A stretch of 44,504 nt of DNA from a bacterium (GTDB lineage: Bacteria > Bacillota_I > Bacilli_A > RFN20 > CAG-826): contig JAQXNS010000065.1 of the NCBI GenBank assembly GCA_029098125.1, positions 1 to 44,504 of the forward strand, read 5' to 3'. This document shows, piece after piece, positions 1 through 44,504 of the stretch; the first letter of the stretch is position 1, and each line of letters opens with the position of its first letter. The notes under the pieces were generated by a model. That model was given only the letters and a program-made list of their open reading frames with translations. It did no database searches and was not told where the DNA came from. The translations under genes and the position numbers were made by a program.

Positions 1-46
1 AGGCATTTAGATGACCATTACTAATAGAACGAGAGACTTAATTTCA
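1..46 (+). rRNA. rrl: 23S rRNA, 3'-terminal fragment (gene continues upstream of window)
   Basis: AGGCATTTAGATGACCATTACTAATAGAACGAGAGACTTAA parallels the conserved bacterial 23S 3' end (E. coli ...GCTAACCGGTACTAATGAACCGTGAGGCTTAACC). A 5S gene follows about 100 nt later, the normal rrn order. End coordinate is approximate. Confidence 0.7.
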
Positions 47-145
47 TAAGATTTTAAGAGATTAAAAAATAAAATTTGGGTAAGAAAGAACGAAGAAAAA
101 ATATCTAGTTTTCAGAGAACATATTAAGAACTATTTCTCTAAATG

Positions 146-253
146 AGTCTGGTGACTATGACACAGTGGACACACCTCTTCCCATCCCGAACAGAGAAGT
201 TAAGCACTGTAGTGGCGAAGGTAGCGCAAGCAAGAATAGCACGTCGCTGGGCT
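146..253 (+). rRNA. rrf: 5S rRNA
   Basis: GTCTGGTGACTATG...CCCATCCCGAACAGAGAAGTTAAGC...GTCGCTGGGC matches the conserved 5S loop and helix motifs (CCGAAC, GAAGTTAAGC). Helix I closes between 147-156 and 243-252, allowing G-U pairs. Confidence 0.9.
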
Positions 254-336
254 CTTTTTCTTTATATATACTATATTTTTCAGTATATACCACGTTTTTC
301 TACATTATTATTTTACTTTTTAGCACTAATTATTTA

Positions 337-345
337 TGGTATAAT
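337..345 (+). promoter_or_regulatory. extended -10 promoter element (TGgTATAAT) upstream of the asp23-like gene
   Basis: TG at 337-338 and TATAAT at 340-345, about 25 nt upstream of the ATG at 370. The -35 element is weak. Confidence 0.4.
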
Positions 346-369
346 TTTAAAACTGCTAAGGGAATTTTT

Positions 370-714
370 ATGGCAAACAACAAAGAAAAGAATATTAGTA
401 TTACACTTGATGTAAAGGATGTAGCTGAAAAGATCGGAGAAGTCTGTCTTGAATGCTATGGAGTCGTTGGTCTTAGTAATGGCAATATTAAAACTTTAAA
501 AATATTAACTAAAGAAAATTTATCTGAAGGTGTCTTTATTAAAAAAGATAAGGACCACTTTATTATTGATATACATCTTATTTGTGCTTACGGAGTTAAA
601 GTAACCGAAATTGTAAATGAAGTAAGCAAAAGAATTTTTTACATACTTAGAAAAAAATATGGTGAACTTTTTTCTAAAGTAAATGTTTATGTGGATGATT
701 TAAGAGAATTTTAA
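370..714 (+). CDS. Asp23/Gls24-family envelope stress protein (YloU-like)
   Basis: In-frame ATG at 370 inside ORF 166..714; the upstream part of that ORF overlaps the 5S rRNA and is rejected. MANNKEKNISITLDVKDVAEKIGEVCLECYGVVGL is typical of Asp23/DUF322. It sits upstream of yloV, as in Bacillus. Confidence 0.8.
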   Translation: MANNKEKNISITLDVKDVAEKIGEVCLECYGVVGLSNGNIKTLKILTKENLSEGVFIKKDKDHFIIDIHLICAYGVKVTEIVNEVSKRIFYILRKKYGELFSKVNVYVDDLREF

Positions 715-727
715 TTGAGGGATTTAT

Positions 728-2422
728 ATGAAATTTATAGATGGTCGTATTTTTAAACGCATGGTTATTAGTGCGTGTAATAACCTATACAATCATTATC
801 CAGAAGTAGATGCATTGAACGTATTTCCTGTACCTGATGGAGATACTGGTATGAATATGAATTTGACCATGACAAGTGGTATGAAAGAAATTGCAAATCG
901 TAATGATGAAGATCTTTATGGTGTTGGAAAAACTTTTTCTAGAGGACTTTTAATGGGTGCTAGAGGTAATAGCGGTGTTATTACTAGTCAAATTTTTAGA
1001 GGATTTACAGATTCATTACAAAATAAATCACAAATTGATGCAGTAGGATTAGCTGAAGCATTTGATAGTGGAAGAAAAGTTGCTTATAAAGCAGTTATTA
1101 AACCTGTTGAAGGTACAATTTTAACTGTTATAAGAGAAGCAAGCGCAAAATTACTCGATCAAGCAACTCATAAAATGACTATCGAACAAGCTTTCAAAAT
1201 TTTACTTAGTGAAGCTTACGATAGTTTAGAAAGAACACCTAATCTTCTTCCAGTTTTAAAAGAAGTTGGTGTTGTAGATAGCGGAGGTGCTGGTCTCTTA
1301 AAAATTTTAGAGGGTATGAGCGTTGTTGTTAATGGTGGTTTCGTTGAAAGAAATGAAGCTACAGTTGAGATTAATGGTCAAGCTCAAGCTCAATTTGAAG
1401 GTGATGATGAATTTGGCTATTGTACTGAATTCGTTATGCGTCTTGGACCAGATTCAGTTAAAAAAGTATTTAACAAAAATAGATTTACAAGTGTTTTAAA
1501 TGCGCATGGTAACTCATTAGTCGTTGTTCAAGATGAAGATATCGTAAAAGTTCACGTTCATACATTAAAACCTGGTGATATTTTTAATTATGCTCAACAA
1601 TTTGGCGAATTCATCAAATTAAAATGTGAAAACATGACTGAACAACATAACGAAATTCTATTTAATGAGCAAAATAAAAATGGAACGCACATGGCTGCAA
1701 GCGAACTTAAACAAGCTCCATTAGCTGCTCCAAAAGTTTCAAATAAACCTAAAGAAAAATTTGCAGTTATTGCTATTAGCGTTGGCGATGGTGTTGACGA
1801 ATTATTCAAAGAAGCTGGAACTAATTATATTGTTAGCGGCGGTCAAACAATGAATCCTTCTACTAACGATATTATTAAAGCAATTGAAAATGCTAATGCT
1901 GAAACTGTCTTTGTTTTACCAAATAATGGAAACATTATCATGGCTGCAAACCAAGCAAGAGATGTTTTAAAAGATAACATTAATGTTATTGTTATTCCTT
2001 CAAAAACAATTATGCAAGGCGTTGTTGCATCAATGAATTTCAATCCAGAACTTAGCGCAAAAGATAATGAAGAAGTTATGAACGATTCATTATCAACTGT
2101 TAAGAGTGGTCAAGTAACATTTGCAATTAAAGATACAGAAATTTATGGTGTAAGTGTTAAAAAAGACAATTATATGGCTATTTTGAATTCAAAAGAAATT
2201 TTATCTTGCCATAAAAATAAATTCGATGCTTTAAAAACCCTCTTAGGAAAAATGGTTGATGAGGATAGTTCAGTAATCACTGTTTTATTAGGCAGCGATG
2301 TTGCTGATGAAAAAGAAGTTCAAAAAGTTGAAAAATATATAGAAAGAAAATTCAAGAATTGTGACTTTGATGTAAGAATTGGAAATCAACCTGTATATTC
2401 TTACATTGTTGGTGTTGAATAA
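728..2422 (+). CDS. yloV: DAK2-domain fusion protein YloV
   Basis: 564 aa with the PDGDTGMNM Dak2 phosphate-binding motif near the N-terminus and a DegV-like C-terminal half. Conserved asp23-yloV pairing. Confidence 0.85.
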   Translation: MKFIDGRIFKRMVISACNNLYNHYPEVDALNVFPVPDGDTGMNMNLTMTSGMKEIANRNDEDLYGVGKTFSRGLLMGARGNSGVITSQIFRGFTDSLQNKSQIDAVGLAEAFDSGRKVAYKAVIKPVEGTILTVIREASAKLLDQATHKMTIEQAFKILLSEAYDSLERTPNLLPVLKEVGVVDSGGAGLLKILEGMSVVVNGGFVERNEATVEINGQAQAQFEGDDEFGYCTEFVMRLGPDSVKKVFNKNRFTSVLNAHGNSLVVVQDEDIVKVHVHTLKPGDIFNYAQQFGEFIKLKCENMTEQHNEILFNEQNKNGTHMAASELKQAPLAAPKVSNKPKEKFAVIAISVGDGVDELFKEAGTNYIVSGGQTMNPSTNDIIKAIENANAETVFVLPNNGNIIMAANQARDVLKDNINVIVIPSKTIMQGVVASMNFNPELSAKDNEEVMNDSLSTVKSGQVTFAIKDTEIYGVSVKKDNYMAILNSKEILSCHKNKFDALKTLLGKMVDEDSSVITVLLGSDVADEKEVQKVEKYIERKFKNCDFDVRIGNQPVYSYIVGVE

Positions 2423-2429
2423 TAAAAGT

Positions 2430-2451
2430 GCTCTTTTAAAAGGGCCTTTTT
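2430..2451 (+). terminator. weak hairpin plus T-run between yloV and plsX (attenuator or terminator)
   Basis: GCTCTTTTAAAAGGGC hairpin followed by CTTTTT. AT-rich stem, so low stability. Confidence 0.35.
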
Positions 2452-2465
2452 AAAAGGAGTGAAAT

Positions 2466-3443
2466 ATGAAAATAGTTATTGATATGATGGGTGGAGATAA
2501 TGGACTAGAAGCAACTATTAGTGCTACTAACTCATTTTTATCCATGCACGATGATGTTGAACTATTTTTAATTGGTGATGAAACTAAATTAGAGAGTTTC
2601 AAAAGCAATCCAAAGTGTAAAATAGTTAATAGTGAGACTATTTTAGCAATGGATGTTGACCCAATGACTGCTCTTAAAGATAAAAAGAGCTCATTAATGG
2701 TTGCGATTTCTACTTATTTAGATAATAAATGCGATGCTTTAATTAGTGCAGGTAGTACAGGCGCTTTACTTGCTGCATCCGTTTTCAAAATCAAAAGAAT
2801 TCCTGGCATTATACGCCCATGTTTAATCACTTCTTTTCCAACTATTAAAAAGGATAAAAAATTTGTTGTCTGTGATTTAGGCGCAAATATTGAAAATACA
2901 AAAGAAGAGTTGAATCAATTTGCCATCATGGGTTCTTTATATTATTCAATTAGATATAACGAAAACAAACCTTCCGTTTATTTGTTATCTAACGGAACTG
3001 AAGAAGAAAAAGGATCCCCATTAAATAAAGAAGCTTACCCATTATTAAAAGAAAATAAAAGAATTAATTTTAAAGGAAATATTGAAGCAAGAGATCCATT
3101 ATTTGGTGACATTGATGTTTTAGTTACAGATGGATATTCTGGAAATATATTCCTCAAATCTGTTGAAGGCACTGCAAAAGTCATGTCAAATATGATTAAG
3201 GAAAGTTTTAAACGCAATATTTTTTCAAAAATTGGTTATTTATTATCAAAAAAAGGCTTTGATGATATTAAAGTTAAAATGGATTATAAAAATGTTGGTG
3301 GAGCAATGTTAATTGGTGTGAATGGTGTTGTAATCAAAGCACATGGCAGTAGCGATCTTCAATCATTCTTAAGCGCGCTTAATAATGCATACACCCTTGT
3401 AAAAGAAGATATAGTAGAAAAGATTAAAAAGGAATTAAATTAG
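2466..3443 (+). CDS. plsX: phosphate acyltransferase PlsX
   Basis: MKIVIDMMGGDNG N-terminus and overall length (325 aa) are typical of PlsX. RBS AAGGAG lies 7 nt upstream. Confidence 0.9.
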   Translation: MKIVIDMMGGDNGLEATISATNSFLSMHDDVELFLIGDETKLESFKSNPKCKIVNSETILAMDVDPMTALKDKKSSLMVAISTYLDNKCDALISAGSTGALLAASVFKIKRIPGIIRPCLITSFPTIKKDKKFVVCDLGANIENTKEELNQFAIMGSLYYSIRYNENKPSVYLLSNGTEEEKGSPLNKEAYPLLKENKRINFKGNIEARDPLFGDIDVLVTDGYSGNIFLKSVEGTAKVMSNMIKESFKRNIFSKIGYLLSKKGFDDIKVKMDYKNVGGAMLIGVNGVVIKAHGSSDLQSFLSALNNAYTLVKEDIVEKIKKELN

Positions 3444-4129
3444 TGAGAGATATTAATGAGTTTTTTAACAAATATAAAATAAATCCTCAAAATGTCGAAT
3501 TATATGAGATGGCTTTTACACATGCTTCTTGCAATAGTGACCAAAAGACATCTCATCATGATTATGAACGTCTTGAATTCATGGGAGATAGCGTTTTAGG
3601 TTTTGTTATTGCTTCTTTGCTTTTTAAGTATCATCCAGATATGAGAGAAGGAGAATTAACAAAAGCTAAAAGCTATCTTGTACAAACTGAATTTTTAGCA
3701 AAACTTGCAAGGCAAGAACATTATGAAGATTTTATTCGTATTGGCCATTCTTTAGAAATTGAAGATGTTGTTGAAAATAAGTCAATTCTTGAGGACGTTT
3801 TTGAATCAGTAATTGGAGCCATGTATTTAGATAAAGGATTAAAATTCACTGCCGAATTTATCAAAAAAATATATGGTGATGAAGTTAGAACATTTACAAT
3901 TCAAGAAATGAAAGATTATAAATCCATTCTTCAAGAAGCAATGCAGGCAGAATATAGAGAATCTGTTGTTTACACTGTCACTCAAGAAAAAGGGCCACCT
4001 CATAAAAGAACTTTTTATGTAGATGTTTCCTTTAACGGAATTACTCTTGGTCATGGTGAAGGCAAAAGCAAAAAAGCAGCTGAACAAGATGCAGCCCGAG
4101 ATGCTCTTAGCAAAAAAGCTGTTATTTAG
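3443..4129 (+). CDS. rnc: ribonuclease III
   Basis: ERLEFMGDSVLGF RNase III signature and a C-terminal dsRBD (GEGKSKKAAEQDAA). GTG start overlaps the plsX stop (TAGTG); the start codon is somewhat uncertain. Confidence 0.9.
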   Translation: MRDINEFFNKYKINPQNVELYEMAFTHASCNSDQKTSHHDYERLEFMGDSVLGFVIASLLFKYHPDMREGELTKAKSYLVQTEFLAKLARQEHYEDFIRIGHSLEIEDVVENKSILEDVFESVIGAMYLDKGLKFTAEFIKKIYGDEVRTFTIQEMKDYKSILQEAMQAEYRESVVYTVTQEKGPPHKRTFYVDVSFNGITLGHGEGKSKKAAEQDAARDALSKKAVI

Positions 4130-4137
4130 GTTACATT

Positions 4138-5151
4138 ATGGGATTAATTAAGTTTTTAAAAGATAAATTTACTAAAAAAAAGGATGAAAATTCTTTATCT
4201 TTAAGCGCGAAAAAAGATGAATCTTTAGATAAATACGATAAAGGTCTTGAAAAATCTCGTAAACAATTCTCAAATAAACTTGATGAATTAACTAAAAAAT
4301 ACAAATTAGTTAATGAAGATTATTTTGAAGAACTCGAAGAAATTTTAATTGAAGCTGATTGTGGCGTTAGTTTTACTTTAAATATTATCGATGAATTATT
4401 AGAAGATTCTAAAAATAAAAAAATTGTTTCACCAAAGGAAATTAATGAACTTTTAGTTGATAAAATGTTTTTAAATTATCTTAAAGAAGGTGAAGATATT
4501 AAAAATGAACTTACTTTTGATAATCTACCTCAAGTTTTGCTAATGACTGGAGTTAATGGGGTTGGAAAAACAACATCAATTGCAAAATTAGCAAAAAGAT
4601 ATCAAGATCAGGGTAAAAAAGTTCTTTTGGTTGCTGCTGACACATTTAGAGCTGGAGCAAAAGAACAAATTCAAGTTTGGGGTGATAGACTTAATATTCC
4701 TGTTGTAAGTGGGAATGAAAATGAAGATCCAGCAAGCGTTGCATATAAAGGTGTAAAAAAAGGTGTTGAAGAGAATTTTGATTTAGTTATTGTTGATACT
4801 GCTGGTAGACTTCAAAACAAGAAGAACCTTATGGATGAACTTAAAAAAATCTATAATGTCACAAAAAAATTAATCAATCACGAACCTGAATCATTCTTAG
4901 TTATTGATGCAACAACTGGTCAAAATGGTGTATTACAAGCTAAAGCTTTTAAAGAATTAGTAAATATAACTGGTATTGTAATCACTAAAATGGATGGAAC
5001 AAGTAAAGGTGGAATTATTCTAGCAATTAGAGAAGAACTAGGAATACCTGTTAGATTTATTGGACTTGGCGAAAAATATACTGATTTAGAAGAATTTGAC
5101 CTTGATAAATATCTATATGGTCTATGTAGTGGATTAATAAAAGATGAGTAG
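4138..5151 (+). CDS. ftsY: signal recognition particle receptor FtsY
   Basis: GVNGVGKTTSIAKLA P-loop, DTAGR and TKMDGTSKGG SRP-GTPase motifs. Confidence 0.95.
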   Translation: MGLIKFLKDKFTKKKDENSLSLSAKKDESLDKYDKGLEKSRKQFSNKLDELTKKYKLVNEDYFEELEEILIEADCGVSFTLNIIDELLEDSKNKKIVSPKEINELLVDKMFLNYLKEGEDIKNELTFDNLPQVLLMTGVNGVGKTTSIAKLAKRYQDQGKKVLLVAADTFRAGAKEQIQVWGDRLNIPVVSGNENEDPASVAYKGVKKGVEENFDLVIVDTAGRLQNKKNLMDELKKIYNVTKKLINHEPESFLVIDATTGQNGVLQAKAFKELVNITGIVITKMDGTSKGGIILAIREELGIPVRFIGLGEKYTDLEEFDLDKYLYGLCSGLIKDE

Positions 5152-5461
5152 TTTGAGTGATTTTGATTACATAAATACTCTTTTATTAACCTATGGAGAA
5201 TTATTAACAGATAAGCAAAAAGAAATTGCTAATTTATTTTTTGAATTTAATTTATCACAACAGGAAATCGCTGACAATTTATCTATTTCTAAGCAAGCAG
5301 TTAGCGACACACTTGAGACTGTTACATCTAAGTTAGTTCGCTTTGAAGAAAAACTTAAATTTTTCAAAAAAATGCAAAAATTAGCTGAAAAAGTAAAAGA
5401 TATGGACATTCCTGATGAACTAAAAAAAGAAATAGAGGAGGAAATTTTCAATGGCATTTGA
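5144..5461 (+). CDS. ylxM: YlxM/UPF0122 small HTH protein (SRP operon)
   Basis: 105 aa with a sigma-70 region-4-like HTH (LSQQEIADNLSISKQAVSD). Canonical position between ftsY and ffh. Confidence 0.8.
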   Translation: MSSLSDFDYINTLLLTYGELLTDKQKEIANLFFEFNLSQQEIADNLSISKQAVSDTLETVTSKLVRFEEKLKFFKKMQKLAEKVKDMDIPDELKKEIEEEIFNGI

Positions 5462-6782
5462 ACAATTGAGTGAAAAATTTACCAGAGTTATTAAAAAAAT
5501 GAAAGGTGAAGCTAGGCTCACCGATAAAAACATGGATGAAATGCTTAAAGAAGTGAAAATTGCTCTTCTTGAAGCGGATGTAAATTTTAAAGTTGTTAAA
5601 GAATTTGTTAATAATGTAAAAGAAAAAGCAATTGGACAAGATGTTTTTACAAAATTAAATCCAAGTGAAATGGTAGTTAAGATTGTTCGCGATGAATTAG
5701 TGGACTTACTTGGAAGTGATAATTGTGAACTCCATTATAATAAAAACAAACCAACTGTTATTCTTTTAGTTGGTTTACAAGGTAGTGGTAAAACAACAAC
5801 TGCAGCAAAATTATCTAATTTAATGAAATATAAATTAAACAAAAAAGTTCTTTTAGCTGCTTGTGACGTCTATAGACCTGCTGCCGTTGATCAATTAGCT
5901 CAACTTGCTAAATCAATTAATGTTGATTTGGTTAATATGGGAACTAATGTTGATCCAGTTAAAATTGCTACTGCAGCAAAAGAAAAAGCTTTTAATGAAA
6001 GATACGATGTTTTAATTATTGACACTGCTGGTCGTTTAGAAATTGACGATGTTTTGATGGATGAACTTAAAAATATAAAAAGAGAAATCTCCCCAGATGA
6101 AATTTTACTTTTAACTGATGCAATGGCGGGTCAAAACAGCGTTAATGTTGCTAAAAAGTTTAATGAAACTCTTGGTTTGACAGGTGCAATTATGTCAAAA
6201 ATGGATGGCGACAGTAGAGGCGGCGCTGCTTTGTCTATTGCACATGTAACTGGCGTACCTATTAAATTTATTGGTGTAGGTGAAAAAATTTCTGAATTAG
6301 ATATTTTTTATCCTGATAGAATGGCTGAAAGAATCCTTGGAATGGGTGATGTTTTAACATTAATTGATAAGGTCAAAGAAAACATTGATGAAAAAGAAGC
6401 ACAAAAAGACGTCAAAAAGTTAATGAATGGGAAATTTACCCTTGATGACATGTTAAAACAAATGAAGCAAGTCCAAAAGCTTGGCAGTTTAGGAGGACTT
6501 ATGAAAATGATTCCTGGTATGCCAAAAGTTAGCGATGCACAATTAGAATATGCAAAAAAAGAAATGGATAATTTCGAAGTTATTATTAATTCAATGACTA
6601 AAGAAGAAAGAGAACATCCTGAGATTTTAAAAAATAGTAGAAAGACAAGAATTGCAAAAGGCAGCGGAAAAACAAATGCCGATGTTAATAAAGTAATTAA
6701 GAAATATGATCAGATGAAAATGATGATGAATAGAATGAAAAGTGCAGGCGGAATGAATGCATTTAAGAACATGAAATTTTAA
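5451..6782 (+). CDS. ffh: signal recognition particle protein Ffh
   Basis: GLQGSGKTTTAAKL and DTAGRL motifs, plus a Met-rich M domain at the C-terminus. RBS GAGGAGG upstream. Confidence 0.95.
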   Translation: MAFEQLSEKFTRVIKKMKGEARLTDKNMDEMLKEVKIALLEADVNFKVVKEFVNNVKEKAIGQDVFTKLNPSEMVVKIVRDELVDLLGSDNCELHYNKNKPTVILLVGLQGSGKTTTAAKLSNLMKYKLNKKVLLAACDVYRPAAVDQLAQLAKSINVDLVNMGTNVDPVKIATAAKEKAFNERYDVLIIDTAGRLEIDDVLMDELKNIKREISPDEILLLTDAMAGQNSVNVAKKFNETLGLTGAIMSKMDGDSRGGAALSIAHVTGVPIKFIGVGEKISELDIFYPDRMAERILGMGDVLTLIDKVKENIDEKEAQKDVKKLMNGKFTLDDMLKQMKQVQKLGSLGGLMKMIPGMPKVSDAQLEYAKKEMDNFEVIINSMTKEEREHPEILKNSRKTRIAKGSGKTNADVNKVIKKYDQMKMMMNRMKSAGGMNAFKNMKF

Positions 6783-6801
6783 AAAAACCTGCAAAACTCA
6801 A
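6781..6801 (-). repeat. copy 1 of the 21-27-nt motif (T-form TTGAGTTTTGCAGGTTTTTTT on the minus strand)
   Basis: AAAAAAACCTGCAAAACTCAA fills the whole 19-nt spacer between the ffh stop (6780-6782) and the convergent trmD stop (6802-6804). It matches the consensus AAAAACCCTGCAAAACTCAAC with two differences. Confidence 0.8.
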
Positions 6802-7575
6802 TTATTTTGTGAATTTTTTACCTTTTTCGATGGCTTTTGTTTCCCAATCGCCAATTATATTTTCTTCAATTTCGTTTAATAGTTTAATATCAGTTTTTGA
6901 TAATGATAAATTAGAAAATAAGTCTGGTCTTTTTGATTTAGTTAAGCGGAGAGATTCTTTTTTTCTCCGTTTTTTAATTGCTTCATGATTACCAGAATAT
7001 AAAATATTTGGAACTGTTTTTCCTTCGTATTCAAATGGCTCAGTATATTGTGGGTATTCTAATAAATTATTATTGAATGTTTCTTCTTCGATACTTTCTT
7101 CTTTAATAACTCCATTTATAAGTCGAGAAACGCTATCAACAATTATTATAGAAGCAGCTTCTCCACCTGTTAAAATATAGTCGCCAATTGAAATCTCTTC
7201 GTCAAAAAATGAATATACCCTTTCGTCAATTCCTTCATAATGACCACATAAAATTAAAATATCTTCATATTTATCTTTGAATTCGTTTGCAATCTTCTGG
7301 TTAAATGTTCTTCCACGTGGTGACATTATAATTTTATATGTTTTATCATTTGAGTTAGCTTTTAGAGCATCTATTATTGGTTGACATTTCATGATTAAAC
7401 CTGCTCCACCCCCAACAGGTGGAGTATCAGTTCTGAAATATTTATCTTTTGTGTAATCTCTAATGTTTACAATTTTAATTTCAATTATCCCTTTTTCTTT
7501 TGCGCGTTTTAAAATTGATTCATTGAAATAACCTTCAATCATTTTAGGGAAGAGAGTTAAAATTGTAAATTTCAT
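6802..7575 (-). CDS. trmD: tRNA (guanine37-N1)-methyltransferase TrmD
   Basis: MKFTILTLFPKM N-terminus and GGGAGLIMK SAM-binding knot motif. Confidence 0.95.
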   Translation of the reverse strand: MKFTILTLFPKMIEGYFNESILKRAKEKGIIEIKIVNIRDYTKDKYFRTDTPPVGGGAGLIMKCQPIIDALKANSNDKTYKIIMSPRGRTFNQKIANEFKDKYEDILILCGHYEGIDERVYSFFDEEISIGDYILTGGEAASIIIVDSVSRLINGVIKEESIEEETFNNNLLEYPQYTEPFEYEGKTVPNILYSGNHEAIKKRRKKESLRLTKSKRPDLFSNLSLSKTDIKLLNEIEENIIGDWETKAIEKGKKFTK

Positions 7576-8090
7576 TAGTCAATTAATCCTTCAATCAAAT
7601 GTATAATTATTTTTTTAGAATTTGTATCTATATTTTTTATAAAGAAATCATTAAAAGGAACAAAAAAAGCTGACTTCTGCAGGTTTTTTTGAACTTTTAG
7701 TGTAATTTGAGATGGAAATTCTTCTATAGAAACAACCCTTCCAATGTGATTATTTTCTTCATCGTAAACATCAGAAAGAAGTAAATCATCATAATAAAAT
7801 TCATTATCAAATAGTATCGATTCATCTTTGATTGAATAAAATTCTTTATTAATTATTTTTTCTGCATCTTCTATTGTATCGACATTTTTTAGTTTAATTT
7901 GAAAAATGTTTCCACCTTTAAAGGAGGCTTTCTCTATTTCGTATGGCAAATATTCATCGTTATTTTTTAAATATAAAATGCTACCTTTTTTGTATCTTAA
8001 ATCTTCAAAAGTAGTGGATGAATATATTTTAATATCACCTTTTAAACCGATAGTTTTGATAGCTTTTGCTGTTAGTAAGTATTTTTCCAT
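7575..8090 (-). CDS. rimM: 16S rRNA processing protein RimM
   Basis: 171 aa, KTIGLKGDIKI RimM N-domain pattern. TAATG overlap with trmD and the expected operon position. Confidence 0.85.
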   Translation of the reverse strand: MEKYLLTAKAIKTIGLKGDIKIYSSTTFEDLRYKKGSILYLKNNDEYLPYEIEKASFKGGNIFQIKLKNVDTIEDAEKIINKEFYSIKDESILFDNEFYYDDLLLSDVYDEENNHIGRVVSIEEFPSQITLKVQKNLQKSAFFVPFNDFFIKNIDTNSKKIIIHLIEGLID

Positions 8091-8112
8091 AATATAAAAA
8101 AAGAAGGAGAAT

Positions 8113-8382
8113 TTATTCTCCTTGATCGTTTTCTTCTAATGATTCAAATTTGATATGAACTTTTTTAGATTCAAGTGTTCCAGCAATTGAAACAATGTCT
8201 CTAATTGCATTAGCAACACAACCTTTTTTGCCAATTAATCTAGCGATATCACCACTTGGAGCACAAACTACAATTGAAGTATTGTTTTTTGTCTTGTCTT
8301 CAGTAATATCTTTAATTAATAAAGCTTCAGGATCTGAAACAAATGGATCAATAATTGTGTGAATTAATGAAATGTAATTCAT
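8113..8382 (-). CDS. KH-domain RNA-binding protein (YlqC/UPF0109)
   Basis: 89 aa with the GRLIGKKG-type KH motif (ARLIGKKGCVANAIR). Canonical position between rpsP and rimM. Confidence 0.85.
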   Translation of the reverse strand: MNYISLIHTIIDPFVSDPEALLIKDITEDKTKNNTSIVVCAPSGDIARLIGKKGCVANAIRDIVSIAGTLESKKVHIKFESLEENDQGE

Positions 8383-8393
8383 TTGTTAAATCC

Positions 8394-8708
8394 TTATTTA
8401 GAATTTTTTGTTGATGTTACGTTAGCTTTTTTAATTCCTTCTTTAGCTTTTTCTTCTTTTGCTTTTGAGATTAAGCCTTTTGATGAAAGAATATTTTTGA
8501 CTGTATCGCTGTATTGAGCACCAGATTTTAACCATTTAACTGCTAATTCTTCGTTGATTGATACGCTTTCAATACCTTTTGATGGATCATATGTTCCAAT
8601 TTGTTCTAAGTAACGGCCATCACGTGTGTATCTTGAATCAGCTACAACGATTCTATAGAATGGTAATTCATGTCTTCCTTTTCTTGCTAATCTAATTTTT
8701 ACTGCCAT
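8394..8708 (-). CDS. rpsP: 30S ribosomal protein S16
   Basis: MAVKIRLARKGRHELPFYRIVVADSR is the canonical S16 N-terminus. ATG at 8708 follows GGAG (AAGGAGATAAAT ATG). The longer ORF 8394..9089 is an artefactual upstream extension. Confidence 0.95.
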   Translation of the reverse strand: MAVKIRLARKGRHELPFYRIVVADSRYTRDGRYLEQIGTYDPSKGIESVSINEELAVKWLKSGAQYSDTVKNILSSKGLISKAKEEKAKEGIKKANVTSTKNSK

Positions 8709-8776
8709 ATTTATCTCCTTAATATCAGTGTCAAGTATAATTCCTTGACGAACCTTGTATATAATAATATTTATTG

Positions 8777-8806
8777 TTGACTTATGCAAGTCTTTTTTGA
8801 TAATAT
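8777..8806 (+). promoter_or_regulatory. candidate sigma-A promoter for rplS (TTGACT-N18-TAATAT with TG extension)
   Basis: TTGACT at 8777-8782, TG at 8798-8799 and TAATAT at 8801-8806. This leaves a leader of about 75 nt containing an AGCGC-AAAA-GTGCT hairpin (8810-8824), possibly an L19 leader. Confidence 0.45.
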
Positions 8807-8886
8807 TATTAAGCGCAAAAGTGCTACGGGTGTTCCAATATAATTTTATTACATGAACATCAAGAGAACGAATAGGAGGGTTGCAT

Positions 8887-9240
8887 ATGAATACTAATTT
8901 AGTAAAAGAAGTAGCTGCTACCCAATTAAGAACTGATTTCCCACATTTCAAAGCTGGCGACACTGTTAAAGTAATGGTCAGAATAGTTGAAGGTGGAAAA
9001 ACAAGATTACAAGCTTTTGAAGGTGTTGTAATCCAAAGAAGAGGTTCTGGAGTTTCTGAAACATTCACTGTTAGAAAAATGTCTGACAAAATCGGTGTTG
9101 AAAGAGTATTCCCAGTTCATTCACCAAACGTTGTAAGTGTTCAAGTTCTTAAAATTGGTAGAGTTAGAAGAAGTAAAATCTTCTACATCCGTGAAAGAAG
9201 CGGCAAATCAGCAAGAATTAAAGAAGTACTTAAAAAATAA
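8887..9240 (+). CDS. rplS: 50S ribosomal protein L19
   Basis: MNTNLVKEVAATQLRTDFPHFKAGDTVKV is the canonical L19 N-terminus. ATG at 8887 lies 6 nt after AGGAGGG. The TTG at 8881 in the ORF track is rejected. Confidence 0.95.
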   Translation: MNTNLVKEVAATQLRTDFPHFKAGDTVKVMVRIVEGGKTRLQAFEGVVIQRRGSGVSETFTVRKMSDKIGVERVFPVHSPNVVSVQVLKIGRVRRSKIFYIRERSGKSARIKEVLKK

Positions 9241-9250
9241 TTGCAAGAAA

Positions 9251-9282
9251 GAAGAGATGATTAAGTTCATCTCTTTTCTTTA
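9251..9282 (+). terminator. rho-independent terminator after rplS
   Basis: AGAGATGA-TTAAGT-TCATCTCT 8-bp stem followed by a T-rich tract. Confidence 0.8.
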
Positions 9283-9328
9283 TATATCAGCATTATTTTG
9301 ATAAAATTCAATAGATTGGAAGAACATT

Positions 9329-10177
9329 ATGTCAACAAATTGGTACCCTGGCCATATGAAAAAGGCAACTAATAATATTCAAAAACTTATTAAAGTTATT
9401 GATTTTGCTATTGTTTTAATTGACGCTAGAGCGCCATTCGCATCAATAAATAGAGATATTTTCGGTATTTTAGAAGGCAAGCCTGTTTTAATTATTATTA
9501 ATAAGATAGACTTATGCGATTTAGCAGAAACAAAAAAATGGCTCGATTATTACACAAGGACATATGTTCGTGCTTTTTTAATCGATTGCAGATTAAAAAT
9601 TAGAGATGACATTGTCAAACTTTTAAGACAAATTACTAAAGAAAAGAGAAAAAAGGCATTAAGCAAAGGAATTAAGAATCCGATTTTTAAAGGTGTTGTT
9701 TTAGGTGTTCCAAATGTTGGGAAATCTACCTTTATTAATGCGCTTATTGGTAAAAAACAATTACAAGCACAAAATAAACCTGGTGTTACAAAAAATATTA
9801 ATACAGTTCGTATTAATAATGAATTTTATTTATTAGATACTCCTGGCATTTTAGAACCAAAATATGAAGATCCGACTAATTTTTATAAACTCGGAATTAT
9901 TGGCTCTGTTAAGGAAGATGTTTTGCCTTTAGAAACTGTTAATAAGTATATTTTTTCATTTTTAATAAGGTATTACCGACAAAATTTATCTGAATATTAT
10001 GATAATATACGAATAACAAATGACTTAACTTATTCACGATTTATTGCTTATGTTGCTAAATATCATGTAAGTAAATTAAAAAATGATGAGCTAAATATTC
10101 CTGAAGCAGAAAAGAAATTCTTTAGAGATTTTAAGGATGCAAAAATAGTAAAGTATACTTTAGACAGAATTGAATAA
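9329..10177 (+). CDS. rbgA: ribosome biogenesis GTPase A (YlqF/RbgA)
   Basis: NWYPGHMKKA N-terminus. Circularly permuted GTPase motif order (NKIDL before GVPNVGKST, then DTPG). Confidence 0.9.
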   Translation: MSTNWYPGHMKKATNNIQKLIKVIDFAIVLIDARAPFASINRDIFGILEGKPVLIIINKIDLCDLAETKKWLDYYTRTYVRAFLIDCRLKIRDDIVKLLRQITKEKRKKALSKGIKNPIFKGVVLGVPNVGKSTFINALIGKKQLQAQNKPGVTKNINTVRINNEFYLLDTPGILEPKYEDPTNFYKLGIIGSVKEDVLPLETVNKYIFSFLIRYYRQNLSEYYDNIRITNDLTYSRFIAYVAKYHVSKLKNDELNIPEAEKKFFRDFKDAKIVKYTLDRIE

Positions 10178-10178
10178 T

Positions 10179-10802
10179 ATGTTAGATTTTGAAGAACAAT
10201 TTTATAATGAAAAAATAAAAGTAATAGTTGGAGTTGATGAAGCAGGTAGGGGCCCACTTTGTGGTCCTGTTGTTGCTGCCGCTTGCATTCTTCCTCGCAC
10301 ATATATAAATGAAAAGATAAATGACTCAAAAAAACTCAGCGAGAAGAAAAGAGAACTACTTTATGATGAAATAATTAATAACGCTCTTTCTTATGGAGTT
10401 GGAATAGTTGATAGTAAACGAATTGATGAAATTAATATTTATGAAGCAACAAAAGAAGCGATGCATCTAGCAATTTCACAATTAAAAGTTGATTATGATC
10501 TTATTTTAACTGATGCAATGAAACTTAAAGATGAAAAAGTTGATGTAATAGACATTATTAAAGGTGATGCTAAATGCCAATGCATAGCTGCGGCTTCAAT
10601 TATTGCTAAAGTTACTAGAGACAGAATTTTATTAGATATGGATCAAAAGCATCCTGAATATGGTTTTAAATCTCATAAAGGATATGGAACAAAAAAACAT
10701 ATTGAAGCAATCAAAGAACATGGAATCATTGATGGTTTCTATAGAGAAACTTATGAACCTATTAAATCCTTACTTTTAGAAGAAAAAATTATAAAAAAAT
10801 AG
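10179..10802 (+). CDS. rnhB: ribonuclease HII
   Basis: GVDEAGRGPLCGPVVAAA catalytic motif. I prefer the ATG at 10179 over the TTG at 10170 given in the track; the start is uncertain by 3 codons. Confidence 0.9.
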   Translation: MLDFEEQFYNEKIKVIVGVDEAGRGPLCGPVVAAACILPRTYINEKINDSKKLSEKKRELLYDEIINNALSYGVGIVDSKRIDEINIYEATKEAMHLAISQLKVDYDLILTDAMKLKDEKVDVIDIIKGDAKCQCIAAASIIAKVTRDRILLDMDQKHPEYGFKSHKGYGTKKHIEAIKEHGIIDGFYRETYEPIKSLLLEEKIIKK

Positions 10803-10828
10803 ACAAATTTTTAAAATATTTGATTTTT

Positions 10829-10860
10829 ACTCCTTTTATTTAAGTGAAAGGAGTTTTTTT
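10829..10860 (+). terminator. terminator hairpin after rnhB whose 3' arm contains the dprA RBS
   Basis: ACTCCTTT (10829-10836) pairs with AAAGGAGT (10847-10854), followed by TTTTTT and then the dprA ATG at 10861. Confidence 0.65.
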
Positions 10861-11682
10861 ATGAAAGATGTTAAAAGTATACTTGCTGGTCTTTCTTATA
10901 AGTTTGATGGAGATTTTCAAAAAATCTTCGATGCTATCTGTCATAAGCAAAGAATTGAAGAAACCGAAGTAGATGCAGCATTATCAAATATTACAACACC
11001 ATTTATCACCATTTTAGATGCTGATTATCCAGAATTTTTTAGAAATGGCGCACCAAAACCACCAATAGTTATTTATTATAAAGGTGATTTAGAAATACTA
11101 ACCCATACAGATCCAAGAAATCTTGTTTCTTTTGTTGGCAGCAGAAAATCTTCGCATTATGGGGAAAGCGTAGTACGCGATATTATTAAGAATTTGCCTA
11201 AAGATATAGTTATTGTTAGTGGACTTGCAAAAGGCATAGATGCTACAGCTCATAATGCAGCTATTGATTATGGGTTAAAAACAATAGCAGTTTTAGGTTG
11301 TGGAATTGACTACATTTATCCTAAAGAAAATGAAGCATTATATAATAGGATAATAGAGAATGGAGGATTAATAATTTCTGAGTATCCAAATTCTGTTGCA
11401 CCTACCCCTGATAAATTTTGTTTTAGAAACAGAATTGTTGCAGATATTGGTTCGTTTTTAGTAATTGGTGAAGCTTATGAAAGAAGCGGCACATCAATCA
11501 CAGTTAACTACGCTCTAAATTCTGGTAAAGGGATTGGTTGTGTACCATATCCAGCAAATGTAAATAGTGCATGCAATGCATTAATTAAAGATGGTGCAGC
11601 GATGATTGAAAATTCGGATGATTTACTGCTCCAATTAGGAAGGAATATTATTAATGATACTAAGTCAAAGAAAACAGAATAA
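10861..11682 (+). CDS. dprA: DNA processing protein DprA (Smf), short form
   Basis: GLAKGIDATAHNAA Rossmann-fold motif. Position upstream of topA matches the Bacillus smf-topA arrangement. Confidence 0.85.
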   Translation: MKDVKSILAGLSYKFDGDFQKIFDAICHKQRIEETEVDAALSNITTPFITILDADYPEFFRNGAPKPPIVIYYKGDLEILTHTDPRNLVSFVGSRKSSHYGESVVRDIIKNLPKDIVIVSGLAKGIDATAHNAAIDYGLKTIAVLGCGIDYIYPKENEALYNRIIENGGLIISEYPNSVAPTPDKFCFRNRIVADIGSFLVIGEAYERSGTSITVNYALNSGKGIGCVPYPANVNSACNALIKDGAAMIENSDDLLLQLGRNIINDTKSKKTE

Positions 11683-11866
11683 CAAAAAACAAAATAAAGG
11701 AAATGAACTTTATAAAATTCTGAAAGACACTAAAGAATATGCGTTTTTAACCAAAAATAAAGAACTTTGCATGAAATATAATCCAAATTACGATGAAAAA
11801 AGAACTTTTGCTAAATATGAAAAACATTATTTTGATAAAGAAAAAAATTTTATAGATAATAAATAA
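11654..11866 (+). CDS. hypothetical small Lys-rich protein (70 aa), overlapping the dprA 3' end
   Basis: ATG at 11654 is preceded by AGGAAGGA 9 nt upstream. No recognisable domain, low-complexity K/N/E-rich sequence. May not be expressed. Confidence 0.3.
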   Translation: MILSQRKQNNKKQNKGNELYKILKDTKEYAFLTKNKELCMKYNPNYDEKRTFAKYEKHYFDKEKNFIDNK

Positions 11867-11905
11867 TATTTATATTATTTAGCCAAATTTACGTTTTTTT
11901 TCTCT

Positions 11906-11934
11906 TTGACAAAGCATTTAACCACATATATATT
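11906..11934 (+). promoter_or_regulatory. sigma-A promoter for topA (TTGACA-N17-TATATT)
   Basis: Perfect -35 TTGACA at 11906-11911, 17-nt spacer, TATATT at 11929-11934. The implied short leader contains GAGG before the ATG at 11952. Confidence 0.6.
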
Positions 11935-11951
11935 AATTGAACGAGGTATAT

Positions 11952-14048
11952 ATGAAATTAGTTATAGTCGAGTCTCCAGCAAAAAGTAAAACCATTAGTC
12001 ACTATCTTGGTGAAGATTACGTTGTCGAAGCCAGCATTGGACACGTCAGAGATTTAGCAATTTCTGGAAAAGGTGGCCTTGGTGTAGATTGCGAAAATAA
12101 TTTTGAACCTAAGTATATTATTAATAAGGATAAAAAAGAAGTTGTTAAAAAATTAACTACTTTGGCAAAGAAATCTGAAGAAGTTATCCTTGCAACCGAC
12201 CCTGATCGTGAAGGAGAAGCAATTGCTTGGCATCTTGCTCAAGTTTTGAAATTGGATGTTAATACTGCAAAAAGATTGGAATTTCATGAAATTACTAAAA
12301 ATTCTATTAAGAACGCAATAGAAAATCCACGTCTCATAGATATGAATTTAGTTCATAGCCAAGAAGCTAGAAGAATTATTGATAGAGTTCTTGGTTTCAA
12401 ATTAAGTTCTTTGATGAAATCAAAATTAGGAAGTCAAAGTGCAGGACGTGTTCAAAGTGTCACTTTAAAAATGATTGTTGAACACGAAAAAGAAATTAAC
12501 GATTTTGTTAGCGAAGAATATTGGACACTTAATTCCAAAATTAAAGTGGCAAAAAAGACTTATTCTATCGATTTAGTCAAAATTGACGATAAAGTTGCAA
12601 AAATCCCTAACAAAGAATCTGCTGAAATTGTTTTATCTTATGCTGATGAAGATGTTTCATTATCAGATAAAAAGACAATTGAAAAATCAATACCTTCTAA
12701 AGAAGCTTTTAGAACTTCTACTTTGCAACAAGAAGCTTTTAATAAATATAAGTTTAAAACAAAAGAAACAACCATGCTTGCTCAACAACTTTATGAAGGC
12801 GTTGAAATAAATGGCACATTAGTTGGTTTAATCACTTATATAAGAACTGATAGTACAAAATTAAGTGATTCTTTTATTGCTAGTGCAAAAAAATATATTA
12901 TTGATAAATTTGGTTCTGAATATTATTTAGGAAGTAAAGGAACTAAAGAAGTTAAAAATGCACAAGATGCACATGAAGCAATTAGACCTACTGATTTATC
13001 AATTACGCCAGAAATTGCAAAACAATCTTTAAGTGATCATCAATACAAACTTTATAAGTTAATTTATGAAAGAGCACTTTCAAGCTTGATGAAAGATAAA
13101 ATTCAAGAGGTTACAACGTTGACTTTCAAAAACAGTCATTTAACTTTTGAATTAAAAGGAATTAAAGTTGTTTTCCCAGGTTATGATGTTTTAAAAGTTG
13201 ATGATAAAGAGAGTTCATCAATTCCAAATATTGAAGTTTCATCTCCTATTCTTTATAAACTTGAAGATAAAAAGATTGAACAACATTTTACAAAACCTCC
13301 ATCAAGGTATTCTGAAGCTAAAATTGTTAAATTAATGGAAGAAAAAGGAATCGGTAGACCATCAACATATGCATCTACAATTCAAACTTTAATTTCTAGA
13401 AAATATGTGAGTACAACAGGCGGCGTATTAACTCCAACTGAACAAGGAGTTTTAACTAGCAATGTTTTAACAAAATATTTTCCTGATTTAATGAATACTG
13501 AATATACTGCTGAAATGGAAACTAATTTAGATAAAATTAGTGATGGTTCTATTGATGAACTAAAAGTAATCAATGATTTTTATGTTCCTTTTATTAATCA
13601 TTTTGAAGAAGTAAAAGAGATTATGTATAAAGAACCATTAAAGACAACAGGCGAGAAATGTCCTGTTTGTGGTGGCGACTTGGTTATTAGAAAAGGAAAA
13701 CATGGCGAATTTGTTGGATGTTCTAACTATCCGGAATGTACATATATTAAAAAGGATGAAAGTAAAGCACCTAAATTAGTCGGAAGAGATTGCCCTAATT
13801 GTGGATCTCCTTTAGTTATTAGAAAAAATAAGAGTGGAGATGAATTTATTGGGTGTTCAAATTTTCCAAAGTGCAAATATATTGAATCTTTATCAGAAGA
13901 AAGTCATGAAGATAAAATTTGCCCAAAATGTGGTGCAAAGTTAGTTATAAGAAGAAGCAAACGTGGTCGTTTCTATGGCTGTAGTAATTACCCAAAATGC
14001 GACTATATAGAATCCATTAAAAAAACTGATAAAAATGAAACAAATTAA
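11952..14048 (+). CDS. topA: DNA topoisomerase I
   Basis: MKLVIVESPAKSKTI Toprim start, TDPDREGEAI, and three C-terminal CxxC...CxxC zinc ribbons. The TTG at 11937 in the track lies inside the predicted promoter and is rejected. Confidence 0.95.
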   Translation: MKLVIVESPAKSKTISHYLGEDYVVEASIGHVRDLAISGKGGLGVDCENNFEPKYIINKDKKEVVKKLTTLAKKSEEVILATDPDREGEAIAWHLAQVLKLDVNTAKRLEFHEITKNSIKNAIENPRLIDMNLVHSQEARRIIDRVLGFKLSSLMKSKLGSQSAGRVQSVTLKMIVEHEKEINDFVSEEYWTLNSKIKVAKKTYSIDLVKIDDKVAKIPNKESAEIVLSYADEDVSLSDKKTIEKSIPSKEAFRTSTLQQEAFNKYKFKTKETTMLAQQLYEGVEINGTLVGLITYIRTDSTKLSDSFIASAKKYIIDKFGSEYYLGSKGTKEVKNAQDAHEAIRPTDLSITPEIAKQSLSDHQYKLYKLIYERALSSLMKDKIQEVTTLTFKNSHLTFELKGIKVVFPGYDVLKVDDKESSSIPNIEVSSPILYKLEDKKIEQHFTKPPSRYSEAKIVKLMEEKGIGRPSTYASTIQTLISRKYVSTTGGVLTPTEQGVLTSNVLTKYFPDLMNTEYTAEMETNLDKISDGSIDELKVINDFYVPFINHFEEVKEIMYKEPLKTTGEKCPVCGGDLVIRKGKHGEFVGCSNYPECTYIKKDESKAPKLVGRDCPNCGSPLVIRKNKSGDEFIGCSNFPKCKYIESLSEESHEDKICPKCGAKLVIRRSKRGRFYGCSNYPKCDYIESIKKTDKNETN

Positions 14049-15315
14049 TATTATTGGTGCTGGATTAGCTGGTTCAGAAGCAGCTAATTTTTTAGCAAAT
14101 CATGGTCTAACTGTTCATCTTTATGAAATGAGGCCAAAGAATAATACAGAAGCACATCATACTTCTTTATTTGGCGAACTTGTTTGTTCGAATTCTTTAA
14201 AAAACAAAAAATTAGATAATGCTTGTGGCTTGTTAAAAGAAGAAATTAAAATTTTAGGTTCATTAATGATGGAAGCTAGCGAACATTCTTCTGTTCCAAG
14301 CGGCGATTCTTTAGCGGTAGATAGAACACTTTTTGCTGAATATATTACAAAGAAGATCAAAGAAAACCAAAATATCATTATTCATAACGAAAAAGTTACA
14401 AAGATTCCTGAAGGCTATACAATCATTTGTACAGGACCTTTAACAGATAAAGACCTTTTACTTGAAATAGAAAACATAACAAAACAAAAAAGTTTTGGAT
14501 TTTTTGATGCAAGCGCACCAATTATTGAAAAAGACTCAATTGATTTTTCAAAAGTGTTTATGAAGTCACGTTATAATCAAGGTGATGATAGTTATATAAA
14601 TTGTCCATTTTCTAAAGAAGAATACTTAAATTTTTATAGAGAATTGATTAATGCAAAAAGAGCCCCATTACATGATTTTGATAAATGTTATTTTGAAGGA
14701 TGTTTACCTATTGAAGTTATTGCTTCAAGAGGAGAAGACACTTTGCGCTATGGCCCTTTAAAACCTAAAGGTTTAGAAAATGATGGGAAAGAATATTATG
14801 CTGTTGTTCAATTGCGTCAAGATGATTTAATTGGCAGCTTATATAATATGGTTGGATTTCAAACTAATTTGACTTATAGTGAACAGAAAAGAGTATTTAG
14901 CTTAATACCTGGCTTAGAAAATGCAAAATTTGTTAGATATGGACTAATGCATAGAAATTCATACATTTACGCGCCAAAAATACTAACTGAATCACTAGAA
15001 TTAAAAGCAAATAACGATATTTATATTGCAGGACAATTATCAGGTGTAGAAGGTTATGTTGAAAGCGCTGCAAGCGGACTTTTAGCTGCCTATTATTTAT
15101 ATATGAAAATAAAAGGCATTGCTTACAAAAATATTTCTTTTTATACAGTTTTAGGTTCTTTAATTAGATATATTTCAAGAACTGGTATTAACAATTTTCA
15201 GCCAATGAATGCAAACTTTGGCATTGTTTATAAGGCAAACAAAGATCCAAAAGAACAAGTTATTTCACGTTCATTAGAAGAAATAGAAAAATTTAAATCA
15301 CAAATTGATGAATAA
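14035..15315 (+). CDS. trmFO: methylenetetrahydrofolate--tRNA-(uracil54-C5)-methyltransferase TrmFO (Gid)
   Basis: IIGAGLAGSEAA FAD-binding N-terminus, 426 aa. Canonical topA-trmFO-xerC order. Confidence 0.9.
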   Translation: MKQINIIGAGLAGSEAANFLANHGLTVHLYEMRPKNNTEAHHTSLFGELVCSNSLKNKKLDNACGLLKEEIKILGSLMMEASEHSSVPSGDSLAVDRTLFAEYITKKIKENQNIIIHNEKVTKIPEGYTIICTGPLTDKDLLLEIENITKQKSFGFFDASAPIIEKDSIDFSKVFMKSRYNQGDDSYINCPFSKEEYLNFYRELINAKRAPLHDFDKCYFEGCLPIEVIASRGEDTLRYGPLKPKGLENDGKEYYAVVQLRQDDLIGSLYNMVGFQTNLTYSEQKRVFSLIPGLENAKFVRYGLMHRNSYIYAPKILTESLELKANNDIYIAGQLSGVEGYVESAASGLLAAYYLYMKIKGIAYKNISFYTVLGSLIRYISRTGINNFQPMNANFGIVYKANKDPKEQVISRSLEEIEKFKSQIDE

Positions 15316-16246
15316 CTATCATAAGAGTTTCTATAACTATTTAATATTAAGAGATCACCTTTCAGAGAATACTGCAAAGTCTTATCTATTTGATGTTAAA
15401 TGTTTTGATGATTTTTTGGAAATAAAAAAATACGATTATAAAGATGTAAACAAAGAAATTATTCGTGAATTTTTGTCATATCGATTAAATTATAAAACCT
15501 ATACTGGCAAAAAAGAGACGTCAAGAACTTTGAATAGAAGAATCTGTGGATTAAGAAAATATTTTGATTATCTTAAAAAAATAGGTGTCATTGAAATCAA
15601 TTACTTTTCTTATATTCATAGTTCAAAAAGAAGAGATAAAAATCCAGAATTTCTTTTTAAGAGTCAAATGGAGACATTGCTTAAAGAGAATCTGAAAAGA
15701 AAAGATTTGTTAAAAGATAGAGATCAAGCAATATTGCTTCTTCTTTATACTAGCGGAATTAGAGCATCAGAACTTATAAATTTAAAAGTTACTGATATCA
15801 ATTTCGATAGTCGCTTTATGGCCATTCGTGGGAAAGGTGATAAAGAACGATTAGTTCCTTTCTCGAAAAGGGCATTAGATTGTTTATTGTATTATTATTC
15901 AAACCTAAGGTCTTATTTAATTGATAAATATCAAACTAATGAAATTCATTTCTTTTTAAACGCCCATGGTAAAAAATTAACAACTAGAGGGCTTGAAGAA
16001 ATTTTAAAGACCATAATTAAAAAAACAGGTGTTGGTTTAGGATTCAATCTTCATCCACATGTTTTAAGACACACATTTGCAACGAAGATGCTTGAAAGCG
16101 GAGCTGATTTAAGAGTGATTCAAGAATTACTTGGTCATGAATCTATAAACACAACTCAAATATATAGTCACGTAACAAAAGAAGATGTCCAAAGAGAGTA
16201 TCATAGGTATTTCCCTAAAGATATTTCTGATGGCGAAACTGAATAA
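15305..16246 (+). CDS. xerC: tyrosine recombinase XerC (CodV-like)
   Basis: RHTFATKMLESGADLRVIQELLGHESINTTQIYSHV contains the R..H-x-x-R..Y catalytic signature. Matches the Bacillus codV position. Confidence 0.9.
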   Translation: MMNNYHKSFYNYLILRDHLSENTAKSYLFDVKCFDDFLEIKKYDYKDVNKEIIREFLSYRLNYKTYTGKKETSRTLNRRICGLRKYFDYLKKIGVIEINYFSYIHSSKRRDKNPEFLFKSQMETLLKENLKRKDLLKDRDQAILLLLYTSGIRASELINLKVTDINFDSRFMAIRGKGDKERLVPFSKRALDCLLYYYSNLRSYLIDKYQTNEIHFFLNAHGKKLTTRGLEEILKTIIKKTGVGLGFNLHPHVLRHTFATKMLESGADLRVIQELLGHESINTTQIYSHVTKEDVQREYHRYFPKDISDGETE

Positions 16247-16268
16247 TAGTAAGCAAACCTCATTCTAT

Positions 16269-16320
16269 AATTCCAAAACTAAACACAAATCGCCTATCGA
16301 ATGTTGCATTTAGTCTTGGA
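16269..16320 (+). repeat. left terminal inverted repeat, itself an imperfect ~50-nt palindrome
   Basis: Outer arm TTCCAAAACTAAACACAA pairs with inner arm GTTGCATTTAGTCTTGGA in 14 of 17 positions. The first 8 nt are identical to the reverse complement of the right end. Confidence 0.65.
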
Positions 16321-16357
16321 CTATTATTTAAAGCTTATTTAGAATATTTTTTTCTAC

Positions 16358-17689
16358 TTGGAGGTACAAAAAATAAAAAGTTTTAAACAACTAGACTTAG
16401 TTAAAAGAGTAAAAATTGAAGCCTTTTTAGGTCTAGGTAAAAATGCAAGTTATATTGCTAATGAATTAAATGTAAATAGATCAACGATTACTAGAGAAAT
16501 CAATAATTATAGACAAGTAAGTAAATCAGCCTTGTGTAAATTTGATTGTGCATGTAAGGATTGTTTTTTATTTAAGCACTGCAATATTAAAAATTATTGT
16601 TCAAAAAAATGTAATGATTTATGTCGTGGATGTCCGAAAGTAATAGATTGCAATCGAAAACTTGTTTTTGAGTGTAAACTAAAAACTTCTTTTCCGTATG
16701 TTTGTAACGGTTGCTCATATAAAGAAAATTGCCCAAGCGAACAAATTGAATACAATGCAAATGTTGCAAACTATTTATCTAATAATAAACGAAAAACTTG
16801 TAGGGAAGGCATTAATTTAACTGAAATCGAGTTATATGAATTAAACGAGGCAATTAAAAAAGGCATCGAAAAAGGTCAAAGTATTTATCATATAACAGAA
16901 ACTGGGCAAGTGGAATATAGCGTTAGTACAATTTATAATTATATAGATAAAGGGTTTTTATTGGGTCAAGAATGCGATTTATTAATGAATTGCAAATTAA
17001 AAAAACGAAAACTCGATAAAAAATATCACAGATATAATAATAAGGGTATTAACAGAGAAGGAAGAACTTTCAACGATTTTATTATTTATAAACTCAAAAA
17101 TAAAATATCTTGTTATGTTCAAATGGATTTTTTAGGCGTTAAAAAAGATAGTGAACAACAAATTTTATGTTTACATTTTCTACCATTCGAATTTATATAT
17201 ATTGCTGTGTTTAATAAAAACTGTGTAATCGAAGATATTATTTCTCTGTTTAATAATTTTGAAGCTAAATTAGGGTTTGAAAATTTTAATAAGATTTTTC
17301 ATACATTACTAACAGATAGAGATGTACTTTTTAATAATTATCAAAGATTTGAACAATCATCTCTTGATAAAAGTATAAAAAGAATGAATATATTTTATTG
17401 CGATCCTGCTTCATCAGCACAAAAGTCTAATGTTGAAAATTCAAATAAACAATTAAGAAAAATTTTTCTAAAAGACGATGTTATCGAAAATGTAACGCCT
17501 GCAATGATTTCGGCTATTAATTCTAATATTAATAGTAGAGCTTTGCCATCACTTAATGGTATGACAGCATACGATGCCTTTAAGTTAGCGTATGGTAAAA
17601 GCATTTTAAAAGAATTAGGTGTCGAACGCATTAATTCTAAAAACGTTAAGATTGTGAATTATCGAGAATATAAAGATTTTTGGTGCTAA
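16358..17689 (+). CDS. IS30-like DDE transposase with a Cys-rich insert
   Basis: N-terminal HTH (NASYIANELNVNRSTITREI). DDE-like blocks VQMDFLG, LLTDRD and SNVENSNKQLRKIF parallel the IS30 blocks D..DNG.EF..RG.NEN.NGL.R. The only in-frame start is TTG at 16358, overlapping GGAGG, so the start codon is uncertain. Confidence 0.65.
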   Translation: MEVQKIKSFKQLDLVKRVKIEAFLGLGKNASYIANELNVNRSTITREINNYRQVSKSALCKFDCACKDCFLFKHCNIKNYCSKKCNDLCRGCPKVIDCNRKLVFECKLKTSFPYVCNGCSYKENCPSEQIEYNANVANYLSNNKRKTCREGINLTEIELYELNEAIKKGIEKGQSIYHITETGQVEYSVSTIYNYIDKGFLLGQECDLLMNCKLKKRKLDKKYHRYNNKGINREGRTFNDFIIYKLKNKISCYVQMDFLGVKKDSEQQILCLHFLPFEFIYIAVFNKNCVIEDIISLFNNFEAKLGFENFNKIFHTLLTDRDVLFNNYQRFEQSSLDKSIKRMNIFYCDPASSAQKSNVENSNKQLRKIFLKDDVIENVTPAMISAINSNINSRALPSLNGMTAYDAFKLAYGKSILKELGVERINSKNVKIVNYREYKDFWC

Positions 17690-17827
17690 TTCAATTAAAT
17701 TAGATCTATTTGATGTAATTGATATTGCTAAAAAGATTGATTTTTAACTATTTTTCGCAAAAATTATGTAGTTTTTCAGCTTCTAGTTGTATTTGTGGCA
17801 AATTCTTGCAGCATTTGTTGCAATTAG

Positions 17828-17876
17828 TCATGGAAATGCAACGAAAGCGATTTTTGTTGCATTTAATCTTGGAATT
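17828..17876 (-). repeat. right terminal inverted repeat, also internally palindromic
   Basis: AAATGCAAC (17835-17843) pairs with GTTGCATTT (17856-17864). The outer end ...ATCTTGGAATT mirrors the left end. Extra GTTGCA motifs lie at 17815-17822. Confidence 0.6.
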
Positions 17877-18003
17877 CATGAGGGAAATTTTGAAAGGTTT
17901 AAAGCACAAAATTTTTAAGTTTTATTTATATAAATTTGCCTTAAAACATCAAAACTAAATCCTTAAAACAAATTGGATTTTACAATAGAACTAACAAAAA
18001 AAC

Positions 18004-18032
18004 TAGCGTACTGTGTATTAGTTGTGATATAA
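18004..18032 (+). promoter_or_regulatory. extended -10 promoter for rpsB (TGaTATAAT)
   Basis: TG at 18024-18025 and TATAAT at 18027-18032; weak -35. It is followed by a leader of about 120 nt with hairpins CTTTTGC-GGAAT-GCAAAAG (18043-18061) and CTAAAAA-GCAA-TTTTTAG (18092-18109). Confidence 0.5.
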
Positions 18033-18156
18033 TTCAAAAGACTTTTGCGGAATGCAAAAGAATACACACATTATGGATTCATTATCCTAGTCTAAAAAGC
18101 AATTTTTAGGGATGGTGTTCGAAGTAATGGAGGAATAACAAATAGGAGGCCTAAAG

Positions 18157-19155
18157 ATGGCAGAAGAAACAAAAGTTGAAACAGTTGAAGTAGCAGCTGC
18201 TGAAACAAACGTTATGGATACAATTGTCCATGATGAAAACGCAAGTGTCGTAACACTTAAAAAATTACTTGAAGCTGGTGTTCATTATGGACATCCAACA
18301 AAAAAATGGAATCCAAAAATGGGAAAATATATTTATTGCCCAAGAAATGGAATCTACATTATCGATTTAAACAAAACTAAAGATGCTTTAACAGATGCTT
18401 ATAAAAAACTTGAAAGCATTGTTTTAGAAGGTGGAAAAGTTTTAATCGTTGGTACTAAAGATAACGCTAAAGAAATCGTTGAAGCAGAAGCTTTAAGAAG
18501 TGGTTCATTCTATATCACAAATAGATGGCTTGGTGGTATTTTAACTAACTTTAAAACAATTCAAACAAGAATTAGAAAATTAAAAGATCTTGAAAGTGCT
18601 GAAGATGATGGCTCATGGGATAGATTGCCAAAGAAAGAAGCTATCGCTTTAAGAAAAGAAAAAGAAAAATTAGCTAAAAACCTTGAAGGTATCAAGGAAA
18701 TGAGAAAACTTCCTAATGCTATTATCGTTATCGATCCAACTGAAGAAGTCAATGCATGTAAAGAAGCAAAAAAATTAAACATTCCAGTATTTGCTATTTG
18801 TGATACAAATTGTGATCCAGATGGTATTGATTATGTCATTCCTGGAAACGATGATGCTACAAAATCAATTTCTATGATTCTTGGTATTTTAAATGATGCT
18901 GTAGTTGAAGCTAAAGGTGGTTTACCACAAATCGCTTATTCTAAAGATGAAGGCGAAGAAGTTACAATGAAAGATGCTATCAGACAAGCAGATAGAGAAA
19001 ATGCTTTACGTTTAGCAGCAAGAAGAGAAATGCAAAGAGAAAAAATGGAAAGAGAAAAACAAAAAAGAGAAGCTTTCCTTGCAAGACAAAATGCTGCTCA
19101 AAAAGAACAAAGTGTTGAAAATAAAGCTCCAAAAGCTGAAAAAGCAGCACAATAA
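18157..19155 (+). CDS. rpsB: 30S ribosomal protein S2 (with N- and C-terminal extensions)
   Basis: LLEAGVHYGH S2 signature. AGGAGG lies 8 nt upstream of the ATG. 332 aa, with an acidic N-terminal region of about 30 aa and a K/E/R-rich C-terminal tail. Confidence 0.95.
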   Translation: MAEETKVETVEVAAAETNVMDTIVHDENASVVTLKKLLEAGVHYGHPTKKWNPKMGKYIYCPRNGIYIIDLNKTKDALTDAYKKLESIVLEGGKVLIVGTKDNAKEIVEAEALRSGSFYITNRWLGGILTNFKTIQTRIRKLKDLESAEDDGSWDRLPKKEAIALRKEKEKLAKNLEGIKEMRKLPNAIIVIDPTEEVNACKEAKKLNIPVFAICDTNCDPDGIDYVIPGNDDATKSISMILGILNDAVVEAKGGLPQIAYSKDEGEEVTMKDAIRQADRENALRLAARREMQREKMEREKQKREAFLARQNAAQKEQSVENKAPKAEKAAQ

Positions 19156-19168
19156 TTAGGAGAATACA

Positions 19169-20038
19169 ATGGCAAACATTGAATTAATTAAAATTTTAAG
19201 AGACAGAACTGGTGCAGGTATCATGGATTGTAAAAATGCATTAGCTGCTACTGGTGATGATGTCGATAAAGCGTGTGATTGGTTAAGAGAAAAAGGTATC
19301 GCTAAACAAGCTAAAAAAGCTGACAGAATTGCTGCTGAAGGTCTAGTTACGATTGCAAAATGTGATAAATGCGGAAAAGCAGTTATTGTTGAAGTCAACT
19401 GTGAAACAGATTTCGTTGCTAAATCAGATCCTTTCAAAGAACTTGTTAACGAATGTGCTGATTCAGTTTTAAAAAATGATGTTAAAACAAACGAAGAAGC
19501 AATTTCTTTAAATGAAAAATTATTTACAGATGCAACAGTTAAACTTGGTGAAAAATTAAGCTTTAGAAGATTCCAAAAAGTTGAAAAAACTGGAACACAA
19601 GGATTTGGAACATATATTCATGGACAAGGTAGAATTGGTGTTATTGTTCTTCTCGAAAAAGAAGACGCAGAATTAGCTAAAGGTTTATCAATGCATATTG
19701 CTGCTAACAATCCTAAATATGTCCATATGGATGATATTCCACAAGATGTTATTGAAGCTGAAAAGAAAATTCAACTCGAAACCTGTAAAAATGATCCTAA
19801 ATTAGCTTCAAAACCTGAACAAGCATTAGCAAATATTGTTAAAGGTAAAGTTAATAAAATTTTCTCAGAATCAGTTCTTGATGATCAAATATACTTAATG
19901 GACGGAGAAAAGAAAGTTTCTCAAGTTTTAGTTGAAAAAGGCAATAAAGTTGTCTCATTCGTAAGATTTGCAGTAGGTGAAGGAATCGAAAAAAGACACG
20001 AAAACTTTGCTGAAGAAGTAGCAAAGCAATCTGCATAA
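19169..20038 (+). CDS. tsf: translation elongation factor Ts
   Basis: LRDRTGAGIMDCKNAL UBA-like N-terminal signature, 289 aa, directly after rpsB. Confidence 0.95.
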   Translation: MANIELIKILRDRTGAGIMDCKNALAATGDDVDKACDWLREKGIAKQAKKADRIAAEGLVTIAKCDKCGKAVIVEVNCETDFVAKSDPFKELVNECADSVLKNDVKTNEEAISLNEKLFTDATVKLGEKLSFRRFQKVEKTGTQGFGTYIHGQGRIGVIVLLEKEDAELAKGLSMHIAANNPKYVHMDDIPQDVIEAEKKIQLETCKNDPKLASKPEQALANIVKGKVNKIFSESVLDDQIYLMDGEKKVSQVLVEKGNKVVSFVRFAVGEGIEKRHENFAEEVAKQSA

Positions 20039-20059
20039 TTATCTTATAATACGTCAAAT

Positions 20060-20084
20060 AGAGGCGAAATTTCGCCTCTTTTTA
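20060..20084 (+). terminator. rho-independent terminator after tsf
   Basis: AGAGGCGAA-AT-TTCGCCTCT perfect stem followed by TTTTT. Confidence 0.85.
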
Positions 20085-20135
20085 TGTGCTTTTTTTGTTT
20101 AATTTTAACCTTTAATAAACTATAATAAGTGGAGT

Positions 20136-20858
20136 ATGAAAAAACCTTATAAAACAGTTATTTTAAAATTAAGTGGAGAAGCTTTGCATGATTCAAATTC
20201 TAATTCGATTTTAGATGCAAAGAAGTTAAACGACATTGGTAAATTAGTTCAAGATTTAATATCTTTAAACGTTAGAGTTGGAATTGTAACTGGAGCTGGA
20301 AACATTTTTAGAGGAAGAATCGCACATGAAGCTGGAATAAAAGTAGTCGATGGCGATTATATGGGTATGGTTGGAACAGTTATAAATTGCAAAGCTATTT
20401 CGAGTATTTTAGATAAATTTGGAATAAAAAACGTATTGTATAGTGCTTTAGCTGTTGAAGATGTTGCAATTAAATTTGATGAACAAGACGCTATCAACAA
20501 ATTGAATGACGGTTATGTTTTGATTTTTGCCGGCGGATTAGGCAGACCTGGAATTACAACAGATTCTACTGCCGCAAAACGTGCTATACAAATTAATGCT
20601 GATGCAATTTTAGCTGGTAAAAACGGTGTTGATGGCGTTTATGACAAAGACCCTAATAAATTTAATGATGCAAAATTCTTAAAATCATTAACTTATCAAC
20701 AAGTTCTTGATATGGATTTAAAAGTCATGGACATTGGCGCAATTGAAATTTTAAAACAATCTGAAGTTGAAACTAGAGTGTTTTCGATGGAGGATATAAA
20801 TAATTTTATTAAAGTTGTTCAAGGCGAAGAACTTGGTACAACGATAACAAAGGAGTAA
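20136..20858 (+). CDS. pyrH: UMP kinase
   Basis: VILKLSGEAL N-terminus and GAGNIFRG motif of the amino-acid-kinase-fold UMP kinase. Confidence 0.95.
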   Translation: MKKPYKTVILKLSGEALHDSNSNSILDAKKLNDIGKLVQDLISLNVRVGIVTGAGNIFRGRIAHEAGIKVVDGDYMGMVGTVINCKAISSILDKFGIKNVLYSALAVEDVAIKFDEQDAINKLNDGYVLIFAGGLGRPGITTDSTAAKRAIQINADAILAGKNGVDGVYDKDPNKFNDAKFLKSLTYQQVLDMDLKVMDIGAIEILKQSEVETRVFSMEDINNFIKVVQGEELGTTITKE

Positions 20859-20861
20859 TTT

Positions 20862-21404
20862 ATGGATATTTTAGACGAAATCAAAGGAAGAATGGATAAA
20901 GCTGTTGAAAATTTAAAAGCAAATTTAAACACTTTAAGAACTGGTAGAGCTAACGCAGCATTACTTGATAATCTTTATTGTGATTATTATGGTGATAAAA
21001 TGCTCGTAAACCAAATTGCAGCTATCAAAGTTCCAGAGCCAAGACAATTATTAATTACACCTTACGATTCAAATGATGTCAAGTCAATCGTAGCTGCTAT
21101 TTCAAAAAGTGAAATTGGAATTAATCCAATTGTCGATGGAAAATCAATTAGATTAATAATCCCTGCTTTAACTGAAGATAGAAGAAGAGAACTTGTTAAA
21201 AAAGCAAAAAACTATGGTGAAGAAACAAAAATAGCTATTAGAAATATTAGACGTGATTATATGGATATTATCAAAGAAGATGATACATATACTGAAGATA
21301 CACGTAAAAAAGAAGAAGAACAAGTTCAAAAGATTACTGATGCTTCAATTAAAAATGTTGATTCAATCATTAAAGTAAAATCTGACGAAATCTTAGCTAT
21401 CTAG
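20862..21404 (+). CDS. frr: ribosome recycling factor
   Basis: LRTGRANAALLD and IRNIRRD motifs, 180 aa. Confidence 0.95.
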   Translation: MDILDEIKGRMDKAVENLKANLNTLRTGRANAALLDNLYCDYYGDKMLVNQIAAIKVPEPRQLLITPYDSNDVKSIVAAISKSEIGINPIVDGKSIRLIIPALTEDRRRELVKKAKNYGEETKIAIRNIRRDYMDIIKEDDTYTEDTRKKEEEQVQKITDASIKNVDSIIKVKSDEILAI

Positions 21405-21406
21405 TT

Positions 21407-22519
21407 ATGGTAAAAGAGGATAATATAAAAGAAGAAACTCATTTACAACAAGATCCATCCGATAATAAAAGCTTTAAACGTGAACATTATATGAACAATC
21501 TTAATGTGGAACAAAAACATTCCATGAAAGATCGTTTATTAGTTGGTGTTTTGCTTGTTGTAGTTACTGTTCCATGTATTGTAATTGGCAACTATATTTT
21601 TCTTGCGCTTGCACTTTTTGCTGCAATGATTGCTAGTCACGAAATCGTTAAAGCACCTCAATCAATCGAAAATAGATTTCATAATTCGGTATACATCTTT
21701 ACATATTTAATGATGTTTTCGATGATTAGCCGGATTATTGTAAAAAATAATTTAATGAATTATGTTGAGTCAGCCGATAAAAGTACTTGGATTTTCGATT
21801 TATCAACAAACTTTTTTGGTTTAAAAGCTAGCTTAGTTAATATAATGATATGTTTTGGATTCTTTTTTGTATCAGCATTGTTCGACAAAAATGTCACTAT
21901 TTCAGATGCATTTTATTTTGTTGTAATGATTACTATGGTTGCAATAGGATTTCAATCAATATTATTTTTGCGATATGCTCCTTTTGCTTATTCTGGTTTA
22001 TTAACTGAAAGCGGAAAAGCACGGACTTATTATACTGCTCCTGACTATTTTAAATATGGACAATCAATTTTATTAGTTCTTTATATGTTTATTGGAACTT
22101 GTATGAATGATGTAGGGGCATATTTTATCGGAGTTTTATTTGGTAAACACAAGATGTGCCCAAGAATTTCTCCAAAGAAAACATGGGAAGGTTTTGTTGG
22201 CGGACTTGTTATATCAACAGTTTTCTCTTTCGGATTTGCTCTCACTATGGATTTATGCGAGGTCCCATTGTTGCCTGGAGTTTTAGACTCAGCACATTTT
22301 TATAATATAATCATTTTGTCTTTATTAATGCCAATATTTTCTGTTTTCGGCGACTTACTATTTTCACAGATTAAAAGATATTTTCATATTAAAGATTTTG
22401 GTACAGCACTTAGAAGTCATGGTGGCATTTTAGATAGATTAGATTCAATCTTAATTACTTCGATAATGATGGCTATTATGATTGAATTTATGTCGCATAA
22501 TTGGAACGTTTTACAATAA
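21407..22519 (+). CDS. cdsA: phosphatidate cytidylyltransferase CdsA (long form)
   Basis: SPKKTWEGFVGG and GDLLFSQIKR CdsA signatures. At 370 aa it is roughly 100 aa longer than typical. It has a hydrophilic N-terminus, and the start codon is uncertain because no clear RBS precedes any candidate ATG. Confidence 0.85.
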   Translation: MVKEDNIKEETHLQQDPSDNKSFKREHYMNNLNVEQKHSMKDRLLVGVLLVVVTVPCIVIGNYIFLALALFAAMIASHEIVKAPQSIENRFHNSVYIFTYLMMFSMISRIIVKNNLMNYVESADKSTWIFDLSTNFFGLKASLVNIMICFGFFFVSALFDKNVTISDAFYFVVMITMVAIGFQSILFLRYAPFAYSGLLTESGKARTYYTAPDYFKYGQSILLVLYMFIGTCMNDVGAYFIGVLFGKHKMCPRISPKKTWEGFVGGLVISTVFSFGFALTMDLCEVPLLPGVLDSAHFYNIIILSLLMPIFSVFGDLLFSQIKRYFHIKDFGTALRSHGGILDRLDSILITSIMMAIMIEFMSHNWNVLQ

Positions 22520-23680
22520 ATGAAAAACGTTTTATTGCTTGGGGGTGGTGGTTCGATAGGCACCCAATCTATCGATGTAATTTCAAAAAACCCTGCAAAA
22601 CTCAACTTAATTGGAATTTCTTTTGGAGATAGAGTCGAAACTTTACCTTCTCTTATTAATAATTTTCCTTCTTTAAAATATGTTTGTTTTAAGAATGAAA
22701 AAGATTTTTTATTCTTTAAAACCATTTATAAAGATATTAATTTTTATCACGGGAATGAAGGCTTAATAAATATAATAAGTGATTCTAACGCTGATTATGT
22801 TTTGAATGCGTTAATTGGTTTTGTCGGCTTTTTGCCTAGTATTAAAACACTAGAATTGAACAAAACATTGTTACTTGCAAATAAAGAAAGTTTAATTGTC
22901 GGTGGTACTTTAATAAATGATTTATTAAGTAGTGGCCATGGAAAATTATATCCAATCGATAGCGAACACGTAGCCATTGCAAAATGTCTTTTTAATGGCA
23001 AAGGAAAAGATATTGAAAAGATCTTAATCACTGCTAGTGGTGGACCATTCTTTGATTGGAAATTAGAAAATTTCAAAAACATTACAGTTAAAGATGCCCT
23101 AAACCATCCAACTTGGTCAATGGGCAAAAAAATAACAATTGATAGTTCCACAATGATGAATAAGTGTTTTGAAATCATTGAAGCACATCATTTATTTCAT
23201 GTTTCAAGTGATATGATTGAACCGATTGTTGATAGAAAAAGTTATGTACACAGTATGGTCAAATTCAAAGATGGTACGATGCTTCTTCAAGTTGGCCCAA
23301 GCGATATGAGAGTACCTATTTCTTATGCTTTATTTGAAGGTATACCAGAAAATGGCAAATATTTTAATGATGTTGAGGAAAATACTGAGTCAAAATACCT
23401 TTTTAAGAATATGGATTATGAAAAATTCCCTCTAATAAGATATGCAAAATATGTTCTTGATAAAGAAGGTAATTCTGGCGCAGCATTAAATGCAGTAAAC
23501 GAGGAATGCGTTTATGCTTTCCTTGATAAAAAAATCAATTATATTGATATAATTTCTATTATTGATAAAATTATGAAAGTTTATCAATTTATTGATAAAC
23601 CTACGTTACAAGATTTGTTAGATACGGATTCTCAGGTTAGAGAATTAACAAGGAGAATAATAAAAGAATATGAAAATTAA
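22520..23680 (+). CDS. dxr: 1-deoxy-D-xylulose-5-phosphate reductoisomerase
   Basis: LLLGGGGSIGTQSIDV NADPH-binding N-terminus, NKESLI and DSEH motifs. Confidence 0.9.
   Translation: MKNVLLLGGGGSIGTQSIDVISKNPAKLNLIGISFGDRVETLPSLINNFPSLKYVCFKNEKDFLFFKTIYKDINFYHGNEGLINIISDSNADYVLNALIGFVGFLPSIKTLELNKTLLLANKESLIVGGTLINDLLSSGHGKLYPIDSEHVAIAKCLFNGKGKDIEKILITASGGPFFDWKLENFKNITVKDALNHPTWSMGKKITIDSSTMMNKCFEIIEAHHLFHVSSDMIEPIVDRKSYVHSMVKFKDGTMLLQVGPSDMRVPISYALFEGIPENGKYFNDVEENTESKYLFKNMDYEKFPLIRYAKYVLDKEGNSGAALNAVNEECVYAFLDKKINYIDIISIIDKIMKVYQFIDKPTLQDLLDTDSQVRELTRRIIKEYEN
22586..22607 (-). repeat. intragenic copy of the repeated motif (inside dxr codons K-N-P-A-K-L-N)
   Basis: AAAAACCCTGCAAAACTCAACT is the exact 22/22 reverse complement of 32473-32494. 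Confidence 0.9.
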
Positions 23681-25226
23681 TATTTTTCTAAATTTAAATA
23701 CAATGTTATCTATTTTATTATTTTTGATCGCATTAGGCGTTTTAGTCTCGATACATGAACTTGGACATTTTATTGCTGCTAAGAGTTTTAAAGTATACTG
23801 TTCAGATTTTTCTATCGGTTTTGGTCCAAAAATTTTAAAACTAAAAAGAAAAACTGGTGAAACTACTTTTTCATTAGGAATTGTCCCTTTTGGTGGCTAT
23901 GTTTCTATGTATGGTGACGAAAATGACGATAACGATGCAATAGTAGATGTACCAAAGGAAAGAAGTTTGGCAGGAATTAAAAGATATAAAAGAATTATTA
24001 TCATGAGCGCAGGCATTATAATGAACTTTGTCTTAGCTTATATTTTGTTTTTTATTAGTGCTTCATGCTTTCCACAAACCATTGTTAACTCTTTTTATGA
24101 GGTAGACAAAAACCAAACTTCATTAACTGTTCATGGTGAAAATCCTAAATTTGGAAATAATGATGAATTTTTAACTAAAGCTTTTATTTATGAAAACGGA
24201 AATTTTGTTAGTGCGACAAAAGATACAATAAATCAAGGAAATGTTATTTATTATTTATCAAAGGAACCTTTTTCTGTTAATGGTGATTCTGAAACAGGCG
24301 ATAAATATGTAGCAACATTGAATTATCAGTTATCAAGCTTAAAAGAAACCGATGTTTCAAAAAATATTGTTCTATATAAAGCAGATTTAGAAAATGTTGT
24401 TGATGGATATACAATGATTAAAATTGAAGATGGCAAGGCTATCAAATATGAACATTCAAACAATGACACCTTTAATTTTGATATATATTATGCTCATGCA
24501 AAAAGTAATGATGCAATTACTAACCCAAGTGAAGCAGAAAATCTAACATATGAGACTGAAATTGATGATGAAGGCAATGAAAAGATTAAAAAATATTCTG
24601 CTTCTTTATCTTTGAAGTCTGAAAATGGCGAATTTTCACCAATTGGAATAAGTTTCTCAAAATATGAATATTGGTACGGATGGAAGAGTTTTGAAGTTGC
24701 TGGTCAATATTGGGCTAAATCTACAACTGTTATCGCAGAAGCATTATTCAATTTATTTGTTGGTCAAGGTTGGGATCAATTAGGCGGTCCAATTGCTATT
24801 TTTTCTCAAACTACTCAAATATTAGAAAATAATCCTTTCTATATGTACCTTAGAACATGGGGCATGATTAGTGTAAATTTAGCTTTGTTTAATCTTTTAC
24901 CATTCCCTGGTTTAGATGGATGGCAAATTTTAGTAGAAATAATTGAAGGTTCTGTTAATGGCATAAAAAGAATTGGATATAAAGCTAAAAAAGATAAAAA
25001 TAAAAATGAAAATAATAGCAGTGATGAAAATGTTGATTTAAATAATCATGAGGTAGTTTCAATTACATCAAATTCAAATTTAAATATAGGTAATTCAGAA
25101 GATGATTCTTATAAAGAATGGAAAATTTCACCAAAAGTTAAAGCAATTGTTTCATACGTTGGCTTAGGAATTTTATTTCTATTTATGGCTTTTGTAATTG
25201 TTAAAGATATCATAGGATTGTTCTAA
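23670..25226 (+). CDS. rseP: RIP metalloprotease RseP/RasP (site-2 protease, M50)
   Basis: HELGHF zinc motif in TM1 and NLLPFPGLDG motif near the C-terminus. 518 aa, with a long extracytoplasmic insert and an N/D/S-rich low-complexity segment. Confidence 0.85.
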   Translation: MKINIFLNLNTMLSILLFLIALGVLVSIHELGHFIAAKSFKVYCSDFSIGFGPKILKLKRKTGETTFSLGIVPFGGYVSMYGDENDDNDAIVDVPKERSLAGIKRYKRIIIMSAGIIMNFVLAYILFFISASCFPQTIVNSFYEVDKNQTSLTVHGENPKFGNNDEFLTKAFIYENGNFVSATKDTINQGNVIYYLSKEPFSVNGDSETGDKYVATLNYQLSSLKETDVSKNIVLYKADLENVVDGYTMIKIEDGKAIKYEHSNNDTFNFDIYYAHAKSNDAITNPSEAENLTYETEIDDEGNEKIKKYSASLSLKSENGEFSPIGISFSKYEYWYGWKSFEVAGQYWAKSTTVIAEALFNLFVGQGWDQLGGPIAIFSQTTQILENNPFYMYLRTWGMISVNLALFNLLPFPGLDGWQILVEIIEGSVNGIKRIGYKAKKDKNKNENNSSDENVDLNNHEVVSITSNSNLNIGNSEDDSYKEWKISPKVKAIVSYVGLGILFLFMAFVIVKDIIGLF

Positions 25227-25227
25227 T

Positions 25228-28200
25228 ATGTTAGATAGAATGATTAGATTCCTTCATAGCATCGGTATAGATGACTATGAAAATTACGATTTAGATTTTG
25301 ATAAAATAACAAAATCTCAATTTTTTGATAATGGTTTTTCTTTTGTTATTAAAAAAGATTCGCCTTGGAATCCTTATCAAGCTGATCATTTTATTAGCGG
25401 ATTAAATAAACTCAAATATCAATATGAAATTCTTTTTATATACAATTGTGATTTTGATGAAAAATCATTAAACGAATTAATTGTTTGGTGGTATTTTAAT
25501 AACGTAAGAAAGGAATTAAAAGCTAATTTTTCTTTTACGAATAATCAAATCAAATATATATTTCAAAATGAACTAGAAAACTTAGAATTTTCAAAAAATA
25601 TCGAGGATTTGCAGGATTTTTTGAATTTTTTAAACTATCCAATTAGTGTTTCTTGCGAATTAAAGCAAGAAAAAAATGAAGAAAATTATGTGTTAGACGA
25701 CTCAAAATTTGACATTAAAAAGATTGAAGAAGAGGCAGAAGTTGAAGCACTAAATTCCCTTAAAGAAACTTATGAAAATCGAGTTTTTGATGAAAGACAA
25801 AAGTTATTATTCAAAAAAGGGGATTATCAACATGTTGACATTTCAGAAATAGATTCAAATAGTGGAAATATTGAATTCCAAGGTTTTATTTTTGAATGTA
25901 CAATAAAAGATACTAGAAAAGGTGGTAAAATAGCATCTGTTGGTGTTGGAAAAAAAGGACACCCTGATGCAATTTATGTAACCTTTATTTCTAATGAAAA
26001 AAATCTAAAAAAAGATGATTTTGAATCTTTGAATGCAATTGGTAAAAATATTTGCGTTAAAGGAAAAGCAGATCTTGATCGTTTTAAACGCAATTTATAT
26101 GTCATGGGTCATTATTTTGAAATTCTACCTGATGATGAACCAAGAAAAGATTTATCAAATGAAAAAAGAGTTGAACTTCATTTACATTCTAAAATGTCTG
26201 AAATGGATGCTGTTTCAACAATTAGTGATTATTGTAAACTTGCTAAGTCAATGGGACATAAAGCAATTGCTATAACAGATCATGGCGTTGCGCAAGCATT
26301 TCCTGAAGCACAACAAGCTGCTAAAAAGTATGGAATAAAAATGCTTTATGGTAGCGAAGTTTATATGATAGAAGATTATTTTACAGGTTGCCTTAATCCT
26401 TCAAACGCTAGAATTAGTGATGCTACCTATGTTTGTTTTGACCTTGAATCCACTGGTTTAAGTATTAAATACGATAGAATTACTGAATTTGGTGCTGTAA
26501 AAATTCAAAATGGTTTAGTTGTTGATAGATTAGATATATTAATTAATCCTGAAATTGAAATTCCAAAACATATTCAAGAAAAGACTCACATAACTACTGA
26601 GATGGTTAAAAATCAACCACCAATTAGAGATGTTATGAATCAAATTCTTGATTTTATCAAAGGCACAATCATTGTTTCTCATAATATTGAATTTGACTAT
26701 GGCATGTTGAATGAAGCTATGGAAAGAGAAGGCTTTGGATCTTTAAATATGCCTGCAATTGATACTTTAGCTATAAGTAGATATGTTTTCCCTGAGAATA
26801 GAGGACATACTCTTGGTCACTTATGTAAACGCCTTGAGATTATGTATGATACAAAAAGTGCACATAGAGCAGATTACGACGCCGAAGTCTTAGCTAATTG
26901 TTGGATGTCATTAAGAACTTCTTTTATTAAAAAAGATCCTAACATAATGCATAAAGATCTTGAAAAATTAGAAATCCCTAATAGTTCATTAAAATATTTA
27001 AGAAGTAGTCATGTTGTTTTAATTGCTAAAAATCATGAAGGTTTAAAGGATTTATATAAAATAATTTCTTATGCACACTGCGATACAATGGGAAGCCAGC
27101 CTCTTGTTCCTAGACATTTAATTTCAGAATACAGGAAAAATTTATTTGTTGGAAGTGCTTGCTTTAATGGCGAAGTTTTTTATTCATCAACAAATAGAAG
27201 CATGAAAAAACTCCATGAAGCAGTCAAATTTTATGATTATATCGAAATACAACCGCTTGAGAATTATTCTTATTTAATAAATATGAATGAGATTCCAAGT
27301 GAAAAAATGTTAAAACAATATATTAAGGATATTATCTCTGTTGCTGAAATGGAAAATAAATTAATCTGTGCAACAGGTGATTGTCATTATTTAAATCCTG
27401 AAGACAAAATTTATAGAGATGTTTATATTTCAAATCAAGCTGTTGGCGGTGTTAATCATCCATTAATGCCATTCTCTCGTTCAAATAGACAAGTTGAGGA
27501 TAATTATTTTTTTGAAAACCCAGATCAACATTTTAGATCTACTGATGAAATGCTTGATTGTTTCAGATGGTTAGGCGAAGAAAAAGCTTACGAATACGTA
27601 ATTAAAAACACAAATATTATTGCTGATGGTTGTGAAGTAATAATCCCTATTCCAGAAAATAAGTTATTCACTCCAACAATTGAAAATTGTGAAAATCTTT
27701 TAAGAGATTTGTGTTTTAATACTGCTAATAATTTATATGGTGATATTAAAAATAGTGATGATAAAGCAAAAAAATTCATTTACGAAAGATTAGAAACCGA
27801 ACTTGATGGTATTATTTCAAATGGTTACTCAGTTATTTATTATATTGCCCATAAATTAGTAAAAAAATCGAACGAAGACGGATTTATCATTGGAAGTAGA
27901 GGATCTGTTGGTTCATCTTTTGCAGCAACAATGGCCGGAATTACTGAAGTCAATCCTCTCCCTCCTCATTATCGTTGTCCTCATTGTAAAAAAGTAATTT
28001 TTTATGAAGGCAATGATATAACAAGTGGATTTGATTTACCTGATATGCTTTGTCCTGAATGTGGAGAGAAAATGATCACTGATGGTCAAAATATTCCTTT
28101 CCAAACATTCTTAGGATTTAAAGCAGAAAAAGTCCCTGATATCGACTTGAATTTTCCTACAGATTATCAAGCAAAAGCTCATTTATATACCAAAGTTTTA

Positions 28201-29601
28201 CTTGGAGCTGATAAAGTTTATCGTGCAGGAACTATTTCAACTGTTCAATTTAAAACTGCATATGGTTATGCAAGAAAATATTTTGAAAAAATGAAAGTCG
28301 ACCCTGACAAAATAAAACCAGCAGTTTTAGCTGAACTTGCTTATGGATGTCAAGAAGTTAAAAGAACTACAGGGCAACATCCAGGTGGTATTGTCGTTAT
28401 TCCTACTGAGTATGATGTTTATGATTTTACACCTGTTCAATATCCAGCTGGTAATGTTGAAGCTGCGTGGAAAACAACTCATTTTGATTTCCATTCAATT
28501 CATGACACTATTTTAAAACTAGATATGCTTGGACATGTTGATCCTCAAGCTTTAAAAATGATGAACGATTTGTCTAAATTTAGTTTGTACAAAATCCCTT
28601 TTAACGACAAAAATGTTATTTCTTTATTTTCAACCGATAAAGCACTTAAACTTGAACACAAATATATGCCGGAAGACAATGGAGCTTTAGGATTACCAGA
28701 ATTTGGTACACCTTTTGTCAGACAAATGTTAAGAGAAACATTACCTAAGTCATTCTCAGATTTATTGATTATTTCAGGTTTATCGCATGGTACAGACGTT
28801 TGGAATAATAATGCACAAAATTTGATTCAAAAGAACATTACAAATTTACGTGGTGTTATTGGATGTCGTGATGATATTATGACTTATTTAATTTCTCATA
28901 ATATCGATGGACATGAAGCATTTGTTATCATGGAAGCAGTTAGAAAAGGTAAACAACTAAAACCTGAATGGGAAGCTCTTATGAGAGAACATAATGTTCC
29001 TGATTATTACATCGATTCATGTAATAAAATTAAATACTTGTTCCCTAAAGGACATGCTTGTGCTTATGTTATGATGGCTTTAAGGGTTGGTTATTACAAA
29101 ATTTATTATCCTTTAGAGTTTTATGCAACATTCTTCACTTTAAGATGTGAGCAATATGACATTGAATCTATGCTTAAAGGTAGTGAGGGAATTTTTAATA
29201 AATTACAAGAATATTCAAATAGAAGAAAGTCTAACAATCCTGAGAAAGCTTTAAGTCCAAAAGAAGAAGAAATTGAAAAAACACTTCAAGTTGCTCTAGA
29301 AATGACTGAAAGAGGATATAAATTTGTAAATATTGATATCGAAAAGAGCGATGCAACTAATTTTATAGTTGATAAAGAAAGAAAAGCGTTGATTCCTCCA
29401 TTTAAAGTATTAGATGGCTTTGGTGAAAAAGGTGGAGAAGCTTTAATTCAAGCGAGAAACGAAAAACCATTTATATCTCAAGAAGATCTTCTTCAAAGAG
29501 GAAAAATTTCAAAAACTAATCTAAAACAACTAAAGGAATTAGGTGTTTTAGATTCGTTAACTGAATCAAATCAACTTTCCTTATTTGATTTTATGATATA
29601 A
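25228..29601 (+). CDS. polC: DNA polymerase III PolC-type alpha subunit
   Basis: 1457 aa. PHP domain (HLHSKMSEMDA), inserted DEDD exonuclease (FDLESTGL ... HRADYDA), zinc module CPHC...CPEC and a polymerase core. Confidence 0.97.
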   Translation: MLDRMIRFLHSIGIDDYENYDLDFDKITKSQFFDNGFSFVIKKDSPWNPYQADHFISGLNKLKYQYEILFIYNCDFDEKSLNELIVWWYFNNVRKELKANFSFTNNQIKYIFQNELENLEFSKNIEDLQDFLNFLNYPISVSCELKQEKNEENYVLDDSKFDIKKIEEEAEVEALNSLKETYENRVFDERQKLLFKKGDYQHVDISEIDSNSGNIEFQGFIFECTIKDTRKGGKIASVGVGKKGHPDAIYVTFISNEKNLKKDDFESLNAIGKNICVKGKADLDRFKRNLYVMGHYFEILPDDEPRKDLSNEKRVELHLHSKMSEMDAVSTISDYCKLAKSMGHKAIAITDHGVAQAFPEAQQAAKKYGIKMLYGSEVYMIEDYFTGCLNPSNARISDATYVCFDLESTGLSIKYDRITEFGAVKIQNGLVVDRLDILINPEIEIPKHIQEKTHITTEMVKNQPPIRDVMNQILDFIKGTIIVSHNIEFDYGMLNEAMEREGFGSLNMPAIDTLAISRYVFPENRGHTLGHLCKRLEIMYDTKSAHRADYDAEVLANCWMSLRTSFIKKDPNIMHKDLEKLEIPNSSLKYLRSSHVVLIAKNHEGLKDLYKIISYAHCDTMGSQPLVPRHLISEYRKNLFVGSACFNGEVFYSSTNRSMKKLHEAVKFYDYIEIQPLENYSYLINMNEIPSEKMLKQYIKDIISVAEMENKLICATGDCHYLNPEDKIYRDVYISNQAVGGVNHPLMPFSRSNRQVEDNYFFENPDQHFRSTDEMLDCFRWLGEEKAYEYVIKNTNIIADGCEVIIPIPENKLFTPTIENCENLLRDLCFNTANNLYGDIKNSDDKAKKFIYERLETELDGIISNGYSVIYYIAHKLVKKSNEDGFIIGSRGSVGSSFAATMAGITEVNPLPPHYRCPHCKKVIFYEGNDITSGFDLPDMLCPECGEKMITDGQNIPFQTFLGFKAEKVPDIDLNFPTDYQAKAHLYTKVLLGADKVYRAGTISTVQFKTAYGYARKYFEKMKVDPDKIKPAVLAELAYGCQEVKRTTGQHPGGIVVIPTEYDVYDFTPVQYPAGNVEAAWKTTHFDFHSIHDTILKLDMLGHVDPQALKMMNDLSKFSLYKIPFNDKNVISLFSTDKALKLEHKYMPEDNGALGLPEFGTPFVRQMLRETLPKSFSDLLIISGLSHGTDVWNNNAQNLIQKNITNLRGVIGCRDDIMTYLISHNIDGHEAFVIMEAVRKGKQLKPEWEALMREHNVPDYYIDSCNKIKYLFPKGHACAYVMMALRVGYYKIYYPLEFYATFFTLRCEQYDIESMLKGSEGIFNKLQEYSNRRKSNNPEKALSPKEEEIEKTLQVALEMTERGYKFVNIDIEKSDATNFIVDKERKALIPPFKVLDGFGEKGGEALIQARNEKPFISQEDLLQRGKISKTNLKQLKELGVLDSLTESNQLSLFDFMI

Positions 29602-29610
29602 TAAACATAT

Positions 29611-29687
29611 GTCCTCGTAGCGTAATTGGATAACGCAATCGCCTCCTAAGCGATAGATTACGAATTCGAGTTTCGTCGAGGACGCCA
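29611..29687 (+). tRNA. tRNA-Arg (anticodon CCU)
   Basis: Cloverleaf: acceptor GTCCTCG/CGAGGAC, D stem GCGT/ACGC, anticodon stem ATCGC/GCGAT with loop CTCCTAA, T arm ACGAA-TTCGAGT-TTCGT, encoded CCA. It starts 9 nt after the polC stop. Confidence 0.95.
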
Positions 29688-29703
29688 TTTATTTAATTCT
29701 CTA

Positions 29704-29732
29704 TTGAAAAATAGGGTTTTATTTTGTACTAT
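29704..29732 (+). promoter_or_regulatory. candidate promoter TTGAAA-N17-TACTAT driving the downstream GC-rich RNA
   Basis: TTGAAA at 29704-29709, 17-nt spacer, TACTAT at 29727-29732. It overlaps a weak CTATT-GAAA-AATAG hairpin that may terminate the tRNA transcript. Confidence 0.45.
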
Positions 29733-29738
29733 GTAGAT

Positions 29739-29833
29739 GGTTGGGGATATGGAGAATATACCCTCCGCTTAGTCGGAATGGAGACCTTAAACCCATTCGC
29801 TTAGTGGTGGCGCACCTTAAAACGCTTTTTTTT
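29739..29833 (+). ncRNA. candidate structured small RNA or cis-leader, unclassified
   Basis: A GC-rich island in AT-rich DNA, bounded by the promoter above and a T8 run (29826-29833). Hairpins at 29743-29763, 29776-29798 and 29806-29816. Internal degenerate ~30-nt modules: CGCTTAGT twice, ACCTTAAA twice, ATGGAGA twice. Confidence 0.45.
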
Positions 29834-29838
29834 ATACC

Positions 29839-30348
29839 ATGGAAAACTATAAAGAATCTTGTCGTTTACTATTGCATAAAGTTGCTAAAAAATATAAAAA
29901 ATTGCTCGGTAAGGATTTTATAATTGAATCTAAAGATTTCAAGAATAGGGAAAGATATATTTTGAGATTTTATGAAGGAAACTTCTTACATTTGACCGGA
30001 GTAAAAACTAATATCAAACCTTCTATTTTCTTTGAAAAAGCTCTAACTAACCAACTAACAATTGATGATTTCGATTGTGATTCAACAAAAGAAATTAAAG
30101 GCTATACTAAAGAAAAAATTCCTCATCTATTAGATATTGACATATTTTTTAGTAAAAATTTAGAAATTCAAGAGAATTACACAAGAGGAAAGGTGTTTTG
30201 TTTGATTGCCGCTAGCGGAGGAAATTTTACACTTGGTTTTACAGGAGGCAGTGGCGCTCTTAATCCGATGACTTTATTAAACAGAAACACAATAAATCAT
30301 GATAAATCGACAAATAATTATTCGATTACGATTTTAAAACGTATGTAA
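29839..30348 (+). CDS. hypothetical 169-aa protein; possible BECR-fold (PBECR-like) RNase toxin
   Basis: Long ORF in an otherwise non-coding tRNA-adjacent gap, with no SD. The motif YILRFYEGNFLHLTGV resembles, from my recollection only, phage Barnase-EndoU-ColicinE5/D-RelE-like nuclease domains. The functional call is tentative. Confidence 0.45.
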   Translation: MENYKESCRLLLHKVAKKYKKLLGKDFIIESKDFKNRERYILRFYEGNFLHLTGVKTNIKPSIFFEKALTNQLTIDDFDCDSTKEIKGYTKEKIPHLLDIDIFFSKNLEIQENYTRGKVFCLIAASGGNFTLGFTGGSGALNPMTLLNRNTINHDKSTNNYSITILKRM

Positions 30349-30440
30349 TCGCATAATAAATGTTTAATTCTAAGTTTATTAATTCCTTTACAAATTTCTT
30401 ATTGACTATTCACTACGTTACACCAAGACCTGTTGTTATG

Positions 30441-30473
30441 AAGTATTGGTAATAAATATCAGTACTTTTTTTC
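30441..30473 (+). terminator. terminator after the 169-aa ORF
   Basis: AAGTATTG ... CAGTACTT 8-bp stem (one G-U pair) with an 11-nt loop, followed by TTTTTTT. Confidence 0.55.
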
Positions 30474-30501
30474 TTTATTTCAATAATAAATGATTTTTTT
30501 A

Positions 30502-30529
30502 TTTACATATTCAATTATCTCAGTATAAT
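30502..30529 (+). promoter_or_regulatory. sigma-A promoter for the MFS transporter gene (TTTACA-N16-TATAAT)
   Basis: TTTACA at 30502-30507 and TATAAT at 30524-30529, 17 nt upstream of the ATG at 30546. Confidence 0.6.
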
Positions 30530-30545
30530 TTCAGCAGGTATTCTT

Positions 30546-31736
30546 ATGTCGGTTATTTTATTGCTTATTATTTACTTGATATTTATTTCTCTTGGTCTAC
30601 CTGATTCATTAATCGGCTCGAGTTGGCCTGCTATTTCTCAATCTTTAAATGTGAGCGAATCTGCACAAGGAATAATTTCTTTTGTTTCAGCTGTTTGCAC
30701 GGTAATTTCATCATTTTCAACTGGGCAAATTCTTAAGAAGATAAGTGAAAAATGGGTTGTTATTGGCTCGATTTTTTTAACTTGTATTGGACTTGTTTGT
30801 TTGTCTTTTTCTTCAAATTTTATTTTTCTTGTTTTATCGATGATTCCTCTTGGTTTTGGTGGAGGAGCAATTGATACAACTTTAAATAATTATGTTGCTT
30901 TAAATTATAAAGCAATTCATTTGAATTGGCTTCATGCCTTTTGGGCAATAGGTGCTTCAACTTCTCCATTGATTCTTAGTATATTTTTGAGTGATATTAA
31001 TGGTTGGAGAAGTGGTGCTCTTGTACTAGCTGCAATTCAATTCTCTATCTTTGTGATAGCTTTCTGTTCAATTAGTTTATGGAAAGTGGTTGAAAAAAAT
31101 AATTTAAATAGAGAAGAAGAAACGAACAACTTATCTTTTTTAAAATCATTTAAAATTAGAGGTGTAGCGTTTGCTTTAATTGCTTTTTTCGCCTACATCG
31201 CTCTTGAATCAATTGCTGGAGTCTGGTTTTCTTCAATGATGGTTTTTGGCTTAAAGATTAGTGAAGACTTAGCAAGCAGTTATACATCAATGTTTTACAT
31301 TGGAATCATGATTGGGCGATTGATTTCTGGCGTAGTTTCATTAAAAATTTCTGATAAAAATATGATTAGAATAGGCGAAAGCATTCTTTTTATTGGTACA
31401 ATTATTTTAATGATGAATTTTTCCATTATTTTAATGCCAATTGGTCTTTTTATTATTGGATTAGGATGTGGGCCAATTTATCCATCAATTGTTCATGCAA
31501 CACCTATTAGATTTACTAAAAAATTATCTAAAGACGTTATGGCTATACAAACGGGATGTGCTTATATTGCTAATTTTACCGCCCTACCTTTATTTGGTGT
31601 AGTTGCAAAAAGTACAAGTTTTTTAATTTTACCTTATGTTATTCTTGCCTTTTTTATTCTTCTTGCACTATGTAATGAGTTAGTCTTAATTAAAACAAAA
31701 GATAAAGAAAAAGTATTGGAGATTTTGAGAAAATAA
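30546..31736 (+). CDS. MFS-type transporter
   Basis: 396 aa with about 12 hydrophobic segments in two halves of 6 TMs, separated by a charged loop (NREEETNN). Substrate unknown. Confidence 0.75.
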   Translation: MSVILLLIIYLIFISLGLPDSLIGSSWPAISQSLNVSESAQGIISFVSAVCTVISSFSTGQILKKISEKWVVIGSIFLTCIGLVCLSFSSNFIFLVLSMIPLGFGGGAIDTTLNNYVALNYKAIHLNWLHAFWAIGASTSPLILSIFLSDINGWRSGALVLAAIQFSIFVIAFCSISLWKVVEKNNLNREEETNNLSFLKSFKIRGVAFALIAFFAYIALESIAGVWFSSMMVFGLKISEDLASSYTSMFYIGIMIGRLISGVVSLKISDKNMIRIGESILFIGTIILMMNFSIILMPIGLFIIGLGCGPIYPSIVHATPIRFTKKLSKDVMAIQTGCAYIANFTALPLFGVVAKSTSFLILPYVILAFFILLALCNELVLIKTKDKEKVLEILRK

Positions 31737-31739
31737 ATT

Positions 31740-32474
31740 ATGAAAATTATTATATCCCCTGCAAAGAAAATGAAAGAATCTGAATTTTCTTTTAACATTG
31801 AAACTGTTCCACATTTCATTAGCGAAAGTAATCTTATTAGATCAAAACTAATGAGTTTTTCAACAGAGGATCTAAAAGAAGTATATACATGCTCTGATGC
31901 TATTGCAAAAAGTGCTTACTCATTTTTAAGAAAAACATATTCTGCACAGGCTTTATTAGCTTATGATGGGATACAATATAAATATTTATCTGCAAATACG
32001 TTAAAACAAGAAGAATTAGATTATCTATCTAATAATCTATTTATTTTGAGTGCTTTATACGGAGCACTGAAACCAACTGATTTAATAAATTTTTATCGTC
32101 TAGAATTAATAAATAATTTACTAATTGAGAATAAAAACTTATATGAATTTTGGTCTAATAAAGTAGCACAATATATTGCTTCTTCTAACGAAATTATCAT
32201 TAATTTATGTTCTAAGGAATATTCTAAATTAATAGAACCATTTGTAGACAAAAATAAATTTGTGACTGTTTATTTTTATGAACAAGCTGGTGATAACCTA
32301 GTTGAAAAAGGTGTCTACGCTAAAATGGCTAGGGGCGCTATGGTTAAATATTTAGCTCAAAATCAAATTTCTGACATTCAAGATATCAAAAATTTTAATG
32401 ATCTTGGATATAAGTTTGATGAAAAAATTTCAGATTTAAATAACTTAAGATTTGTTAGATTTTCTAACAAATAG
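31740..32474 (+). CDS. yaaA: YaaA-family peroxide stress protein (UPF0246/DUF328)
   Basis: MKIIISPAKKM N-terminus is the family hallmark; 244 aa. Confidence 0.85.
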   Translation: MKIIISPAKKMKESEFSFNIETVPHFISESNLIRSKLMSFSTEDLKEVYTCSDAIAKSAYSFLRKTYSAQALLAYDGIQYKYLSANTLKQEELDYLSNNLFILSALYGALKPTDLINFYRLELINNLLIENKNLYEFWSNKVAQYIASSNEIIINLCSKEYSKLIEPFVDKNKFVTVYFYEQAGDNLVEKGVYAKMARGAMVKYLAQNQISDIQDIKNFNDLGYKFDEKISDLNNLRFVRFSNK

Positions 32475-32494
32475 TTGAGTTTTGCAGGGTTTTT
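32473..32494 (+). repeat. copy 2 of the repeated motif (T-form AGTTGAGTTTTGCAGGGTTTTT), overlapping the yaaA stop codon
   Basis: Exact reverse complement of dxr 22586-22607. With its flank it shares 26/27 nt with copy 4 (consensus AAAAACCCYGCAAAACTCAACTATTT). Confidence 0.9.
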
Positions 32495-32565
32495 AAGAAA
32501 AAATATGTATTTTATTGATTTTAATATAGTAAATTAAAATCTGATAATATATAATAAATGAACTT

Positions 32566-32641
32566 GGGGCTTTAGCTCAGCTGGGAGAGCGCTTCCATGG
32601 CATGGAAGAGGTCACCGGTTCGAATCCGGCAAGCTCCACCA
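32566..32641 (+). tRNA. tRNA-Ala (anticodon GGC)
   Basis: Acceptor GGGGCTT/AAGCTCC with the G3:U70 Ala identity pair. Anticodon stem CTTCC/GGAAG with loop ATGGCAT, T loop GGTTCGAATCC, encoded CCA. Confidence 0.95.
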
Positions 32642-32655
32642 ATATACTTAGTCGT

Positions 32656-32690
32656 AGTCAATATGAAAATATTGGCTATTTTTATTTTTG
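32656..32690 (+). terminator. terminator after tRNA-Ala
   Basis: AGTCAATAT-GAAA-ATATTGGCT 9-bp stem followed by ATTTTTATTTTT. Confidence 0.75.
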
Positions 32691-32890
32691 ATATTCTTGT
32701 TTCCTTAACACGGCGCAAAATAAAAAAGAAAGTTGATAATAGATTTTTTAAAGTAATTTTAAATCGATAATCATCTCAAATTTTTACAATATTAAGATTA
32801 AATTATTATGGTATAAAGACTTTGTTAAATTCGTAAATGACTTTTTAAATGAGGTCGAATTACGAGTTCAAAAATTGTAAAATAATACAT

Positions 32891-34420
32891 ATGAGAGATG
32901 AAGTTTTAGTATTAGATTTTGGTAGTCAATATAATCAATTAATCGCAAGAAGAATTAGAGATTTAGGTGTATATTCTGAACTTGTAAGTTACGATATTGA
33001 TATCAAAAATGAAGTTAAAAATAAAAATATTGTTGGTATTATTTTATCAGGCGGACCAAATTCAGTTTATGATAAAGAATCGTTTAAAATTAGTGATGAA
33101 ATTTTCTCATTAGGAATACCAGTTCTTGGAATTTGCTATGGAATGCAACTGATTTCTTTTTTACTTGGTGGTGAGGTTAAATCTTCTAATGTTAAAGAGT
33201 ATGGAGGAAAAGAGATTGAAGTATTAGATAATTCCTCTCTTTTTAAAGGAACTCCAATTAACCAAATGGTTTGGATGTCGCATGGTGATAGTGTACATAA
33301 AATTCCAAACGGATTTAAAGCTATAGCAAAAACAAATGATTGTCCATTTGCTGCAATTGAAAATTCAGAAAGAAAAATTTATGGTTTACAATTTCATCCT
33401 GAAGTAAATAATTCTATTTTTGGTAAAAATATATTAGAAAATTTTGTTTTTAACATATGTAAAGCATCAAAATGCTGGTCAATGGATGCTTATGTCAATG
33501 AACAAGTTGAATCAATTAAACAAACTGTTGGAAATAAGAATGTTCTTTTAGGAATAAGTGGTGGAGTCGACTCAACTGTTGCAGCTGTTTTAATACATAA
33601 AGCAATTGGTAATCAGCTTACATGTATGTTCATCGATCATGGATTATTAAGGAAAAATGAAGCTGATATCGTAATGGAAAGATTTTCTCGTCACGGAATA
33701 AAAGTTATCAAAATAGATGCAAGTGAAAAATTTTTGTCATTACTTGAAGGCGTTAGTGAACCTGAAAAGAAGAGAAAAATTATTGGTAAGACATTTATTG
33801 ATGTTTTCAATGAAGAAAGTTCAAAAATTGGTTCTTTCGATTTCCTTGCTCAAGGAACACTTTATACAGATGTTATTGAAAGTGGTACAAAAACTGCTCA
33901 AACTATTAAATCCCACCATAATGTTGGTGGATTACCAAAAGAGATGCCATTTAAGTTGCTTGAACCTTTAAATAAATTATTTAAAGACGAAGTCAGAAAA
34001 TTAGGCAAAGTATTAAACATTGATGATGAATTAGTTTATCGCCAACCTTTTCCAGGACCTGGTTTAGCAATTAGGATTATTGGAGATATTACTGAAGATA
34101 AATTAAAGATTGTTCGTGAAACAGATTTTATATTGAGGGAAGAATTTAAAAAAGCCGGATTAGATAAAACTGTTTGGCAATACTTTACAGTTTTATTAAA
34201 TTCTAAATCTGTTGGTGTCATGGGAGATCAAAGAAGTTATATGTATAATGTAGCAATTAGAGCTGTTACATCAATTGATGGTATGACTGCTGATTATGCA
34301 AAAGTCCCTTACGAAGTTTTGGATGTTGTTTCAAGACGAATTGTTAATGAAGTTATTGGAGTAAATCGTGTTCTTTACGACGTAACTTCAAAACCTCCAG
34401 CCACTATTGAATTTGAATAA
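32891..34420 (+). CDS. guaA: GMP synthase (glutamine-hydrolysing)
   Basis: [19 protein letters not shown] GATase N-terminus, ICYGMQL nucleophile elbow, SGGVDS PP-loop and a conserved C-terminus (KPPATIEFE). I prefer the ATG at 32891 over 32849 by comparison with typical GuaA N-termini. Neither start has a clear RBS. Confidence 0.9.
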
Positions 34421-34424
34421 AAAT

Positions 34425-34447
34425 AAGTCCTCGAAAGAGGACTTTTT
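34425..34447. terminator. bidirectional-looking terminator between convergent guaA and xpt
   Basis: AGTCCTC-GAAA-GAGGACT perfect stem with an A-rich 5' flank and TTTTT 3' flank. Confidence 0.85.
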
Positions 34448-34458
34448 GAATAAAATAA

Positions 34459-34479
34459 TGAGGTTTTGCAAGGTTTTTT
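34459..34479 (+). repeat. copy 3 of the repeated motif (degenerate; TGAGGTTTTGCAAGGTTTTTT)
   Basis: Lies downstream of the guaA terminator and overlaps the xpt stop codon (34478-34480). It differs from the consensus by one inserted G and one G-to-A change. Confidence 0.65.
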
Positions 34480-35041
34480 AAAAAATTGGCTTGTTATCTT
34501 TAAATGCTAATATGTTTGCGCAAGAGTAAACTTTTATTCCTAGTTTTTCAATTTCGTTTCTTCCTTTTTGAAATCCTTTTTCAATTGCACATGCAAAACC
34601 AACGATTTCTGCTCCAGATTTTTTAATGAGTTCAATTAATCCAACACCTGCATTTCCAGCTGCAAGGAAATCATCAACGATTAATACTTTGTCATTAGGT
34701 GATAAATATTTTTTATCGATCCTAATTTCATAAACAAATCCTTTTGTGAAAGATTTTGCTTTTGCTGTATAGTTAGTATCACTTGTGATTTTGCTAGCTT
34801 GTTTTTTTGCAAAAACGAGAGGACAATTGTTCAAAGCTAAACATGTAGCATAAGCAATTGCAATGCCACTTGTTTCTATTGTTACAACTTTTGTTGCCAT
34901 TGGGAAGTGATTGGCGATATCTTTACCGATTTCATTAATTAAAGAAACATCAATTTGATGATTTAAAAAATTATCAACTTTGATTATTTCATTATTTAAA
35001 ATTATTCCATCGTTTAGAATTTTATCTTCTAAAAGTTTCAT
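34478..35041 (-). CDS. xpt: xanthine phosphoribosyltransferase
   Basis: MKLLEDKILNDGIIL..VDNFLNHQID N-terminus and VLIVDDFLAAGNA PRPP-binding loop; 187 aa. Confidence 0.9.
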   Translation of the reverse strand: MKLLEDKILNDGIILNNEIIKVDNFLNHQIDVSLINEIGKDIANHFPMATKVVTIETSGIAIAYATCLALNNCPLVFAKKQASKITSDTNYTAKAKSFTKGFVYEIRIDKKYLSPNDKVLIVDDFLAAGNAGVGLIELIKKSGAEIVGFACAIEKGFQKGRNEIEKLGIKVYSCANILAFKDNKPIF

Positions 35042-35042
35042 T

Positions 35043-35996
35043 TTATCTATCCTCTCTGAAATAAGTTATACCTAAAGAAGCTGGTCCTTGCATTTCTTTT
35101 TTATTAAATATACTAGTGATTGTTAAAACGATTATTGTTATTAAATAAGGAAGAGCAGTTGCTAGCTTTCCATATGTTCCAAAATTAAAATATGATGGAG
35201 CACAATAGAATAATGAGAAAAGGATTGAACCAACGATGCTAAGACTTGGATTCCACATTGCAAAAATTACTAAGGCAACAGCTAACCAACCATATGAAGA
35301 GATATCATACTCAAGTGCACCTTTAAAATGATTCATAAATAAAAATGTTCCACTTAATCCTGCAATCATAGCACCAACTATTATTGCTATATATCTATAA
35401 CGTGTGACATTAATTCCTGCTGCATCAGCAACACTAGGATTTTCTCCACATGCTCTTAAATTTAAGCCAATTCTTGTCTTTTTTAAGAAAATTGTACTGA
35501 AAATAGCAAGAAAAATTGCTAAATAGAAAAGAAATCCATAACTAAAAAATAATTTAGTAAAGTCATTTGCATTAAAAAAAGATTCTGGAAAAATGTGTTG
35601 AAAGTAATTGAAAGATATTACAGAGTAGCCTGGATTATCGCCAATTGTTGAAACGATAAAAGTATTAATTCCAACACCAAATGTTGTAAGAGTTAAACCT
35701 GTGACGTTTTGATTACATTTTAAACTAACTGTGAAAAATGCAAATATTAAGCCCCCGATTGCAGAACAGAGTAGTGCGAAGAAAATTATTGATAAATATG
35801 CTAAAAAGATATTATCAGCACCTGAATTTAAATAAATATTCGCACCTAATACAGATCCACAAAAGCCAAGACAAGCAATTCCTGGAATGCCCATATTTAA
35901 ATGGCCACTTTTTTCTGTAATTGATTCTCCAGTAGAGCCAAAGATAAATACAGCTGCGAGGTTAATTGACATTACAAAGAAATTAGTTATGTCCAT
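35043..35996 (-). CDS. ABC nucleoside/simple-sugar transporter permease (NupQ/RnsD-like)
   Basis: 317 aa polytopic membrane protein. Last permease of a BMP-lipoprotein ABC operon. Confidence 0.8.
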   Translation of the reverse strand: MDITNFFVMSINLAAVFIFGSTGESITEKSGHLNMGIPGIACLGFCGSVLGANIYLNSGADNIFLAYLSIIFFALLCSAIGGLIFAFFTVSLKCNQNVTGLTLTTFGVGINTFIVSTIGDNPGYSVISFNYFQHIFPESFFNANDFTKLFFSYGFLFYLAIFLAIFSTIFLKKTRIGLNLRACGENPSVADAAGINVTRYRYIAIIVGAMIAGLSGTFLFMNHFKGALEYDISSYGWLAVALVIFAMWNPSLSIVGSILFSLFYCAPSYFNFGTYGKLATALPYLITIIVLTITSIFNKKEMQGPASLGITYFREDR

Positions 35997-37155
35997 CTAA
36001 ATCACCTCCATTTCTAAAGTTAAGATTTAATGAAACTTTAAAATTTATGAAGAATTCACTAGCGATTAAAGCAAAGAAAAATACACCAATTAAAATTGAA
36101 CTTACAGATGAAGAATAATTTAAAGCAGAAGCAGCGTTTTCACTACCTTTTGTGATAAAAGCGACTAAAAAAGAATAAATTGCAATTTCACCAGTATTAA
36201 AATGGCCTAACCATGAAATTAAAACACCTGTAAAGCCTTGTCCATTTACCAAAGTTTGATTAATTGTGTGCGAACCAGCTGCAACTAATAACCAGCCGCA
36301 AATTCCAGATAATGCTCCAACAATAATCATTGTTCTAATGGTTACTTTATTAATACTGATTCCAATATATCTAGCTGTGTTTCTTGAACCACCTAAAACA
36401 TTAATTTCGTAGCCTTGTTTAAAATACTTAAGGTATAAAGTTAAAATAAGAGCAACAATAATTACGATAATTATTCCGATTACATAATCGTATGATTTTC
36501 CATCAAACATTGTCACTTTTGGAATCCAACCTAAATGTGTATCTTCATTAACAATTCCGATGGCAGTTTTACCAGTTGCTCTCCATTCATAAGAAAAGAA
36601 ACCGACAATAGCCATTGCGATATAGTTCATCATTAATGTAAATAATGTTTCATTTGTATTAAATAAACATTTAAAAATTGCAGGAATTACTGACCAAATT
36701 GCTGCAAAAATCATCCCAAATAATAACATTAGAGTTAAAACAGCAAAATTATTGTTTATTGTCGGAGCCATAAATTTCATTACAATTAATGATCCAAATG
36801 CTCCCATCAATATTTGACCTTCGCCTCCAATATTCCAAAACTTCATTTTAAATGCTGGAGTTACTGAAAGAGTTATTATTAATAAAATAGAGGTAGACCA
36901 GAGTAAATTTATGGTTTTTTGTAATGAAAAGGAAGTGACGCCTCTTTTTGTTGATGCAAAATTGTTAACAAAAACATTTTGCAAAAAAGTGAAAAAACTA
37001 CCTTCTGCAATAATATTTGATATTAAAGCGCATAAAATTAAAGCAAAAATTATACTTGAAATTTTGATTAGGATTTTCTTCCATGTTTCAAGATTTGCTT
37101 TTCTACTGATTCGAATTAATGGTTTACGTTCTTTTTTGAATAATTTAATTTCCAT
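35983..37155 (-). CDS. ABC nucleoside/simple-sugar transporter permease (NupP/RnsC-like)
   Basis: 390 aa polytopic membrane protein. It overlaps the downstream permease by 14 nt. Confidence 0.8.
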   Translation of the reverse strand: MEIKLFKKERKPLIRISRKANLETWKKILIKISSIIFALILCALISNIIAEGSFFTFLQNVFVNNFASTKRGVTSFSLQKTINLLWSTSILLIITLSVTPAFKMKFWNIGGEGQILMGAFGSLIVMKFMAPTINNNFAVLTLMLLFGMIFAAIWSVIPAIFKCLFNTNETLFTLMMNYIAMAIVGFFSYEWRATGKTAIGIVNEDTHLGWIPKVTMFDGKSYDYVIGIIIVIIVALILTLYLKYFKQGYEINVLGGSRNTARYIGISINKVTIRTMIIVGALSGICGWLLVAAGSHTINQTLVNGQGFTGVLISWLGHFNTGEIAIYSFLVAFITKGSENAASALNYSSSVSSILIGVFFFALIASEFFINFKVSLNLNFRNGGDLDGHN

Positions 37156-38719
37156 TTTCTTCGTTCTCCGTGTTTTTTGTCATTAAAAGACCAATTTCTT
37201 CTTTTGTTGTTGTTCTTGCATCAACAATTCCAGTGATTTTACCCGCACATAAAACAGCAATTTTATCGCAAAGAGCTAGAATAACATCTAAATCTTCACC
37301 AACATAAATAACTGCAGCATCATTATTCTTTTGCTCGTTTAATAAGTTATATATTAAATAAGAAGAATTTATATCAAGACCTCTTACAGGGTATGCAGCC
37401 ATTAATACTTTTGGTTGCGAAGCAATTTCACGCCCAACAAGAACTTTTTGAACGTTACCTCCAGATAATTTGCTTATCTGTGTTTTGATGTTTGGAGTAA
37501 CAACTTCAAGCTCTTCAACGATGTTTTTCGTTAAATTTGTTGGATTTTTCTTATCTGTAGTCAAAAAGTGTTTATTTGAGTTGTTTCTATATGAACGAAG
37601 CATAACATTATCAACAAGATTAAAATCTCCAACTAAACCCATTCCTAAACGATCTTCTGGAACGAATGATAATGAAATACCTAAATTTCTGATTTTTGTT
37701 GGTGAAAGCTTTTTCAAATCGACTTCTTCGTTTTTGTCGTTAATAAAACATATTTCACCATCTTCAATCTTATTTAAACCCGCAATTGTTTCAAGTAATT
37801 CCTTTTGTCCGCTTCCAGCAATACCTGCAATTCCAAGTATTTCATGGCTTCTGACATTTAAATTTATATTGCTAAGGACAACTCTTTCTTCGTTTCTAAC
37901 GGTTAAATTTTTAATCAATAGTTTGATTTGTGGGTTTTTTACTTCGCTTCTTTCAATATTAAGGTCGATTTTTTTACCAACCATCATTTCAGTAAGTTCA
38001 TTCTCATTTGTTTTTGATGTTTCAACAGTGCCAATTAATTCACCCTTTCTTAAAACAGCGACTTTATCTGAAATTTCCATAACTTCATTTAACTTATGAG
38101 TAATAATTATTATGGTTTTACCAGCTTCTTTCATGTTTCTTAGAACTTTGAAAAGACGTTTTGTTTCTTGAGGAGTTAAAACAGCAGTTGGTTCATCAAG
38201 AATCAAGATATCAACACCTCTAAATAGTACTTTAAGAATTTCTAGGGTTTGTTTTTCAGAAATAGCCATGTTGTAGACTTTTTTTCTTGGGTTGATATTG
38301 AATTCAAAAGCAGCAGAAATTTCATTCATTCTATTTTCTGCTTCTTTTAAGTTAAATTTTGCCTTAGGATTACCTAAAAGTTCTCTGTATTCGTTTTTAG
38401 ACAATCCTAAAACAACATTTTCTACCGCAGTAAAAACATCAATCAATTTATAATGTTGATGAATCATTCCAATTTTATATTTATATGCTTCTTTTGGAGA
38501 ATTAATTTTTGCTTTTTCTCCATTAACAAAAATTTCACCATTATCTGGAAAATAAATACCAGCGATTACATTCATTAAGCTAGTTTTTCCAGATCCATTT
38601 TCACCTAATAATGCAAGAATTTCACCTTTTTCTAACGCTAATGAAATATCGTTTAAAGCAATGACATCACCAAATTTCTTTGTTATATTTTTTACTTCAA
38701 GAGTTATATTTTTATTCAT
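37145..38719 (-). CDS. ABC transporter ATP-binding protein, duplicated ATPase (NupO/RnsB-like)
   Basis: Two NBDs (GENGSGKTS Walker A; LSGG signatures SEKQ/LSGGNVQK; LILDEPT Walker B). Start set at the ATG at 38719 (MNKNITLEV) behind GGAGG. The 15-codon upstream extension in the track runs through the terminator-like hairpin. Confidence 0.9.
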   Translation of the reverse strand: MNKNITLEVKNITKKFGDVIALNDISLALEKGEILALLGENGSGKTSLMNVIAGIYFPDNGEIFVNGEKAKINSPKEAYKYKIGMIHQHYKLIDVFTAVENVVLGLSKNEYRELLGNPKAKFNLKEAENRMNEISAAFEFNINPRKKVYNMAISEKQTLEILKVLFRGVDILILDEPTAVLTPQETKRLFKVLRNMKEAGKTIIIITHKLNEVMEISDKVAVLRKGELIGTVETSKTNENELTEMMVGKKIDLNIERSEVKNPQIKLLIKNLTVRNEERVVLSNINLNVRSHEILGIAGIAGSGQKELLETIAGLNKIEDGEICFINDKNEEVDLKKLSPTKIRNLGISLSFVPEDRLGMGLVGDFNLVDNVMLRSYRNNSNKHFLTTDKKNPTNLTKNIVEELEVVTPNIKTQISKLSGGNVQKVLVGREIASQPKVLMAAYPVRGLDINSSYLIYNLLNEQKNNDAAVIYVGEDLDVILALCDKIAVLCAGKITGIVDARTTTKEEIGLLMTKNTENEENGN

Positions 38720-38738
38720 AAATCCTCCAAAGAAAATT

Positions 38739-38773
38739 GCGGGATTTTTTAAAAAACCCCGCAAAACTCAACT
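38739..38773 (-). repeat. copy 4 of the repeated motif, here half of an intercistronic hairpin
   Basis: AAAAAACCCCGCAAAACTCAACT (38751-38773) starts 2 nt after the lipoprotein stop codon. GCGGG-ATTTTTTAAAAAAC-CCCGC (38739-38762) forms a stem followed, on the minus strand, by AATTTTCTTT. Confidence 0.85.
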
Positions 38774-38775
38774 AT

Positions 38776-39996
38776 TTAGTTAGAAATTGAAGTGATTCCA
38801 TCAATGATGACATCGAAAGAAGGAGCGCTTCTATAGTATGATTCATGGTAATAACCATCTTTAACAAATTCAGTTCCTTCTGGATAATTATATGTATATT
38901 GTTTGTTTGGAGACATATTTTCATTTGTTGGAGTTTCACCATTATTTACTGTGAATTTTGTTGTATCGAAAACATGTAATTCGCCAGAATTTAATTTATC
39001 TTTTGCTGTTGTAACAAGTGTTTTTGCTTCTTCGCTGACGTGTTTTCCATATTCTGTAATTTTTACTGATCCACCTTTAACTGTTCCAACATAATCAGTC
39101 TCAATTGCTTTTCCATTTTGAACACAATCAATAATGTGTTTGTAATATGGAGCCCAGTCAATTTTTGAAGAGACAAGATAGGTATCTGGGCATTGTTGAG
39201 CAGTTGATCCATTATATGTAACATTTGGAACGCCTTTTTCTTCACAAGCATTTGGAGCGCCGTATGAATCAGCGTGTTGAGAAATTAATTTACAACCGTC
39301 ATCGATTAATTGTTTTGCTGTGTTGTTTTCAGCAGTGTAATCGTACCAAGAATTTGTGTATCTAACTTCCATTGTGACACTTGGAACAACTGATTTTGCG
39401 CCAAGATAGAATGATGTGAAACCAGAAATTACTTCAGCATATGGGTGTGCACCAACATATCCAATTTTTGCTTCTTCAGCAGTATATTTACTTGCTTCAA
39501 TGTCTTCTTTCATTTTTTGTCCAGCAACAATACCTGCAAGATATCTACCTTCATATATTGAAGCGAAAGCATTATGATAATTTTTGACTGGATTTGTTTC
39601 CCTTGTATTAACTTCATTTGCTCTTGTTCCTGTAGCGTGACAGAATTCAACTTCAGGATAAGCTTCAGCAGCAGCGATCATGTAATCTTCGTGTCCGAAT
39701 GAATCTGCAAAAACAATATCACATCCTTCTTCTGCAAGTTGTTTTGCTGTTCTTTCGCATTCATCAGATTCAGGAATATTTTCTTTAACAATTAATTCAA
39801 TGCCAAGTTCATTCTTTGTTTCGATCATTGCATCGTAGAAGTTTTTATCATAAGTTGAACTTGCTGATGGATGTAATAATATTAAACCAACTTTTATTGA
39901 TCCATTATTTGAGCCACCATTGCCACCACATGCAGTTAAAGCACCAACTACGACAGGTAAAGCTGCTAAAGATACTAAACGAGAAAACTTTTTCAT
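38776..39996 (-). CDS. BMP-family lipoprotein, nucleoside-binding (NupN/PnrA/TmpC-like)
   Basis: Signal peptide with lipobox LTAC-GG; 406 aa. It is the first gene of the ABC operon and carries BMP-family motifs (GFTSFYLGA, ISQHADS). Confidence 0.85.
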   Translation of the reverse strand: MKKFSRLVSLAALPVVVGALTACGGNGGSNNGSIKVGLILLHPSASSTYDKNFYDAMIETKNELGIELIVKENIPESDECERTAKQLAEEGCDIVFADSFGHEDYMIAAAEAYPEVEFCHATGTRANEVNTRETNPVKNYHNAFASIYEGRYLAGIVAGQKMKEDIEASKYTAEEAKIGYVGAHPYAEVISGFTSFYLGAKSVVPSVTMEVRYTNSWYDYTAENNTAKQLIDDGCKLISQHADSYGAPNACEEKGVPNVTYNGSTAQQCPDTYLVSSKIDWAPYYKHIIDCVQNGKAIETDYVGTVKGGSVKITEYGKHVSEEAKTLVTTAKDKLNSGELHVFDTTKFTVNNGETPTNENMSPNKQYTYNYPEGTEFVKDGYYHESYYRSAPSFDVIIDGITSISN

Positions 39997-40059
39997 TTTT
40001 CAAATCCTCCTATAAAACAAAAAAAGCTCTTTTCGAGCCTCCACAGAAGAATTAAAAAC

Positions 40060-40170
40060 AAAAAAACATACTACAAGAATTATGTATGTCTTTTAGAATT
40101 TAATCCGTAGTGCTAGATTACGGTCCAGCGTAGAGACTTCCTACCAATTAAGGAATTATACGAAATCAAT
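40060..40170 (-). promoter_or_regulatory. purine riboswitch (guanine class) with terminator expression platform
   Basis: Minus-strand RNA UCGUAUAAUUCCUUAAUUGGUAGGAAGUCUCUACGCUGGACCGUAAUCUAGCACUACGGA matches the xpt G-box architecture: P1, J1/2 UAAU, P2 with a GG loop, J2/3 GUCUCUAC, P3 with a CC loop, and J3/1 ACU with C at the specificity position. It is followed by an ACAUAC...GUAUGU stem plus U7 (40060-40090). Confidence 0.85.
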
Positions 40171-40171
40171 C

Positions 40172-40219
40172 TTCCGATTGACGGAATTATTATAAATCAA
40201 GTTGGTTATTGGTTTCCAA
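40172..40219 (-). promoter_or_regulatory. candidate promoter (TTGGAA-N19-TATAAT) plus TTCCG-N5-CGGAA palindrome at the predicted transcription start site (TSS)
   Basis: On the minus strand, TATAAT lies at 40189-40194 and TTGGAA at 40214-40219, an over-long spacer. The perfect palindrome TTCCGATTGACGGAA at 40172-40186 overlaps the expected TSS. Confidence 0.3.
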
Positions 40220-40362
40220 GGATTATTTTTATTTGATTAGAAAATTAACGTTAAAATAATAAAATAAATTTATAAGCTTTGTTATATTCATATTAAATAT
40301 TAAAAAAGTGTTTTAAATTTTGGTACTTTATTTATTTTTAATAAATATATAGCAGAAAAATA

Positions 40363-40391
40363 TTGTATTTTTAGTACTTTTTTTATATAAA
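40363..40391 (+). promoter_or_regulatory. candidate promoter TTGTAT-N17-TATAAA for the membrane/McrB-like operon
   Basis: TTGTAT at 40363-40368 and TATAAA at 40386-40391. A strong RBS (AGGAGGGGGG) precedes the ATG at 40420. Confidence 0.45.
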
Positions 40392-40419
40392 AAAGCGTCG
40401 TATTTAGGAGGGGGGTTCT

Positions 40420-41286
40420 ATGAGCAAAAATATAATTGCACAAAAATCTAAAGATCTTATCAAATTTACCCTTAAACATTACAGTTTTAAAGATAAGTTA
40501 GTTTTAGTTATTTATGTATTAATGTCATTTATTGGTAAATGTATATTTTTTATTAAGCCAGTATTTGATGTTGCTGATGACAATTTAGCTAGAATGATTG
40601 TCGAAACGCATTATTTAAATTTTCCAATGGTATTTAAAGGAATTAAAAAAAGATATGGCGAATTACTATTAGTCGATACCATTCGTTCTCTTGAGTCATT
40701 AGCTATTGCTCTAGTTCTTTTTGGCTTACCATTTTTAATCATTTCATTGACACCTAATCCAGCAAATGAACAAACACCTGGTCATTTTATTATCTATGGT
40801 CTTGCAGTTTTGACACTAATTATTTCTTACTTAATTGGTGTTAAATATTGGGCAGTGCCACATATAATTTTAGCAAACTCAAATCTCACAGGTAGTGATG
40901 GAATGTTAATGTCTAAATTAAGTAAAAAGCAATACGGAGGTAAAGTTTTCTTAGCTCGTTTACCTTATTACTTAATGGTGATTCTTTTTATTGGATTATT
41001 TGTTGGAACAATTTTGATTATTCAAAGTATTACAAATTACGATAATGTACTTATTGTTTCTGTTTTTTCAGCTATAGTTCCACTTATTTTGTCACTCCTA
41101 TGGCTTGTTATCTATAGAATTTATATTTCAAAATGCGTAAAATCTTATCTTATTTATCAAGAAGTTATAAAAATTTCAAAACCTATCGTTGCTAAACAAG
41201 TCAGTGGCGATAAACTTGACTATGTACCATTATTTGATGATGGTGAAATTGATGCTTCAATTTTAAATCAAAAAGGAGGCAAATAA
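40420..41286 (+). CDS. hypothetical polytopic membrane protein (288 aa)
   Basis: Strong RBS and at least 5 hydrophobic helices. No motif I can assign. First gene of a tightly spaced operon. Confidence 0.7.
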   Translation: MSKNIIAQKSKDLIKFTLKHYSFKDKLVLVIYVLMSFIGKCIFFIKPVFDVADDNLARMIVETHYLNFPMVFKGIKKRYGELLLVDTIRSLESLAIALVLFGLPFLIISLTPNPANEQTPGHFIIYGLAVLTLIISYLIGVKYWAVPHIILANSNLTGSDGMLMSKLSKKQYGGKVFLARLPYYLMVILFIGLFVGTILIIQSITNYDNVLIVSVFSAIVPLILSLLWLVIYRIYISKCVKSYLIYQEVIKISKPIVAKQVSGDKLDYVPLFDDGEIDASILNQKGGK

Positions 41287-41287
41287 A

Positions 41288-41890
41288 ATGACAGAATATT
41301 TTTGGTTTGTAATTTTAGCTGCAGTTGTAGTTTTTCTAACTTTTTTAATTGTCCCAATTTTATTTTCAATTAAAGATTTAAAAAGAACTCCTCTTTTACA
41401 TTTTGAAGATAATGGAAATTTAGTTCTTGAAGATAGTGAAGCTGATAAATATTTTTCAAGTGCAAAAATCGAAGATAAAACTTTATCAATGGTTTGCAAA
41501 GAAGACCATGATTTTGATTTAACTTTGATCGTATCTTATGGCAAGAAAAAAACTCTTAAAAATTATTCTTTTAAAGCAAAAAGTAATGACATTTTAACAG
41601 TCACATTAAAAGATAAAGCAACAACTGTTGGTTTTTTATTTAACAAAGTTGACGGTAAAATTATTTCAAAATTTAATAGATACACTACAATTAAATCATT
41701 AATTATTGCTTATTTAATTTCCGGATTAGTTTTTGCTGGTTTTGTTTTTGGATATTCTGTTATTGAAGCAATGGCTTTTTATGAAGATCCATTGATTACA
41801 GTTTTTTATATTCTATCACTTGCTGGAATAGTTGCAGCAATCGCAGGACTATTTTTAACTATGCTATTTGATAGAAAGGTTAGAAATTAG
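41288..41890 (+). CDS. hypothetical membrane protein (200 aa): N-terminal TM, soluble beta-rich domain, two C-terminal TMs
   Basis: AGGAGG RBS. The start lies 1 nt after the upstream stop. Hydrophobic segments are at residues ~5-27 and ~135-195. Confidence 0.7.
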   Translation: MTEYFWFVILAAVVVFLTFLIVPILFSIKDLKRTPLLHFEDNGNLVLEDSEADKYFSSAKIEDKTLSMVCKEDHDFDLTLIVSYGKKKTLKNYSFKAKSNDILTVTLKDKATTVGFLFNKVDGKIISKFNRYTTIKSLIIAYLISGLVFAGFVFGYSVIEAMAFYEDPLITVFYILSLAGIVAAIAGLFLTMLFDRKVRN

Positions 41891-41901
41891 GAGGAATTGT
41901 T

Positions 41902-42675
41902 ATGGTAGAAGTAAAATTAATAGGCCAAATTCCTGTAAAACAAAATTCAGCAAATTCAGATAAATTTGTTGTAAATGGCGCAAGCATTTATGAGGCTCAA
42001 AATGGTGATAAATATGTATTTTTATCTTTAAAAAACCCTCAAAAGTCCCCTATTTTTGGTTTTAGTTTAAATATTAGACAATATGATGCAGCTGGTGCAT
42101 TTATTAAAGAAGGTAGATATTTTGATACTCAAACATATTGTGGTAGAGAACAAACTTACGTCCTTGAAAATCCAATTTCTGTTGAAAAAGAGTGTGAAGC
42201 TTTAGAAATTGCTGTTGTTTCTGTAATTACTTTTGAAGGAAAAATTCATAAATCAGAAATATCTATTCCAACAAGTGAAGAAATGAAACTTGCAAAAATT
42301 AATGCTTCAATTATCAAAGAAGAAAAGAAAGGTGAAGCTAAAGAAGAAGTCGTTTCAAAAGAAGAAAATGTTACTCCAGTTGAAGAAACTAAAGAAGAAA
42401 ATGTTACTCCAGTTGAAGAAAATAAAGCAGAAGATATTTATGATGAAAATGAAGATGATGAATTAGATGAAACACCAAAAAATCATGTCGTTTCGTTAGA
42501 TGACAACACTTATAAGACAATTCCAATTTTACCACAAGTTTTAGGTGCTCTAATTGCTGTTGGATTACTTATCTTTATTTTCCTTGTTATTGCAGCAATT
42601 GCAAATTCATTCCTTGAATATGCTGGATATGACGATTTCAAGGGTTTCTTCCCTGACTTCTGGCTTGGTAAATAG
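41902..42675 (+). CDS. hypothetical tail-anchored protein (257 aa) with an acidic repeat linker
   Basis: AGGAGG RBS. N-terminal domain of about 120 aa, E/K-rich linker containing a duplicated KEENVTPVEE unit, and a single C-terminal TM (LGALIAVGLLIFIFLVIAAIA). Confidence 0.7.
   Translation: MVEVKLIGQIPVKQNSANSDKFVVNGASIYEAQNGDKYVFLSLKNPQKSPIFGFSLNIRQYDAAGAFIKEGRYFDTQTYCGREQTYVLENPISVEKECEALEIAVVSVITFEGKIHKSEISIPTSEEMKLAKINASIIKEEKKGEAKEEVVSKEENVTPVEETKEENVTPVEENKAEDIYDENEDDELDETPKNHVVSLDDNTYKTIPILPQVLGALIAVGLLIFIFLVIAAIANSFLEYAGYDDFKGFFPDFWLGK
42358..42423 (+). repeat. 33-bp tandem duplication (2 units, 1 mismatch) inside the tail-anchored protein gene
   Basis: AAAGAAGAAAATGTTACTCCAGTTGAAGAAACT followed by AAAGAAGAAAATGTTACTCCAGTTGAAGAAAAT. 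Confidence 0.95.
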
Positions 42676-42678
42676 AGT

Positions 42679-43875
42679 ATGAATACAAAATATTTTAGTA
42701 AAGAAAAAAAGTTATTCGAACAAAACAATGACGAAATTAACTATCAATATGTTGGAAATGGTTTGGTAATTGGTTCAAAAACTTCAAAGTTTAAAGTTGT
42801 TGATGATTTCAAAAAAGATGAAGAAGAAGTTTTAAACACACCAGTAATTAAAAATACAAATCAAGATATTTTTTATGCTGAAGAAATCGTCCAAGATGAT
42901 GATTTATATGGCCAAGGTTTTAAAGACAGACTTTTAGATAAAGAAGCACAAAGAAGTTTTGTCGAAATTGGAAAGGATATCGATGAAGCGATTCTTAAAA
43001 ATGGTGTTAAAACAAATATTGGTTTTGAGTTAATTTCAAGCATGCAATTTTCTAGAATTATGATGATTGATTATTTAGAAAATAGTCTTGAAATCATGAA
43101 ACCAATTTTAAAAACGCTAAATTCCTTTTCCTTTATATATAATAAGAATGAAATTGATGAAATTAATCATTCTCAAAAATTATTAAGTGTTTTTGAATAC
43201 GCAAATAAAAATAAAAGTATCCCTGTTTATATTTTCTTAAATAAGTTTGAAGCAGAGAAAATTTTTGATTTCCTTAAAGCTTTTTATGCTTATTTTGACA
43301 ATCCTGATGGCGATAATTATATAAATACTTTTGGAAAATTAAATTACATTCCTCATAATTTATATTTTATTGTTAGCTTAGATAAAAATGAATTTGCATA
43401 TAATATCAAGAGAAAATTACTTCGTTATATTTCAAAAATTCATTTTAAAGCTGAACTTGTTGAAGAAAAACAAAAATATTCTTTACAAACTATCTCTCTT
43501 GAAGAATTAGCTTTAAGCTTAAAAGAAGTTGGTGATAGTTTTGCTTTAAATGATGATTTATGGAAGAAAGTTGATGGACTTGTTGACTTAATTAGCAAAA
43601 CTAATGGTTATTATATCCATAATAAAATTGAAGTTAGACTTGAAAACTATATGGTTGCTTATAGTGGAAAAATTAGCGATAGCTATGAATTATTAGATAT
43701 AACACTTGCAAATAATATTGCTCATGAAGCATTTATTACAAAAGATCCAAGTCTTTATCAAGATAAAATTGACATTGAAGCTTTTATTAATAACTCATTT
43801 GGCTTTGATAGAATGGAAAATGTTCGTAAAGAATTTAATGAATATCTACATTTTGCTCTTAAGGAGGTCAAATAA
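42679..43875 (+). CDS. hypothetical 398-aa protein; apparent degenerate McrB-like AAA+ domain (pseudo-NTPase)
   Basis: GLVIGSKTS occupies the place of a P-loop. PVYIFLNKFEAEKIFDFLKAFYAYFD ... YIPHNLYFIVSLDKNE ... KLLRYISKIHF parallels E. coli McrB YIFIIDEINRANLSKVFGEVMMLME ... YVPENVYIIGLMNTAD ... ALRRRFSF, but with the DE of Walker B replaced by NK. Confidence 0.4.
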   Translation: MNTKYFSKEKKLFEQNNDEINYQYVGNGLVIGSKTSKFKVVDDFKKDEEEVLNTPVIKNTNQDIFYAEEIVQDDDLYGQGFKDRLLDKEAQRSFVEIGKDIDEAILKNGVKTNIGFELISSMQFSRIMMIDYLENSLEIMKPILKTLNSFSFIYNKNEIDEINHSQKLLSVFEYANKNKSIPVYIFLNKFEAEKIFDFLKAFYAYFDNPDGDNYINTFGKLNYIPHNLYFIVSLDKNEFAYNIKRKLLRYISKIHFKAELVEEKQKYSLQTISLEELALSLKEVGDSFALNDDLWKKVDGLVDLISKTNGYYIHNKIEVRLENYMVAYSGKISDSYELLDITLANNIAHEAFITKDPSLYQDKIDIEAFINNSFGFDRMENVRKEFNEYLHFALKEVK

Positions 43876-44504
43876 TGATGAATTTTACAATATTTGAAAA
43901 CGAGACAACAGGAAGAGAATCATTTGTAGATCTTTTCACCTCCAACATTGCAATTATTATCTATATTATTTTTATTGCTCTTGCAATTATAGGTATTGCA
44001 GTTCTTTTTATTGTAAACGAATCATTAACTAACGAAAAAATTCAAAAAATCAATACTGATTCAACTGTAATTCTTGATAAAAACGGAAGAAGAATTCGCC
44101 CTAATGGTGAAAATGAAGAAAAAAGTGAAGTTGAAGAAGTCGGATTTGGCAAAAAGACAAAAAAATCAAATCTAGATCGTTTCCAAAAATTATCACTTTT
44201 AGATAAAGAATACCCTCATAAAGAACATATTCAATCAACTGAAGATTTAACACTTGAATATATTGCTCGTAGATTCCGTTCTTTTGCAAGCCACATTCAA
44301 GGCAACCCACTTTATTATTCAATTGATGATATTAGAAGATTTATTGCATCAATGGGCGTAAGCAAAATCATGATATTACAAGGTATGTCAGGAACAGGTA
44401 AAACATCTTTACCAGTTGCTTGGGGAAAATTTACAAATGTTCAAACAACTGTTGTTCCAGTTCAACCAATGTGGAAAGAAAGAAGCGATTTGATTGGTTA
44501 TTAC
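43875..44504 (+). CDS. membrane-anchored McrB-like AAA+ NTPase, N-terminal 210 aa (truncated by the window end; absent from the ORF track)
   Basis: Hand translation from the ATG at 43875 (AGGAGG 7 nt upstream, TAATG overlap with the previous gene) is open to the last base. It has a TM helix (IAIIIYIIFIALAIIGIAVLFIV). ILQGMSGTGKTSLP...VVPVQPMWKERSDLIGYY parallels McrB LILQGPPGCGKT...VQFHQSYSYEDFIQGY. Confidence 0.6.
   Translation, partial: MMNFTIFENETTGRESFVDLFTSNIAIIIYIIFIALAIIGIAVLFIVNESLTNEKIQKINTDSTVILDKNGRRIRPNGENEEKSEVEEVGFGKKTKKSNLDRFQKLSLLDKEYPHKEHIQSTEDLTLEYIARRFRSFASHIQGNPLYYSIDDIRRFIASMGVSKIMILQGMSGTGKTSLPVAWGKFTNVQTTVVPVQPMWKERSDLIGYY

Follow-up and report, generated by a model that had tools for sequence, protein, structure and literature searches.

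A putative type III-like toxin-antitoxin cassette in which tandem pseudoknot RNA modules precede a PBECR4-family gene

The locus raises one question: which role is to be assigned to a small repeated RNA encoded directly 5′ of a predicted RNase (PBECR4), in a cassette of about 0.65 kb adjoining a tRNA gene? The window (the whole stretch of DNA analysed: 44,504 nt, contig JAQXNS010000065.1 of assembly GCA_029098125.1) was compared with 75 genome loci that encode homologues of the protein (25-90% identity, several phyla). The segment 29699-30429 is interpreted as a self-contained, putative type III-like toxin-antitoxin cassette (probability about 0.7). It would most likely belong to an undescribed RNA-antitoxin (type III) family, because the pairing of this RNA with a predicted RNase is found again in many bacteria of the gut, rumen and mouth. 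The features are given in order of position. S1, S2: stems of the predicted pseudoknots.

29611-29687, plus strand: tRNA-Arg(CCT), called by ARAGORN (Rfam tRNA, 65 bits); upstream neighbour, given for context only, with no part in the function of the cassette.
29699-29725, plus strand: palindrome CTCTATT-GAAA-AATAGGG followed by TTTTATTTT, read from the sequence; the -35 box lies in its loop.
29704-29732, plus strand: promoter-like TTGAAA-N17-TACTAT, from a consensus scan (9/12 positions match).
29740-29771, plus strand: repeat unit 1, degenerate; hairpin 29743-29764 (GGGGAUAU-GGAGA-AUAUaCCCU) in the MFE fold, and linker CCGCUUA.
29772-29803, plus strand: repeat unit 2, canonical pseudoknot module, predicted from the covariance-model match and from covariation over 37 modules. 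S1: GUC 29772-29774 with GAC 29783-29785. S2: GAAUGG 29776-29781 with CCAUUC 29793-29798. A-rich loop: CUUAAAC 29786-29792. Linker: GCUUA 29799-29803.
29804-29833, plus strand: repeat unit 3, terminal module doubling as a putative weak intrinsic terminator, from alignment with relatives. S1: GUG 29804-29806 with CAC 29813-29815. S2: GGCG 29809-29812 with CGCU 29823-29826. Loop: CUUAAAA 29816-29822. T8: 29826-29833.
29839-30348, plus strand: 169-aa PBECR4 ORF without Shine-Dalgarno (SD) sequence, putative toxin (Pfam PF18813, E 6.6e-16).
30441-30472, plus strand: AT-rich hairpin (AAGUAUUG...CAGUACUU) and T-run, read from the sequence.

The initial annotation had described a promoter, a repeated RNA, a T8 run and an ATG without SD sequence, in a stretch GC-rich for this genome; all these features were found where it had placed them. 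G+C is 0.39-0.43 across 29700-29849 versus about 0.25-0.32 in the flanks (0.295 over the whole window). The G+C-richer stretch (29741-29833, about 93 nt) ends in T8, and ATACC (5 nt) separates it from the ATG at 29839, a gap that leaves no room for a second promoter. The absence of an SD-like word before the 169-aa ORF is real but not peculiar to it, since only 21 of the 36 long ORFs of the window have one. In the window as in relatives, the first module directly follows promoter-like hexamers. Distant relatives have their own TTGACT/TATAAT-type promoters, which end 6-10 nt 5′ of the first module, and the promoter-to-RNA spacing is conserved between them and the window cassette; transcription would start near 29739-29741. 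The palindrome (29699-29725) probably forms a hairpin that acts as a terminator or insulator; the palindrome/promoter segment is kept in L001-L003 and L008. Downstream, the hairpin at 30441-30472 is tentatively regarded as a terminator of the toxin gene: it has too few G-C pairs to be called by the consensus terminator scan, and it lies just outside the segment common to the window, L001 and L002, which ends at 30429 (blastn).

The degenerate tandem modules of about 29-32 nt that had been proposed correspond to three units, each of 29-32 nt, of which the first is degenerate. Short direct repeats are visible within them: CCCTCCGCTTAGT and CCATTCGCTTAGT 32 nt apart, two copies of ACCTTAAA 30 nt apart and two of ATGGAGA 29 nt apart. 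In unit 1 neither the GUC/GAC stem nor the A-rich loop is left. Its remaining stem is retained with different sequences in L079, L081 and L083, and a full pseudoknot module occupies its position in L004, L006, L009, L010, L012 and L022. Unit 2 is the only fully canonical one in the array. The S2 of unit 3 has just 3-4 bp, too short a stem for the consensus scan to call its terminator. Across the aligned Bacilli loci this module hardly varies, with compensatory changes in S2 (GGCG/CGCC to GACG/CGUC in L010; CGGCG/CGCCG in L015). Three hairpins had also been proposed for the stretch. They lie at the positions proposed, but the third (29806-29816) is better read, from the relatives, as part of a pseudoknot module.

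Taken alone, the window gives weak statistical support, since Tandem Repeats Finder reported no repeat in it and the single-sequence fold of the RNA segment is no more stable than those of shuffled sequences (z = -0.03). Promoter-like sites also have the same frequency as in shuffled sequence, without enrichment, in this AT-rich DNA. These results would suit a chance pattern or artefact in a tRNA-flanking spacer, a reading whose probability is negligible. It is already refuted by the comparison of genomes, in which the RNA recurs before homologues in dozens of unrelated genomes (E down to 5e-14) with significant covariation.

As the initial annotation had asked of homologues, a repeated RNA recurs upstream of PBECR4 genes in distant phyla. 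Where upstream sequence is available, the start codon of nearly every PBECR4 homologue is closely preceded, on its own strand, by two or three tandem modules (three units in the window) and a terminator, as in type III systems. The pairing is seen in Bacilli MAGs, Treponema, Streptococcus, Granulicatella and Lachnospiraceae. About 50 of the 75 loci have modules of the type found in the window (class A) and about 18 a related array (class B) directly 5′ of the ATG; the others are mostly contig ends or rearranged loci. The terminator predicted between the repeats and the toxin gene is weak in the window (29809-29833); clear G+C-rich hairpins with T-runs stand at this place in Treponema, Streptococcus, Clostridium plasmid and Lachnospiraceae loci. 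A one-module covariance model has a single match in the 44.5-kb window (29767-29804, 43.3 bits, E 3e-11). Over 438 kb, searched on both strands, it has 53 matches (best E 5e-14), all on the toxin strand and all but 4 at most about 200 nt 5′ of the toxin gene; the 4 exceptions are RNA arrays that lack a toxin or are separated from it by an IS. When all ORFs up to 1.5 kb away from the toxin were compared with one another over the 75 loci, no neighbouring protein family was found to be shared across clades, and thus no protein antitoxin. The RNA has a higher nucleotide identity than the CDS (for example 95-99% versus 78% in L079), which supports selection on the RNA. No known family explains the segment: neither the gathering threshold nor a limit of E 10 gave an Rfam 15 match on 29741-29833, and the equivalent region of 15 related loci had none either. 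A small SRP RNA or other housekeeping RNA was rejected on this ground and because the SRP domain IV motif is absent.

The modules fit an H-type pseudoknot with a short S1 (GUC/GAC), a variable S2 with many compensatory changes and an A-rich loop. In class A, 87% of the cells are paired; shuffles give 68%, and sliding the partners gives 35-44%. The score for covariation, 0.533 versus 0.19, was reached by 0/500 shuffles. These shuffle statistics overstate independence because the module instances are related by descent. Compensatory changes affect 6 of the 7 pairs of S2 in class A, and RNAalifold finds this stem independently. Class B has the same topology with another sequence (S1: GUUG/CAAC), 93% of its cells being paired (0/500 shuffles reach this value). 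The S1 core is invariant within each class (GUC/GAC; GUUG/CAAC), so that direct covariation of S1 rests on the outer pair, one GAUC variant and the difference between classes A and B. The outer pair is formed in 28 of 37 modules versus 15.2 expected, with GC, UA, AU and CG types; in L020, GAUC/GAUC replaces GGUC/GACC. Folding of each full repeat as a pseudoknot is thus supported, strongly for S2 and through the outer pair, the variant and the class switch for S1. The tertiary structure of this pseudoknot is a prediction.

The same substitutions bear on whether the conserved region is a small protein-coding gene, i.e. a protein antitoxin or a leader peptide on either strand of 29741-29833. A 60-codon ORF with a TTG start (29741-29923) overlaps the region, some homologue ORFs (P0036, P0043, P0045) have been called through it, and antisense ORFs recur in some loci. 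However, the substitutions are paired compensatory stem changes and are not codon-like, and any reading frame is broken by the differences in module number and indels from clade to clade. No plus-strand ORF family is common to the loci; the minus-strand matches are in different frames and track the conserved RNA. This reading is very improbable and was rejected on the basis of the compensatory stem substitutions and of the lack of a shared ORF family.

The 169-aa protein had been thought to look like a BECR-fold nuclease and to be unlike ToxN or AbiQ; both impressions agree with the searches. It scores 59.7 bits with Pfam PBECR4 (PF18813; cut-off 27), and its relatives 62.8-138.5 bits. At E up to 10, Pfam gave PBECR4 alone and no ToxN_toxin, and NCBIfam gave no family match. 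The protein is a predicted metal-independent endoribonuclease of BECR fold. RNase activity of PBECR domains is a published prediction, and a His/Thr active-site pattern has been described for them (PMC5512222). Among 52 homologues, the family invariants are N48-F49-x-H51-L-T-G-V55, D77, K93, E112, C121 and T131-x-G-F134. H51 (helix 48-53) and T131 (late strand 130-136), located with an AlphaFold model, are invariant in 32 sequences and would be equivalent to this His/Thr pattern (PMC5512222).

The AlphaFold2 model of the protein has a pLDDT of 95.7. A Foldseek search of the PDB with it gave no significant match, and none to ToxN, AbiQ, CptN or Kid; only weak RelE, YafQ, ParE and HigB matches appeared (E 0.8-4, probability ≤0.16). 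The window protein, the family profile and a homologue of the Roseburia/Lachnospiraceae type had no sequence match among all PDB chains. Two phage proteins in BFVD share the fold of the model (TM 0.73). The PADLOC (defence) and PHROGs (phage) libraries and cultured-phage genomes gave no match, and IMG/VR one weak partial match. It is probable, with less assurance than for the cassette itself, that this toxin has a BECR (RelE/colicin-like) fold and not that of Kid/ToxN, that its RNA-pseudoknot antitoxins arose independently and that the family occurs widely among spirochaetes and among Firmicutes of the gut, rumen and mouth.

The cassette shows signs of mobility and of decay. Flanking genes and tRNAs vary from locus to locus: related cassettes adjoin tRNA-Arg(TCT), Gly, Ser, Leu or Met, or no tRNA, so that the tRNA adjacency is incidental. 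One copy is carried by a plasmid, beside a SIR2 gene. The toxin gene is truncated and the RNA intact in L003, L057, L058 and L062; RNA arrays without toxin are found in L002 and L035; an ISL3 element is inserted exactly between RNA and toxin in L005. This pattern of mobility and decay resembles that typical of toxin-antitoxin cassettes and lends support to the proposed type.

Such arrays also bear on two other roles for the RNA. It could, as the initial annotation had suggested for its alternative reading, be a leader acting only in cis, i.e. an attenuator made of tandem pseudoknots that senses a ligand or PBECR4 itself, sets termination at the T-run and so controls toxin synthesis. The last module overlaps the terminator stem, the ATG follows T8 by 5 nt and the very high conservation of the RNA would be in keeping with a ligand pocket. 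Known aptamers such as preQ1-I and SAM-II are moreover built as small H-type pseudoknots with A-rich loops. However, there is no evident antiterminator that would pair in an alternative way, and Rfam searches relaxed to E up to 10 return no riboswitch. The loci of Treponema, Streptococcus and Lachnospiraceae have a terminator hairpin of its own, set apart from the modules. What would be regulated is in every case the same solitary predicted RNase, without metabolic context. Arrays with their own promoter persist without a downstream ORF or with truncated toxins, whereas a purely cis-acting leader would not be kept without the toxin. A cis-only leader is for these reasons unlikely, and less likely than a toxin-antitoxin system.

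Less likely still, and improbable, is a precursor that PBECR4 would process into small functional RNAs (guide-like or decoy), the protein being a processing enzyme and not a toxin. Repeated units with short linkers beside a predicted endoRNase, an RNA more conserved than the protein and orphan arrays are what it would lead one to expect. Yet the modules have no variable, spacer-like segment and vary solely by compensatory changes in their stems; a further conserved partner gene was not found; and decay of the toxin gene and its disruption by IS are as expected of a harmful gene.

Under the preferred toxin-antitoxin reading, one promoter would give an RNA of about 95 nt in which three units of about 30 nt follow one another (degenerate hairpin, canonical module, terminal module). 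A full module would have an S1 of 3-4 bp, a first loop of 0-1 nt, an S2 of 4-7 bp and an A-rich third loop lying in the minor groove of S1. The last module and T8 would form a weak terminator that stops most transcripts, so that the RNA would be made in excess. Occasional read-through would yield the mRNA of the SD-less PBECR4 gene, which would be poorly translated. PBECR4 would probably first cut the precursor between its pseudoknot units; binding of these units would then keep it inactive. If transcription stops or the RNA is degraded (phage infection, loss of the cassette), the freed RNase may cleave RNAs of the cell or of an invader.

The initial annotation had recognised in the order promoter, repeated RNA, terminator and small RNase the layout of type III loci. 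Conservation of this layout in distant phyla, pseudoknot covariation and the lack of a protein partner bear this out. To our knowledge, RNase-based type III families have numbered three (toxIN, cptIN, tenpIN) since 2012, with toxins reported to be ToxN/Kid-like; AvcID and AbiF are later additions to type III systems. What is most likely new here is an RNA paired with PBECR4, the type III layout and logic being already known. No match relates the toxin to known type III toxins, from sequence and model comparisons that set it apart from TenpN by description only.

CptIN (Eubacterium rectale/Coprococcus, PDB 4RMO) is similar in its promoter, its approximately two tandem RNA repeats, its terminator and its toxin gene of about 160 aa, and in being chromosomal in gut Firmicutes. 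The CptI repeat forms an H-type pseudoknot in which the first loop is a single base and a long A-rich loop makes A-minor contacts (PMC4627078); the modules found here resemble it in their short first loop and A-rich loop. Truncated toxins with intact repeats have also been reported for CptIN (PMC3401426). In contrast, CptN has a Kid/ToxN-like fold and neither the PBECR4 model nor its sequence matches 4RMO; the class A repeat has 29-32 nt versus 40-48 nt for CptI, and the RNA sequences are unrelated.

ToxIN and AbiQ share the layout and the proposed logic (repeat RNA in excess through termination, processed and bound by the toxin), and metal-independent RNase chemistry is expected in both cases. 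They differ by the lack of a ToxN_toxin Pfam match and of any sequence or fold match (PDB 2XDD, 4ATO, 4GLK) for the window protein, by repeats that are fewer and shorter in the window and by the SD-less toxin gene. TenpIN also has approximately two tandem repeats per locus. TenpI has a conserved stretch of adenosines and a predicted two-stem pseudoknot (PMC12283969), with repeats of 39-57 nt (PMC3401426). TenpN models are ToxN-like with a kinked helix (PMC12283969), whereas the PBECR4 model matches no ToxN structure; this comparison relies on the description of TenpN, as no ORF with the reported TenpN signature was found on plasmid NZ_CP056218.1, cited in that study. Known type III antitoxins vary greatly in sequence (PMC3401426), unlike the RNA described here, which is more conserved than the toxin gene; this contrast speaks against the type III reading.

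PBECR domains were described in polyvalent proteins of phages and conjugative elements (Iyer et al. 2017, PMC5512222), which share the Pfam PBECR4 domain and the predicted His/Thr site. The window type differs in being a solitary chromosomal or plasmid gene always behind a structured repeat RNA. Neither that article nor a 2026 preprint classifying BECR proteins mentions an RNA partner or a toxin-antitoxin role for these domains, and the literature search found no paper linking PBECR4 to an RNA. RelE/RelB, YafQ/DinJ and colicins D/E5 with their immunity proteins share the predicted fold superfamily and the RNase role; these toxins are neutralised by proteins, whereas an RNA stands in the antitoxin position here.

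If the proposed reading is true, a family of BECR-fold RNases would show neutralisation by RNA pseudoknots to be a convergent solution and would add a new fold to type III toxins. Solitary PBECR4 proteins (about 1,200 clusters at 50% identity) would gain a concrete candidate function, and a compact 30-nt pseudoknot family, absent from Rfam, would be added. Cultured carriers include Streptococcus mitis SK1080, Granulicatella elegans ATCC 700633, Dorea hominis NSJ-36 and a Clostridium estertheticum plasmid (strain CF002); with them, a confident protein model and a small RNA make toxicity, anti-phage and structural studies feasible. Annotation would also improve, as gene callers now extend the ORFs of some homologues (P0036, P0043 and P0045 mentioned above) into the RNA.

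Some minor sequence features were accounted for otherwise. CGCUUAG, present twice, could pair with the anticodon arm of the neighbouring tRNA-Arg by complementarity and was considered as a sign of tRNA targeting or mimicry; the match was dismissed as a coincidence, because the linker varies between clades and the cassettes adjoin other tRNAs or none. The 'class C' repeat found 5′ of the L005 toxin (CCCCACTAAACTTTAGAG) corresponds to the terminal inverted repeats of the inserted ISL3 element. Flanking direct repeats were rejected as att sites: the promoter/palindrome segment is duplicated in L002 and L008, and its second copy heads a second RNA array.

The features of the window are given below, one per line. 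Units are the RNA repeats of about 30 nt located 5′ of the ORF; S1 and S2 are their predicted pseudoknot stems.

Features of the tRNA-adjacent region of the window
29611-29687: tRNA-Arg(CCT)
29699-29716, with tail to 29725: palindrome CTCTATTGAAAAATAGGG followed by a T-rich tail (T-run); overlaps the -35 box
29704-29732: promoter-like site TTGAAA-N17-TACTAT; its -35 box sits in the palindrome loop
about 29740 to 29833: G+C-richer segment, ending in T8
29740-29771: unit 1, degenerate; hairpin kept, S1 and A-rich loop lost
29772-29803: unit 2, canonical module
29804-29833: unit 3, terminal module, nearly invariant among Bacilli loci
29826-29833: T8
29839-30348 (+): 169-codon ORF, putative toxin gene; its ATG lies 5 nt past T8

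The G+C content of the RNA segment is 0.39-0.43, versus 0.295 for the whole window. The repeated short words reported in the initial annotation were all found, with a spacing of 29-32 nt. Tandem Repeats Finder reported no repeat in the window, the nested fold of the RNA segment is not more stable than that of shuffles (z = -0.03) and promoter-like sites are not commoner in the window than in shuffled sequence. Taken on their own, without relatives, the features of the window are weak. The palindrome and T-run (29699-29725) are conserved in four other loci encoding PBECR4 homologues (L001-L003 and L008) and could act either as an operator or as a terminator that keeps read-through from the tRNA gene out of the cassette. 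A Shine-Dalgarno word, present for 21 of the 36 long ORFs of the window, is absent before the 169-codon ORF. This absence is common to the clade of the window; the word is present in PBECR4 loci of other clades.

The 169-aa protein belongs to Pfam PBECR4 (PF18813, E 6.6e-16); no match was found in NCBIfam, PADLOC or PHROGs. PBECR domains are predicted RNases of the barnase/EndoU/colicin/RelE fold, first described from phage and plasmid polyvalent proteins (PMC5512222). Homologues (34-97% identity) share the invariant residues N48-F-x-H51-L-T-G-V55, D77, K93, E112, C121, T131-x-G-F134 and P143. In the AlphaFold2 model, which is very confident (pLDDT 95.7, pTM 0.89), H51 falls within a helix and T131 belongs to a late strand, in agreement with the His/Thr pattern published for PBECR domains (PMC5512222). 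Foldseek against the PDB gave nothing below E 0.5 and nothing from ToxN, AbiQ, CptN or Kid; its matches were only to RelE, YafQ, ParE and HigB, weak and scattered. PDB sequence searches with the window protein, the family profile and a Lachnospiraceae-type relative were empty. The same fold is found in two phage proteins (BFVD, TM 0.73). When 1.84 billion cluster representatives were searched with a profile, 1,186 clusters were retrieved at E <= 1e-3 (365 at E <= 1e-10); the best 150 of the 1,186 are mostly of 165-275 aa, i.e. stand-alone proteins.

The public gene calls of three homologues (P0036, P0043, P0045) carry the PBECR4 ORF 35-40 codons upstream through structured RNA. These miscalled N-terminal extensions are nearly the same peptide as the translated upstream region of the window; the non-coding upstream DNA is thus conserved. 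The 170 nt located 5′ of each start codon were compared in 75 genomic loci, and tandem modules followed by a terminator were found in almost every one. Class A modules (GUC-(N)-stem-A-GAC-NUUAAAC-stem, period 32-36 nt) are found in Bacilli MAGs, Treponema, Streptococcus mitis and pneumoniae, Granulicatella and Gemella, and also on a Clostridium estertheticum plasmid, adjoining a SIR2 gene. Class B units (about 53 nt: hairpin and GUUG-G-stem-CAAC-AGAAAAA-stem) are found in Lachnospiraceae, Dorea and Roseburia; their proteins and that of the window share 25-31% identity. With a covariance model for one class A module, both strands of 438 kb yielded 53 matches, every one of them on the toxin strand. 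Only four (one in L005, three in L035) are not within about 200 nt upstream of the toxin start codon. In the window the model matches once (29767-29804, E 3e-11).

Each module fits a predicted H-type pseudoknot: S1 of 3-4 bp (GUC/GAC), a first loop of 0-1 nt, S2 of 4-7 bp, variable in sequence and followed by one invariant A, and an A-rich third loop placed to cross the S1 minor groove. Among 37 distinct class A modules, 87% of cells are paired, versus 68% when shuffled and 35-44% with partners slid; the covariation score (0.533 versus 0.19) is reached by 0/500 shuffles, although shuffle statistics overstate independence because modules share descent. Slid controls keep relatedness and still give a clear contrast. 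Both sides of S2 changed in 6/7 class A pairs; this stem was predicted independently by RNAalifold, with 6/6 of its pairs compensated. The S1 core is invariant throughout class A. Its outer pair is formed in 28/37 modules versus 15.2 expected (p < 5e-5), with four Watson-Crick types (GC, UA, AU, CG); L020 has GAUC/GAUC as S1. Class B retains the topology with GUUG/CAAC (93% paired, reached by 0/500 shuffles). The CptI crystal structure shows this topology, its first loop being one base and its A-rich loop long (PMC4627078), and a similar adenosine stretch has been noted for TenpI (PMC12283969).

In the window RNA, the hairpin stem of unit 1 has compensatory changes in three related loci (L079, L081, L083), and its position holds a full module in more distant Bacilli loci. 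S2 of unit 3 has a compensatory change (GGCG/CGCC to GACG/CGUC) in L010 and, with T8, forms a predicted weak terminator. Given this anatomy across related loci, the modules of about 30 nt and the three hairpins initially proposed are therefore correct, the third hairpin being better read as pseudoknot stem S1. The linkers of this RNA contain CGCUUAG twice (29766-29772, 29797-29804), complementary to the adjacent tRNA-Arg(CCU) in the 3′ half of its anticodon arm (29646-29653). This complementarity was judged a coincidence because both the linker and the adjoining tRNA vary among relatives.

No protein gene is conserved beside the toxin across clades; the recurrent 'ORFs' near it are only antisense artefacts of the conserved RNA. 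RNA units 2-3 of L079, L081 and L083 are 94-99% identical in nucleotides to those of the window, versus only 72-78% for the toxin genes (L079 to the window: RNA 95-99%, toxin gene 78%). The RNA is under stronger constraint than the putative toxin gene, and unusually so compared with other type III antitoxin families. The cassette is mobile: flanks differ in close relatives and adjoining tRNAs differ.

The toxin is truncated with the upstream RNA intact in four loci (query residues in frame: L003, 1-108; L057, 2-74; L058, 2-64; L062, 16-57), as also reported for cptIN loci. In L002 (3590-3770), a second promoter/palindrome copy, also found in L008, lies directly 3′ of the PBECR4 gene. It leads into a tandem RNA unlike the first (2 x 43 nt of GGUCUGAGGGUAAGACCUUAAAAAGAAAUCCC) and then a terminator, with no toxin ORF after: an orphan antitoxin-like array. 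The Coprobacillus PBECR4 gene is followed by two extra module-plus-terminator cassettes (L035:3570-3790), neither of which precedes an ORF. The toxin-less arrays of L002 and L035 have their own promoter. An RNA acting purely in cis as a leader would not be expected to survive without its gene, and this alternative is unlikely. In L005 (1400-3000), an ISL3 element (DDE_Tnp_ISL3, E 5.7e-36; terminal inverted repeats CTCTAAAGTTTAGTGGGG) lies exactly between the terminator of an intact three-module array and the PBECR4 start codon. This insertion is a natural uncoupling of the putative toxin from its promoter. Truncated toxins, toxin-less arrays and IS insertion form, by analogy, a decay pattern like that of toxin-antitoxin loci. 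The most likely role of the RNA is therefore that of an antitoxin to the PBECR4 protein.

Type III features found here are tandem repeats, a terminator, a predicted pseudoknot and no protein antitoxin; one promoter is likely common to the RNA and the putative toxin gene. The toxin excludes membership of toxIN and cptIN; tenpIN is very unlikely, since TenpN models are described in the literature as ToxN-like (PMC12283969) and the PBECR4 model matched no ToxN structure. No Rfam family covers the RNA of the window or of 15 related loci, and no description of a PBECR4/BECR protein paired with an RNA antitoxin was found in a limited literature search that included new type III families. The pairing would therefore be new within a known type III-like kind.

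Other RNA motifs were detected. L016:2742-2788 (- strand) carries a DUF3800-XI RNA motif (Rfam RF02975, 39.9 bits, barely over the gathering score) about 130 nt upstream of the PBECR4-associated RNA, after two tRNA genes. The window also contains a purine riboswitch aptamer (40088-40183, - strand, Rfam RF00167, 50.2 bits) and a 5S rRNA gene (148-252, 80.7 bits), with a helix region shorter than the Rfam consensus.

Follow-up and report, generated by a model that had tools for sequence, protein, structure and literature searches.

A membrane-anchored, McrBC-like GTPase cluster of gut Firmicutes that may act on giant surface proteins

The window, a stretch of 44,504 nt (contig JAQXNS010000065.1 of assembly GCA_029098125.1), ends in five genes, P1 to P5, which are listed with the associated sequence features in Table 1. 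As stated in the initial annotation, the genes are co-directional and tightly packed (spacings of 1, 11, 3, and -1 nt when recalculated from the ORF coordinates), a ribosome binding site precedes the first of them, and the product types were reproduced by hydropathy-based counts of transmembrane (TM) segments. The spacer upstream of P1 is 423 nt long, and ~100 nt of it belong to a purine riboswitch serving the divergent operon. The single promoter named in that annotation is putative: a consensus scan returned 18 promoter-like sites in the sequence, which is fewer than the 28.5 in shuffled sequence. The description as a five-gene operon captured the packing of these genes but not the full set. 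In locus L079, from the same species (Ca. Onthovivens; 98% nt identity), the operon continues co-directionally for at least five more genes. The conserved chromosomal cluster has ~10 genes in all, and the half nearest the promoter lies in the window. The cluster is flanked by housekeeping genes (guaA, an hpt-like gene, a nucleoside ABC transporter, and pur genes).

Table 1. Genes and sequence features of the operon, in window positions
Feature	Position	Strand	Product	Remarks
Shine-Dalgarno sequence AGGAGGGGGG	40406..40415	+		4 nt before P1 ATG; direct sequence reading
P1	40420-41286	+	288 aa	ORF list, hydropathy
P2	41288-41890	+	200 aa	ORF list, hydropathy
P3	41902-42675	+	257 aa	ORF list, hydropathy
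33-nt tandem repeat, 2.3 copies	42358..42432	+		encodes EENVTPVEE[TN]K in P3 linker; TRF score 136, 95% matches
P4	42679-43875	+	398 aa	ORF list, hydropathy
P5 (P5a)	43875-44504	+	210 aa seen	cut by window end at 44504
Start of ~1.1-kb direct repeat (P5a and P5b)	44169..44504	+		window ends inside

TM topologies were in all cases assigned solely by hydropathy and the positive-inside rule. P1 has five TM segments, and its family (cluster c4) is found only in Bacilli-type loci and a few others, with phmmer matches in L005-L008. In Clostridia, its position is taken by an unrelated 5-TM protein of ~500 aa that is weakly CvpA-like (a weak Pfam match to Colicin_V); hhalign between the two families was negative, and nothing resembling P1 was detected in the Clostridial clusters. 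P2 consists of a TM segment (residues 7-25), a soluble domain of ~110 aa that is predicted from the positive-inside rule to be cytoplasmic, and two further TM segments (137-155 and 172-190). Bacilli-type P2 is homologous to a small Clostridial protein of ~235 aa, c3-small (hhalign probability 96.4%, E=1e-9). P3 has a single C-terminal TM segment (216-234) preceded by an acidic repeat linker, and its soluble domain is also predicted to lie on the cytoplasmic side. Bacilli-type and Clostridial P3 are related (hhalign 98.1%, E=7e-14), and the soluble domains of Clostridial c3-small and Clostridial P3 are distantly so (90.5%, E=1e-6); the direct hhalign comparison of Bacilli-type P2 and P3 was not significant (11.7%). 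Residues 1-112 of P3 are all beta in the AlphaFold model (pLDDT 76-93) and are modelled as an Ig-like beta-sandwich, for which Foldseek returned generic Ig-like matches only (E>=0.02). Some P3 relatives end after this domain and the TM segment, whereas others continue outside the cell with a BspA-type LRR region of 900-2000 aa (LRR_5 matches in the long forms, Pfam), and in L005 P3 is fused to P4. The copy number of the linker repeat is strain-dependent, with 257-aa and 246-aa alleles, the latter (P0169) being shorter by exactly one 11-aa unit. More than 60 near-identical P3 sequences were found in independent samples. P1-P3 had been called unassignable, and indeed no family was found for them in Pfam, NCBIfam, or PADLOC, including zero matches to transporter or secretion families, which had been named beforehand as evidence against the initial interpretation.

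The last two genes had been described as a pseudo-NTPase and NTPase pair of McrB-like proteins, and both assignments are borne out. P5a has a TM segment at residues 27-45, a low-complexity linker, and then a Walker A motif, GMSGTGKTS, at residues 170-178; its short N-terminus is predicted to be extracellular, and the P4 stop codon and the P5a start codon share 1 nt. P5 scores 26.5 bits against Pfam AAA_5 (cut-off 22), matches the E. coli McrB structures in the PDB (E=6e-4), and, across the stretch from Walker A to Walker B, is 41% identical to a published Type I-A CnuB of the CoCoNuT systems (E=2e-25), with NNDD aligned to NMDE. P5 belongs to the NxD branch of the McrB GTPase family. P4 has no TM segment, and the P4 family aligns with the P5 family at an hhalign probability of 100% (E=1e-41, 295 columns), yet the P-loop of Walker A, the DE pair of Walker B, and the NxD sensor are all missing from P4. 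Its AlphaFold model has a mean pLDDT of 81, with block means mostly >90 (minimum 77) for residues 88-398, and Foldseek ranked McrB (6hz4_E) first, followed by MCM, NorQ, RavA, and dynein. P4 is therefore, as far as sequence and model indicate, a catalytically dead paralogue of P5 with a McrB-like AAA+ fold. Relatives of P4 have an N-terminal TM hairpin, and Clostridial P4 has an additional N-terminal GH3_C and Fn3-like region of ~670 aa (Pfam). Among 1.84 billion representative proteins, 92 P4 homologues were found, many of ~1100 aa.

Beyond position 44504, L079 encodes the complete P5a (461 aa), X (583 aa), a second GTPase, P5b (495 aa), P6 (141 aa), and D1 (1095 aa), and then D2. The window's final 336 nt are 98% identical to the L079 P5a copy and 96.1% to the P5b copy, and the two L079 copies have 1092 nt in common that are 98.7% identical. 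Assemblies, including this window, break at P5 because the P5a and P5b genes form a near-identical repeat; equal breaks occur in L081, L002, many 'partial' matches, and a Haloplasma isolate assembly. When P5a and P5b of one genome are compared over their C-terminal 355 aa, the median identity in 33 genomes is 100% (nt 99.9%), a near-identity that is possibly inflated in some short-read MAGs, versus 60% between genomes. A genuine duplication is nonetheless supported by divergent pairs (58-99%) and by the isolate assembly. The membrane anchors differ between the two but are each conserved, with one TM segment in 41 of 47 P5a and a TM hairpin in 40 of 41 P5b. The concerted evolution of the catalytic parts would fit interchangeable subunits of one ring.

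It had also been proposed that a nuclease partner may lie just downstream. A McrC-type partner, X, is indeed encoded there, between P5a and P5b, but it has a coiled coil of ~200-250 aa in place of the PD-(D/E)xK nuclease. Its assignment to DUF2357, the McrC N-terminal domain, comes from Pfam: 41 of the 45 family members match at E<=1, the best of them at 4e-10, and Haloplasma X has a precomputed PF09823 match. L079 X belongs clearly to the family profile (E=1.7e-123), and by itself gave no DUF2357 match at E<=0.1. A search of the PDB with the X profile and hhalign comparisons with three CoCoNuT CnuC sequences were not significant. X is thus a predicted nuclease-free combination of a DUF2357 domain and a coiled coil.

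The remaining products include giant adhesin-like surface proteins. P6 is a small TM protein, and P6, D1, D2, and the long P3 forms are type-II-anchored by an N-terminal TM segment and have very large extracellular regions, in which transglutaminase-core, AgI/II-C2, YDG/MBG, Flg_new, and BspA-LRR domains occur. By Pfam, Transglut_core and AgI_II_C2 were each found in 19/43 surface proteins and LRR_5 in 8/43; L079 D1 itself matches Transglut_core (E=3e-17). Domain scans revealed neither a nuclease nor a HEPN domain in any cluster protein, and no methyltransferase or toxin domain was found in the cluster proteins scanned. The cluster is conserved across gut Firmicutes. Twenty-eight loci extend at least 5.5 kb to either side of X; P5a was present in 27 of them, P4-like genes in 25, P3-like genes and D1 in 24 each, and P5b and D2 in 23 each. 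The gene order from P2 to D2 recurs in Clostridia and Bacilli. In species-representative genomes, the P5 GTPase has at least 550 confirmed matches, all in Bacillota except for probable mis-bins. Cultured carriers of the cluster include Anaerocaecibacter muris and Haloplasma contractile.

Among known systems, E. coli McrBC (Type IV restriction; PDB 6hz4, 6ut6, and 7vsr) similarly combines an AAA_5 GTPase, with Walker A/B and an asparagine/aspartate signature, and an adjoining DUF2357 partner; the DUF2357 domain of McrC plugs the hexamer and stimulates GTPase activity. McrB is also the best solved relative of both the P4 model and the P5 sequence. However, identity to McrB is very low, the GTPases here carry TM anchors and no DNA-binding N-terminal domain, the partner lacks the nuclease, and there are two GTPase genes, a putative dead paralogue, and at least seven extra membrane or surface proteins. 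CoCoNuT systems (CnuB/CnuC; Bell, Makarova, Wolf, and Koonin, eLife 2024, PMC11090510), which are predicted systems only, have the NxD branch in common with the cluster, as well as a McrC homologue with a coiled coil that may be nuclease-free. In contrast, their GTPases are soluble, with long coiled coils and with or without CSD/YTH domains; they always include a tandem nuclease (HEPN, PD-(D/E)xK, or PLD), and they have none of the membrane and extracellular components present here. A McrBC motor that lacks a nuclease, is membrane-anchored, and stands beside giant surface proteins therefore probably serves the cell surface and not DNA cutting. More specifically, the cluster could well be a membrane-tethered, nuclease-free McrBC derivative working as a GTP-driven machine for giant surface proteins, an interpretation that is favored only tentatively.

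Several other explanations were considered. That P1-P3 are unrelated neighbors placed beside the P4-P5 pair by chance, or ORFs that are not real genes, is highly improbable. Although P1-P3 have no family assignment and P1 has no detectable homologue in Clostridial clusters, the tight spacings, the P3-P4 fusion in L005, the recurrence of P3 in independent samples, and its confidently modelled N-domain all argue otherwise, as do P2/P3 homologues upstream of P4-P5 in the same order in Bacilli and Clostridia. Synteny in related genomes, whose absence had been set beforehand as a refutation, is thus present, and because the P2-P3-P4-P5 order recurs in two bacterial classes, the five-gene arrangement is far beyond chance. 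Anti-phage or anti-plasmid defence is improbable, though less so. The cluster would then be a membrane-associated relative of Type IV restriction or CoCoNuT, in which the GTPase would detect the invader and set off an effector at the membrane or surface, working by abortive infection or by a block of adsorption. TM effectors are used by many defence systems, which counts in favor of this reading, as do the McrBC ancestry, the differing genomic position of the cluster between genomes, and the defence interpretation (CoCoNuT, PMC11090510) given until now to the whole NxD branch of McrB GTPases. In the PADLOC analysis that had been suggested, P5 matched the candidate PDC-M26A (E=1e-41), but the match is confined to the shared GTPase domain, no other cluster protein matched any PADLOC model, and PDC systems are candidates from 'guilt by embedding' only. 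Nuclease, HEPN, methyltransferase, and toxin domains are absent from the scans, the flanks are housekeeping genes, and synteny of ~10 genes with giant adhesin-like proteins is kept across classes, unlike in defence islands. Moreover, no relatives were found in 2.9 million viral contigs, and plasmids contained only distant relatives (<=39% identity) of other types. With partners that are all membrane or extracellular proteins, the initial framing as DNA-targeting defence was not upheld.

The arrangement had been considered unlike any described system, which is nearly right, since a possibly identical class, CoCoPALM, is named in two sentences of PMC11090510. There it is named without description and referred to a 'forthcoming publication', and no such publication was found in the literature. 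The same paper outlines a large clade in which the NxD GTPases carry a fused N-terminal domain with TM segments, the McrC homologue has coiled coils, and surface-assembly factors are associated; it states no nuclease. Compared by description alone, CoCoPALM is the closest named class and possibly identical. It is rather unlikely, but deserves consideration, that the cluster is a CoCoPALM-type machine, in which the NxD GTPase and McrC-N protein assemble the Ig-domain proteins encoded downstream into a pilus or fibre and transglutaminase-like domains do the cross-linking or processing. The GTPase here likewise has one or more N-terminal TM segments, X combines DUF2357 with a coiled coil, and the link is to surface assembly and not to nucleases; the downstream AgI/II-C2-type domains are typical of Gram-positive adhesins and pilins, and the transglutaminase cores could form isopeptide links. 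However, the two stated CoCoPALM hallmarks, an FtsB-like TM and coiled-coil domain on the GTPase and neighbors of the signal-peptidase family, were undetected. Pfam scans of small membrane proteins at 78 loci contained no signal-peptidase family, nor did a phmmer and motif search of low sensitivity with a SipS query find one, and DivIC/FtsB was absent among the 25 commonest Pfam matches of 135 sequences, including 77 GTPase N-termini. The GTPase region after the TM segment is low-complexity and not coiled coil, the L079 D1 C-terminus was read as having no LPXTG, and no sortase family turned up in the Pfam scans. PMC11090510 is also silent on transglutaminase/adhesin giants, a pseudo-GTPase, Ig-domain membrane proteins, and a duplicated GTPase.

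For the GTP-driven surface machine, a working scheme can be drawn in which ring formation, stimulation by X, and surface coupling are based on the E. coli McrBC analogy and on gene neighborhood. P5a and P5b would form one hexameric ring at the inner face of the membrane, with two kinds of anchor. The DUF2357 finger of X would enter this ring and stimulate GTP hydrolysis, as McrC does with McrB, and its coiled coil might provide dimerisation or a stalk. P4, P2, and P3 would act as membrane-bound adaptors that connect the ring with the giant surface proteins at their cytoplasmic ends. GTP hydrolysis could then be used, from the inside out, for assembly, insertion, display, or mechanical or allosteric control of the adhesin and transglutaminase surface proteins, and not for cutting nucleic acids. 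MoxR-DUF58-TgpA/Bat-type operons are similar in that a cytoplasmic AAA+ protein is co-encoded with membrane-anchored, externally exposed transglutaminase-core proteins. MoxR, NorQ, and RavA are among the P4 fold matches and fall in the same AAA+ structural clade. These operons differ in that their AAA+ protein is of the AAA_3 family and not McrB-type AAA_5 and uses ATP and not GTP, their adaptors are VWA/DUF58 proteins where the cluster has DUF2357, and giant adhesins are missing. LapD-LapG-LapA of Pseudomonas offers a functional analogy only: a membrane protein relays a cytoplasmic, nucleotide-dependent input to a transglutaminase-like cysteine protease outside the cytoplasm, which governs a giant adhesin. 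LapG is of another papain-like-clan family, the signal sensed by LapD is c-di-GMP, and this Gram-negative system is linked to a T1SS. On the cytoplasmic side of the present cluster, the short N-terminus of D2 carries the motif MLYxxYxxKIxK in 24 of 31 D2 proteins.

The five tightly packed genes at the end of the window (P1-P5) belong to a widespread and uncharacterised McrBC-derived NxD GTPase system. The set of membrane and NTPase genes noted in the initial annotation was confirmed, and ORF calls bore out its co-directional packing, with intergenic gaps of 1, 11, 3, and -1 nt. Comparison with Pfam, NCBIfam, and PADLOC gave no match for P1-P4. The 210-aa fragment of P5 within the window likewise gave no AAA_5 match in Pfam, and its sole match among the databases searched was the PADLOC model PDC-M26A. 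Full-length P5, which was first rebuilt from a relative and then confirmed in a same-species contig, matches PDC-M26A at E=1e-41 and Pfam AAA_5 (PF07728) at 26.5 bits (cut-off 22), and its one solved relative is E. coli McrB (E=6e-4). The Walker A motif GMSGTGKTS (residues 170-178) lies within the window, while the Walker B VLDELN and the signature/sensor-1 TANNDDS lie beyond it and were taken from the same-species contig L079. Walker A, Walker B, and the NNDD signature are invariant in the family alignment, and the latter two align with McrB DEINRA and MNTAD. The McrB-like reading of this protein was correct.

Features of the cluster and of its upstream region in the window and in the same-species contig L079
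Feature	Location	Strand or direction	Description
Divergent Bmp-lipoprotein/ABC transporter operon	window 38776-39996, 37145-38764	-	riboswitch in its upstream spacer
Purine riboswitch aptamer RF00167	window 40088-40183	-	50.2 bits vs gathering score 37, E=1.5e-7
AGGAGGGGGG	window 40406-40415	+	4 nt 5' of P1 start codon
P1	window 40420-41286	+	288 aa; five TM segments (hydropathy)
P2	window 41288-41890	+	200 aa; one N-terminal and two C-terminal TM (hydropathy)
P3	window 41902-42675	+	257 aa; lone C-terminal TM 216-234 (hydropathy)
P4	window 42679-43875	+	398 aa; no TM (hydropathy)
P5	window 43875 to open window end	+	210 aa seen; TM 27-45, then GMSGTGKTS (hydropathy, ORF)
Repeat of ~1.1 kb, GTPase copies	window 44169-44504; L079 11974-13359, 15101-16588	+ in window	within-genome repeat of this kind in 33 genome loci
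P5a	L079, after P4	as P4	461 aa
X	L079 13372-15123	as P4	583 aa; outside window
P5b	L079, after X	as P4	495 aa
P6	L079, after P5b	as P4	141 aa
D1	L079, after P6	as P4	1095 aa; Transglut_core E=3e-17
D2	L079 20343-, after D1	as P4	cut by locus end

The NxD branch of McrB GTPases is defined by the signature motif NxD, with a D or E as the usual next residue (McrBC census of Bell et al., PMC11090510). Since NNDD is invariant, and since P5 shares 41% identity (E=2e-25) with the published GTPase CnuB of a Type I-A CoCoNuT, a class of NxD-branch systems (PMC11090510 supplement), in an alignment that pairs NNDD with NMDE without gaps, P5 is, judged from its sequence, an NxD-branch McrB GTPase; with its second D, NNDD is readable as NxxD too, and the branch call rests mainly on a similarity to CnuB that far exceeds that to E. 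coli McrB.

Database homologues of P5 are nearly all "partial" proteins located at contig ends, and the final 336 nt of the window fall within a repeat. P3 homologues show that the DNA comes from Candidatus Onthovivens sp. and led to L079, a 50.8-kb contig that is 98% identical to the window and reads through this repeat. There, P4 is followed by co-directional, tightly spaced genes that encode the complete GTPase (P5a), a McrC-like partner (X), a second GTPase copy (P5b), a small TM protein (P6), and two giant surface proteins (D1 and D2). The GTPase gene is present twice per genome locus, 1.7-2 kb apart. Within a genome, the C-terminal 355 residues of P5a and P5b have a median identity of 100%, and 99.9% at the nucleotide level (33 genomes), and copies of different genomes are ~60% identical. 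The near-100% identity extends over ~1.1 kb, and the N-terminal anchors are unlike each other. As read from the N-termini, each consists of TM segments followed by a 40-80-aa low-complexity linker, and the anchor types are conserved, with a single TM in P5a (41/47) and two in P5b (40/41). A few genomes hold diverged P5a/P5b pairs (58-99%), so P5a and P5b are genuinely separate genes whose likeness is maintained by gene conversion. Their strict homogenisation within a genome is a clean natural case of concerted evolution, and co-assembly of the products is presumably its cause.

The same ~1.1-kb repeat breaks short-read assemblies and explains why the GTPase gene is recurrently truncated where contigs of public MAGs end. 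Likewise, in the assembly of the isolate Haloplasma contractile, one contig stops in copy 1, and a separate 2,951-nt contig is exactly the unique segment between both repeats. The recurrent 354-aa "proteins" in databases were considered as an artefact, and this was rejected; they are C-terminal pieces with an internal start, at contig ends made by the repeat.

A nuclease partner just downstream had been suggested as possible for the McrB-like protein, and this is borne out for the partner but not supported for the nuclease: X is a McrC-type partner with a DUF2357 family match, and no nuclease was detected. In the X family, the first 340 residues match DUF2357 (PF09823) in 41/45 sequences at E<=1 (best 4e-10), and a precomputed DUF2357 match exists for the Haloplasma X. 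The L079 X matches the X family profile at E=1.7e-123, and taken alone it has no DUF2357 match at E<=0.1. Searching PDB sequences with a profile of the X N-domain gave no McrC match, and hhalign comparison of X with three CoCoNuT CnuC sequences was not significant, with the ENR[FY]L motif alone picked out. DUF2357 is the McrC N-terminal domain, which inserts into the hexamer formed by McrB and stimulates its GTP hydrolysis (PMC11090510). After approximately residue 340, the C-terminal ~200-250 aa of X have coiled-coil-type matches only (Apolipoprotein, ZorA tail, and DUF1664). No PD-(D/E)xK, HEPN, PLD, or other nuclease family was detected by Pfam or PADLOC in X or in other cluster proteins.

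P4 is an inactive paralogue of P5. In profile-profile comparison the two families match with a probability of 100% (E=1e-41, 295 columns), and the P-loop, Walker B DE pair, and NxD motif are missing from P4. AlphaFold models P4 with confidence from residue 88 onward (10-residue block means mostly >90); in the PDB the model most closely resembles McrB (6hz4_E), ahead of MCM, NorQ, RavA, and dynein. The proposal that the two proteins are a pseudo-NTPase/NTPase pair is upheld by this homology, by the loss of all three motifs, and by McrB as top fold match. P4 is fused to P3 in one relative's locus (L005). In Clostridial loci, P4 carries a TM hairpin and a ~670-aa N-terminal region with GH3_C and Fn3-like domains (L056 6565-9930 and ~25 other Clostridial loci). 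This region resembles beta-glucosidase/NagZ and has a predicted cytoplasmic location, and the sensing of sugars or muropeptides is a possible role for it.

Two forms of the cluster, Bacilli-type and Clostridial, can be related through their membrane proteins. P2 and P3 of the Bacilli type match their Clostridial counterparts (96.4%, E=1e-9, and 98.1%, E=7e-14, respectively), and between the soluble domains of Clostridial P2 and P3 there is a distant relationship (90.5%, E=1e-6). When the Bacilli-type P2 and P3 families were compared directly, the match did not reach significance (11.7%). A search with P2 and P3 concatenated into one profile yielded one new protein among the matches listed, and the rest were near-identical. 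No Clostridial homologue of P1 was detectable, and Clostridial loci have in its place a 5-TM protein with weak similarity to CvpA. The AlphaFold model of P3, built from a shallow alignment and usable for residues 1-112 alone, shows an N-domain that is an all-beta Ig-like sandwich. Its Foldseek matches are generic Ig-like folds and were not accepted as homology; similarly, sub-threshold MFS_1 and DUF2207_C matches of P2 were dismissed as noise from TM composition. Long forms of P3 have the same N-domain and TM, followed by a 900-2000-aa BspA-type LRR region. Because of the positive-inside rule, and because the LRR region of these long forms follows the TM, the N-domain is placed in the cytoplasm. 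The acidic linker of P3 contains a 33-nt tandem repeat (window 42358-42432), and strains of Ca. Onthovivens vary in its copy number; the 246-aa allele is exactly one EENVTPVEETK unit shorter than the 257-aa allele, and there is a further allele of 243 aa.

Across 73 genome loci, a recurrent gene order was observed: a 5-TM protein, a protein built of TM, domain, and two further TM segments, a protein of N-domain and TM to which a giant LRR ectodomain may or may not be added, a P4-like pseudo-GTPase, P5a, X, P5b, and one or two giants. Among the 28 loci with enough flank on either side of X, P5a was present in 27, a P4-like protein in 25, a P3-like protein and D1 in 24 each, and P5b and D2 in 23 each. 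Chance juxtaposition of these genes is very improbable. The downstream giants have N-terminal signal-anchors, and domains found in the 43 scanned include Transglut_core (19), AgI_II_C2 (19), and LRR_5 (8), with YDG or MBG in others. A conserved cytoplasmic peptide, MLYxxYxxKIxK, starts 24/31 D2 proteins (e.g., L079 20343-, L056 16879-, and L013 16747-). Given as MLYxxYxxKIxKxA, it lies ahead of the signal-anchor and occurs in 35/120 large cluster proteins; it may act as a tag for sorting or recognition.

The textbook example of a restriction motor driven by GTP is McrBC, and to our knowledge its relatives have so far been interpreted almost exclusively as nucleic-acid-targeting defence. As in McrBC Type IV restriction, a GTPase and a DUF2357 partner form the core of the cluster; unlike McrBC, X has no PD-(D/E)xK nuclease, and the GTPase has one or two TM helices and a low-complexity linker instead of a DNA/modified-base-binding N-terminal domain. 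The initial framing as DNA-targeting defence is not supported. The cluster has the NxD GTPase in common with CoCoNuTs, but its GTPase lacks their long fused coiled coil (as read from the N-termini), and its proteins lack their tandem HEPN, PD-(D/E)xK, PLD, or Vsr nucleases. A membrane-associated defence system is unlikely. The PADLOC link to defence is the match to PDC-M26A alone, through the GTPase domain only, and the other PDC-M26 models gave no match to P1-P4, X, P6, D1, or D2; PDC entries are candidate defence systems found by "guilt by embedding" and are themselves untested.

The nearest named class is CoCoPALM, which is described in two sentences of PMC11090510, with the rest deferred to a later publication; the supplement text covers CoCoNuT types alone, and nothing on PDC-M26, McrB with transglutaminase, or a CoCoPALM follow-up was found in the literature beyond this paper. 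A CoCoPALM-type fibre or pilus assembly system, a reading that overlaps with the one preferred here, is a lesser but real possibility. The cluster is like CoCoPALM in its NxD GTPase with a TM extension and in the coiled coil on its McrC homologue. With regard to the FtsB-like TM and coiled-coil hallmark, the cluster GTPase has the TM, and the coiled coil is not evident in the N-termini read; the DivIC/FtsB family was not among the 25 most frequent Pfam matches of 135 sequences scanned (77 of them GTPase N-termini), at Pfam-level sensitivity. No signal peptidase was detected by Pfam on P1/P2/P3-type or large proteins, or by phmmer and motif searches (SipS sequence; SM.P and GDN motifs), although degenerate SipA-like proteins could escape these searches. 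Conversely, several features found here are missing from the CoCoPALM description: a pseudo-GTPase, membrane proteins with Ig domains, a duplicated and homogenised GTPase, and transglutaminase/adhesin giants.

The architecture of the cluster, i.e. its parts, their homologies and predicted topology, their co-linearity, and the homogenised GTPase genes, can be stated with high confidence. What it does is put forward more tentatively, at slightly under even chances: a McrBC-like GTPase ring may serve the assembly, display, or inside-out control of the surface proteins. By analogy to McrBC, P5a and P5b would form a single hexameric ring at the inner membrane face, in which identical catalytic domains would make the subunits interchangeable and the two anchor types would tether the ring. 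The DUF2357 finger of X, inserted in the ring, would activate GTP hydrolysis, and its coiled coil may act as a dimeriser or stalk. Neighbourhood and fusions suggest that P4 and the soluble domains of P2 and P3 (Ig-like in P3) could link the ring with those ends of the giants that lie in the cytoplasm, and the energy would be spent on the giants. Here the GTPase and DUF2357 engine has lost its nucleases, become membrane-bound, gained a dead subunit and putative Ig-domain adaptors, and is inherited together with giant surface proteins. If the proposed function holds, it would be a new cellular role for the McrB-type AAA+ family and a handle on how little-known small-genome gut Firmicutes build or control adhesive surfaces. 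The hypothesis is testable because cultured carriers exist (Anaerocaecibacter muris CLA-AA-M11 and Haloplasma contractile). An improbable extension is a new kind of prokaryotic membrane motor, in which the McrBC-derived ring, with its two anchor types and coiled-coil stalk, would pull or gate giant N-terminally anchored adhesin/transglutaminase "legs". If true, it could underlie adhesion switching, surface remodelling, or even movement or contractility in gut Firmicutes with reduced genomes and in Mollicutes-like bacteria, Haloplasma contractile among them, and the McrB engine would then have a third use beside DNA and (predicted) RNA restriction.

In species-representative genomes, confirmed matches number at least 550, counted for the GTPase rather than for the whole cluster. 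Among the matches listed, nearly all are from Clostridia, Bacilli, Anaeroplasma, Izemoplasma, or Acholeplasmatales, with the cultured A. muris among them; RF39/Onthovivens-type Bacilli and Haloplasma are also carriers. Two loci in bins named "Bacteroides uniformis" (L016) and "Staphylococcaceae" (L011) hold a Firmicutes-type cluster on contigs with gene content like that of RF39/Clostridia loci, and these are likely mis-binned contigs and not evidence of horizontal transfer. No relatives were found among 2.9 million viral contigs, and the NxD systems that tblastn detected on plasmids were all distant ones of different types (<=39%), such as a GTPase + DUF2357 pair of Deinococcus. The cluster is flanked by housekeeping genes that differ from genome to genome. 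In Haloplasma contractile, DUF2716 and Fic-domain proteins (L083 2991-4267) lie ~6 kb upstream of the cluster copy and are probably unrelated. A 1457-aa ORF (window 25228-29601) is probably PolC, the Gram-positive replicative polymerase, as judged from size and context; together with other ORFs, it points to a normal stretch of chromosome rather than a mobile element. In this AT-rich DNA (27% G+C), a promoter consensus scan was uninformative as to a single promoter ahead of P1. Part of the spacer upstream of P1 is a purine riboswitch of the divergent Bmp/ABC operon, whose likely role is riboswitch-controlled uptake of purine nucleosides.
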